Both the position numbers and the translations under genes were made by a program. Shown one piece after another: positions 1 through 64,000 of a DNA stretch of 64,000 nucleotides. Where the stretch lies: positions 1 through 64,000 of the forward strand of contig MU626373.1 of NCBI GenBank assembly GCA_025603075.1, written 5' to 3'. Every line of letters begins with the position of its first letter. The stretch's first letter is position 1. A model generated the notes under the pieces. The model did no database searches and was not told the DNA's origin. It saw only the letters and a program-made list of their open reading frames with translations. Source of the stretch: Neoconidiobolus thromboides FSU 785. Its lineage: Eukaryota > Fungi > Entomophthoromycota.

Positions 1-430
1 TTTTTAGATTTAACCGTTATATTGGACACAAACTTGAAATTTTAAATTTGGATTAATTTCTAAGTAGATTCTGAAACCAATTAGGACAGCCCCAAATATT
101 GAGTAATATTTAATAGAATTATATAGGAAGCATTTTATATAGCAAAAGCGGATTAAATTAAATACAAGAAAATGGCTAAAGATTAAAAACTAATGTACTC
201 TTAATAACTTTTTAAATGTGAAAATTAGATATCACATTTTTATATAAACAATTTTACTAATGTAGTTGTAGTCGAATTATACTTTTAAAAGTTTTAATAC
301 AAATGAAAAAGGAGTTTTGTTTTAGTTTATAACTAAGATGGGATTATTAAAAAAGTGTAACACTTGATTTTAATTAACATTTAATATTTAATAATTAATA
401 TTTAGTTTTTACCATTTTTAATATATGAAT

Positions 431-555
431 ATATGAGGATGTCTTTGATTTCATCACCTGGAAATGTTTTTTTGGTTTCATTACTCTTTCCATTTTTAAG
501 CGCTATTTGAGCGGAAAAATTGTTAGTAAAATTTTTAAGTAAAATACATCCCAAT
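431..555 (+). mobile_element. ~105-bp MITE-like repeat, copy with duplicated left end
   Basis: Matches window consensus ATATGGGGATGTTTTTTTGATTTCATTACTTTTCCATTTTTTAAGCGCTATTTGAGTGGAAAAATTGTTAGTAAAATTCTTAAACACAAAAATACATCCTCATAT; ~19-bp imperfect TIRs; first ~25 nt tandemly repeated. Confidence 0.8.
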
Positions 556-663
556 AGTTTTAAGTTTTTGTAATTATTAAAAACTTTTTATTAATTTTAT
601 AACAACTTGATCAAAACACTTTTTTGAACAGAAAAGTTTTATAAATTATATTAAGTATGTAAA

Positions 664-1107
664 ATATCGCTTTGTTAATTCTATGATTGATATAACAATC
701 GCTTAAGCTGTGTTCTCGAGTTCAGACACAAGCAACTCTAAGCCTTTATTTTGATTTGCTATGGGAGTTTGTGTCATATAATTCTAAAGGACATTATTAT
801 CTTCCTGTTTTGATATCCATAGTTAAAGTATAAAAGAGGTTTTAGAACATAGTAACTCGGAACTTTTTAGTTGAATTATTCTCTGATGTTGTATCTTTAA
901 TAAAGCCACTAAATCTTTCTAATAGTATTTTACATAGATTTTATAGTAGTGTTGTCTATTCTATTCGTCTTACATAGTTCGTAGCCTATTACATGCTATT
1001 ATTCATAATCCAGGTCTATCTTAGTTACACATAAACTAAGACTTTTCGACTTACGACTAGTCAACCAAGAGCTGCTTTTGACTCCAACCACTGAGTACCA
1101 GGTTTCA
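664..1107 (-). repeat. ~450-bp dispersed repeat, copy 1 (probable TE relic)
   Basis: Reverse complement aligns by eye along its length with 34482-34932 (e.g. CTGGTACTCAGTG, GTCGAAA-GTCTTAGTTTATGTG, AGAAAGATTTA-TGGCTTTATTAAAG); no intact ORF. Confidence 0.75.
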
Positions 1108-1408
1108 TAAACATTTGTTTTTTAATTTTCTTTAAATAAGCCAATTTTACTACTTTTTCTATTTTTTTATTTAAATGGAAAAACTACTAGTAAAATTCTT
1201 AATAATTAATATATATAATACTATTCTGACTAATAATTAGTTAATTAATTATTTTCATAATGTTTTTATAAAAGTATTGTTTTTTAGCTATAATAATGAT
1301 AAAAAGTTGTAAGCATATATTTTTTCATTTAAGTAATAAACATTTATTAAAACATAGTATTAAGACTCCTTAACAAAACATAAAAAATAATAAACATTAG
1401 TTAATTAT

Positions 1409-1509
1409 TGGGAATGTATTTTTGTGTTTAAGAATTTCACTAACAATTTTCCTGTTCAAGTGGCGCTTAAAAGGTAGAAAAGTGATGAAGCCAAAAAAAC
1501 ACCCCATAT
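1409..1509 (-). mobile_element. MITE-like repeat copy
   Basis: Reverse-orientation match to consensus, both TIRs present (TGGGAATGTATTTTTG ... AAAAAAACACCCCATAT). Confidence 0.8.
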
Positions 1510-1524
1510 ATATAGCAATTAAAA

Positions 1525-1623
1525 GTATTATTCTTTTAATTTTATCACTTTTTTTATCTTAAGTGTTGTCTAAATCAAAAAATTACTGGTAAAGTCCTTA
1601 AATAAAGAAACTCCTTCTTATAT
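1525..1623 (+). mobile_element. Degenerate MITE-like repeat copy, divergently oriented next to the 1409-1509 copy
   Basis: TTTTATCACTTTTTT..TTAAGTGTT..AAAAAATTACTGGTAAAGTCCTTAAA..CTTATAT follows the consensus order; boundaries approximate. Confidence 0.55.
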
Positions 1624-4600
1624 TAATTAAATAACTTTTTATAACAGAAACAAATTGTTATTTTCCTAACAAAAGACAAATTTTGTATAACAGGAGCTTT
1701 GATTTCTTAAGTGATAGGATACTTATCTGGTAATGTCTTTTTAAAAATTTATTTAATAACTTGTTCAATTTCTCCTTTACATAAAAATCGATAAAGAAAT
1801 GAAACAAAAAAACATGTTCATGTTTTTTATGTTTTTTAAAAGAGTATTTGGTTATAATTTAAATAAAACTAACATATAAAAATAGGTTTTTTACTTAAAT
1901 TTTATTAAAATAAAAGTTATTCTTAGAAGGACAAATTTATAAATAATCTAACATTATTTCTCACATGAACCGAAAATTAATCAGCAATATGTAATGGGTT
2001 TATCATTTGATAATCACTTGATCAATACCTCAATCGGTCCGAATTAAATGTTCCTATTCGGTCCAATCTGTATTAGTTAATTATGTAGTCTTGTACTTTA
2101 AAACTAAAGAATAGAAATTGTGCTTCATAAACAATATATTAGCTTCCAAGTTATGTCATTTTTTGTTAAAAAAATAGTCACTCTCTGGATTAAACAAGCG
2201 ATAATATTAATTTTTAATTTTTAATTAGGCCTAGTTCAATAAATTAAAGCTACTTCAAATTATTTAATATAGCATTTACAGCTGTATAAACATAAAATAA
2301 TACAGCCATTTATTATACAACTCTAATAAAATGATTTCACTATGAGATTGTATTACATTGTAACATCAAAATTCCTTACCAAGGGATACCAGATAAGCTT
2401 AAAACTTATAAGGCTTATGTGTCAATACAACTATTATTACTTTAATATATTTTCAGGATAAATATGAAATATTTATTCTGAAGCTTCTCACCTTTATATT
2501 TACACTAAAACCCGAAACTTTAGTTCGGTTTATATTAATATGAAATTAATCTGCATAAAAAAAATTAACACTGAAATTCATTTAATAAAAATGGCTTAAA
2601 GTTTACACTACTCTAATTTTCAATACTCAATTTCCGCCTAGTAATTAGGCTATATTTCATCAGACCAAGAAAGTAGAAAGACAAAAATTTTAGGATATCT
2701 AATTTGGTTTCCATAACTTTAATTTGATAGAGTGGTATAAACTGCTACTAATATATTTATATTATTAATTTAGAAAGCGATGGAGGTAAAAAGTAGTATT
2801 AAATATATAAAATGTGGGATAGTAAAATGTTGATTATAATTACTGCCAGATGCTAGATTGTTTACATTGAACTTTATTTTTTCTATAAACAGTAACGCCT
2901 TAAAATACTTTAATTACTCATTACATGAACATAAGGGAAAAAACTATATAACATCAAGTTGAAATAATCCTTTCAAACAATTGATTATTATAAGTTATTG
3001 AGGGCATATCATAATTAGTAATATATAAGTATAAAACAAAAATCTCACTTTTTAGAAATATAAGAGATGATCAATTATTAAACTATTATTTATAAAGTAT
3101 ATAAAATGATACACTTGTGTTCATTCAAAAGAAAAGGTAATCGGATTTTAATATTTATTCAACAGAAAAACTACTAAACCCAAACTATGAATAAATAAAA
3201 CTTTTGTGGTTTACAGTTTAATTTTAGTAGCGTGAACTATAAAAAGATTTATATCAGTAGAAAAATATAGCATTTAATAAATCGAGACTAAAACATACTA
3301 TCACTTTGATTTACTTTATTTTCGCTTTATTGTATTGCTATACTACATCATACGATCATTTAAATTGAGGTAAACAAAATAAAGCCTTATTTTATAAAAG
3401 CGAATTTCTATTATCTGCTTAGATTGCTAATATACTATCAAAAGGTAGGTTTCTAAAACTGAATTTGTTTGAGACAAAAATGCTGAGATGGTCTTTTAAG
3501 AAGTAGCATAAATGTCTTATTACGACATACACCAGCTGATTTGGCCACAAGTTTCTTTATTTTAGGATAGTAGTTGCTATAGGGTTTTTAATCGATTTCC
3601 TTCAAGATAGTTAAGGTACAATTTAACAAAATTAGTAAACTTGCTTATAAATATACCCCAATACCGTTGTTAAGCTAATTGAAATCATAACACTATTTTT
3701 TTGTTAAATTACGATTTATAGCCAAAAAATAATTTTTAATAAATATTGAAAGATTAAATGACATTTAACATGTCTATTTCTACAAAATCCCTTACAGCGT
3801 TATGGTTTAAAGGGGTAGTTTATTAAAAAAGAATAAAATTGAAATTTAGATGGATCATTTTGTTTAAGGGCGTAATAGACGAAACAGGATTTCAATATCA
3901 CTTAGCATCAACCATAGTTATTTCAATATTTTATAATATATTAGTCAATTAATTCATTAAGATCATCTTATATTAATGATGACATTAAATTTAGCGATAT
4001 AATCAGCTGCTTTAGTTTACGATTACATTAAGAATAAGTACGACTTTGAATTTGAAAAACTGGAAAAAGGTTTATTACTACATATCAGTTATGGTATTAG
4101 GGAAAATGATGTTTGCATTTTGTTAGCATGCTAACAGATTTAAATACATTTAAGACTAGCATCTATATTATACTATAAGAGGGAAAGTAATAAATATTAA
4201 GTGACTATAATCATTAGAGTTTCTATTTTGATGTATTTTGAGGTTAGCAGCCCATCAATTTTTGTAAAATGTGCTATGAGATAATCAAATTTGTAATTTT
4301 ATATAAAAATCAAGCTTGATATATTTAAAAAGAGGATCAATAAATTTACTTCCATTAGTAGTTTTTCGCAAACTATTAAAACTACTTTTACGAATCTTAA
4401 GGTTATTGAAGGCCAATATTATAAACTAAGCTACTTGTAGTATCTGTTCATCCTTGGAGTTTACTATAATTTCGAAAATTAATTAAAATTATTCTTATAA
4501 ACTAAATTCAATTTATTAGCTAATAATCAAATTAAAAATATTCTTTAGCACTCATAGAATATAATATGAAGGGATAATTAGAAATTATTAGTGTACAGCA

Positions 4601-5989
4601 TATAAGTAAGGAATATGGTTTAGGGGGATATAGCAATTTTGTCAAGAAACTAAAGAACATTGCCGTCATTTATATTAAAAATAAATTTAATACTCATTCC
4701 TATTTTAAAGCCATAAATAAAATATATTATAAGTTTTCTTTAAAGTGGTTTGGTGGTGTTGAATGGTTTTTTAAGCATTTTGTCAAATTTCTAGTTAAAT
4801 TGTCAATTATGCAAAGTCTGAGTCATACAAGTAGACAGGAATGCCAAAATAAGAACAATTTGATAAAGTATTTGAAATTTGAGCCTTTAAGGAATTATGC
4901 GGGGTCACGCTGTACGAAATTTTACTTAATTAAGGAAATGTACTTAATTTTGAGAATAATATTAAGGAGAAGTTACCAACACTATGTAAATTTGTGTATT
5001 TTAATATCAAATAAGTAGTCGTATATTCCTATTGTATATTGGTATTCTTCAATAAAATTTCGCCCAAGTCAATATATTAAATTAGGGGAGTGAATTCAAA
5101 AACGGCTTAAACCATTTTTATTACTACGATAAAATATGCACTTAATATTATTATATTTTCAATTCATTTAATTAAGGATATCTATTTTAATAATAAATTA
5201 TAACTGATACTATATCTTGATTATCTGTGTTCTCGTTTGATATGAAATTAATAATACTCACATTTACACTAGACATCCTTCGTATATTATTCATTTCATT
5301 GAGGGTATTTTATAAACCTTGAACATTACCAAGCCTAATGAATGTAAACAAAGGATAATTATTTGCTTATTTTAGTTAAAAGGTTTTAAGAATTTTATAT
5401 AAATTTTATAATGTTACCTGCAAATATTCAAAGGTACGAATAAATAAACAGTATATTTTGGAAACAAACCGGAATTAAGCTCATTTTTTAAAATTAGTAA
5501 AGGTATCCAGCCTAGAACAAAATACTAAATGTTGGTTGGTTTAAAAAAGAATCCCTTATCCTTTAAATAGCCAATAATATTATTATAATTTTGAAACATT
5601 AATATCCACTGTTAATGATTGGGAGAATTATAAGCAATTTTTAAAATGATTGGCTTAACTAAGGATAAAAGCCTACTCATCTTAAGGATAGTAATATTTT
5701 GTTGAGTCCTATTATTCATATTAAGCTATAAAAAGGTGCTTTAGTCGCCTGACCAGCAATATTTTTAAAACCAAAAAATTCGATTTTCATTCCTTAATTA
5801 AATTGAATATTCTTTGAAACAATATAATATATTCATTAACCTTCTGCAATTTTAGAATATCCATTGTCTTTTCATATATTGTTTGACTTTTTTCATTTGA
5901 GTGCTATAGTGTACTTATTTACTTTTTAATACATAATTTATTTTTTTGGGTAGAACCCTTTCTGTTAACAGCTTTAATAATAATCAAAA

Positions 5990-7192
5990 ATGAATCATAA
6001 TTTCCCTAACGGACGTAGTATGTCAGGAGATAACATAAATGCACCAAATGATCCTAATTTCTACAACTATGGTAATTTTCCACCATACATGCAACAAGGT
6101 CAGCAAGCAATGGGACCACAAGTTGCAGGTAATGGACAAGCAATCCCACACCATTATCAGCAACACCACCAACAACACCATCCTCATCATCAAAGACGTT
6201 TGTCACTACACTCTGGATCTATGCCTAATATGGTAGCTCCTTTTTCCAACTCATTAAAGAATGAACCCATGTTTGATAACCATGGTCCAGATGGTGATGG
6301 TATTGGAGTTACAACATCTTCTATGGTTGCTCCTATAAATATTAATCGTCATCGCCCACCCCGTTTTAATAACTGGGACGACCCAAATTTGTACGGAATT
6401 CGAGAACCATCATTGAATAATTCACCACACAACATTATATCCCCTATTTCAGAAGATTTTAATTATGATTCTAATGAAAGCGACCCTTCTTTGTCCGCGA
6501 GTTTCGGTGCAAACTCCCATCCCCACGCCCATCCCCTTTCAAATCCAAGAATGGTAAATCGACATCATGCAAATAGCTTCAGCAATGATAATATAGATCA
6601 ATACATCAATTTTGCATCAAATCCTCCCAACCAAGGACATTATTCTATGTCTTTACCAAATCAAGCTTCTCAAAACTCTGGGTGGTATAATCATGGAGTA
6701 AATCCAGATGGGCCACACTCAACTTCAAGATCTGCTAGAGGCTCAGTTGGGCTAGACCCCGATCATCTCGCGAAACAGTAAGTTGATTTTAGTTATTTGT
6801 ATTCGGTATCTAAATTTTAATTAGTGACATAATAATGATGGAAAAACGTCGTCGCCGCAGAGAATCTCATAATGCTGGTAATTATAATCAAAAATTTAAA
6901 AAAAATAGTTGCTCATTTATTTTTTGTAGTTGAAAGACGTCGTCGTGATAACATCAATGAGAAAATTCAAGAGCTTAGTACTCTTCTCCCAAGCTCTTTA
7001 ATTGATAATTCCAAGAGTAACAAAGGACAAATTTTACGTAAATCAGTGGACTACATTCGCCAGCTTCAAACTCTTATTAGCCAAAAGCAAGCTGAAGGGG
7101 AATTTACTGATTTGGACCTTTTACCTAAAGTTCAAGGTTTAGGTAGTATTGATGAAGACGGTTACACCCAAAACCAAAGCCATTCACAATAA
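5990..7192 (+). CDS. bHLH transcription factor, Rtg3/MiT-TFE-like; exons 5990-6777, 6825-6877, 6930-7192
   Basis: Spliced product reads [33 protein letters not shown]...[17 protein letters not shown] (bHLH basic region, helix 1, helix 2); Q/H/N/P-rich N-terminus; GT-AG introns keep the frame. Confidence 0.9.
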
Positions 7193-7974
7193 GTTGTGTC
7201 TTTTACCATCAATATTCACGTCCAGCACTTGGCCCAACCATTTGATTTTTGAATATAATTTTATAAGTTTTGTATTGATCCATGCCTATAATTATTTGCC
7301 TTTAATATTAATACTCTGCAGATATTGCTAATTTTTGACCCCTATCTCCAACTGTTTAATTATCCCTTATTAAGCTTTCTATACCTTGAATAAGATCTTT
7401 TTGTGTATAAAAAACCTTTACCTTTAAACATTTTAGCTTGTATTTTTTGATATTATTTTCTCACACAATAATATCTCCACTTTTTCGGTTTTACAATAGT
7501 AATTAAAATTCCTTATTCTAAACGCACTTAGTAATGTAATGTGATTTCAGTTACTATGGCATTAATAAAAACTTTAAATTGAGCTGTATTTTGTGCTTTA
7601 TTGGCTATTTTCTATAAGCGAAACTCTCCTTTATAGATTTATTAGGGATGAAGTACTAATACAAAAAAATTATTTTCCAAAAAAAAAAACTATTACTTTA
7701 TATTCTAATTTATTCAGATATAAGAAATTCATTTTTTATTTATTGTATTTGTTTATACTTGTAGCAAATGTATTCCTTAGCTTAATATTAAATATAAAGT
7801 AATTTGAATCTGGCTTATAACCTGAATTTATAGAATAATTATTTACATTATTACTTGTAATTCATACTAAGCCTGATATTTACTTAAGATTTAAAATTAA
7901 GCCCAATGTTGTTAGTAATAGTTTTTCATTCAAGTACGCCATTTAAGCTGGGCCTTAACATAATAAATTAAATT

Positions 7975-8355
7975 TTAATTTATAAAATCTAATATTGCAT
8001 TACCATTTTTAACCTTAAATTCTTGAACATTTAAATAGTCAAGTTTTATTAGCTTTTTAAATACTTCAATATTAATTGTAGAAGTTGAAGTGATAGTTAC
8101 TAAGCTCCTAACAAGGGAGATAGGTATATTACTATAGCTCAGGAGCTCCTTAGTGATGGGGTCAAAAGCTTTGCAAACAATTTGAAGAATATGGAGCCCT
8201 TGCTTAAAATATATTAGTCGAAAATATTTAAACCTAAATTCAAGACTGCTAACTTTTGGCCAATGTAGGGTCGTTAATTCAGTGTACTTGCGTAGCGAAT
8301 ATACTAAAACTATTATTCTATTAGGATTATTATGGTTAACTGTTTGATATACCAA
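7975..8355 (-). other. Orphan 126-codon ORF, possibly a decayed gene or TE fragment
   Basis: Open frame unusually long for this AT content, but no recognisable motif; flanks are coding-like but interrupted by stops. Confidence 0.2.
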
Positions 8356-8562
8356 TATAGTATCGTTACCCCTCCCAAATTTTTTATCAGTGCTTACATC
8401 GCTATTGGTTCATAAGACTATAGCCACTTTATATAATTTATCAGTTAGACTATGATAATATTTCTATTTTTAATAAGACTAGTTTCTTATAAAACAATTG
8501 TAAATACCATTTTTTTTAAAACTAAATTAAATTATTGATAATTATACTCTTTATAATAAAAC

Positions 8563-8652
8563 ATATGGGGATGTTTCTTTTGATTTTATCACTTTTTCCA
8601 TTTTTCAAGTACTATTTGAGTAGGCTAATTAATAAAATTTTTAAACAAAAAA
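8563..8652 (+). mobile_element. MITE-like repeat copy, right end truncated
   Basis: ATATGGGGATGTTTCTTTTGATTTTATCACTTTTTCCATTTTTCAAGTACTATTTGAG. Confidence 0.75.
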
Positions 8653-9183
8653 AGCAAGTTGAATACAAATGGTTATTTTTTATAGAGTAAAAAATTAATA
8701 TCAATAATTATATTTCGCACTGAGTTTCTAAGTACATTTAAATAAATATTAGTTTTTTCTTAACTCAAATATAAGTAATATTAATATACAAATAAATCAG
8801 TTGTTAATACTATAGTTAAATTTGTTTTTTAATTAATAAATTAATAACAAATATTTGTATAATCTTTCAAATTTTTAGCAAACTTTTACCCATTAGCTGC
8901 TGCAAAAAAATCAAGAGTCTTTATCATCTGTTCTGGTTCAAAGGGGACCCCTTTGAGTAAGGATAACTTCAATCATCGAATACTCACATATTATTCTTAC
9001 ATTTGTCTTCTTTTTCTAATATCTGACTGTTCCATTTAAGCTTTCTCTAAAAAACAAAATAATGTGACTAGGTATATTGTCAACGATATAACTAATCAAA
9101 AGATATATGCTAAGTTGTAGAATAAGCACAAAGAATCCTTGCTATTCTTAAAGCTTTGCTATAATATTAACATAAGAATATAA

Positions 9184-9288
9184 ATATGGGAATATCTTTT
9201 TGTTCTATCATTTAGTCCATTTTTTTATATAATGTTAAAGTTGCACGACTTTTTAACAAAGTTTAACAAAAAAGATATCACCGCATAT
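9184..9288 (+). mobile_element. Highly degenerate MITE-like copy
   Basis: Left end ATATGGGAATATCTTTTTG..TCCATTTTTT and right end AAAAAAGATATCACCGCATAT, 105 bp apart. Confidence 0.45.
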
Positions 9289-9526
9289 ATTTATTAGTCT
9301 AAGCATGACAATCCATTAACTATCATAAAATAAATCTTACAATTTACTTATTTTTTCATGTAAACATATTTAAATAACATTTCGAAATCAGAAAATAGTT
9401 AATTGCTTGTACTTAAATTTACTTACTATATCATAGGGTTTATAAATGACATATTGCGAATAATATCAATGGTAACTTAAAACTTATTGTTTATTATTTA
9501 CTTTTTTCCATTTTTCTAAATTGTGA

Positions 9527-10097
9527 TTATAACTTTGGGTCTATTTTTTTACGATACTCTTCTTGCTTGCTTTCGATATCTGTCCAAAAGGCGTTGATGT
9601 CAACGAGATCAAATTTACGTGGACGAGGAAGATTATGGTCTGAGGGTAACTTGACGTTTGATTCATGAGTAATGCCTACGTATCTTCTTTCTCTGTTTTT
9701 GTCATCTTTTACTCGGTAATATTTTACAAACCCTGGTAGCAGAGCAAATAATGTGTGGTCTCTGCCCATACCGACCTAAATTAAATTTAATAAATTTTCT
9801 TTCACTTTCTGCTAGAAAATTACGTTTTCTCCTGGGAACAATTTGGTACCTCTTTGGCGGAACAATATGTTACCTGCTTTAACTAATTGGCCTAAAGATT
9901 TGTTTAGATTTATTGATACTTTTAGTTCTTAAAAAATAAATACCATCAAATCTTTTTGCTCCTAATCTTCTACCAGCTGAATCACGTCCATTTTTAGTCG
10001 AACCTCCTGATTTCTTAGTTGCATGTCGTACTTGATTTAATAAAAAGTTGTTTATATTATTAAATCCCTTGATTCCAGTACTTATTAAATTGAGCAT
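9527..10097 (-). CDS. MRPL27: Mitochondrial ribosomal protein bL27m (3 exons)
   Basis: [63 protein letters not shown]; presequence-like N-terminus; two GT-AG introns. Confidence 0.93.
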
Positions 10098-11285
10098 TTT
10101 CTATTTTTTTATTAAGCCTTTTTTAATTTTAAATTTGATATTTTAATGTTCAAATATTATGGGAGTTTTTTGTTAGAACTTAAATTAAGGTCAATTTATG
10201 CAGCAAAAACCAAATAGCTGCAATTTAATAAATGGGGTAAAGTTGTAAATTTAATATATTTTGTATATAGAAGTAGTCGTATAGAGGCAATCATTTAAGC
10301 TAGTTAGAAGTAGAGTATTCATTTTAATCTATATGGAATGATTTTATTGGCAATTTATTCATAATTTAAGATAATTATTAAATCCAAGTAGTTTTTAATA
10401 TACTTCCATATGAGAAATGATAGGGATTTATATAATTTACTTTTTAACAGTTAATCTCAGTATACAGGCTATTGCAACTCTTTTGAGGGCCAACTAACTG
10501 CTCATTTAAGAGAGAAATTTATGTCATATTCAGTTAATTATAAGGACTAGGCTTTAAGAAATTGGTTGTAGAATAGTTTGGCTACAAAACCTACCATCAT
10601 AAAAGTTGGAAAAGAGCTGTAATAGCTGTATAAAGTGCTGTTTAAAGTTTAAAGTTTAAAATCCTCATAGGTTTAATAAGGTTTGGATTATAAGAACATT
10701 GTAAAACCCCCTTGTAAATAAAAACTCAACTTAAGAATTAAATGAAATAATAAGTCTAGAGCGGAATTATAGCAATAATAATCTACTACCAGCAAGTAAT
10801 TTTAGTAATGATAATAAATCTCAAAGAGTTTTAAATTAAATTCGAAAATAGAATTAATTTTCAGTTAAGCCACAAATAAAATAGAGCTTTGGGGTAAGCT
10901 TATAATTTCCAAATAAATGCAGCTAAAAGGAGCCGTGTTCTAACTATCAAATCAGAGCGGTCCAATAGATTAAGCATTTTAACTTGTATCCGCTAATTAC
11001 GAGTTTAAGCTAAAAGTTTCAACTTAAAAGTGAGATGAATTCATTGCCATCTTTGATTAAATCAGTAAACAAAATTAAACCCAAAGATGTCCAATCAATA
11101 TGATCAAATGTGTGAATCCAACCAATAACAGCATAGTAGGGTAAGTTGAATTTTGAAATATTCAAAACGTTAAAAAAAAGAATAGACATAGATTTTGAAT
11201 TGAATTGGGGTTAACTTTACAATTATTTAATATAATTCAACTTTAGAAGTTAGTTTATATAAAAAAGGATAATAGAAATATTGAT

Positions 11286-12261
11286 ATGCATTCTTTACTT
11301 GAAGCTAAAGTGGTTGTTCTTGGAAGTCAAGGTACTCTTTTTTCATAATAAACTTATTTTTCCGCTTTCTAATTTTACAATTATTATTTTCTTAGGAGTT
11401 GGTAAATCTTCTCTAGTTTTAAGATATGTTCAAAGAACTTTTTCACCTAATTGCCCTTCTACAATTGGTGCCGCATTTTCTATAACAAAGATGTATTTTT
11501 TATTGTTTTTAATTTTTTATGATATTTACATTTCAAAATTAGTGTGGTTGATGGTTGTAAAGTTCGTCTACAGATTTGGGATACCGCTGGGCAAGAAAGA
11601 TTTAGATCTATGGTAAATTATTCCCATTATTAAGTTTTCGCAATAACTCACTTCATTTAGGCGCCGATGTATTACCGCGGAGTATGTTTTGAAAAGTTGA
11701 TAATTTATTTTTAATTAATCTTGAATCTAGGCTACAGCTGCCATCTTGGTATATGATATAACTTCAGAGGAAAGTTTTAATGATATGAATAGATGGTTAG
11801 ATGGTAAATAATATGTTATTGTTTAGTTATTTTTTATAATTTCAATAGAACTTAAAAGAAACATGTCGGAAGATCTTAGTAAGTTTCATTATAAGCTTTA
11901 ATGAATATAGTTAATCATTGTTAGTCATTCATATCGTGGGCAATAAAATGGATTTAGCAGAAGAAGGGCGTGAAGTATCGCTTTCAAAAGTGTATGATTA
12001 TGTAAGGAATGAACTTCAAGCACAATATAAGATACATGAAGTTTCAGCAAAAGAGGATCAAGGTAAATTAAATGTGTTAAGCTTATTGAACGCTATCTAA
12101 TTTGACTTTTAGGCGTAGATAAGTTGTTTTTAGAATTAACTCAAGAATTAGTTGAACATAAAAATAGGATTGAAAGTAATCAACAAGCCAAAGCAAGTGG
12201 AAAAATTAATGTTAATCCAAGTACACAATCTCAAACCACAACCAACTCTTGTTGCATTTAA
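11286..12261 (+). CDS. Rab5-group small GTPase (Rab5/21/22-like), multi-exon
   Basis: Spliced motifs [47 protein letters not shown]; C-terminal SCCI prenylation motif. Confidence 0.9.
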
Positions 12262-13054
12262 TTTATATTAATTTAATTTATTTATTATTAATTGCAAACC
12301 AGTCTTATCTTTTATAAATGTGTTAGTTTTTTATAGGAAGGTCTCTTTCATTCCCTAGAGCTAACTAAATAATGTTGGTAACGTCAAGGTTCTCACTTTT
12401 CTTAGAAGATATCAGCCCTATTATTTTTTGCACGTTATTGTTTAAAATTTATTTTTAATATTGAAGTTACATTTCTATTTCATAATTTCATTCTAAAGCT
12501 TGATTTAATTTCCAAAAGCTGGTCCTTTTTACATTAAATAGTCTAATTTTTAATTATTGTTTATTACTATTTTGATATAGCCATTAGTAAATGAGTATAT
12601 TATAGTTTGATTTGTAAAAACTAATAAAAAATAAATTTATAGAGCTTACTTTTGTATATTATTTTATTTCATAACATTACAAAACTACTAGTATTCAATT
12701 AAACATGAAACATAAATGCTAGTTATTCTTTAGTGACTTAAAGGTATTCATTCTTAAGAACAAAAGATTTCAATTTCATAACCTATTCCAGTTTATCTTG
12801 GTAAGATTTCAATTTCATTTTTTATAAAAATGGAATCAAAATTTAAATGGTTTTTTTCTGACCTTATTTTTTCGCAATAAAGAAGCTAATTTTAGCACCC
12901 AATTAAATTCATTTTAGTTTTGCAAAATAAATCAAGCTGTATCTTTCTTTTCAAATAATCTATTCTAAAGAGTAATAATTAATAAAGTTAAAATCAATTG
13001 TATTAAAATGTGTATAAAAGTTTTAGAGTTGAACTTTAAAAAGTTAATTTGAAG

Positions 13055-16000
13055 ATGGAGAATAGAATTCAATTGATAAAGAAAAATTTACACGCTTGGA
13101 TTGAGAAGCCTGGTAATCCATCATTTATTCATAATAGCTCATTGATTGATTATTAGAAATTAAACCAAACCTTGACTCCAACTTTAAAAAGAATACTAGC
13201 TTTATAAAGAAATGCCGTGCTTCTTTAAATTCTGATAATTGCCAGTCCCTACTAAAAGATATAAATACTTTATCTTTGGAAAAGTATATCACTGAAGTTG
13301 TATCAGGAATTTCTGAAGGTATCCTTAAATGTAAAACAGGACCTAGTATTCAGGCAGCAGTAGAAGTAAATGAATATATTTCATATTGCACAAATTATTA
13401 ACATTTCAGGTTATATCTGCATTACATCAACGTTTTCCAGATACATTTACCATAGAGCTTTTTGATGTTGTAAGAAAAATGTTATCAGTAGCACCAACTA
13501 AAACAAGTTTATTAGTACAACCAAATCAAAATACAGTAGATAAAGAAAAAGAGGATGCTAGTAGAATATTAAAGCAAAGAACAGTACTTAAAGTTATTAC
13601 CGAAATTTGGCTTGTAGGGGTATTTTGGGGCATTGAAAATGGATTCAAAAAGTTTCCAGAGGCTAAAGAAGTAGCTAAAAAAATAATAGATAGCTTAGAT
13701 GACTTGAAACAAGAGGCTGAATTAAAAGATCGCACTTTTTTTCTAGAAGGTCCAGTTTCTGGACCATGGAACACAGCGTTAAGAAATAACCATTTGGGTA
13801 TAGTTTACCATAGCATTAAGACAATAGTAATTATTTGATTTTAATAAGATATAAAACGTTAATTTTAAAATTGTTAGCTTTCTACAGATAGAGACAAGTT
13901 TACCAATTTATCACTCGTAGTTTCCTTTTTAAAGTCATTCGGTTATGACGTATTGCGTATTTCACCAAGAAGTCAGGGCTCAGAAAATACAAAAGAAAAT
14001 AAAGAGAATCCAAAATCAAATGAAGAACAAGAAAAGGAAGTAAAGTCTCCAGTCCCCAAGTCTCATATTATGATATCTATTTTAACGAATGAACAAGTCG
14101 AAGCTTTTAGGGAGTTATTTACTTCTTATGCTAAAGAATTATCAAAGAATTTAGTTCGAGATCATAAGGTAATAAATAGGATGATGTATAAATATATAAT
14201 CTAAACAATTTAGGCAATAAAAAAAGAAGAGAGAATTAATCATGAGAGATCGATAGCTCGAGGAGAGGTTAATGATGAAGCTAAATTAAGATATGAAACT
14301 CATTTTAAAGCTTATGAAAAAAATTTACAAAATATGGAAGCGTAAGTTTTACTCGGCTATAAAGTAAACATTAACTTATTATTAAAGAATGATGGACTAT
14401 TTAAATATGGATATGCCAGAACTCCCTAATGATTCGGTTAACTCAGCCATATCTGGTGTTGTAGTTAATGAATTTGGATTCAATCGAGGCGAAGGTGAGA
14501 ATGTACATGAAGGTGGACCATGGGAAGATGATGATGCTCGAACGTTTTATACAAAACTTTTGGATCTGAAATCGTTAGTTCCAGGAATTCTTCTTGGTAT
14601 AGAGCCCTCAAATCCAGCTTCGGATGATAGAGTAGATGAGCAAGAAAAAGACGACGTAAAGGAAGATTTGAAAGAGTCTCTGAGTAATAAATCTGACGAA
14701 AATATAGCTGCTACGGAAACTATCCAAAATGAAAAAGCAGAAGAAGATCCAAATTTATCCTTTGAATTGGATGAAGATAATTTGGAGGATACTAATGAAG
14801 AAAAGACTACAGCTTCTGCTCAAATGACTGCATTTTTAGTTGGGCTGCAGAACATGGGTAACAGAGATTTAATCGATCAAGCAGCAGTTGAATTTTGTTA
14901 CATTAATAACAAGGCGTCTCGTAAAAGGCTTATTCGAAGTTTGATCCAAGTTCCTCAAAAAAGACTTGACTTGCTTTCTTATTACTCTAGATTTATTGGC
15001 ACATTGACCCCATATTTTCCAGATATTGGCAAGTCCATTGAAGCAGGGGTAATCTATTATTATAATTAATATAACTTAACTAATAAAATAGCTTGAAAAA
15101 GAATTCAAATTTCTTTTGCACAAAAAAACATCAAATGTAGGTGATTCCAACTTATTGGAGCGAAGGGTTAAAAATATAAGATATTTGGCTGAGCTTACTA
15201 AATTCAGCTTATTACCGGTTCATTTTGCTTTCTTTATATTAAAAAGTTTATTAGACAATTTCCTTCATCCAGGAAATATTGAAATTATAAGCAATTATTT
15301 AGAAGTATGTGGTAGATTTTTACTCAAAACACCTGATACAACCGAAAGAGCAGCTGCAATGGTATTATTTTTAATTTTTAAATGAACATACTAAACTATT
15401 AGATTGATATTATGATGAAGAAAAAAGCATCTTCTCACTTAAACGAACGTCTTGAGATGATGATTGAGAATGCCTTTTACCAATGTAATCCTCCAGAACA
15501 AAGTGCTGTAGTTAAGAAAATATTATCACCAATGGAACAATTTATAAGGAGCTTACTACTAGTTGAATCTTCAAGGTTCCCTTTAGAAAAGCTTATTAAG
15601 ATTGTCAGACGCTTACCATGGAATGACGAATCCATCTATAGCTTTATTTTTAAAACTGTATCAAAAATCCATAAAAATAAATATTCTCACATCCAACCTA
15701 TTGCTGCATTGATGGGCGCGCTTATTAAATACCAGCCTATTTTTGTAGAAGATGTTGTTGATCAAGTACTCGAAGACGTGACTGTAGGATTAGAAGTAAT
15801 TTACTTATTTTATGTAGATGAAATATTTAACAATTTTCAAGGAAAATAATTACAAATTTAATCAAAAGCGTATTTCCCAAGTAAAATTTATAGCCGAGCT
15901 TTTTAATTATAGAGTTGTCGGACCATCTGTAATATTCAACTTATTGCTCTTAATTGTCTCCTTTGGTTATCGTAAGTTTAATTGATAGTATTTTTATTCT

Positions 16001-17379
16001 TATTACTTATTTTTTATAGCAAACGGAAGACCTAGTAGAGATTATTTTAATCCATTTGATGTCCCAGACGATTGTTTCCGTATTCGACTTTGTTGCACTA
16101 TCCTTGACACTTGTGGCGTATATTTCAATGCTCCAAGTTCAAGATCAATCATGAATGAGTTTTTAACTTTGTTCCAAGTAATTAATCTTTTCTTGCTATT
16201 ATTTCAGTAGTTATAATGAATCATTTTAGCTTTATATTCTTAGCAAACCTTTTATCCCAATTGACGTTCAATTTGCAATTAATGATACTTTTGAGCTATT
16301 GAGACCAAAACTAAACCTTTTCGTTACTTATGAAGAAGCAGAAGAAGCTTTGATTAAAATAGCCCAAAATAAAAAGCAATATGGTAATTTAAATATTTAT
16401 TTATTTGGTTATAGCTTTTAATACCCTCAAAGTACCTGCAGCAAATCCACAAAGAGAGGTATCGGATATCGAGGAAGATCAAGAAAGTAGCTCAGAAGAT
16501 GATCAGTCAGAAGGAAGTGGTAATGAAAAGGTAAATCGATAAAATAACTTGGTGAAATACTTAAAAATAAATAGGAAGAAGAAGATCTAGAAGATAGTGA
16601 TGTAAGTGAGGAGCCTGTTGAAGATGACGAAAAGATCATTCTTTTAAACAAACTTAAAAAGGAACAAGATGAAGATTTACGTCGTCAAGAAGAAGAAGAA
16701 TTTGAAAAAGAGTATCAATCCATGATGGCTTCTACTATCGATTCTCGTAAACTTGAAAGAAAGGTTGTAGCTTTGGACGTACCTATTCCTATGAAATTAT
16801 TAGGTAATAAAACTACAACTTTTCAGATTTTTATTAAATAAATTAGACAAAAATAAGCAAGCCGAAATTGAAGATGGAGGTAGTCAAGTCGCCTTTTCAC
16901 TTTTGACCAAACGTGGCAATAAACAACATGTAATATATATAGTGGCTTTTATATTTATACACTAAAATGAATTTAAGGTTCGTACTGTTGGTGTCCCTTC
17001 AGATAATGCTTTAGCAATCCAAACATTAAATAAGCAAAAAGCTGAAAGAATAGAACAACAGCAGCTTAAGAAAATTGTACTTGGATATGATACGGCTAAA
17101 ACAGAAGATAACGATTATAGTAGTGAAAAACCAGTGCGTTCAACCAATTCAAAAGCTATTCCCTCTAAGTATAAAGCAAAGTATGGCGGTAATAGTCAAT
17201 ATGAGCCCAGATTGCAAAAAAGCTATGGGGCTTCAAAACCTGAACATCTTTTAAATTCTAGCCATCGTGATGAGGCAGCTAAGAGTAATGGGAGACAAAA
17301 CGTTACTCAAACATTTGATCTATCAGATTTAATTCAAAAAAATCCGACTAGTAGTAGAGGAAATAAGGGACGGGGTTAA
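13055..17379 (+). CDS. UPF2: Nonsense-mediated decay factor UPF2/NMD2 (multi-exon, MIF4G domains, acidic region, UPF1-binding tail)
   Basis: LDSNFKKNTSFIKK, VISALHQRF, WEDDDARTFYTKLLDLKS, YINNKASRKRL, ENNYKFNQKRISQVKFIAELFNYR, FRIRLCCTILDTCG, FSLLTKRGNKQ; introns traced in frame. Confidence 0.93.
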
Positions 17380-17818
17380 AGTTGTAGTAGGGGCGAAATT
17401 AATGTTATAACTAATTTTTTAATTTTCAGCAGACAATTTCAATTTCTTTTAGTTTGAACATGACCAAAGTTTTAAGTAGATTCTATAGACTATGCTGATT
17501 AAGAAAAGTGTTAAGTGACTAATTCTATAAAGATTGAAAGAGTCTATTGAAAATGCTCAATTTACAACTATAGGCTTGCTATTGTTTATACCTTTTGATA
17601 TTGCTTAATAATTGATAATAAACAGTGGCATAAATTCATTTTTTTCTTATTTAATCTAAAATCAGTAAATACATATAACAAAAATAATCACATATACTAA
17701 AGATAGTCAATACTGAATTGTTTAGTCGTTATTTTTGTTTATTTATTAAAAAGATGTATTAAACTTAATTAAAAACTTATAAAACTTTAGACGCTATTTT
17801 AAAAAGCTAGCATTACTT

Positions 17819-18352
17819 TTAATCTTCGATTGTATTCAAATTCTTTTCCAAAGCTTCAGCTTCAAGCTCCAAAATAGTTTCATAGGCGGCATCTAAATTT
17901 TTACATAAGTCCAATATTTGAGCATTAAACTGATTTGATAACTTCAATGGTAGGTTTTCTTCACTTTGGATATGAGCCTTTTCTTCTTCTTCTTCTTCTT
18001 TCTTGTTTTCTTCAGTATCTCCCATCGCTGCTTCTTCGCTCTCATTCTCAGCTTCCTCCTCTTCTTCATTAATTACTTTAACCTCTTCTTCTTCTTCTTC
18101 ATTATCATCATCTTCAAAAATTAAGAGCATATCCACCTGATCAATATGTGCTAATAATTTGCCCCTTGTAATCAATTCCATTAATAACTGGATTAGTAAG
18201 TCCATGGGCAAGTCTACCATTCCTGATAGCTGGTTTAAATAAATATTTTCATAAAATTGAGAGCAGTCAATAATCATTTTTTCAATGTCTTCTCGATTTT
18301 CTAGTTTTAAATCACCTCCTGGATTCTTAGGTTTATAGTCAATATCTTCCAT
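17819..18352 (-). CDS. Small acidic protein consisting of a CSN4-like PCI winged-helix and C-terminal helix only
   Basis: YENIYLNQLSGMVDLP...ITRGKLLAHIDQVDMLLIFE and QILDLCKNL resemble the C-terminal part of COP9 subunit 4 (YNNI.F..L...ITEGRM.G.IDQID..V.FE ... QIQSLC); single 177-codon ORF with Glu-rich insert. Confidence 0.6.
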   Translation of the reverse strand: MEDIDYKPKNPGGDLKLENREDIEKMIIDCSQFYENIYLNQLSGMVDLPMDLLIQLLMELITRGKLLAHIDQVDMLLIFEDDDNEEEEEEVKVINEEEEEAENESEEAAMGDTEENKKEEEEEEKAHIQSEENLPLKLSNQFNAQILDLCKNLDAAYETILELEAEALEKNLNTIED

Positions 18353-18750
18353 ATTTAATGATTAAAGTTGTTAAAAAGTATTTTAGCTTTTTTTACTTCT
18401 ACGTAATAAATTAAGTTTCTAAAATTGCTGCGTTTTTTCAGCAAGTGATCTTTATGAAAATGTTTTTTAAATGAAGCATAAACAAGCTCCAAATGAAATA
18501 TTTAGTACATCTAATTAAATAAATTGAACATAGCATAATGTAAATTTGAATAACTTCAATTCATTATCGTCAATATTGTTAACATAATTCAAAATAATGA
18601 TTTAAAGATAATTAATTGTAGTATTTATTTAATACTTAAATTCAATTAAGCTGGATTTATTTTATTATGAAATAGGATCAAAGATAAGAAATAGTACTGT
18701 ACATCTTCGAAAACTTAAATTAACTATTGATCCAATATAAAGTTATTTCT

Positions 18751-19284
18751 TTATTTAGCGCTTTGTCTATACATTGAAACATCCAAAATCTGTTTCCCAC
18801 ACATTGCACAGATACCTAAAACATATTAACTCAATTATTTATTAAGCAGTTGTTTTTACTACCTTTTTTATAAGCGCAACCTTTTAAATTGTTAGATTCA
18901 ACTAAGTTAAAAAAATCATAAGTTACCTTGACAGTAATTCGCTTGAGTTTGGTGGACACTAGCTTTACAAACTTTACATTTTTTAGCATAAGGATTTAAA
19001 CTAGAACTTGGGTTAGTTTCATTTTCAGTATTTTAATTGATGATTTTACCTATCAGCTTTCTTTTTAGTTAATAACTTATTTTCATTAAGTTTTCTATCT
19101 TTCCCAGCTTAAACTTGATTAGTCTTTCACTTAAAATAATATTAACCTTACTTGAACTATTTCTAGCTCCATCCTTCCATTTATCCGGACATATTACTTT
19201 GCCTAATTTCTTTTCGCCTGTTGAATTAAGTTTAATATAAAATTTTTGATATTCTGATATTTTATTACATTTTTTACAAACCAT
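18751..19284 (-). CDS. CRIPT: CRIPT, cysteine-rich PDZ-binding protein homolog (6 short exons)
   Basis: Spliced product MVCKKCEKKLGKVICPDKWKDGARNSSTGKDRKLNENKLL...FNPYAKKCKVCKASVHQ..NYCQGCAYKKGICAMCGKQILDVSMYRQSAK. Confidence 0.93.
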
Positions 19285-19653
19285 GGATATAACAATATGT
19301 AATTATATTTTGTTAATTTTTTGGTTTAAAACTTCTTACTGTTTCAGTAATACCAATCAAATTCATTTAAGTCTTATGGGCAAGGATATTTTATTAGTGG
19401 AATTTTGAAATTTGCTCAAGTTGGGTGCTATTAACTTTATTTTATTGATATTATATAAATATTAAAATAGTTTGCTTAATTAATATAGTATTAAAATAAA
19501 AATCATAATTCTTAATATCAAACATTACAAATTAAATCTTTTTATTTTGGCTAAATTATTTACATTTAAATAAATCAATTTACCCAACTTGATCTTAATT
19601 TTTAGTTAAATTCACATTATTCACTATTTTATGGTTAAAATAGGGATGAATTT

Positions 19654-19754
19654 TGATTGGCTAAATTCCTTACTGATTAAGAATAGTGACTATGTTTTTA
19701 AAAAAAATCAACATTACAGTTGAATATTAGTCATTAGCATAGTGAGCCAATCAG
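19654..19754. promoter_or_regulatory. Two oppositely oriented CCAAT boxes in the CRIPT/PDK divergent promoter
   Basis: TGATTGGCT at 19654-19662 and AGCCAATCAG at 19745-19754 match the NF-Y/HAP consensus; function not demonstrated. Confidence 0.4.
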
Positions 19755-19881
19755 CTAACAGAGGCTTAAAAGAAATAAATACATCAAACAACACATTTAA
19801 ATGAACTATTTTTTCAATTTTTTAACTATTACATTTAATATTACAAATACCATTATTTTATGAAATAGACAATCGAAGACC

Positions 19882-21687
19882 ATGTTTACAAAAATTCCCC
19901 AACAATTATATAGGGACATTACCCATTTTTCAAAGTTCCCGCAAACTGGAGTCTCGTTAAGTCAGATGGTTAAGTTTGGTATGCTTCTAATCTTTACTGA
20001 GTTATAGCTCTGATATTAAGCTAAGGTCTTAATTTAGGTCATCATCCCTCTATTGGAACTTTATTAAAAGCATCTCAGTTTGTTTCTGGTAACTTGATAT
20101 TTATTTATAAGATTATATATTAATAACGATAATAGAGGAATTACCAGTTAGATTAGCTCATAGAGTAGTAGAATTAGACAACCTTCCAGATGGACTATCT
20201 GATATGCCCTCAGTTCAAAAAGTAAAACACTGGTATGCAGAGTCATTTGAAGTAATCTTCTGTAACTTGTTTTAATACTTTTATTAACTAATCTATTAGG
20301 ATATTATAAAATTTAATAAAGCACTTCCAGCTAATTTAAAAAATGTATTTCGCACAGTTAACACCCAAGATTCTAATTTATTACAATTGCCTACTTCTAA
20401 AAGGAATCCAGATATCCCTGCTTCTTATAGATCGAACGGTTCTGTATCTTTGCACCACCGGTAATTAATCTAAGTTTAGGCTAATTAAGTTATTTAATTT
20501 TTATCAGTTATTACACACCGATTGAAAAGGAGGATCTTCCTTCAGAGGTGGTAAAAAGTAATGACCAATTCGTTGCTTTAATGGAAAAAATTAAACGAAG
20601 GCATGATCCGGTGGTTACAACCTTAGTAAGCCACTTAATCTTTATTTGAAAATCATGGCTAACAATTTTTTAGGGTATAAATTATATTTTTATGAAAAAT
20701 AATTACTTATAAATTATTTAGCTCAAGGAATTGTGGAATATAAATCAGCTAAAAAGTGTAAACTTATTGACACAGACATTCAGTCCTTTTTAGATCGATT
20801 TTATATGTCAAGAATTGGTATAAGAATGTTGTTAGGTAAGTTAAATGTTACAAACACAACAATTAATTTAATATTTAAAATCAGGACAACATATTGCATT
20901 ACACCGGGAAGAAAAGAAAGAAGATTATGTTGGAATAATATGTACAAAAACTTCAATCAGTCAAATAGCTCAAGAAGCAATAGACAATGCTTCCTTTATT
21001 TGTGAAGATTATTATGGTTTATTTAAAGCTCCAAGGATCATTTTGCATTGTCCAGACGACTTAGAATTTATGTATGTACCTTCCCATCTACATCATGTGC
21101 TATTTGAATTATTGAAAAATTCATTGAGAGCAGTAGTTGATCGTTTCGGTGATGATTGTGATGATGAATATCCACCTATTAAAATTATAGTGGCAAAAGG
21201 AAACGAAGTAAATTTATCTTACTAGTTTATTATTATGTTTATATAAATTGTTTAGGATATTACTATTAAGATTTCTGATGAAGGCGGAGGTATTCCTAGA
21301 TCTGTACTTCCTATGGTATGGACTTATATGTAAGTAGTTTTATTATTGTTTAGATAGATAGTAAAATATGATATTATAGGTATACAACAGCAGAAACACC
21401 TCAATTAGATCCTGATTTTAATAAGACTGACTTCAAAGCGCCTATGGCAGGCTTTGGGTATGGATTACCTTTATCTAGATTGGTAATGTTATTTATTAGT
21501 TTAGCAAGTATTTATTAAATTCATTTATAGTATGCAAGGTACTTTGGTGGCGATATTAAAATTATTTCAATGGAAGGGTAATGTTTCGATTATATAAATG
21601 AAACAAAGACTAATAATTTTTAGTTATGGAACGGATGCTTATATACATCTTTCTCGTCTATCAGACTCTGAGGAACCCTTGCCTTAG
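19882..21687 (+). CDS. PDK: Mitochondrial pyruvate dehydrogenase kinase (BCKDK/PDK family), multi-exon, requires a 1-nt exon at 20674
   Basis: EELPVRLAHRV, RHDPVVTTLAQG, FLDRFYMSRIGIRML, YVPSHLHHVLFELLKNSLRA, KISDEGGGIPRS, MAGFGYGLPLSRLYARYFGG, RLSDSEEPLP. Confidence 0.95.
20674..20674 (+). other. Putative single-nucleotide exon (G) of PDK
   Basis: Intron 20626-20673 (GTAAGC...GCTAAC...TTTTTTAG, 48 nt), G, intron 20675-20721 (GTATAA...ATTTAG, 47 nt) restores TTA-GCT-CAA-GGA (L-A-Q-G); no other canonical splice path restores the frame. Confidence 0.7.
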
Positions 21688-21976
21688 TTGATATCGGAAT
21701 ATGTTGTGTTTCAATAAATGTATTTTAAATACCTAACTTCAATTCGTTGTCATTATTGCTAAATTTCTAATTGTTGCTTTAGATTATGATATATGTTATT
21801 TAATGAAAGTATTTTAATTTAATTCTAATCCTTTTCTACAGCATTTATATTATTATTCTAGAAAGCTAAAATATTCAATTAAATCTCGAAAGTATTTCAA
21901 CCAATCATAATCAAAAGTGATTCTAATAAGCTAAAATCTACAATCCTTGAATCTTATCCTTTTAAAGCAAACTAAA

Positions 21977-22378
21977 ATGGTATTACTGTCCATAGCATCC
22001 GGTTTATTACCTAAATGGCAATTGATAGTTTCAGTAGCTGCTTTATTCAACTCAGCCCAATGCTTTATAAGTCCATTTAAATTCAATCATGAAATCTATA
22101 GTGGTAATAAGCAACAAGTCACTGAATTATCTTCTCGATTATTTGGAACTTGGACTTTGATTTCAGGATTAATTCGTTTGTACTCTGCTTTCTATATAAA
22201 TAATCAACATGTTTATTCGCTCTGTTTATTGACTTATTTACTTGCCTTTTTCCACTTTAGTACTGAGTTATTCATTTATAAAACAGTGAAGCTTAACAGG
22301 GCCTCTATCTCCCCTTTTATTGTATCCTCCTTTTCTATTCTTTGGATGGGTACCGCTTACTCTAGTTATGTTCATTAG
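21977..22378 (+). CDS. ERG28: Ergosterol biosynthesis scaffold Erg28 (single exon)
   Basis: GLLPKWQLIVS..FNSAQC, VTELSSRLFGTWT..SGLIRLY, FHFSTELFIYKT; ATG at 21977. Confidence 0.93.
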   Translation: MVLLSIASGLLPKWQLIVSVAALFNSAQCFISPFKFNHEIYSGNKQQVTELSSRLFGTWTLISGLIRLYSAFYINNQHVYSLCLLTYLLAFFHFSTELFIYKTVKLNRASISPFIVSSFSILWMGTAYSSYVH

Positions 22379-23031
22379 GTGAAGAAGAGAAGGGCTTTCT
22401 ATTCAACTTAATAAACTCTTTTTTAGATAAATAGCTGATATATTTTTTTTATCATAGTAACAAGCATGAGTTTTTAATTTATTTTTTGAATGAAAATAAA
22501 TATCATTTACAATGTGGAGCGCTTTATTGCCTATAGCTGAATCTTTATTGATACATGATGGTTTGAGGTGTTGATGGATCTTATAATAAGGTTAAAAGAA
22601 AAATAGATAAATAGTATAATTATTTTCATCAATTTCAGTAGCTATGAATTTAGATAAAATAAGCCACTCAAAGTACATTTTAAATGGTGGATTTTATCGA
22701 GTTTTTGTAAATAAAGGGTTAGAGGTAAAGACTAATTGGAATTAATCTTTGAGTATAAATTTGCTTCTTTAAATGACTTCATAAAGCTATATAATAAAGC
22801 TTTTAATATAGATCTTATTGCATAACAAAATAAGTGTTCAACAAGCTGTTTGTTTCAGCCTTTTAACTAAGCTCCTTCAATTTAGCACAAAACTACTTTA
22901 AACTTAACTTAATTAGCCAATAATATCTAGAGGAGTTTTTCAAACTAGGATAAACTGATGAGATAAATTATAATAATATTTGAATAAAAACAAAATTTCA
23001 ATTGAGTTCTTTATATTCTTTATTCAATTTA

Positions 23032-24157
23032 ATGTCAGATCCCGAAGTAGAATTAGAAGATTATAGTGTAAGCTTAAACAATAGAAGTCACAATCATAAT
23101 AAACATTAATAGTAAAATTCCTTAATTAGGACACTGATGAAACTTATACAAATAATTATCATCAATTGATAGATATGATCAATGAAGCAAGCGAAGTATT
23201 AAGTATCGATTTCAAACAACAGAGTGGTAATGTTGAGTTTGATATTAATATAACAAAAAAATTTCGAAATACCCAGAAAGAATTAAAAAGGATTGTAAAG
23301 CAATACGACGAGAACGAAAAGATGTTTATTATGGTATTTATAATCAATTTAATTTAATTTAAAATTAATCTAGGAAGGAATTAGAAAAATATGATATACT
23401 TGAAAAAAGGCTGGAAGATATAAAAAAAGAAAAGAAAGAAGTCATTAATCAAAATAATATTATAATGAGTTAGTGATTTATTGCTGGAAATAATAAGATT
23501 ATTAAATTGTTTTTTTTAGAGGAAAATGAAAGGTATAGGATGGAAATTGCAAATGTTGAGGATACAATTGAAAAACTAACTTTGGAAGAAAAAAAACGAG
23601 ATGAAGCTCTCAATAAAGTAAGCTAAGAAGTCTTAAATAAGTGAAACATTAATCCTATTAAATAGGTAAAGAAAGAGGTTGATGATTTACAGCAAGTATA
23701 TAGTGTGAGAGAGATGGAACTAAGTAAATATGATACTGTACAAATTAAAAAAGATCAAACAAAAATTAAAGAGGATATCGAAATACTTGATCAAAAGATT
23801 GAACAATACGAAAAAGAGTTATTAGCACTTGAGTATAATTCCAACTTTCAGACTTTGGGACAGGAATACAATAAAAAAAATTTAAGAAGAGTTAATAAAG
23901 ATAAAAGCAGTCATAATAAAAGAAATAGTTGTTTTAGTAATGGAACAGAATCGGATTTAGAAAATTCATCTGAAATTTTTAATCCAAGCCAGTTCCCAGC
24001 TGACCTTAATGAATCTATTAACTTAGATAATGATAATATCAGTTTAAAAGTTGATTCTGGTACTAGCTTAGACAGTGATATCTTTAATTTTAAAAATGAA
24101 GCTTCAAATTTAGACAGTTTGGCAAAGAAAATAAAACTTGAGGTAGAATTGGAATAA
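23032..24157 (+). CDS. Hypothetical coiled-coil protein (about 5 exons)
   Basis: GT-AG introns join ORFs 23166-23357 and 23705-24157 in frame; heptad-like E/K/L/I-rich sequence; no family recognised. Confidence 0.6.
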
Positions 24158-24910
24158 GGCAGCTTGATTAACTAACCACTTATTTATTTAATTATTAAAT
24201 TAAACGCCACATTTAGCTTTGTTGTTTTTTATGATATTTATTTTATCAAGTTTGTTTATTTAAAGTTAGATGATGATCTATTATAAAATATTTGTTAGCC
24301 GAATATTAATCTTATTCAACTTTTAAACAAAAATAAGTTATGCTTTACAGAGTAGTAAATTTTAAACAACAAATTGCTAATTTGAGTTTATGTAATTTGT
24401 ATTCAAGCTTATAAAATTTCATAGTAGCATTAAAGCCTTGATTGATTGCAGTGACTATAAGAATGTGACATAATCAAAACAAATAGTAGCCCAAATAATA
24501 TTTTAAACTTTTATTATGCTTAATAAGTAAAAGCTTATTAAATTGCAAAATAACACAAATTACAAGTTGATTAAAATTAAGGGTTTAGCCAAATATTGAC
24601 CTTTAATTGAAAACATGAATCCCTTCCTATGTTTAATTTGATAATATTTAAAATTAAACTAATACTTTTTATTAGTATTGGTTAGCTATAGTCATTATAC
24701 TATAAAACTGGATTTCAGTTTTTTTATATAAAAGTAATACTATAGATAATACAAGATCGTTATAATATTTTATAGATTTGGCTATCATGTGTTATAAAGT
24801 CCAACTGTTTGATGATCTAAAGACAGTAAATGATAGTGCTTAATCTAAATCACATACAAAGGGGTCCAGTTTAGTAAATAACCTTCAATATAATCAGAAT
24901 CATCAAAACT

Positions 24911-25012
24911 ATATGAGGATGTATTTTTATTAAGAATTTTGCTAACAATCCTCCTACTCAATAATGCTTAAAAATGGAAAAGTAATGAAACCAAAAAAAA
25001 CATCCCCAATAT
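24911..25012 (-). mobile_element. MITE-like repeat copy
   Basis: ATATGAGGATGTATTTT ... GGAAAAGTAATGAAACCAAAAAAAACATCCCCA. Confidence 0.8.
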
Positions 25013-25552
25013 ACTACTTGGAAATGAAGATGTCATAAAACTACCTTAGCTTACGAATGTAACGAGTGACATATCCCAAGTACAAGGTACTAGAAAGCCT
25101 CAAAATAATTTAAAAAGGTCTCTGTTTTAATGATATCAGCTTACTATATGGTACATGAAATACTCAATAATATTATTAATTCAAAGAAGAGTGTGAGTGG
25201 ATTGAACTTCGCCCAGGACATTTTGTCACTTACTGGAATTGAAAATTGTAGAACTGAATTATACTACTATAACTCAAATCTCTTCTAGTAAAAAGGAATC
25301 GTAATTAAAGTTTTTAGATGCAAGCATTGAAAACAACAAGCCATTGTAGCCTTATAAACAGTCAAAAAAGGCTTTTAAATAAAATTAGATGTTTTAGCTT
25401 TATATTGAATTTATTTGTTTATCTAACCTTAGATTATAAGTTTTAAAATTCCTTTTTCTTTGAAAACTATTTTATTTGAAAAACAATCACAAAGATTTGT
25501 GATGAAACATTGGATAGGGTTAAAAGGTAATGGCTATTGAACTATTGCCTAC

Positions 25553-26524
25553 TTATTTGCATAAATCTGATACTGGTTTCCTCCATCTTAAGGCGTATGA
25601 GAATAAGTTGAACATAATACAAACAGCAATGATACCAATACACCAAAAGAAAGCAATATAGTCTGCAAGACAACCCATAACTGGAGAACTAGGTTGGGAA
25701 TTTCTAACAGTTGGTAAAGCGAAAAGAATAGAAACACCAACAGCTATTAAAGGAGGAGGTACTTCACGTCTTGATATAACATAATCATAGGTGATGATTC
25801 CATATGGGATAACTAATCCCCACATAACAGCCATTAAGAAAAACGAAAATGCTTGACTGGAACTAGGTGTAGCTAAGTCAATTGTAATAGCTATAGCATC
25901 TGGATTATTATAAGTACCAAGGAAATAATCTTCATTGTCGTCTTTAACTAGATATATTTCTACATGTGGAGTATGGCTTACTAAACTTTCATCAACATAT
26001 ATGGCTAGTGGAAGGGCTTCTTTTTTAGAACCTAAACAAATAGCAGTAAATAGACCAAAGTAAGATTCAAGTGGATAGTCACGAACAGTTCCATAAACTA
26101 TTGGAATAGTGAAACTGACGGTGTTGGTAGGTTGCCCTTTTATGATGATCTTCTTTTCATATAATAAATCACAAGTGATATTTTGATTTGAGGTATAAAA
26201 CTCATCAACATAATCATCGCCAAGCATTCGAAATCTAGCATTCAAATTAATTTTACGAGCTGGTGCTTCCACAGATTGGAATGAAAGGTATAGCGTAACA
26301 CCACTAAATGGTTTATTATCTTCAAGTTCATGTTCTGAAAATGTATATCCTTGAGATACATACACAGGTTCAAGGTTCTTGAGCTCTCTTGTATATGGGT
26401 CATGCATCTTGTTAATAACTGGGACTACAATGATACACCATAGAGATATACCTATAAACGAGAGAAATATTCTCCTGAGTCTTGTTGTGGACATAATCTT
26501 TCCATAGAAATCTTTGATTGACAT
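25553..26524 (-). CDS. DUF4436-like membrane protein, paralog A (intronless; N-terminal TM, extracellular domain, 3 C-terminal TMs)
   Basis: 323-aa ORF; RDYPLE and ILFALPTVRNSQPSSPVMGCLADYIAFFWC recall the DUF4436 signature (YPFD; LFA..PLRN..PG.PP.G...D....W) from memory; clear paralog at 58960-59934. Confidence 0.75.
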   Translation of the reverse strand: MSIKDFYGKIMSTTRLRRIFLSFIGISLWCIIVVPVINKMHDPYTRELKNLEPVYVSQGYTFSEHELEDNKPFSGVTLYLSFQSVEAPARKINLNARFRMLGDDYVDEFYTSNQNITCDLLYEKKIIIKGQPTNTVSFTIPIVYGTVRDYPLESYFGLFTAICLGSKKEALPLAIYVDESLVSHTPHVEIYLVKDDNEDYFLGTYNNPDAIAITIDLATPSSSQAFSFFLMAVMWGLVIPYGIITYDYVISRREVPPPLIAVGVSILFALPTVRNSQPSSPVMGCLADYIAFFWCIGIIAVCIMFNLFSYALRWRKPVSDLCK

Positions 26525-28446
26525 TTTAGTCTGAATATATAGGTAACAAAAACTTTATTAAGCTTTGATTTTAGCTTTATCTTACTTTAGATATTTATAC
26601 CATTTTTTGAGGTAACTACTTTGGAACGCTATAAGAAATCCCGTATCTAAGGTTACTAAAACCTTGATTCATTGTTACTATACTGTATGCAAATATATGG
26701 TAAATTTTAAAGTAGTTTCCTTTCCTTGGGCATAAATGGTAGAAAAACCATGAATTAAATACCTTTCATTTATAAAAATTCAATTAGAGTAATTTTATGT
26801 CCTTGCCATAGTGGATTTGCCCAAAAGGGATGATTGATTTAGAAGTTACTCTAAAATTTCCAATAAAGATTGAAATAAAAGGGTTATCCCTGATGTGATT
26901 AGATTTTTATATTGTATTGCTTTGACAAGTCCTTTGTAAATCTTGGAAAGGTAAAAAAGCAAAGCGTCTTATTTCCTAAATCACAATAAACCGACTAGGA
27001 GAATAAGAGTGAGAGGTTAAAATATAGGACTGAAAAACAAAGTGTATGTATGCAAGTATGGATAAGTTAAAAAACTTGTCCACAGTTTCAGGTAGCTTTT
27101 TTACAGCTTATTTTAAGTTTAAATATAAAAATTATAAATCAATTCTTAAATTAAAAAAGGATAGCTTTAGCTACATTTAACCTTAATTTATAATTTTTTC
27201 ACATCTCAAAACTGAAAAAAACTAAACCTTGAATTTGAATTCATGTTCCTAATATACGTTGTACTCTTCTGCTTAATATACAAAATCTAATTCAACTATA
27301 TTAACATATGGCAAATATAGTGTTTTAAGTTTCCTCTCAGAAAGACAACTGTAGTCACTAGTATGTTATAAGAAATGATAGGCGATTTTTCTGAACATAA
27401 ATGTAATAAATAAAATAATAAATAAATTTAATCAATGTTCTCATAATGGTATTTTAGTAAAATAATGAGGTCCATAATTCAAATAATATTTGTAACTAAA
27501 AATTATATCAGTCAAGTTTATTGAATTTTGTTATCAAGATGATGTGATTTAACAAATTTAGAATTCTATATAAAAATAAAGCCATCAAAAAGGAGATTTA
27601 AGGGATCCCACATTATTGAATATTGTTCTTCTATCAAAAATTAACCTTTATTTACATTGTTTTAAGCTAAATTATTGTTATGAATAATTATATAGATAGT
27701 TTTACTGGTCTATAATCATTGTCATTCTATTTTAATTTTACTAAGTTTATTATAATAGTTTGAATCAATAAAAATAAATTGATAGGCATAATTTTTACGA
27801 AAATGTTTATTAAATTTGTATATTATATAAATAAATATAGATGACATACGCATACTCATACTTATTTAAATCAACTGAATAAGTTTAAAGTATCAGAATT
27901 TTTTAAACGAACAATTTTTTAAATAAAATAGTCATTTTTGTTTGTGCTTATTCTTTTATTGAATCCTGTAACTAGTTTAGTACTAATTTAAAATAACTCT
28001 CAAGATTTAATTAAAAATACCAAAAGATACTCTATTATTTTATTTTTTGCTCAAATTCGATATATCTAGTGTTTTTGTATCCTTAATACTTTTTTTGAAT
28101 CTCAAACTGTTGATTCCTAATACATTAAATAAATGAACAAAATTTCGATTGAACTTTTATATCTCTCTTTATCTATAAACTTAAATCAAAAATGCTTCAT
28201 TTTGAGTTATTAAATTATATTTAGATAACTATCAATATTAACGAGATCTAAGGTGTTAGTATATGTTATATAAAAATAAAATAGAATTCTATTCAATCAT
28301 TTGAATGATTACAAGGCTTTATTAAGATATCAGAGTACGAGGAAGTAGGAACATGTCGAAAAAATACTCATTCCTAATCGTCTTTGTATACTTTATATGT
28401 AAGAATCATTTACTTGTTAAGGAAGCTTGGAATCTTCAGTACTATT

Positions 28447-28547
28447 TGGGGCTGTTTTTTTTGATTTCATTATTTTTCCGTTTTTTAAGCACTATTTGAG
28501 TGGAAAATTTGTTAGTAAAATTCTTAAACACAAAAATACATCCTCAT
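28447..28547 (+). mobile_element. MITE-like repeat copy (cluster 3' of the ATPase gene)
   Basis: TGGGGCTGTTTTTTTTGATTTCATTA...AAAAATACATCCTCAT. Confidence 0.8.
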
Positions 28548-28579
28548 TTAATGATGGAAACATTGTGATTAGCTTTAAA

Positions 28580-28788
28580 ATATGAGGATGTATTTTTTTG
28601 TTTAAGGATTTTACTAACAATCTTTACACTCAGACAGTGCTTAAAAAAAGTGGAAAAGTAACAAAACCAAAAAAACGTCACCATATGGGGCTGTTTTTTT
28701 TAGTTTCATTATTTTTCCATTTTTTAAGCGCTATTTATGTGGAAAAATTGTCAGTAAAATCCTTAAATACAAAAATACATCCCCATAT
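28580..28788. mobile_element. Head-to-head MITE dimer (28580-28686 minus, 28683-28788 plus) forming a ~210-bp imperfect palindrome
   Basis: Junction CGTCACC-ATAT-GGGGCTG with one shared ATAT; both outer ends read ATATG(A/G)GGATGTATTTTT. Confidence 0.85.
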
Positions 28789-28850
28789 GCTATTTTTACT
28801 ATAGTATCTGGAATTCTGTATATTGAAATGTCTTTTACTATTTTCAACCA

Positions 28851-28953
28851 ATATAAGGATATGTTTTTTTTAGATTCATCACTTCCATTTTTAAGTACTA
28901 TTTGAGCTGAAAAACTGTTAGTAAAATTCTCAAACATAAAAATACATCCTCAT
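28851..28953 (+). mobile_element. MITE-like repeat copy
   Basis: ATATAAGGATATGTTTTTTT...TTAAGTACTATTTGAG...AAAAATACATCCTCAT. Confidence 0.75.
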
Positions 28954-29076
28954 GAATTAAAAATTATTAGGAGGATAGTAAAATAAAAAACGTTATTATA
29001 TATTAAAGTATATAGTTTAAAAAATAAAAGACAATTAATTTTATTAACTATTAATATAAAACTTTGGTGGAGGTAG

Positions 29077-32000
29077 TTAAGGTTTAGAATCAGGGATGAT
29101 GGTACGTACAGTAGGATGCATTAGCAAACCTTGGATTGTAGGATTAAACTTGATAGGTCTAAAACGTTGAGTGAGGAAGAATCTCAAGCTAGAGTAAAGC
29201 AACAGGACAGAACCAGTGAGAATCGGACCAACAAGAAAGACAAGGGGTACATTTGGTGAAAGGTTAAATACTGTATTGACCCCAGGACAATAAACAAGGA
29301 AGCCCATTAATACAAAACCAATTAAGAGACCGACAAAATTACGATAGTTAGTAAAAATATGTTTTCCAAATGGATAAGTGATTTTAGATTTACAGCAGAA
29401 CATATTAAAGGCTTGGATAATGACTACTGAAAAGGTATACACAGTCTCGAATTGGGCTAATATTTCTAACAATTCGCTTCGTTTAAATTGCTGCCCGTTA
29501 CTTACTGAAAATATAGTGTCACGATCTGGTAGATCCGAAAAGGCAAAGGTTTTTTGCAATTCAATAGAATCGTAAAAATTAATTCCACGATAACTTAGTA
29601 AAAAGAAAGAGCATACAGCAGCACCAGTAACTTCAATTATACCAGCTTCAAAGAAAGCCCAAGATATTAATTCGACATCAACAATAATCTCATTCTCGGT
29701 TTTTTCAAATAGCTCTTTCCAATAAGTTAATGTATATAGCCTTGAAATGCTATGAACGATCCTTTTAAAACTTGATACCTGAATTTCTTCCCCGGTTTCT
29801 GGATCTCTTTCAAGCTTAATCTCACGCGATTTTACTCTGCGGAATCTTTCTACTGACTCTTTAGTTACTGGTTTACGTGGTGCAAGCCTCATAAGCCCTG
29901 TCTTTGTCTCTGGTTTATCCCAAGCAAATGATAAAGCTAAGCAAAGTTCATAACCAAGATCAAGAGAAATAATCTGAAGCGAAGTCAAGAGTAATGGGAT
30001 AGGAACAGCAATATAAAGAAGCTGTGGAATAACCTCTGGCATTGTATGAGTTACTGTATATCTTATACTTTTTTTTAGATTTGCAAAGATAAGACGACCT
30101 TCTTCAATACCACGAATAGTCGAGGCAAAATTATCATCAAGTAAAATCATTGAAGCGGCTTCTTTAGACACATCCGAACCAGATTCATTCATTGCAATAC
30201 CAAGATCTGCTTTCTTTAAAGCTGGGGAATCATTAACACCATCACCAGTGACACCTACAATATGTCCCATAGATTGAGCACGTTTAACAATTTCAAGCTT
30301 ATGACGTGGTGAAGTACGAGCAAATATAATTTCATCTTTAGAAAAGATATTGTCCCATTCTTGGTCATTTAACGCGTCAATTTGTTCACCATGTATGACA
30401 ATAGCACCATATTCATCTTCACCAATAGATTCGATTGGACGTCCAGTTTTTTTGGCGACCATTTGTTTAGTATCAGAAAGCATCAAATTAATTTTACGAC
30501 CAATGGCTTCAGCAGTAAGTGGATGATCACCAGTTACCATCATTACGCGAATGCCTGCTGTTCTGCACATACCAATAGCTTCACGTACACCATGCTTTGG
30601 AGGATCCTCTAATGAAGTGAGACCAACAAAGGTTAAACCAGTTGTTGGGTAATTGTTAAGCTTCTTATCGAATACAAAATCTTTAGGGAACTGATCTCTT
30701 GGTAATAAAAGTTGAGCAAATGCAAGTACACGATGTCCTTTACCAGCCATAAGCTCATAAATTTCTTGGAACTGTGCTTTATGCTCTTCATTGAGTGGAA
30801 TAATTTGCCCTTCCATTAAAATAGTTGTACAAAGGCGTAATACTCTTTCTGGAGCACCTTTTAAGTAAAGGGTAAGATCGCCATTAGCATGAGGAATTTG
30901 ACTAATAGTCATTGCCCATTTGTTATCCGAATTGAATGGAATGTCAAAAACACGAGGGTATTTAGTTTGGAGCTCATCAAAATCGTTTTGGCTTTGAGCA
31001 GCAAATCGAATAAGACCAGCTTCGGTGGCATCACCAATAATTTCTCTTTTATCAACCGGTATATCAGTACGGTCAAATTTAGCTCTGGAATTTAATGAAC
31101 AGTTTAATAAAATTTCTTCCATTCCAGGAGAAGCTATTTGAACAGGATTGTCAGCATTTCCTAAATTTCTCAATGAAGAATAAAGCTTATTAGATGACCA
31201 CACGCTAGTAACAGTCATTTGGTTACGAGTGAGAGTTCCTGTTTTATCAGTGGCAAGGAGAGTAATTGCTCCCAAAGTTTCAACACCTTGAAGGTCCTTC
31301 ACCAAAACGTTTTGTTTAGCCATACGCTTAGCAGCAAAAGTAAGCAACATAGTTAAAGTAGCTGGAAGACCTTCTGGTACCCAACCACAAAAAACGCCTA
31401 CTCCAAAAGTTAAACAATCTTTTAAAGCCATACCACTGGTGAGTCCTAATAGGAAGAAAATAATCCCAGTCAAAAAAGCTACTGAGGCAACTAGCTTAAC
31501 ATAAATACTAATCTCTACTGAAAGTGGGGAAGGGTTCTTCTTTTCATTTGTTGTTAAACCAGCAATTTGACCTAACACAGTAGAATCACCAGTTTTAATT
31601 ATAATACCATAACCTTCACCAGCAACAACTAGGGTTCCGTTAAAACCAATATTATGCGCTTCAAGTGGGTTTTTCATATCGTTATCAACAGTACGTGACT
31701 GTGGTTCTGATTCTCCAGTAAGTGAAGAGTTGTCTACTTTCATTTCGGAAACATTAAATAGATATAAATCAGCAGGGATTTTATCACCCATACGAACAAA
31801 TACAATATCACCTGGGACTAAATCAGCTCCAGGAATTTGTGTTAATGATCCACCGCGTACTACACGGCATTGTTGAGGAATCATATTAAGAAAAGATTCT
31901 AAAGCATTTGCCGATTTTTGTAATTGAATAAACTCAATAATTGCATTAAGAATAGATACTCCAACTAATATAGCACCCACATAAGAAGAAGAAAAATTAT

Positions 32001-32286
32001 TGATAGGATCAATAGCAAAGATGATGAATGTCATCAAACCGGCTAGGATTAAGAGCACATTAAAAAGATTTAATAAACATTCGAGAAAGCGAACAATCGG
32101 GTGCTTTCTTTTAGCTGGACTTAATGTGTTTGGACCATATATCTCTTTAGCCTTTTCAATTTTTTCTAATGATAAACCTTGGCTTTCAGCTGGCTTAGAA
32201 GGATTAACGGAGGTCTCAAATTTTTTACATACATCTTCAAGTGGGAGTAAATGTTCCAGAATCTCAACTTGTTTAGCTTCTTTCAT
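29077..32286 (-). CDS. P-type cation-transporting ATPase, Na,K/H,K-ATPase-like (type IIC-related), intronless
   Basis: DNSSLTGESEPQ, VPEGL, DKTGTLT phosphorylation site, KGAPERVL, MVTGDHPLTA, FARTSP, TGDGVNDSPALKKAD; ~10 TM segments; 1069 aa. Confidence 0.95.
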   Translation of the reverse strand: MKEAKQVEILEHLLPLEDVCKKFETSVNPSKPAESQGLSLEKIEKAKEIYGPNTLSPAKRKHPIVRFLECLLNLFNVLLILAGLMTFIIFAIDPINNFSSSYVGAILVGVSILNAIIEFIQLQKSANALESFLNMIPQQCRVVRGGSLTQIPGADLVPGDIVFVRMGDKIPADLYLFNVSEMKVDNSSLTGESEPQSRTVDNDMKNPLEAHNIGFNGTLVVAGEGYGIIIKTGDSTVLGQIAGLTTNEKKNPSPLSVEISIYVKLVASVAFLTGIIFFLLGLTSGMALKDCLTFGVGVFCGWVPEGLPATLTMLLTFAAKRMAKQNVLVKDLQGVETLGAITLLATDKTGTLTRNQMTVTSVWSSNKLYSSLRNLGNADNPVQIASPGMEEILLNCSLNSRAKFDRTDIPVDKREIIGDATEAGLIRFAAQSQNDFDELQTKYPRVFDIPFNSDNKWAMTISQIPHANGDLTLYLKGAPERVLRLCTTILMEGQIIPLNEEHKAQFQEIYELMAGKGHRVLAFAQLLLPRDQFPKDFVFDKKLNNYPTTGLTFVGLTSLEDPPKHGVREAIGMCRTAGIRVMMVTGDHPLTAEAIGRKINLMLSDTKQMVAKKTGRPIESIGEDEYGAIVIHGEQIDALNDQEWDNIFSKDEIIFARTSPRHKLEIVKRAQSMGHIVGVTGDGVNDSPALKKADLGIAMNESGSDVSKEAASMILLDDNFASTIRGIEEGRLIFANLKKSIRYTVTHTMPEVIPQLLYIAVPIPLLLTSLQIISLDLGYELCLALSFAWDKPETKTGLMRLAPRKPVTKESVERFRRVKSREIKLERDPETGEEIQVSSFKRIVHSISRLYTLTYWKELFEKTENEIIVDVELISWAFFEAGIIEVTGAAVCSFFLLSYRGINFYDSIELQKTFAFSDLPDRDTIFSVSNGQQFKRSELLEILAQFETVYTFSVVIIQAFNMFCCKSKITYPFGKHIFTNYRNFVGLLIGFVLMGFLVYCPGVNTVFNLSPNVPLVFLVGPILTGSVLLLYSSLRFFLTQRFRPIKFNPTIQGLLMHPTVRTIIPDSKP

Positions 32287-34238
32287 TTTTTGAATAAATT
32301 ATAGTATAATACAAATAGTAAATCAAGATAAGTGGTGTATATAGTCAATCAAATTAAATAATGTATATTTTTGAACTGTACTTCTAAGGAATCTAAAACA
32401 AAGAATTGAATCTTTTAATATCTTTAGAGATAATTCCAGCACTTAAATATCATTCATGTCTCACCTTACCAGTGCTAATTGAACTTACATTATTTATCAT
32501 TGAAATGAAAATTAGAATTCTGATTAATGTTGAGTTTTAATGCAGAATATTCCATAACTACTTTTTAAGTTATATAATGTGGGGTTAATGTGGGTAATTT
32601 TTTGATGAGTAATATTTAACTACAATATTATTTTCATTGATGAAGCTTATAGTGAGTCAATCAAGGGGATTTTTTGCTTAAAGTGAGAATTGAAGGCTGG
32701 AGTTTGGTTGGAGTGGGGGGTAATTTAATTATTATTGGATCATCGAATGCTCTTTGCTATGTAAATTAATAACCTAAGAAGTTCTTACTATGGCTTATTT
32801 AAGAAAGCATTTAGTTGGTCAAGGTATACCCAAAGATGGGGTATAATGTACATAATTTCAGTATCATTGAAAAGGTAGTTTTATTTCATCAAATCATTTT
32901 CAAATTTTTTGTTCATAATTTTGCATTTTAATGTTGTGGAGATTTAAATATAAAATATTTGATTTTTAAGAATTTGATTTGCAAAATATTTAATCTTAGT
33001 TAGCTATATTTTATACTTATATTTAATGTGATATAAGCATCATATTTCTAGAGGACAATTAGGGCAATATCAATTTTAAAATGAAAAATTATTTTGAAAG
33101 TAAGGTTTTTATCTGAAATTCGGGGATTTTATAATTGAATCAAATTCTGTTTTAAAAAAAGAACTGATGTGCGTAACTAATTTTGTCACTTCTTGCGGAT
33201 ACTTTATTAGATATAAATTTCTAAAAATTTAATCAACTAAAGTTTTCTATCACTCCTATAATAATATAGGGATTTGGTCACCTTAAACCCCAAAGCTTAT
33301 AGTCTATCAAATATCATATTAGCTATGTTTTTATTTTGTCTTAACACTTCCCAAACATCCTTTAAAGCTTTTACTAAAAAGGTTCTGGTAAGCAACAGCT
33401 TACAGTATTTTTACACAACACTTATTTCAAGAAAAAGTAAGTAATTTGTAGTAAAGATTTGAATGATTGAAATAAAAACAAAGTTGAAAAATTGCAATAT
33501 ACGAGGGTAGGCCAAAAAGTTCAAGGAAAGTCAAAAAAAAGCTAAAGAAAATAAAAAGTATGTTTAAAAACTATATCTATTTTTGTATATACAAGTTTTT
33601 TAAAATAGCTTCTTAGTTTGTTTATTTTAAAAAAAACATTTTAACTAAAAGTCTAATTCAACTCTTAATATTTTATTTTTATTAAAGCATTCCTATAAAT
33701 TTATAAATAATACGATTTAAAAAAACTGAAATCTGAATAGTTAATGGTATTTTATTTGAATCAAATAGAACAGTTTCTCATTATTATTTTAATATTTTAG
33801 TAATATTGTTGAATTTTTTTAAATTTTAATGATTAAAAACTCTTCCTTGCATTTGTAATTGACTTATAAAAGCTGCTAATCTAACTATTTTAAAACTTTT
33901 CAAGGAGTATATCACATTTTTGTAGATTCTATTTACAAAAAACTAGACCTCCAGTATCTTTTTGTCTTCATCATTTTTAGATTTTTTAACTTACCTTGGT
34001 AAGCAAAACAATTATAGTTAAGGTCATAACTTCGTTATAAAATTTTGAGCAATTGTTAAAAAATACTTTTAATCAGTTTGACCTTTTTCTCAATAAAGTA
34101 TAATAGGTTAAAATACTGTACAATGTAATTTTAATGCTGATACTGTTTAAAATTTAGTACATGCTTATCACACTTTTTAGCAAAAGATATAAAAATCTTT
34201 AGAATTATTTATATAAAAATTCAAATTTGACTATTACT

Positions 34239-34339
34239 TGAGGCTGTTTTTTTTGGTTCCCTAACTTTTTCCATTTTTAAGCACTATTTGAGCGGAAAAA
34301 TTGTTAGTAAAATTATTAAGCAAAGACATGTATCCCCAT
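34239..34339 (+). mobile_element. MITE-like repeat copy
   Basis: TGAGGCTGTTTTTTTTGG...TTAAGCACTATTTGAGCGGAAAAATTGTTAGTAAAATT...TATCCCCAT. Confidence 0.8.
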
Positions 34340-34481
34340 TTATATAAAAAAATCTTAATGTATTACCAAAAACTTTTGTTTAATTTAGTTAATTCAAAGT
34401 GTATAATTTTATAAAAATAGTTTCTATATTAAAAAACTAATCAAAGTTTTAATATAGCAATATAACGTAATAAAAAAGCTG

Positions 34482-34932
34482 TGAAGTCTGGTACTCAGTG
34501 ATTGGAGTCAAGAACAGCTATTGCTGGGTTGACTACACTATAAGTCGAAAGGTCTTAGTTTATGTGGCTAAGATAGACTTGAGTTATGAAGAATAGCACT
34601 TAATAGGTTACAGACTATGTAAGATAAATACAATAGACAATACTACTCTGGAATCTGCGTAAAATATTATCAGAAAGATTTAATGGCTTTATTAAAGGTA
34701 TGATAACACGAAGTAATTCAATTAAAAAGCCGCAGGTTGTTATGTTATAAAATCTACTTTATACCCTAACAAGTATGCATATCAAAACAGAGAGATAACG
34801 TCTTTCGGAATTACGTAGTAGAAATTTTCATAGTAAATTAAAATAAACGACTTGGGATTAATTATGTCTGAACTTGAGAATATAGCAACTTAAGTGATTT
34901 CTATGTTGATCATAGAGCTGAAGAAGTGATAT
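34482..34932 (+). repeat. ~450-bp dispersed repeat, copy 2 (inverted relative to 664-1107)
   Basis: Colinear match to the reverse complement of 664-1107; both copies have in-frame stops. Confidence 0.75.
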
Positions 34933-35272
34933 CCTACTACTTATGAACCTACTTTTAACAAAAAATTTAAAGTTTTAAAAAAATAATAACTACTATTTAT
35001 TTTATTAACTTTATTAACAAACTATTAAATATCATAAATACAAGTGAATATTATAAAAAGTTTTACTTAATTTTCAAAAGTGGTTTAATTTATAAATCAC
35101 TGCTTATGTAAAGAAAAATAAAAATGTTTTTTCACCCACTTATTTTTAAAATTTAGCTTAATCAGATAGTTTTAAAGAATTATAAAAAGTAAAAGTATAA
35201 TGGGATAATAAATAAACAAGACATTTTTATTTAAATTTATAATATTCATAGCTTAGTAACTCAAAACAATTC

Positions 35273-35308
35273 TTTTATTTTTATTTTTTATTTTTTATTT
35301 TTTATTTT
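35273..35308. repeat. (T5-6A)n microsatellite
   Basis: TTTTATTTTTATTTTTTATTTTTTATTTTTTATTTT. Confidence 0.7.
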
Positions 35309-36396
35309 AAAAATCATAAATAATAATATTTAAATACTTTGCTATATTATGTGAAATATTGTTCTATCAGCTTTGTAATTAATTAGATTTATATAGTACA
35401 ACTAATTCAAAGCTTTTTGTTTTGATTTACTATGAGAATTTCTACCACTTAATTGCAAAAGAAACATTATTTCCTTATTTTAACATCTATGTTTAGCAAT
35501 TACAATAACAAATTACAATCGTTGTTATGTTCCATATATACAGCCACTCAATTGGAACATAAAATGAAGTTTTTAATACAATAATTTAAGGCTTTCTAGT
35601 TAAATTGTTTCTTGAGATTGTACTTTTAATAAAGTTGCTAAGTTTTATAGTATTTCATATAAATTTCATATAAATTCCATAACAATATTTTTTATTTTAT
35701 TTGTTTTATATAGCATGTAGCTTATTTTATCCTATTTTTATTTAAACCTATCTTAGCTACATAAAGTAAAACTTTTTAAATTATAGCAAATTAATTAAGC
35801 AAAAACTGCTTTTTAATGCTAGTTATCAAAGACTAACTTTTGTGACTATTTAAAACTCTATATTAATAAAGTATATGCCTTTAGTTTAAAAAATTATCTA
35901 TATAATTTTGTTTTTAGCTAATAAAAGGACTAAAAAATAGCCTTTAAATATTGTTTTAAAGCAGTTTCTAAAGAATTTATTTTGAGTATTATTAAAAGTT
36001 ATTTTTTTAATTTAAATTTGAAACTTAGCTAGACTTTGATTAGTTTTAAATCATTTTATGCTTAATTTCAAAAAAGTTAAATTTTATAATACTATACTTT
36101 TTAAAGATAAAACTCAATGTTTTAAGAATTAAGTACAAATAAATATACAAAATATATTTTATTTGCTATAATTTTAAGCTATAGTTTTATTATTATTATA
36201 ATATTGAATATTAAAACTTTATAATTTAAAAAAATAAATTCATTTTAATATAAATTTTTATAAGCAGAATAAAACAAAATAAAATAAGAAACCTTTAGTT
36301 ATATACTTTTTTATAATATATACAACTTTAAAAATAAATTAATATAACTTTAAATTTTGACTTTTTATAAAATTTTAATATTTATAATAAATAATT

Positions 36397-36525
36397 AATA
36401 TGGGGATGTTTTTTTGATTCCATTGGGGATGTTTTTTTTGATTTCATTACTTTTCCATTTTTTAAGCGCTATTTGAGTGGAAAAATTCTTAGTAAAATTC
36501 ATAAACGAAAAAATACATTCTCATA
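36397..36525 (+). mobile_element. MITE-like repeat copy with duplicated left end
   Basis: TGGGGATGTTTTTTTGATTCCAT followed by TGGGGATGTTTTTTTTGATTTCATTAC..., then the full body to ACATTCTCATAT. Confidence 0.85.
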
Positions 36526-37062
36526 TATTTTTATTAGATTATAATTAGCTTAAATATAAAAATTTAATTTTATTAAAATCAACAATTTATTTAATATAAT
36601 AAATTTTATTTTTTAATGATTAAAATGTGATAAATATAAAATAAAAACTCTATAATATTAAAAAAACTTACTTTTACAGTATAAAACATTTTTCAATATG
36701 ATTAAACCTGTTTTTTACTAATTTCGAATTTTTAATAGTTGTAAAAATATGATAATAAAAACATAAGCTAAAGCTATTATTATCTAGATTTTAATATCTT
36801 ATAAAAATTTTAATAAAAAATATTATATTAAAAGCTTAAATAATGTGTTCTAAAAAAACACGTATATAAACATAATTTAAGTCAAGATAATTATATATAT
36901 GGGGGTATATTTTATTTAGGTTTTTAATATTTATTTAAAAAACTAAATATATTTTTATATTTTTATCCAATATTACTAATCTTTATGACTTAATATTATA
37001 AAATATTTATAATATTAGCTGCAGAAAGTTTAGACGGTAATTAGGTATTTAACTTTTACTAT

Positions 37063-37156
37063 GTAAGGGTGTACTTTAGAGAATTTTGCTGATAGCCTTT
37101 CCACTCAAATACTGCTTAAAAAAGAAAAAAGTGATAAAATCAAAAAAACACTTTCA
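37063..37156 (-). mobile_element. Degenerate MITE-like copy
   Basis: TTTCCACTCAAATACTGCTTAAAAAA..AAAAGTGATAAAATCAAAAAAACAC; boundaries approximate. Confidence 0.65.
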
Positions 37157-37680
37157 CGTTAAAAACGAATTTATGCAACTATTTTCTAGTGTATTTCTTG
37201 CTTTTACCATCAGTCCATCTGGGTTGATTTTTCGGAATATTCATTTATTGGCAAATATCTTTTCTCGGCTTTTATCATAAAGAATTAAAAACTATAAATG
37301 TTTATAATTGACTTCATTAAAGAAACTTTCATACCATAATTTATAAGACATATAATAATAATAATAAAACTTATTTCATGACAACTATTGATGTGAATTT
37401 TTACTTTATCTCACATTAGCTTATTACAATTTATAATTTTTTTATATAAACACCTTTGCTGTTATTTTCCCGCTTCCTATCATAATTTTGTGGGAATTTC
37501 TATAATAGAAAACTATGAAATCCTTTTATTCATCTTGGCATACAGAGTTTGGATTGCCAAGTAGTCTTATTAAATGAGCTTTAAAATACCTTTGATTAGA
37601 AAAAGCATATATTATAGATTATAAATAAAATACATAAGACAATTATTTTTGATATTTTAATTACAGCCTTTTGCTTAACT

Positions 37681-38311
37681 ATGACTACAAAGTTTTACTT
37701 TATAACCTCAGCAGTCAATTTATTTTGTTCTATTATACTAATTTGCCACGCCTTTAATTATTGGATTAACTACAATAGTTTCAATGCTATTGGTGTAATA
37801 CAAGGCATTTATTGCCTGTAAGAATTTTACTCATTGCTATGTATTAATGTTATGTCTCTAATTTGTTAGTATATTTTCAGCATTCTTAATTGGATTTGAA
37901 GTCGAAAGTATCCAGAATATTTATGTTGTTTATTTTCAATTTATGAAGTTTCCATTAGGCAGAGGATTAAGTAAGAATACATTGAATTTGATTTGTAACT
38001 TATTAACTCATTTTTTATATAGCTTATTTATTGTAATTCATTAAGTCTTCAGCATATAAGTACTCATATATTAACTCATTTTTAGCTTTAGTTTGATAAC
38101 TCTTACTACTACATGGTATGGTATCCTGAGTTTGATATTATTAATTAAGTTCGGGGCTTTATCTATTTTTATTCATTTTTTAATACCAGACTCCACTTAT
38201 TATCCTATTATACCATCTTTAACTAGTAATATATCCGATTATACGGGCGATGATAACCCAGTCAGTACTATAACCCCTACAGCGCCTGAAGTTATTACAG
38301 TTCCTAGCTAA
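37681..38311 (+). CDS. TVP15/COPI-associated-like multi-TM protein, paralog 1 (4 exons including 10-nt microexon 38023-38032)
   Basis: Spliced: MTTKFYFITSAVNLFCSIILICHAF...GIYCL/IFSAFLIGFEV...FQFMKFPLGRGLT/YLF/FSLITL..WYGILS; the F...GRG..Y motif is typical of the COPI_assoc family (recognised from memory). Confidence 0.7.
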
Positions 38312-38639
38312 TCTCCAGCTTAATAAATAAACTATTATTATTCCATTTATAAGAACAGTCGTGCAAATTACTTTTTGAAAATATGTAGACAGATATTTTT
38401 CATGATTATTATTTCTTGGCATATTCTTGCCAAGGATTTTTTAACTAAAGATAGAAATCATAATAAAAAAAGAAGACAGCGCACTTTAAAATAGGAAAAA
38501 TTAAAACCCAATAGATGAACAAAAAAACTTACTACTATTAAACAAAATTTATTGTTCCTAACTTGATTTTAGTTCATGTATATAAATCTTTATATTATAG
38601 TATACTTTTTCACTTTTGTTTTTTGATTAATTATTCTTA

Positions 38640-39275
38640 ATGAGTACCATTGTTTGCGTTGTTGCTTCTATTATAAATGTGTTATTTTCACTATTACTGT
38701 TTGCCCATGCAGTTCATTATTGTTTGTTGTATATAAATTTTGACAGAACTGGAATTGTCGAAAGTATTTATTGTTTGTAAGTATTAAAAGTCTTAGTTTA
38801 TATCCATGCAACTAATAATCAAGATTATTCTCTTTATTTTTATTAGCTACCGAAATCGGTAGCATTGAAGCTATGTTTAAACGAAACTTTAGATTCATTA
38901 AGAAGCCCATGGGAAGAGGACTTGGTAAATTAAATATATACATATTGATAGTATATACTAATATCATTTTATCAGCTTATATATTGTAATTATTATTATC
39001 TGATATAATATAATATGATTTTAATTAACTTTATCAGCTTTAGCTTTGTAACACTATCAATTACATGGTATGGGATAGCGTCTTTATTGAGCTTTATATT
39101 CTTTGGATTTGGATTTGTTGTGTTTTCGTTTTTATATCCAAATTATTCATTTTCTTCATTGGTACCATCGTTTAAACTAGAAGATGAAATTAAAATGATT
39201 GAAGCTTCAATTGGTAATCCAAATTCAATAAATCCTAGCATTGGTCAATCATCAGGGCAAGTTGCCAATATTTAA
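38640..39275 (+). CDS. TVP15/COPI-associated-like protein, paralog 2 (tandem; microexon 38976-38985)
   Basis: MSTIVCVVASIINVLFS..AHA...SIYCL/LFSLFLLATEI...FRFIKKPMGRGLA/YIF/FSFVTLSITWYGIAS; same intron positions as paralog 1. Confidence 0.7.
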
Positions 39276-39950
39276 TTTATTTTAATTAATAAAAGTTGTG
39301 TAATTTCACTTTTTTTATATTATACTTTATAAAGCAAGTATTTTCGTTAGTGGATTAAACTAAGACATATGCCTTGAACTCGATTATTAGAATTCAATTA
39401 AAAAACTTGATAAACACCTTAATTTCAATTATTTATGTATTCTTTAAAAATTATGAATACTTTGGAAAGTTTAAGTGGCTAATTTGACATAAAGAGCAAT
39501 AGCTCCAAACTGCTAGTCTGAAACAACGGTAGTCTATAGAATTAGCAAAACATAATTTAGAAACTATACTCCTGATTTTTTTGTATACATTAACCTTAGG
39601 AACCCTCAAACCCAGCTATTGCAATATCTGATCTAAATAACTATTCTGCCAACCATACAATAAGGTAAAGGGGGCGGATGAGTTTAGAAAGCAAGATCTT
39701 AAAGTAATATGGTTTTTATAAACGAAAAGAATCTTCAAAGTAAAGTTCATATAGATGAAACCTCTACAGTTATGGTTAAATTAAAGTTCCTTACATCCAT
39801 GATACTTTGAATAAATAAACACCTTATAATACTTTTTAAGGTATGTGCTAGCCCAAAGACTAGAAATAGGGCCAGCTCAATACTTTGTTTAAAAGGTTCT
39901 TTTTATAAGATTGTTTTATTACTTATTCTTAAATTATAAAAATTTTTCAA

Positions 39951-40049
39951 ATGGGGGTGTATTTTTTTATTTAATTTTAATAATGATCTTTTCGCTCAAA
40001 CAATGCTTAAAAGAATGGAAAAAGTGATGAAATCAAAGAAGCATCCTCA
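39951..40049 (-). mobile_element. MITE-like repeat copy
   Basis: ATGGGGGTGTATTTTTT...TTCGCTCAAACAATGCTTAAAAG..GGAAAAAGTGATGAAATCAAAG..CATCCTCA. Confidence 0.7.
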
Positions 40050-40166
40050 AACATTTATAAATAAATGTGTTAACCTTGCAATTTTAATCATTGACAGGTG
40101 ATTCTTATTTTACTAATTTAAATTTATTTGAGGAATTTATAAGCTTTTTTAAATACCAATTAAATG

Positions 40167-40271
40167 ATATCGGGGTATTTTTTGGTTTCATCATTTTTTC
40201 CGTTTTTCAAATGCAATTTGAGAGGAAAAATTATTAGTAAAATTATTAAACAAGAAAATACATCCTCATAT
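40167..40271 (+). mobile_element. MITE-like repeat copy
   Basis: GGGGTATTTTTTGGTTTCATCATTTTTTCCG...GGAAAAATTATTAGTAAAATT...AAAATACATCCTCATAT. Confidence 0.75.
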
Positions 40272-40864
40272 AATAATAAATTTCTTATAAATTCTACCAT
40301 ACTTTAAAGTCAAATGACATATTGAATAATACAAATTAAATAAAAAATACAAATTAATGAGCTTCTTATTATTTTTGTTATAAAGAAAATCAAATATTCA
40401 GTTGTCAAAATATAATATTTAGTAGTACATAGGCAATAATAGCAATTGATGATTGACTAATTCAGCTAATAAGTTTTTGACCTATTATCACTAATTTATT
40501 ACTACTCTTTGGCTATAATAACATAAATTGGTGCTATGTCTATTAGTGTTTTATTGTTTATTCATGATTGCTCAACATTAGAACAAATATAATTTTAAAT
40601 ATTTTAATTAATATATTTATGATATAAAATTCCAATATTATGCTATTAAATAAACACTTTATTAATTCTATTAAAGCTGAATTTTTATATACAAGCTAAT
40701 TAAAAGTTAGCAAAAGCATAATAGTTATCTATTATGAATATTGCTATTATATAAAAAGTAAAATTATTTTATTAATAAAAATTTTATATTTTAATGTTTT
40801 AATGTATAAAATTTATAATAAATCAGTATTTTCAGTTGAAATTTTTCTAAATTATTAAATAGCT

Positions 40865-40966
40865 TATGTGGCTGTGTTTTCGTGTTTAGGAATTTTACTA
40901 ACAATTTTTCCACTCAAATAGCGCTTAAAAGATGGAAAAAGTAATGAAACCAAAAAAACATACTCT
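40865..40966 (-). mobile_element. MITE-like repeat copy
   Basis: AATTTTACTAACAATTTTTCCACTCAAATAGCGCTTAAAAGATGGAAAAAGTAATGAAACCAAAAAAACAT. Confidence 0.8.
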
Positions 40967-40987
40967 TGTATTTTTATTTAAAGTAAT

Positions 40988-41262
40988 ATATGGGGATGTA
41001 TTTTTGTTTTTAAGAATTTCACTAACAAATTTTCCGCTCAAATAGCGCTTAAAAGATGGAAAAAATGCTGAAGCTAAAAAAGACATCCCCATATGGTGAT
41101 GTTTTTTTTGATTTGACTACTTTTCCATTTTTTAAGCGCTATTTGAGTGGAAAAATTACTGGGGATGTTTTTTTTGATTTCATTACTTTTCCATTTTTTA
41201 AGCACTATTTAAGTAGAAAGATTGTTAGTAAAATTCTTAAACATAAAAATATATCCTTATAT
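40988..41262. mobile_element. Composite MITE array: minus copy 40988-41094, head-to-head truncated plus copy 41091-41160, full plus copy 41160-41262
   Basis: Junction ACATCCCC-ATAT-GGTGATGT (shared ATAT); the second copy stops at GGAAAAATTAC and restarts at TGGGGATGTTTTTTTTGATTTCATTAC. Confidence 0.85.
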
Positions 41263-42060
41263 CATTAAAATTAAATACTATATTGATTTATTTCTAAAAC
41301 TATTTATATTAATCAGTTTTTGACTTTATATTTTTTTACTTTTGAGCTATTGTTATTAACAATAAAAATTACATTGTGAAAAAATAGAATTTTTTAAATA
41401 ATCTCTACTAAATTTTGTTAATTTTTGTAATTTATTTGTTATATAGATAAGTTTGATTAAAATTTTGATTTTTTGTCTAAAAAAATTTATATAAAATAAA
41501 GTTTGCTTAAAACATAAAATTCTAATATTTAATATTACAATAAAGAGAAAAGGTTATAATTTGAAATTATGGCAAATAAAGTGTATTCTATATCTTTATT
41601 CATATCTTAATTATTAAAGCATCTGGTTTTGCCTTTAGAAGATTATAGTATTTTTATAAAAACTCTTTGTGACTTCTATAACGCAATTTTTTATATAATA
41701 ATATTTATAAATGTTTATTAACAAAACAAAACCCTGTTTATAAATTTCATATAGCTTTATTTGAATCTATATATTTAAATATATCACTAGAAACATTCAT
41801 ATGTATTACTTGAATAGACTTGAGATAAAAAAATATAGACATTGATGATACTCAATTATAATACATACATATTGAACCTTTATTACATAAAATGACTCAA
41901 ATTACTAAAGGTCTAAAAAATTGAATTTCTAACTTTGCAAAGCTGCGAATACTTAAAGAATTAGCAGATGAAATTTGAAGAATCAATCCAATAAAATTCC
42001 TCAAAATAGAGTATCATAAAATCAAAAAAGTTTTGAATAAAAAAATTGACCATTTTCAAT

Positions 42061-45000
42061 ATGTCAAATCCTAAAGAAGAAACAAAATTAAATCCTACTT
42101 CAGCCGAAGAAGTTGCTGGTGATCAAACCGCTGCTGACAAAGCTGCTAAAAATGCCGCTAAAAACGAAGCAAAACGTAAAGCTAAACTTGAGAAATTAGC
42201 TGCTAAACAAGCTGCTCAAGCTGCTAAAGCGGAAAGTGTAAGTTCATCATAACTATGGCTGTACTTTTAAACTAACTCTAGTTAGACTAAAAAAAAGGAT
42301 AAGACTGACAGTAAAAAAACAAAAGAAAAGGTAGCTTTTGTTAATAAAACAAAACCTGGAGATAAAAAAGGTATTTATTAATCTATAAAATTGATATTTT
42401 TATTAAATTTAAAAAGATTTGTCTGAGCCATTGGAGTCCACTTATAACGCCATTGCAGTTGAATCAGCTTGGTATGATTGGTGGGCAAAAGAAGGTTTTT
42501 TCAAACCACAACTTACTGAAGATGGTAAAATTAAGCCAGAGGGGGCTTTTATAATACCTATTCCACCACCAAATGTAACTGGTAGTTTGCATATTGGCCA
42601 TGCATTAACTGTAGCTATTCAAGATGCTTTGATTCGTTGGAATCGAATGCTTGGAAAAACTGTTTTATTTAATCCAGGTTGTGATCATGCTGGTATCAGT
42701 TGTCAGTCCGTTGTTGAAAAAAATCTTTATAGGCAAGAAAAGAGAACAAGGCATGACTTAGGTAGAGAAGCTTTTGTTGATAAAGTTTGGGAATGGAAAG
42801 AGCAATATGGTGGTCATATCTATACCCAACTCAAACGTATGGGTGGCTCTTATGACTGGGAACGTGCTAAGTTTACTATGGACCCTGAACTTAACAAAGC
42901 TGTGATTGAAGCATTTGTTAGATTACATGATGAAGGTATTATCTATCGTTCTAAGAGATTAGTCAATTGGTGTGTACATCTCAACACTGCTCTTTCTAAT
43001 TTAGAAGTAGAAAATAAAGAGTTAACAGGTTCTACTTGGTTGAATGTCCCAGGTTATGATGAGTCAGAAAAATTCCAATTTGGGGCTATTCATTCCTTTG
43101 CTTATCAAGTTGAAGATACTGAAGAAAAAATTATTGTTGCAACTACACGTATTGAAACTATGCTTGGTGATACTGCTGTTGCCATTCATCCAGATGATGA
43201 AAGATATAAACATTTACATGGTAAACATGTCATTCATCCTTTCAACGGTCGTCGTATTCCAATTGTTTGTGATAGTATTGCAGTTGATATGGAATTCGGT
43301 ACTGGTGCAGTAAAGATTACACCAGCTCATGATTTCAATGATTTCGAAGTTGGTAAACGTCATAATTTAGAAAATATTAATATCTTAAATGACGATGGTA
43401 CATTTAATGAAAATGCTGCACCATTCCAAGGTTTAAAGCGATTCCATGCCCGTAAAGCAGTTTTAGCAGCTTTGAAAGAAAAGAATCTATTTATAGAAAC
43501 TAAAGATAATCCTATGGTTGTACCAATTTGCTCTCGTTCTGGAGATGTTATTGAACCTTTATTAAAACCACAATGGTGGGTTAATTGTAAAGAAATGGCC
43601 GCTGAAGCTATTAAAGCCGTTGAAGATGGTCAACTCAATATTTTACCAAAAGCTTCAGAACGTGAATGGTTCCGTTGGTTAGAAAATATTCAAGATTGGT
43701 GTATTTCTCGTCAATTATGGTGGGGACATCGTGCACCAGCTTATTTTGTTAAAATTGAAGGTAAAGAACAAAATACAGATGATAGTCAATATTGGATTGT
43801 TGGACGTAGTTATGAAGAAGCTTTAGAAAGAGCTACTAGTAAATTTGGACCAAATATTAAATTAGAGCAAGATGAAGATGTGTTAGATACTTGGTTTTCA
43901 TCTGGTTTATGGCCATTTTCTATTTTTGGATGGCCAGAACAAACAAAAGATTTATCTTTATATTATCCAAATTCATTACTTGAAACTGGTTGGGATATCT
44001 TATTCTTTTGGGTAGCTAGGATGGTAATGATGGGTATTAAATTAACCGGCCAAGTACCTTTTAAAGAAGTTTTATGTCATGCTATGATTCGTGATGCTCA
44101 TGGCCGTAAAATGTCAAAATCATTAGGAAATGTTATTGATCCTGTTGATGTTATTGAGGGTATTACTTTAGAAGAGCTAGGTGTTAAATTAGAAAAGGGT
44201 AACTTAGACCCAAGAGAAGTTAAAAAAGCTAAAGAAGGCCAAAAACAAGATTTCCCTAATGGTATCCCAGAATGTGGTACTGATGCTCTTCGTTTTGCAC
44301 TGTGTGCTTATCCTATTGCAGGTAAATAATAATTACCATATATAAAGTTTAAACTAAATTAAATTAGGTCGTGATATTAATTTGGATATCTTGCGTGTTG
44401 TTGGATATAGAAAATTCTGTAATAAATTATGGAATGTAACTAGATTTGCTCTTATGCGTTTAGATGAAAAATTCATTCCTAGATCTGATCCTAAAGTAAT
44501 TTAAATTAATATTATTAGTTATGATTTATTAATTTTTTTAGGCTACTGGCGAAGAATCTTTAGTTGAAAAATGGATTTTGAATCGTTTTAATATCGCTGC
44601 CATTGAAACTAATAAAGCGCTTGAAGAGCGTAATTTCATGAATGCTACAAACGCTGTTTATAATTTCTGGTTATATGAATTATGTGATGTATTTGTTGAA
44701 ATGATGAAACCAGTAGTAACTGATTTAAGTCCAGAAAATGAAAGTAAACGCCGTTCAATGCAAGATACCCTTTGCATTTGCTTAGAAGGTGGATTAAAAC
44801 TTCTCCATCCATTTATGCCTTTCCTTACCGAAGAACTATATCAAAGACTTCCTCGTAGAACTGATGATAAAGTTCCTTCTATTTGTATCGCTTCCTTCCC
44901 AGTCGGTGAAACTACTTATGAAAATTCAGAAGCTGATGCTTTGTTTGAATCCGCCTATTCTGCTGTTAAATCAGCTAGATCTTTACTAGCTGATAACGGT

Positions 45001-45266
45001 ATAACCAAGGGAGAAGTTAAAGGTAAGTTATAATATTACTATATATATTTATATTTGTTTATATTTATTTTATAGTTTATTATTCTACTGTTGATGGTAA
45101 AATAGCTGAAGCTCTTGAAGCAAATAAAGCTAGTTTCAAATCCTTAATTAAAGGATGCGAAGTATTTGAAGCTTTAGGTGATAAAGATGCTACTACTTAT
45201 GTTTCTAGTTCACCACAAGCCAATAATTTAATGGTTTATCTTGAATTACCAACTAAAGAAAATTAA
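42061..45266 (+). CDS. VAS1: Valyl-tRNA synthetase (6 exons)
   Basis: [13 protein letters not shown] (HIGH), [37 protein letters not shown] (KMSKS), ECGTDALRF; anticodon-binding domain in 44578-45023; last exon ends LPTKEN* at 45266. Confidence 0.96.
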
Positions 45267-45648
45267 ATTAAAGCTTAAAAACAACAATTGGTATTTGAAC
45301 TTTAAAGCTTCCTCCAAGGTCCGATAGTGATAGTATAGAAAGTAGTTTAATAAAAAAATGTGATAAAATATTCAAGCCTTCGTTATTGTTTTATAAATGC
45401 GCTGTACTGATAGTTTAGTAATGAGGCTAATATCTTTAGTTAAATTTAATTTCTATAGATATTAAATATGGATAAATATAATTTTGTAAAGAAATCTACA
45501 AATTATTTAACTTATTAATTTCATTAAGCTTATATTATACTAAGTATAAACAATTTTAAATCAGTTTAATCAATCTAAAATATAAAATTAGAAAAATTCT
45601 CCCAAATAGACCTATAAACCCCAAGCAAACTTATTTTTTATTTTGAAT

Positions 45649-46158
45649 CTATTTATCACTTGAAGGCTTCTTAGCACCATATTTCGATCTTGAAGTAGCT
45701 CTATTAGCAACGCCTTGTAAATCATATTTACCTCTAATGAGCTTATATTTCACACCAGGTAAATCAGGAGGGCCCCCACCACGAACAAGTACTACTGAAT
45801 GTTCTTGTAAATTATGACCTTCACCCGGAATATAAGCAATGATAGTTTTTCCATTACTTAATCGAACTCGTGCTACTTTACGTACAGCTGAATTAGGTTT
45901 CTTTGGTTTTGTAGTGTATACTTTCACACAAACACCTTTTTTCTGTGGATTGCCATCGAGAGCTGGACACTTGGATACATTGGGCTTGGTTTTACGACAA
46001 CCTCTTATTACTTGATTTAAAGTCGCCATATTACTCGTTTGAGTTTGTACCACAGTTAAACGATTAATGGGGTTAGTTAAGTTGGATTTGAGTAAATTAA
46101 AAGTTGGTGTCTTGGTTAAGGTTAACCCCCTCATTAGGGTACATAACATTGTTGACAT
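45649..46158 (-). CDS. MRPS12: Mitochondrial ribosomal protein uS12m (single exon, N-terminal presequence)
   Basis: [63 protein letters not shown]. Confidence 0.95.
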
Positions 46159-46402
46159 TTTTTTTGGTTAACTATTTTAAAAATGTAAAAAATCTATAAT
46201 TTTTAAAAAAGTAAAAATTTAAAAAATCTTGAATACTCCAGAATTGAGTAGATTTCAAAAATTGCAAAAGTTAATTCAATTGAAGAATTAATTGAATTTC
46301 AAATTAAAGCGAAGAGAGTTGAAAATAAATAAAAATCGAAAGTTTTAAATTTTTATTTTACAAAATATATACTTTTATTAAAAAGAGAAAAAAAATCTAA
46401 CG

Positions 46403-46702
46403 ATGCATCCTACCTTAACACCCCATAAACATACAGAATGTATATCACAAATCATGGCCTTAAACAATTGTCATTTAAATCATCCAATTAAAAAATATTT
46501 TGGTGAATGTAATGATTTGAAAATTGAATTAAATAAATGTCTGGCTTTAGAGGTAATTGTTACTTTATTATAAAAACAAGATCAAATTAAACTAATACAA
46601 TACTATATTAAGTTTGAAGGCATACGTTCAGCTAATGCTAAAAAAGCTAAAGATGCTAAAAAAAGACGTGAAGAATTATGGAAAGAATTTGAAGATAAAT
46701 AA
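46403..46702 (+). CDS. CMC2: Twin CX9C mitochondrial COX assembly protein Cmc2 (2 exons; missed by the ORF track)
   Basis: MHPTLTPHKHTECISQIMALNNCH..HPIKKYFGECNDLKIELNKCLALE/FEGIRSANAKKAK...: two CX9C motifs and the MHP start typical of Cmc2. Confidence 0.85.
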
Positions 46703-47019
46703 ATGAATTTAGATATTGGCTTTTTGTTTTATGTTTGAAATGAAATTGATTGTTTAATTTAATAAACAAACATATTTCATTGCTAATTATAGTATTTAAT
46801 ATTTAAAGTTTACTATCAATTACTTCAGGTTAACTACTTTAACGTAAAGATATAGTTTACAATGTTTTATTTAATGATTTTGAACTATTAAATACCTATT
46901 CGGTTTTATTACTAAAATTAAGATTAGTTTATATTTAATAATATATTACAATACAATATAAACAATAAACTAGAAAAAAAAAAAGGATAATTATTTTATA
47001 GAATATCGACCAAGATTTT

Positions 47020-49359
<2,340 letters not shown>

Positions 49360-49640
49360 TTTTTATATATATTTTGAAAATAGAACAAAGATAATAAAAA
49401 AAGAGTTGTAAATCTAATTAATTTTTAATTCACTAAAAATAACCTCAAAAATTTCATTGAAAAATTATTGAGAGTTATCCAAATAAGTCAACTCTCGATT
49501 CTTGCCACATCAATAGTTGGAATTATGCAAATAACAGTTGTTTAGGTGGCTTTGAAAAACTTCAAAAAAAGTCATTCAATTTTCTTTTATTGATTTTTAA
49601 AAAAAAAATCAAAATTTCAATATAAAATAAACAAATATAA

Positions 49641-52616
49641 ATGACCACTCCAATAAATAATAAATCCACTACAATAAACTCCAATAAAAGTTTATCATCA
49701 GGTAGAATTCAATAACTGATATTGAAATAATTACAACTAATACTTGATTTTGTTAGATCCAAAATATTTAAAATTCAATTACTCTATTGAACGTACATTG
49801 TCAGCATTTGAAAGTGTAAGTGAGTGGGCGGATGTCTCTGCATTTTTATCGCGTTTACAAAAAGTAAGCTATTTTAATTCAAAGTTCAAAGTTCAAAATA
49901 AAAATATATTCCATACGAATCATATAAACTAAACCCATTCAATTAATCATTTTCTCTGTTTATAGTGTTTTGAAACATATCCTCAATTTAAAGTTATACC
50001 GCATAAATTATTATTAGCAAAAAGGTTAGCTCAATGTTTAAATCCAGCTTTACCAACGGGGGTTCATCAAAAAGCACTATTAGTTTATCAAACTATTTTT
50101 GAACAGATGGGGGTAAGTTTTGATCTTCTTAATATTGGTGTTTTAATATAAGATTTTAATGGAGATGATTGTTTTTAGTCTGATCTATTAGCCCAAGATT
50201 TAGCTATTTATGCTTATGGTTTATTTCCGTTTATGCAATTTGCATCCATGACGATTAAAGTAAGTTTTATTTTATTTGGTTATCTTTTTACTAACTTTTC
50301 TCTTTTAGTCTCAATTATTAAAGATTTATGAAACTTATATAGTAACTCTCGATAAGTCATTAAGACCGTGTACAAAAAGTCTGATAATATCTTTATTACC
50401 TGGAATTGAGGAAGAAGGGAATGAATATTTTGAACAAGTATTTAAATTATTAGATTCATTATCGATCAAAGTAGGTCAAGATTTCTATTTACAAGCAATG
50501 TGGTTAGCACTTATTTCTACACCTAAAATTCGATGTGCAGGGATTAATTTTTTAATCAAAAGATTTCCTAAGATAAAAGATGGTAAAGGTAAGTAGACTA
50601 TGAAGCTGAAAGAAGAAGAAATGGAGTATTAATGATTTTGTTTTTTTAGAATTATCAGAGATATTAGGAAATGATTTAAACCTAATGATCAATGCCATCT
50701 GTGCTACTTTAAATGATAAAGATCATTTGGTGAAAAGAGGCATGTTGGATATTATTATTAAATATTTGCCACCCAATTTAAAGTAAGTTGAATTATATTA
50801 AATATAATAATAATAATGATTAATTTCATTTTTATATTTGATATTATTAGTATATTAACAGAAGATCAACTATGTCAGTTGATGATCTCATTACTATCGA
50901 TATTTTTAAGTAGGGATATGTCTTTAAATAGAAGAGTTTATGCTTGGTTATTAGGTAATTCTTGACATAATATGATGATATGAATGGTGATATTTATTTG
51001 TATTTTTATTATAAAAAGGAAGTGGAGAAACCATGGAAGTAACTATTAATTATTTTAAAGCTTATTGTTTAAACGCAATGAGTTTAGCTATTAAAGTAAG
51101 AAATCATATTTATTTTATTATATATTTTATTATTAATCTTCTTCAATAATAGAGAATGTTTGAGTTGAACACAACATCACTAAATGAGTTGCAAAAACCA
51201 TATCGTATATTAATTTCATTAATGGACAAGCAAGAATTAGGGCCTGTTATGTTACAATATCATTTTGATACTATAATGAATAGAAGTTATTTACAATGTA
51301 AAAAGAATTTATTATATGAAAAAGAATTAATAATGAACTCAAAATTATTTTTGGATACAATTGAACCTTATTTTATTTGGTCTTATATTAATAGGACATT
51401 AAATCAATTAGAGATCGAAGGAGATGAAACGAATTATAAATTGGAATTGATATTATTTGTATTTAATATATTGGAATTTAATGAAGAAGAAGTAGAATTT
51501 ATTCATCTACCTTGTTTTTTAATTCGATGTTTACAGTTACTGCAAACGAAGAAACAACAATTAGATTTTTTCAAATATCAAAAAAATGTATTAATGACAT
51601 TAGAATTAATTACTTCATCAATGTCGAAATTACCAAAAGATATATTTAAACTTGAGATTACTATAGAGAATGATAATATAGAGGATAGGGATATTACAAA
51701 GTTAATTAGAAATTATTATAATCCAATAAAACAACAAGGAAATGAAGATGAAGAAAATGAAAATGAAAATGAAAATATCAATACAACTCAATTATTATTT
51801 AGTAAAATTAAGGGGTTTAATTTATTTAACATTATATTATATAAATTATTGATCATTGGGAAAAGTATTTTATTACATTTCTTACAAAATAATCAACAAC
51901 AAGAAATAATTAACAATAATAATAATCAATTATTTATATCAATATCCGAATTATTAAAACAATTGACTTCATTTCCATTTGATTTAAATACATTTTATAC
52001 GTTTTATGAAGTTAATAATAATAATATAAAGGATAATTTAAAACGTAATGGGTTACAATTAATTAATGAATTTACAACAAATTTAGTTTTATGTTGTTAT
52101 AAAGTAGAAGATTTTATTATAATTGAAAGTTCAATCAAATGTTTAGTTGATTTAACATTAAAACAAATAACTTTAAATCAAACTTATTTAACGAAAGAAA
52201 TATTATTATTAATATTAGATAAATTATGGGATAATTTAAATGAATCAAATGAACAGTACCAATCTAATATAATTGAATTAATTTGGTTATTAAGTAGTTT
52301 ATATGATATTAAATTAATTGAAAATTATATTTCAATGAAAATAAGTGAATCCAATTTAAATAACAATAGTAATTTCAATAAGTTTGGATTATTTTGGGAA
52401 ATATCGAAATTAAATGGACATGATATAGCAAAATATTTTTATCAACCATTATTAATTGTATTAGATTTGTTAGAACATAATGATATACAAATTAAACAAA
52501 GAAGTCAATATTGGATTCGAAATTATATTATTTCGTATAATGACATATTTAATGTTATGATAGATACATTAATTAGTTTAGATTTTAGAAGAATTCTAAT
52601 TAATAAGAAAAAAGAA

Positions 52617-52679
<63 letters not shown>

Positions 52680-55600
52680 TTAATATTAGATAAATATATA
52701 CAGTTTCCAATTTATGAAATTATACCTGATCTATTACAAGTAGATTATATCATTCATACTTTAATCAATTTATCTAAATCAGAAGGTAAATCATTTATTG
52801 ATGAATTTATTACTACAACTTTGTTTGATGGTCAATTTCCAATAATAATTAATAATAATATATTACCAGATACAACATATTTTAACTATTTTCTAGAATT
52901 AATAATATGTTTTTTAATAACGGATGTTCCATGCAATATAACACGAAAGAAACAAAAACAAAATTTGAGTTTATATTGTTCTATTTCACAATTGTTATTA
53001 TTATGGTTACCATATACTAAAGATAAAATAGAATATCATAAATCAAATCAAATTATTTATAATGAACTATTAGATATTATTACATTAAGATTAGAATATT
53101 GGATCATTAAACAAGAAATTATTGTACAAATTGAATATTTGTCATTATTTCTATGGCTAATTAAAGAAAATTCAACTATTTATAAAAAATTAGATAATAA
53201 TAAATTACAATATAAAATTGATAACTGTTTATCAAATGGATATTATCCAATAATAATGAATGTGGAGGAAAGTAATAATAATAATAATAACAATAATAAT
53301 AATAATAATAAGGGAACAATATATTTAAAATCATTATTAATTTTAGTAATGCAACAAAAAGACAGTAATAAAATAATATTAAATTGGTTTGAAATATTTT
53401 TATTATCAATCCCTTTATTAAATAGTATAGAATCCTTTCAATTAATTATTGAACCAGTATTGAATTGTGCCCAATTACAAATTCAATATATAAATTATAA
53501 CAGTATTGAAATTACAATTGAATTTTTAAATCATTGTTATTCCAAATTAGCTAATTGTTTAGGTGTTAAGAAATGGATTAATTTATCAACAACAAAAAAT
53601 AAAAAATATTCAACATTTGATCGATTAATTAATTCAAATAATAACCAATTAATTAAATTTGATCAACAAATACTGAATTGTGTTATTGAACGATTACCTA
53701 AATTTATTGTAGATTTAATAGAATGTTATTTTGTATTAAACGAAAAAAATAAGAATAAGAACGAAAACAAAAATGAAAACTGTAATTGTAACTATTCTAA
53801 AGATAAAATACAATATCAAATTATTAATTGTTTGGAAAACTTATCGAGTTTATTTTATAAAGATTTTTTTATTGCATTTGTACAGGCTTGGCAATTATTA
53901 GATAATGATAGTAATTGGAAGGTAAATTATAAAAATAAGAAAAGTAACTGATAATAAGAAATTAATTGTCAATTTTTTTATTATAGGAAGAAAATAAGAA
54001 AAATGAAAAACAAAAAGAACTATTGAATTTACTATTTAAATCAACCAGCTTTTCTTTATCTTCATTCTTTTTTGAATGGCTACAATTAGCTAGAAAAAAA
54101 GTACAGGAAGCTTCAGTTAATAGGAGTTATAAAGTAAAAGAAAATGAAGGAAAAATTTGGTAAGATTTTTGATTAAGTATAGTAATTCTATTAATTATTA
54201 ACTATTTTATTTTAATTAGTTCTGATTTAACAATCTTAAAATTTTTGGATGATTTTTTGTTATCGTTTCCAATTAATAGAGATAATACCTTGGCATCTAT
54301 GTGGTCTATATTTATTACTTTCTATAAAGATGTATTATATTCTATTAATTCCCATAAATATTTATTATATCCTTTATTAAGGTAAAATTATCTCATTATC
54401 AATATATAAAATAATGTTTGTTAATTATTAATTCTAGCTTATTTATTCAATTTTGTAAACACTCAGGTACAATTGTAGATATTCAAGATAAAAAATTAAA
54501 AAAAGAAATTCAAGTAAGTTTAATTTTTGTATTATAAATCATTATAATTATGATTTAATATGTTTTTAGGAAACATTTCAAAAATTAATAGATTTAGTTA
54601 TTACAATAACAAGTAAAGCTAATGAACAATCCTCATGGTTAGGGTTAGCTAGTTCAGCCAGTGAAGATCATTTAGTATTGTTTGATGGTATACCTAATCT
54701 TTATTATAATAATACTCAAATGAAACCAGAGATATTAAAACAAATTGAAGAAAATAATATAAGAATAGAAACCTTAAATTTGTATCAAATATTATCATTT
54801 TTTGATCAAAATTTAATGGAAAATATTCAACTATATTTGTATGATAATGATAAAGTATTAAATTTTTTTAACAATTTAATGTATTATTTTGTTACCCCAA
54901 ATTTAAAAGACAATAACTTTTGTTATACTATGGTACTTAAATTGATGTGTAAAATGAGTCAATTAGATTTTGCATATAAAAGCTGGAAAAGAGAAGGTTG
55001 GGAAAAGTTTTTGGATTTGAGTTTTTTTAATCAGAATAAGGAAAATATAAGTTATTGGTTGAAATTAATTAAAGTAATAGTTAAAAATGAAGGGGACAAG
55101 ATTCATGAAATTATAGGTAAGTTTATAAAATTAAAAAAAATTGTAGTATATTGCTTATTAGTGGAATATTTTTATAGGTCGTATTTCTTCTACACCTTCT
55201 AATTTATTTAGTAATCGAGACTTTGAAATTCAAACCTCAGCAATGATGTTAAGAAGATTAGCATTTATTATATTTTGTGGGGAAATCGATGAGCACTTAA
55301 TTGCTTTACCAACAATTCAAGAAAAATTAGTAGAATTGATCAAAAGCTCCTCACCCGATTCAATAGCTAGTGAGGTATTTTTATGTTTACGAGTGATGTT
55401 GTGTCGATATTCCGCTCATTTATTGAGTAGCTTTTGGCCCATTATAATAACGGAATTAATACCAATTTATCAAAGTATTAAATTATATAGTATACAAACA
55501 CAATCTAAACCAGCAATTACAAACATCACATTGGAAGAAGAACAAAAAGCGAACTTTATTTTATCTACGTTAAAGTTTTTAGATACATTATTTACATTAC

Positions 55601-56066
55601 AAATTGAAGAATTTCAAATGTACCAATGGATTTTTATTAATGAAACATTAGATTTTATTTCAGCAAGCAAAACAACAAATTCTTCCCTTTTAGATAAACT
55701 AGGTAAAAATCCATTGACTAAACAGATATTGGTAAATGTTTTTATTTATATTATAATAGAATGATACTAACTAGCAATAATAATTAATAGAATGACTCTG
55801 ATTATTGTAATAAGACAATAAGTAAAAGAAAACCAAACTTAAAAATGAAAAAAATTGAACATTTGAATCAATTAGAACCTTTTTTTAATCAAATTAGTGC
55901 CAAGACGTTTACAAATACATTGAATTTATTACAACCAGATGTTGAAGAAGTGGAGTTTATTTTGTTAAATGATTTTATCATACATGATAATTTAGAATTG
56001 AATGATAGAACCGAAAATGATAGGAATGATAGTCGTGATGGTAATGAAATCGAAAAGGAAGGTTAA
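49641..56066 (+). CDS. DOP1: Dopey/Dop1 endosome-Golgi trafficking protein (multi-exon)
   Basis: N-terminal Dopey motifs SEWADVSAFLSRLQK, KRLAQCLNPALPTGVHQKAL, LLPGIEEEGNEYF, RDMSLNRRVYAWLLG; C-terminal LRRLAFIIF, EVFLCLRV, FWPIIITEL. Confidence 0.92.
52617..52679 (+). repeat. (AAT)21 coding microsatellite giving poly-Asn in DOP1
   Basis: Uninterrupted AAT run in frame; a second N11 tract at about 53274-53306. Confidence 0.95.
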
Positions 56067-56147
56067 TGTAGAGATAAGAAATCAGAAGTAGATGTGTTGA
56101 ATATATACATATATATATAATAAATATAAATTAAATAAATAGTATAG

Positions 56148-56149
<2 letters not shown>

Positions 56150-56193
<44 letters not shown>
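56150..56193. repeat. (TTA)n microsatellite between the convergent DOP1 and KXD1 3' ends
   Basis: About 14 perfect TTA units. Confidence 0.9.
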
Positions 56194-56205
56194 TAAATGC
56201 TTTTT

Positions 56206-56808
56206 TTAATCATCTTCTACCTCAATATCGGGATATTCTAATTGAATTTGCTTTAATATACTTGGATGTTGACTTGCTAACCGAGATTTTATTGTTCTAA
56301 TTTTATTTAGAAATTCAATTCAATTAATAAAATGAAATTAATAGAATAATTTTGTTTACCTTATCCTTTTAAAAATCAACTGTAGTTCAGATTGAAACTT
56401 TTGAATTTTTAAAGTATGATGATCAAATTTGTTTGATAAGTTATAATATTTTTGATTAGCTAATTCATGAAATTGTTTGCTTTCAATAATGATATCGCGT
56501 AATTGATGAATACTAAACAAACCAAATATTAACAATTAATAAATTCATTTATAAAGTTTAAAAATAAAAACTTACTTTTCTTCTTGCTTTTCATTAATTG
56601 AATTTAAATCCTCATCATCAACTATATTTTCTAATGGGGAAGATAAGCTTTTTAAAGAGGTGTCTAATCTTAATCCACTAGTTGAATTCGTTTTTAAATT
56701 AATAAATGGTGGATTAGAACTTGACGCTCTTGAATGGGTAGAGCCAGGTGTATTAGGAGTGGAATTAAAATTACTTAATGAAGGTCTTAATGGAGAGTTG
56801 GAATCCAT
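56206..56808 (-). CDS. KXD1: KxDL-domain protein (KXD1, BLOC-1/BORC subunit-like), 3 exons
   Basis: Spliced C-terminus FDHHTLKIQKFQSELQLIFKRIR/TIKSRLASQHPS parallels KXD1 F.HHT..L.EMK.DLD.IF.RIR.LK.KL..QHP; S/P-rich N-terminus. Confidence 0.7.
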
Positions 56809-57149
56809 TGATAAACTTGAAGTTTTAAGAAATTGAATTATAATTAATCAAATCTAAAAAATGAATAATCAATTCAATTTGGTGGCTCTTTTTTTGAAAG
56901 CTATTTTAAAATATCTCTTTTTTGATTGGTTGATATGTTGAGGAAGAATGGAGTTGACGTGAATATAGTAATATTCTCTTCAAAAGTAACAAGATAATAA
57001 TAGTATTAAGCAGAATCAATAAATCAACGAAAATAAGTAAACTAATTGAAATCACAATTAGTTTATTATAATATATTAAATAAAGAGATTCAAAACTTAA
57101 AACAGATTATAATATTTTATTTTATTTTTATAAAAACTATTTCAATAAT

Positions 57150-57885
57150 TTAAGCTGGACTTTGCATACCAACTACTCGATCTAACAACTAATAAAAGAA
57201 ATCAATTAATTAATTAATAATAAAATTTCAAAAAGTTACTCTAGCAACAAAAGGAAAATTAAGTAGTGTACCAACAAAAGGAATAGATCTTAAAAATCTC
57301 AATATAATTGGAAAGAAATCACTAAAAATAAATAACATTAATATAAACATTATCATTTTAAAAAAACAACTAAAAATAGCATGTTAATAAAGCAACTTAC
57401 CCGAATAAATTAATAAAACCAACTACTTCAATCATCAAGCCAATAACTCGCCATTTTAAAAAGACCATTATTAATCCAATACAAAAACATAATGTACCTC
57501 GCCACTTTTTCGTTTGGAAACAAAATTCCATTGATTTTTGAGGACCGATGACTAACACTCCGCCAACAACAAAGAGGATCTATTTAATGAAAAGATTTTA
57601 ATTAATTAATTTAATAAGAAGAAATAATATTAAATATAGAAAATAAAATGAGCAATGAGATAATCAAGTAAATTATTAATAATTATGAGCTTAAATAAAT
57701 AATACTTACATTTCCCATAGCTATTAAAGCGGCATCAAATAATAATAAAATACCCAAAAAGATAAAGAATAAACCAAAGGATAGAAGGCCAACCCCAATT
57801 TCTAATTTGATTAAATAAAAAATCAATTACGTATACTAACAATAAAAGCTGTTTGAAGTTTACTTTGTGTTTCTGATAACCACAT
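57150..57885 (-). CDS. GOT1: Golgi transport protein Got1 (5 exons; missed by the ORF track)
   Basis: [38 protein letters not shown]/ILF...KKWRGTLCFCIG...IEVVGFINLFG/DFFPIILRFLRSIPFVG. Confidence 0.92.
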
Positions 57886-58279
57886 TGTTACAAAAGAAGA
57901 ATAAGTATTCAGTAATTAAATGAATTAAACAAGCAATGCAAAATGAGATATTGATTATTGAAAGATTGCAAACAATTAAAATTGTGATTCAATTAAATTA
58001 TTGGAGATTTTGATTGGTTCAATTGGAATTTAATGATTCCAATTATTTTATTAATAATTTTTTAGCTATATAAAATTAGTAAGTTGTTTTATTTCTTTGT
58101 AAAAGCTCCATTAAATGTTTAATATTTAAACAAAAAATAGTTGAATTTAAATTATTCTATATATTTATATTATATAAAAGTATAAAGTGTTATTATTTAC
58201 AAAGAAACAAAATAAAGTAAAGTAAAAGGCATTTAGTAGATTTTAACTTATATTTATAAAGTAACGGATAAATTTGTGT

Positions 58280-58363
58280 ATATGAAGATGTATTTTTGTG
58301 TTTAATAGACACTTCATTTAATGTTACTTAACACTTGATGATTAATAATATGTCATCCCAATA
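58280..58363 (-). mobile_element. Internally deleted or degenerate MITE-like copy
   Basis: ATATGAAGATGTATTTTTGTGTTTAA at left and CATCCCAATA at right; interior does not align. Confidence 0.4.
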
Positions 58364-58959
58364 ATTCTTGTTATTTAACCAATTTATATTATTAATTTCA
58401 TAACTTCAATAACAAAATTTGAAGTATACTGAATTAATATAGTATTTAGTATCGAATATTATTTAACATTTGATCTTCATTATTCTATTAAAATTATAGG
58501 AAGGAACAATAGTTATTATTAAGCGTTTATTTACCTTATGATTTGATTTAATGGCCCCAGTTTATGCTTTAAAAATATTAACCGTTGATTATCAAATAAT
58601 ATTTATAGTTGAAGATATATTTTTTTTATTAAATTCTAGTTTTGTTTCTATTTTATATTAAAATCATTAAAATAAACTTTGAAGAGTAAGGAGGATGTAC
58701 ATAACTTATTATAAGTAGTAGATAGTAAATAAAAATATAAACATATTAGTTTAGATTTTTCTATTTCATTTTAAGAATTGGTAATCGGATTAATCAATAA
58801 ATTATTCATCTTTTTTAAAGGAACAACGGATACTTATTCTTTTGTGATGCACCAAAGTAAAGTTAAAGGGCCTTTAAAAAAAGATATAAATAGTTCAAGT
58901 AAAGAAAAGAAACATATAAGCATAATATTTGTCTTACTATTGTATATATTCTATTCCAA

Positions 58960-59934
58960 ATGGCCATTAAAGATTTGTATGAAAGGATCATGTCCACAAC
59001 AAGACTTAGAAGAATCTTTCTCACCTTTATAGGTGTTTGTATTTGGTGTATCATCGTGATTCCAGTTGTTATAAAAATTCATGATCCAGAATTAAGAGAA
59101 GTCAAAAATTCATTACCTGACTATGTACCTGAAGGATATACGCTTTTAGAAGATGAACTTAAAGACAAAAAGGCATTTAGTGGTGTTGCGTTGTTTCTTT
59201 CATTTCAATCTGTAGAAGCACCAGCTCGTAAAATTAATTTACTTGCTAAATTTAAAATGACTGGGGAAGACTATGTAGATCAGTTCTCTAACTCGAATCA
59301 AAATGTTACTTGTAATTTATTATATGGGAAACAAACAATTATCAAGGGACAACCTATCAATAGCGTCAGTTTGACTATACCAATTATTTATGGAACTATT
59401 CGTGATTATCCACTGGAACAATATTATGCTTTATTGACGGCTATTTGTTTAGACTCTAAGAAGAAATCTATTCCATTAAGTATCTTTGTGGATAAAAGTT
59501 TAGTAAGTCATACACCAGAGATACAAGCGGAATTAATTAAAAATGGCAATAATAAAGAGAATTTCCTTGGTACTTATGATGATTTAGATGCTATAGCCAT
59601 TGCAATTGAATTAGCTACACCTAGTTCTAGTAAAGCATTTTCATTTTTCTTAATGGCCGTTATGTGGGGATTAGCTATCCCATATGGAATCATCACCTAT
59701 GATTATGTTATATCAAGACGTGAAGTACCTCCTCCTTTAATAGCTGTTGGTGTTTCTATTCTTTTTGCTTTACCAAGTATTAGAAATTCTCAACCTGGTT
59801 CTCCAGTTATGGGTTGTCTTGCAGATTATATTGCTTTCTTTTGGTGTATTGGTATCATTGCTGTTTGCATTATGTTCAACTTATTCTCATACGCCTTAAG
59901 ATGGAGAAAACCAGTTTCAGATTTAACTAAATAA
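58960..59934 (+). CDS. DUF4436-like membrane protein, paralog B (intronless)
   Basis: 324-aa ORF colinear with 25553-26524; RDYPLE, FALPSIRNSQPGSPVMGCLADYIAFFWC. Confidence 0.75.
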   Translation: MAIKDLYERIMSTTRLRRIFLTFIGVCIWCIIVIPVVIKIHDPELREVKNSLPDYVPEGYTLLEDELKDKKAFSGVALFLSFQSVEAPARKINLLAKFKMTGEDYVDQFSNSNQNVTCNLLYGKQTIIKGQPINSVSLTIPIIYGTIRDYPLEQYYALLTAICLDSKKKSIPLSIFVDKSLVSHTPEIQAELIKNGNNKENFLGTYDDLDAIAIAIELATPSSSKAFSFFLMAVMWGLAIPYGIITYDYVISRREVPPPLIAVGVSILFALPSIRNSQPGSPVMGCLADYIAFFWCIGIIAVCIMFNLFSYALRWRKPVSDLTK

Positions 59935-61133
59935 ATAGTTAATAGTTTGATAACAATTGTACCTTGACCCCCCCAAATTTTATTGCAATGTAATTATCTT
60001 TTAAATAAAATCGATTTTAAATATAAAATAATATCAAATTAAACAAATAAATAAATTAAACATGGAATCAAAATTAGTTTTGTCTTTATAAAATGTTCTC
60101 TTCTTCAACAATGTTACAAGAATATTACCATACTTTAAATATATGAGCAATAACTTTGGTTGTATTACTTTTTCACTAAATGGGATTCAAACTAGAGTAG
60201 GATAGTCTTTAAACTTATAGTTTATAATTTAAATTAAATGACAGAACTTTTAGATTAAGTTTGATCTATTCCTATATTCTTATTTAAATTAATATTATCA
60301 CCATCCAGTACTTAATATACCCTATTTAGATTAATATCACTTAAACTATTGGCCTTTAGATTATTTTTAGGCTATTAATACCTTATGTATATATTACTAG
60401 CAGTTCTATTTAACGTTTACTTAGTAGTGTCTTCATTTTAAAGCAGTATATGGAAAGGTTCTTGGTTTATTACTTTATCTACTTCTTCCCATTCAATCAT
60501 GATCAAAAGTAAATAAAATAATGAAATCAAAAAAGATATTCCTATACAGTTTTAATGATTCCATTGGATTCACAACCCTTTATTAAATTGTACACTTTAA
60601 TAAATGATTTAGATCAAGCATTCTTATCAATTTTAGTTTATAAACTAAGTTGAATCTTATAATAAATGATAGTTAGAGCTGTAAAACATTTCAACCCTTT
60701 TATAATATAGTTTGATAAATAGTATAAGACTTAATAATTTATGCAAACAACTTCTTTATTTGATATCACCTAAGTTGTCTAAAAAACAGAAGACAAAATA
60801 TTTAAACAATTTTGACGAGGGGTATGCTATTATAGTTGGTTTAATCTTTTCTTTTTAACATTAATTTTAACTTAAAATTATGTTACTCATTATAAAAGTA
60901 GGGAATAATTTTTTGTATTTACAGAATAAGTTTATTTTAAAATCTTTATTTGATGAACAATGACATTTAGTTCTAAAAAAAACTAAGAACCCTATAAAAT
61001 TCAAATTTAAATAAAACAGTTGGCAGTTTTGCCTCAAAACTTAAAAGCAAGTTTAATAAAACAACCAAAATAAGTTAAAATGTAAGATAATTTCATAAAG
61101 TAATTAATTTATTTTAAAAGTTTAAGTTAAGAA

Positions 61134-61676
61134 TTAATGGGGAACAGTTGGTTCTGGCATTGAAACAGGTTGTGCCTCAATATGAGATGGAGAAGATGCT
61201 GAATGTGTAATGTTTTTTTCAACCCCATTACTTCTATTGGTGAAATTTGGGATAAGCGGAGAGAATCCAAATTCAGGTGTAGTAAAATAAATTATCACTG
61301 AAGTTGCTGCGAAAGCTAATAATAAGATAAAACTGAGAATTCCATACCAAGCTATGCTGAAAGTTATCAAACTAAATAGGATATATAATGATGCTCTACC
61401 GATTGGGTGCAAGAAAAATAAACAATATTTATGATAGAAACCTTCTAAATCCTTAAACTCATAGGCTAATAAAAACGCAGCAAAAGCACTATAACATTTA
61501 TAAACTTAGTATAAAATATATTAAAAAACTTACTTGCAGTAAATACCACCAATAGCGAATACTGGATTATTGTACATCTGGGCGCTTAAAACCCAGTTAT
61601 TAAAACCATGGCAGATTAAAACAAAAGCAGCAGCTAAATTTATAAGTGAAGTAGAAATCTGAAGAATTGAAGACAT
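61134..61676 (-). CDS. TVP15/COPI-associated-like protein, paralog 3 (2 exons)
   Basis: MSSILQISTSLINLAAAFVLICHGF...GGIYCN/AFAAFLLAYEF...FFLHPIGRASLYILFSLITFSIAWYGILS; shares intron 1 with paralogs 1 and 2. Confidence 0.7.
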
Positions 61677-62186
61677 TGTAAATGTTATTTTAATAAAGCT
61701 AAAAAATAAAGTTGATTAATATTTTATTTCTCTTTTATACTTTTCAAGATTGAAATCACTCTCCCTTATTCTTAAGTTAAACAGATTAACCTTTTACACA
61801 GCAATAGAATTAATGCGATGTACCCGTCATTCGATTAAGGTTTGTTGTACTAGTTTAAAGTTATTGGTCAAATCTTGATTTTATATTGAATTATGTTATA
61901 AAACTACATTTAAGTATATATATTGTCCAATTAAGTTATGGATATTAACAAATTTAATATAAAAAAAACTAGAATTTATAATATAATAAAACTTAGAGAT
62001 GGAGAAGATTTTTGGTAATTACCCTTTAAATGTGTGATAATTTCATTTCAAAAATAAAACGCCGTTCTTAGTATTCTAGAAAGAAAATATAATATGCGGC
62101 TTATTTTTAAGCATAATGTTGCTACAAATTACTCAAACTTATTTATTGCTTCATAATAGAAATTAAATGAAAAGTGAAAAAAGAAC

Positions 62187-62285
62187 ATAGGCTGTATTTT
62201 TGTATCTAAGAATTTTATTAATTTTTCGCTTAAATAGTACTTAAAAGGTGGAAAAAGTGATGAAGCCAAAAAAATATCCTCATAT
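62187..62285 (-). mobile_element. MITE-like repeat copy
   Basis: GCTGTATTTTTGTATCTAAGAATTTTATTAA..TTCGCTTAAATAGTACTTAAAAGGTGGAAAAAGTGATGAAGCCAAAAAAATATCCTCATAT. Confidence 0.75.
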
Positions 62286-63099
62286 ATTGATTATTAGTCA
62301 ATTTGCCTAGAAGTCACTATATATTAACATTAAAAAGGTAAAGGTAGAATTTGATAAGCAAATAGATTAATTCGACTATTTGCTACTGATATATATAGAC
62401 AATATAAAAAGACGTTTCAACAAGAGTATAAAGTTAAAGACTAAATTGTACATGTTTGTTACTGTATGTAGGTATTTACACCTGGTATTATGTAAATACC
62501 TAACATTTTTACAAATGTGAAATGTGTAATGGGAATTATTTGACTGCGTACAAAAAATAAGACGACTTCTAAGTGTTGAATTTTTATTCTAAATTCTTAT
62601 TTTAGAAAAAGGATTCTTTAATCATCATTTGCTTGAATATTTTATTGTTTTGAAGTGACCTAGATCAAAACCTTATTCGAAATATTGTACCAGTTTTTTA
62701 CCCAATAAATTTATCAAATTGTAAATATTGTTTTGGGATAAAACAAATAGCATTGCCCATCCAGGTCAATTTAGTTAAAAAGAAAAATCTAATCTTCTAA
62801 AATATTATGCTACTCCAAAAAGTGTATAGAATTAATAAATTTGCATGTAATAATGTAAAACTTGACTAGCATTTATTTAACCATGATATAATGTTTTCAT
62901 AATCATGAAAGTAAAATAACTTATAGAAAAGTATAAATAGTGTTGATTTTATTCAATTTTAAATTAAGATCCTTGAACTCACATTTTATTTTCTATCAAT
63001 AAAATTTAGATTAATTTTAAATTTTAGACTTTGGCATTGAACCAGGCGTAGATGAATCATTCTTTGTAAAAGGGGTGTATTTTTATTATATTAAAATAT

Positions 63100-63867
63100 T
63101 TAAATGTTTTGATCAATAAAATCTCTAACTTCAGCAATACTAGTGTAAACTCCTGGGTAGCCAACCTTGGCACATCCTTCACCACGTGAAATAATACCTA
63201 CTAAAGTTACTTTTCCTTTAGCTGTAATAAAAACTGGACCTCCAGAATCACCTTGGCATGTATCTTTGGTTCCCTCAACATAACCAGCACAAAATTCTGA
63301 ACTATCTAATTGTTTATAAATTGATTTACATTTATCAAAATTAAAAACTGGCAATTTAGTTTCGAGTAAGACGGGAGAGTAAGCACCACTTTTGGCGATT
63401 GTACCCCATCCAGCTACCTTCAATAACTGGTTTTCTTTTTTATAAATCCCTTCAGTATCAAACTTCAACACTGAAAAATCAATATCTAATTTCTTGCTAG
63501 GTTCTACCTTCCAAATAGAGATATCAAAACCGGTTGGTGAGTCAATATATTTTGGATGCATTGTTCTGTTAACTACTTTGTATTCAGCACCATTTTCTTC
63601 GGCCGAGGGTAATGTAATATTATGACGATGAACCAAAACTGTCCAATTTTCATTTTCAGCAATCATACAATGAGCAGCAGTTATAACAGTATTACTATTG
63701 ATTAAAGTACCACCACATACAATCCAAGTTGATAATTTAAGAGTCACTAACCATGGGTAGCTAAACTTTGGAGATACTTCAGTACCGCCAACAATCCTTG
63801 GAGTTACTTGTAAGTTAGAAGCTTGAATTAAACCTAAAAATGCAATCAAGATACTATAAATCATCAT
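63100..63867 (-). CDS. Secreted trypsin-like serine protease (S1A), intronless
   Basis: Signal peptide, short propeptide ending R|IVGG, TAAHC (His), DISI (Asp), DTCQGDSGGP (Ser; Asp in S1 pocket), PGVYT. Confidence 0.95.
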   Translation of the reverse strand: MMIYSILIAFLGLIQASNLQVTPRIVGGTEVSPKFSYPWLVTLKLSTWIVCGGTLINSNTVITAAHCMIAENENWTVLVHRHNITLPSAEENGAEYKVVNRTMHPKYIDSPTGFDISIWKVEPSKKLDIDFSVLKFDTEGIYKKENQLLKVAGWGTIAKSGAYSPVLLETKLPVFNFDKCKSIYKQLDSSEFCAGYVEGTKDTCQGDSGGPVFITAKGKVTLVGIISRGEGCAKVGYPGVYTSIAEVRDFIDQNI

Positions 63868-64000
63868 TTTAATAAAGAAATTTGAAAAATAATCGTTGTT
63901 TTTATACTATTTTACAGCCTTAAGGTGTACTTTTATTTTTTAAGTGATGTTTTTTATTATTGAACAAATGTAGAAATATTAATAAATTAGTTTATTGGCT

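Follow-up and report, generated by a model that had tools for sequence, protein, structure and literature searches.

[quoted passage not shown] Conservation reaches 100% for the Pro of the Pro-loop, 94% for the pre-M1 Arg, 88% for the M2–M3 Pro and 77% for the M1 Pro (position 14′) (PMC4795631, Table 1). [quoted passage not shown] No pLGICs were detected in Fungi in the inventory of Jaiteh et al. (2016, PMC4795631), which agrees with the statement, made in an earlier sequence-only reading of the DNA analyzed here, that such channels are not generally described from fungi. In the literature that we searched, the coverage of which was incomplete, we found no described function for proteins with a DUF4436 domain (Pfam accession number, PF14494), the sole mention being a passing one in a paper on Aspergillus flavus, and no paper that links DUF4436 to pLGICs.

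The window, that is, the whole stretch of DNA that was analyzed, comprises 64,000 nucleotides of contig MU626373.1 of Neoconidiobolus thromboides FSU 785. The sequence-only reading had proposed that a DUF4436-like protein encoded in it resembles a pLGIC subunit that lacks M4. The best explanation of our results, which we judge to be moderately probable, is that the protein is a vertically inherited fungal member of DUF4436 with a predicted pLGIC-type subunit fold (an N-terminal membrane helix, TM0, followed by a β-sandwich and M1–M2–M3, without M4), and that it is a putative pentameric channel.

The DUF4436 gene of the window and its paralogues

The minus strand at positions 25553–26524 contains a single intact ATG-to-stop open reading frame (ORF) of 323 amino acids (aa). 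A Pfam scan assigned the product to DUF4436 (E = 1.7e-17; 64.1 bits against a gathering cut-off of 23.2 bits), as had been proposed; the match covers positions 81–247 of the 255 in the profile, and the same model is matched by all 91 aligned relatives. NCBIfam gave no useful match for the protein, and a single-sequence search of the PDB sequences gave nothing useful. The features of the gene and of a second copy in the window are as follows.

25553..26524, minus strand: complete single-exon coding sequence of a DUF4436 protein, 323 codons plus stop (ORF, Pfam match)
26405..26470, minus strand: TM0, N-terminal membrane helix, residues 19–40, with a conserved RLRR ahead of it; canonical pLGICs have none
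25871..26308, minus strand: extracytoplasmic β-sandwich, residues 73–218, nine predicted strands, aligning with the pLGIC extracellular domain
26066..26077, minus strand: Pro-loop motif YPLE, residues 150–153 (family consensus YPFD), aligned to pLGIC FPFD
25868..25870, minus strand: Thr219, the pre-M1 position, which is Arg in 85/91 family members and in pLGICs
25775..25864, minus strand: M1-equivalent helix, residues 221–250
25700..25756, minus strand: M2-equivalent helix, residues 257–275, candidate pore-lining helix
25661..25705, minus strand: M2–M3-loop equivalent, RNSQPSSPVMGCLAD, with R274, G284 and D288 invariant in the family and P278 and P281 nearly so
25589..25669, minus strand: M3-equivalent helix, residues 286–312; a short, basic C-terminal tail comes after it, and M4 is absent
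58960..59934, plus strand: second intact DUF4436 paralogue in the window, 324 aa, 76% identical

Translation and a hydropathy scan confirmed the ORF, the quoted motifs and the arrangement of one N-terminal and three C-terminal membrane helices. RDYPLE was found at residues 148–153 and AITIDLA at residues 210–216, RREVPPP, RNSQPSSPVMG and LADYIAFFWC were likewise present in the translation, and four hydrophobic segments were detected at about residues 19–40, 225–246, 255–273 and 285–312. Basic residues occur at the N-terminus, in the RRE loop and in the C-terminal RWRK, a placement that fits an N-in topology with the middle region of about 180 aa outside the cell. The claim that M4 is lacking also held, since the chain ends 11 residues past the M3-equivalent helix. 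The presence of TM0 is conserved in the family, with RR ahead of it and aromatic residues behind it, and its sequence is variable, as expected of a lipid-facing helix. The dN/dS values between the window gene and its closest paralogues were 0.19–0.33; the gene is under purifying selection and is maintained. The window also contains an intronless 1069-aa ORF with a GC3 of 0.23 (29077–32286, minus strand), which is located on the same strand 2.5 kb upstream of the DUF4436 gene.

A six-frame search of the whole assembly detected 17 DUF4436 loci above the Pfam cut-off in N. thromboides FSU 785. Tandem clusters of two to four copies were found on contigs C46 (11.6–26.7 kb), C121 (8.5–10.9 kb) and C175 (20.0–23.0 kb), which suggests that the family grew to at least 17 loci by local duplication. 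Five divergent paralogues on these three contigs (L007, with the intron at 2336–2390, L008, L009, L010 and L011) share a phase-2 GT..AG intron of about 50–60 nt inside the codon for W294, at the start of the M3-equivalent helix: their reading frames halt directly after the conserved FFW and resume past the intron. For these five, exon 1 alone was used and the exons were left unjoined. The six copies closest to the window gene do not have this intron, which indicates that it was lost or gained within the family.

The public gene model of the second paralogue in the window (58960–59934, plus strand; P0002, K502DRAFT_293289, 285 aa) starts at Met11 and excises 29 in-frame residues (75–103) as an intron. 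These residues constitute the conserved first two strands of the ectodomain, which are kept in all paralogues, so that the gene product is probably the full 324 aa of the uninterrupted ORF. The window protein also contains Cys118 (26171–26173) and Cys163 (26036–26038); among the N. thromboides paralogues, nine have both residues and two have neither, and the pair is nearly absent from the rest of the DUF4436 family. It looks like a putative lineage-specific disulfide, with its two cysteines placed at some distance on either side of the Pro-loop region.

Distribution and inheritance of the family

Word-indexed protein searches, with either the single protein or the paralogue alignment as query, gave proteins of this genome only, and an exhaustive profile search was used instead. 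It detected 1536 representative DUF4436 clusters at E ≤ 1e-3, 831 of them at E ≤ 1e-10. Entomophthoromycotina, Kickxellomycotina, Mortierellomycotina, Mucoromycotina, Blastocladiomycota and Chytridiomycota were among the best 150 of the 1536 representatives, with Entomophthora muscae, Conidiobolus coronatus, Dispira, Mortierellomycotina, Cunninghamella, Blastocladiella, Paraphysoderma and the chytrid Globomyces among the named members, and the ESM Atlas clusters extend the range to Basidiomycota, Pseudomonadota, Actinomycetota and Cyanobacteriota. The description of DUF4436 as a mainly actinobacterial family must therefore be abandoned, because the family occurs across all major fungal groups. 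Five family matches (P0010, P0017, P0028, P0091 and P0122, one of them named “XapX-like” in its source) are 513–2627 aa long or fall into two to three stretches; they may be tandem fusions, gene-model fusions or real domain fusions.

One representative, P0060, was found on a bacterial contig; a relative with 73% identity is encoded in a metagenome-assembled genome (MAG) of Ignavibacteria. The P0060 gene is accompanied by genes for a secreted reprolysin-like protease upstream and a methyltransferase downstream, and by RF-1, a neighborhood that is kept in two close relatives only and is uninformative on the function of DUF4436. Among 401 sampled genomes of the phylum of this MAG, DUF4436 was found once and canonical pLGICs three times, indicating that both are sparse there.

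In a FastTree phylogeny of the 91 members, the six closest N. thromboides copies formed one clade. This clade was nested in a group of 12 rows (SH-like support, 99), which also contained Entomophthora, Conidiobolus and one further N. thromboides protein. The next group out was Dispira, and the deep branching between bacterial and eukaryotic members was without resolution. The sequence-only reading had regarded the gene as probably acquired horizontally, because it is intronless in an intron-rich genome. The intronless ORF does suit a recent acquisition from bacteria, and the family occurs in bacteria too, but we rejected this explanation as highly improbable: the genome carries 17 loci, partly in tandem clusters; five paralogues share the spliceosomal phase-2 intron at W294; the nearest relatives are Entomophthora and Conidiobolus, and then Dispira, with the strongly supported nesting in Entomophthoromycotina described above; and the GC3 of the window gene, 0.24, is close to the 0.23 of the neighboring P-type ATPase ORF. 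The number of loci, the shared intron, dN/dS and GC3 together show a gene family that is resident and maintained, not one recently imported.

Predicted fold and signature residues

The AlphaFold2 (AF2) model of the window protein, built from the 91-sequence alignment, had a pLDDT of 92.1 and a pTM of 0.82, and placed a helix at residues 14–41, nine strands within residues 75–218, and helices at 221–250, 257–275 and 286–312. Foldseek gave at least 500 PDB matches to this model at E ≤ 1e-3. Among the best matches listed (about 50), all were pLGICs (E = 1.6e-8, probability 1.0, about 300 columns), with TM-scores of only 0.3–0.4. VIA-align superimposed residues 73–318 of the model on the pLGIC chain from β1 to the end of M3, with Z up to 10.2 and 209–220 residues aligned at an rmsd of 5–6 Å. 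In an unbiased search of 48,161 representative PDB chains, which was independent of Foldseek, ranks 1–14 were all pLGICs (Z about 10), including ZAC, GABA-A, GluCl, GLIC and sTeLIC; DeCLIC ranked 16 and ELIC 21. Every non-pLGIC match in this search involved the helical part of the model alone (about 80–111 residues). In the predicted structures, the β-sandwich was joined directly to M1–M2–M3 in the pLGIC arrangement (Z 9.5–10.2 over 208–225 residues).

Similar results were obtained for the bacterial protein P0060, modeled as a replicate: its pLDDT was 93.5, the top nine matches of the wide search were pLGICs (Z about 10), and the Foldseek E-value was 2e-8. P0060 carries an extra C-terminal helix, which does not appear to be an M4, because it is highly charged and not membrane-spanning. 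For the single-sequence model in ESM Atlas, the nearest named neighbors outside DUF4436 were glycine-receptor-type clusters (TM 0.51, residues 74–323). Both Foldseek and the unbiased search thus upheld, for the predicted model, the proposal of a pLGIC-like subunit fold composed of a β-sandwich and M1–M3; with Z about 10, an rmsd of 5–6 Å and TM-scores of 0.3–0.4, the predicted similarity is moderate.

At the level of profiles, the Pfam models Neur_chan_LBD (PF02931) and Neur_chan_memb (PF02932) gave no match to the window protein at E ≤ 1, and, for the 91 relatives, the 25 families with the most matches included no Neur_chan model at E ≤ 10. A search of the N. thromboides genome for a canonical pLGIC gave none: there was no PF02931 match, and PF02932 had only a sub-threshold match of 17 bits elsewhere. 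We compared DUF4436 with a bacterial pLGIC profile of 30 sequences, gathered from genomes found with PF02931. Hhalign aligned the two over 148 columns from the Pro-loop to M3 with a probability of 55%, an E-value of 1.2e-4 and a score of 40.6; reversed profiles scored 31–32 (E = 2–3e-3) and column shuffles at most 20.5. The ectodomain alone gave E = 1.6e-4 against 5e-3 for its reversed control, and the membrane domain alone was not significant. When the DUF4436 profile was compared with PDB sequences, the best matches, all sub-significant, were octopus chemotactile receptors and GluCl, aligned YPFD to YPFD and Arg to Arg. With a pLGIC HMM, real DUF4436 sequences outscored the reversed ones in 62 of 83 pairs, a proportion that yields no clean probability as the sequences are related, and the best domain began at the Pro-loop in 45 of 90 sequences. 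These comparisons lend moderate support to homology with pLGICs. As a side observation, one bacterial genome (G053) contains a canonical pLGIC gene (L021:1135–2202, minus strand) that is split by one TAA just past its YPFD Pro-loop into ORFs of 157 aa and 196 aa, which could reflect a pseudogene, a sequencing error or a recoding event.

The signature residues of the superfamily were then sought in the 91-member DUF4436 alignment, to which all of the following family counts refer. Position 150 is Y or F in 91/91 sequences, position 151 is P in 90/91, and position 153 is D in 78/91 and E in another 11/91. Arg occupies the pre-M1 column (219) in 85/91, P278 is present in 89/91 and P281 in 87/91, R274, G284 and D288 are present in 91/91 each, and the likely β9 position (184) is aromatic in 64/91. 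Hhalign paired DUF4436 positions 151, 153, 219, 281 and 288 with invariant or near-invariant pLGIC positions. In the window protein, Y150-P151-L152-E153 is located between the predicted strands 136–144 and 154–164, and P281 is aligned to the invariant Pro of the pLGIC M2–M3 loop, the counterpart of which is P278 or P281. In the hhalign and family alignments, the Pro-loop, the M2–M3 loop Pro and the Asp at the start of M3, features to which the sequence-only reading had pointed, are in register with those of pLGICs. At the pre-M1 position, the family has the expected Arg, whereas the window copy has Thr219. Loss of this Arg was confined to sequences with Glu in place of the Pro-loop Asp; the joint change fits a coupled pair, but goes back to one or two events within a single lineage. 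With YPLE and Thr219, the window copy is derived. The kink Pro of M1 was not conserved: the column paired with it by hhalign holds A, L, G, V or C, and W235 is conserved instead. The models and the alignment together show a predicted pLGIC-like subunit fold, in which conservation is concentrated at the interface that, in pLGICs, couples the ectodomain to the pore.

A high hydrophobicity characterizes the M2-equivalent helix, the inner half of which is variable among family members, unlike in canonical M2. In the hhalign register, positions 261, 265, 268, 272 and 275 fall on pLGIC 2′, 6′, 9′, 13′ and 16′, and this face, which could also serve for packing, bears an invariant Phe, an Asn and residues that are small or polar. 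The R-N-S-Q-P of the loop is similar to R-A-S-L-P, which occupies 19′ to 23′ in anionic receptors. A register with R274 as 19′, in which RNSQP would correspond to RASLP, is equally possible on this likeness, and the candidate M2 positions for R274 are 15′, 16′ or 19′.

Possible mechanism and comparison with known channels

If the protein functions as a channel, its subunits would be arranged about a central axis; with at least 17 paralogues in the genome, homo- or hetero-pentamers would be the most likely form, and the M2-equivalent helix would line the pore. The ectodomain would sense a signal and relay it by way of the Pro-loop, the pre-M1 position and the invariant R274...P278...P281...G284...D288 loop, and ion flux would be gated in this way. 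TM0 might take the peripheral place of M4, because it has the same in-to-out orientation and shows the variability of a lipid-facing helix. The window copy would be a derived subunit, in which the superfamily-typical Asp–Arg pair is replaced. A broader proposal, which we put forward only tentatively, is that DUF4436 is an ancient, unrecognized branch of the Pro-loop receptors in which an N-terminal helix performs the lipid-facing role of M4, forming working ligand-, pH- or ion-gated pentameric channels throughout Fungi and scattered in Bacteria.

The protein may instead have a pLGIC fold, quite possibly by homology, without being a pentameric channel; it would then act, for example, as a receptor or scaffold, regulate a partner, or have a lipid- or cell-wall-related role, and the conserved loop would be needed for that function instead of for gating. 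Such an interpretation is consistent with the variable and strongly hydrophobic inner half of the M2 equivalent, in which a small-xxx-small stripe at 261/265/269/272 is a possible packing face, with the missing M4 and the non-conserved M1 Pro, with the loss of the Arg of the Asp–Arg pair in the window copy, and with the non-significant profile comparison of the membrane domain. We nevertheless consider it rather unlikely, because the residues that the family conserves best coincide exactly with the gating interface of pLGICs, two independent models show both domains in the pLGIC arrangement, and no positive evidence was obtained for any alternative function, the one bacterial neighborhood seen being uninformative. 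Another explanation is convergence or a modeling artefact, in which AlphaFold would have drawn an unrelated membrane family to the well-represented pLGIC fold. Two AF2 models from differently ordered alignments and the single-sequence ESM model converged on one fold, however, and Foldseek returned E about 1e-8 with a probability of 1.0. Five independently conserved residues match the superfamily signature in order and in structural place, and real sequences exceeded their reversed decoys with the pLGIC HMM, the match beginning at the Pro-loop in half of them (45/90). These observations make an artefact improbable, even though the Pfam Neur_chan models match none, hhalign gave only 55% with reversed controls at E 2–3e-3, and the structural agreement is limited to Z about 10 and an rmsd of 5–6 Å. 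We retain, as the explanation to be preferred, a vertically inherited subunit with a predicted pLGIC fold.

If DUF4436 proteins are true relatives of pLGICs, the range of the superfamily extends to all major fungal lineages, and the family offers a natural experiment on the need for M4 and on its replacement by a helix from the opposite terminus. More than 1500 clusters of a family without a described function would gain a testable hypothesis, namely, a pentamer with a gated pore and a coupling loop. The family could point to unrecognized sensing or ion-flux pathways in fungi, including the insect-associated Entomophthoromycotina. Were the ancient-branch proposal true, Fungi would have pLGICs, and the expansion to 17 genes in N. 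thromboides would represent a diversified chemosensory or ion-flux repertoire.

Compared with the Pfam family PF14494, the window protein is a bona fide member; it and its closest paralogues differ from the family in being derived, with YPLE for YPFD, Thr or Gln for the pre-M1 Arg, and the lineage-specific Cys118/Cys163 pair. Prokaryotic pLGICs (GLIC, ELIC, sTeLIC and DeCLIC) share with it a compact, Cys-less β-sandwich ectodomain that leads straight into M1–M3. For GLIC (6hja), residues 73–317 of the model matched residues 17–284 of the chain with Z 9.5, and ELIC, sTeLIC and DeCLIC gave Z 8.8–9.3. The [F/Y]PxD Pro-loop, the pre-M1 Arg (at the family level), the M2–M3 Pro and the M3-start Asp occur in identical order, and both kinds of protein are sparse and scattered among bacteria. 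DUF4436 proteins differ from prokaryotic pLGICs in lacking M4 and in having a conserved N-terminal membrane helix where pLGICs have a cleaved signal peptide. Their ectodomain is smaller (about 146 residues, nine strands), they lack a conserved M1 Pro, their M2 equivalent has a higher hydrophobicity and a lower conservation, and there is no detectable Pfam Neur_chan match. The eukaryotic Cys-loop receptors (GlyR, GABA-A, nAChR, ZAC and GluCl) gave the best structural matches (E = 1.6e-8, Z 10.2) and likewise have an Asp shortly before M3, whereas the window protein, at 10–14% identity, has neither the Cys-loop disulfide nor the long M3–M4 cytoplasmic loop and M4. What appears to be new here is a predicted pLGIC fold with a different layout of its membrane helices, in a kingdom thought to lack pLGICs.
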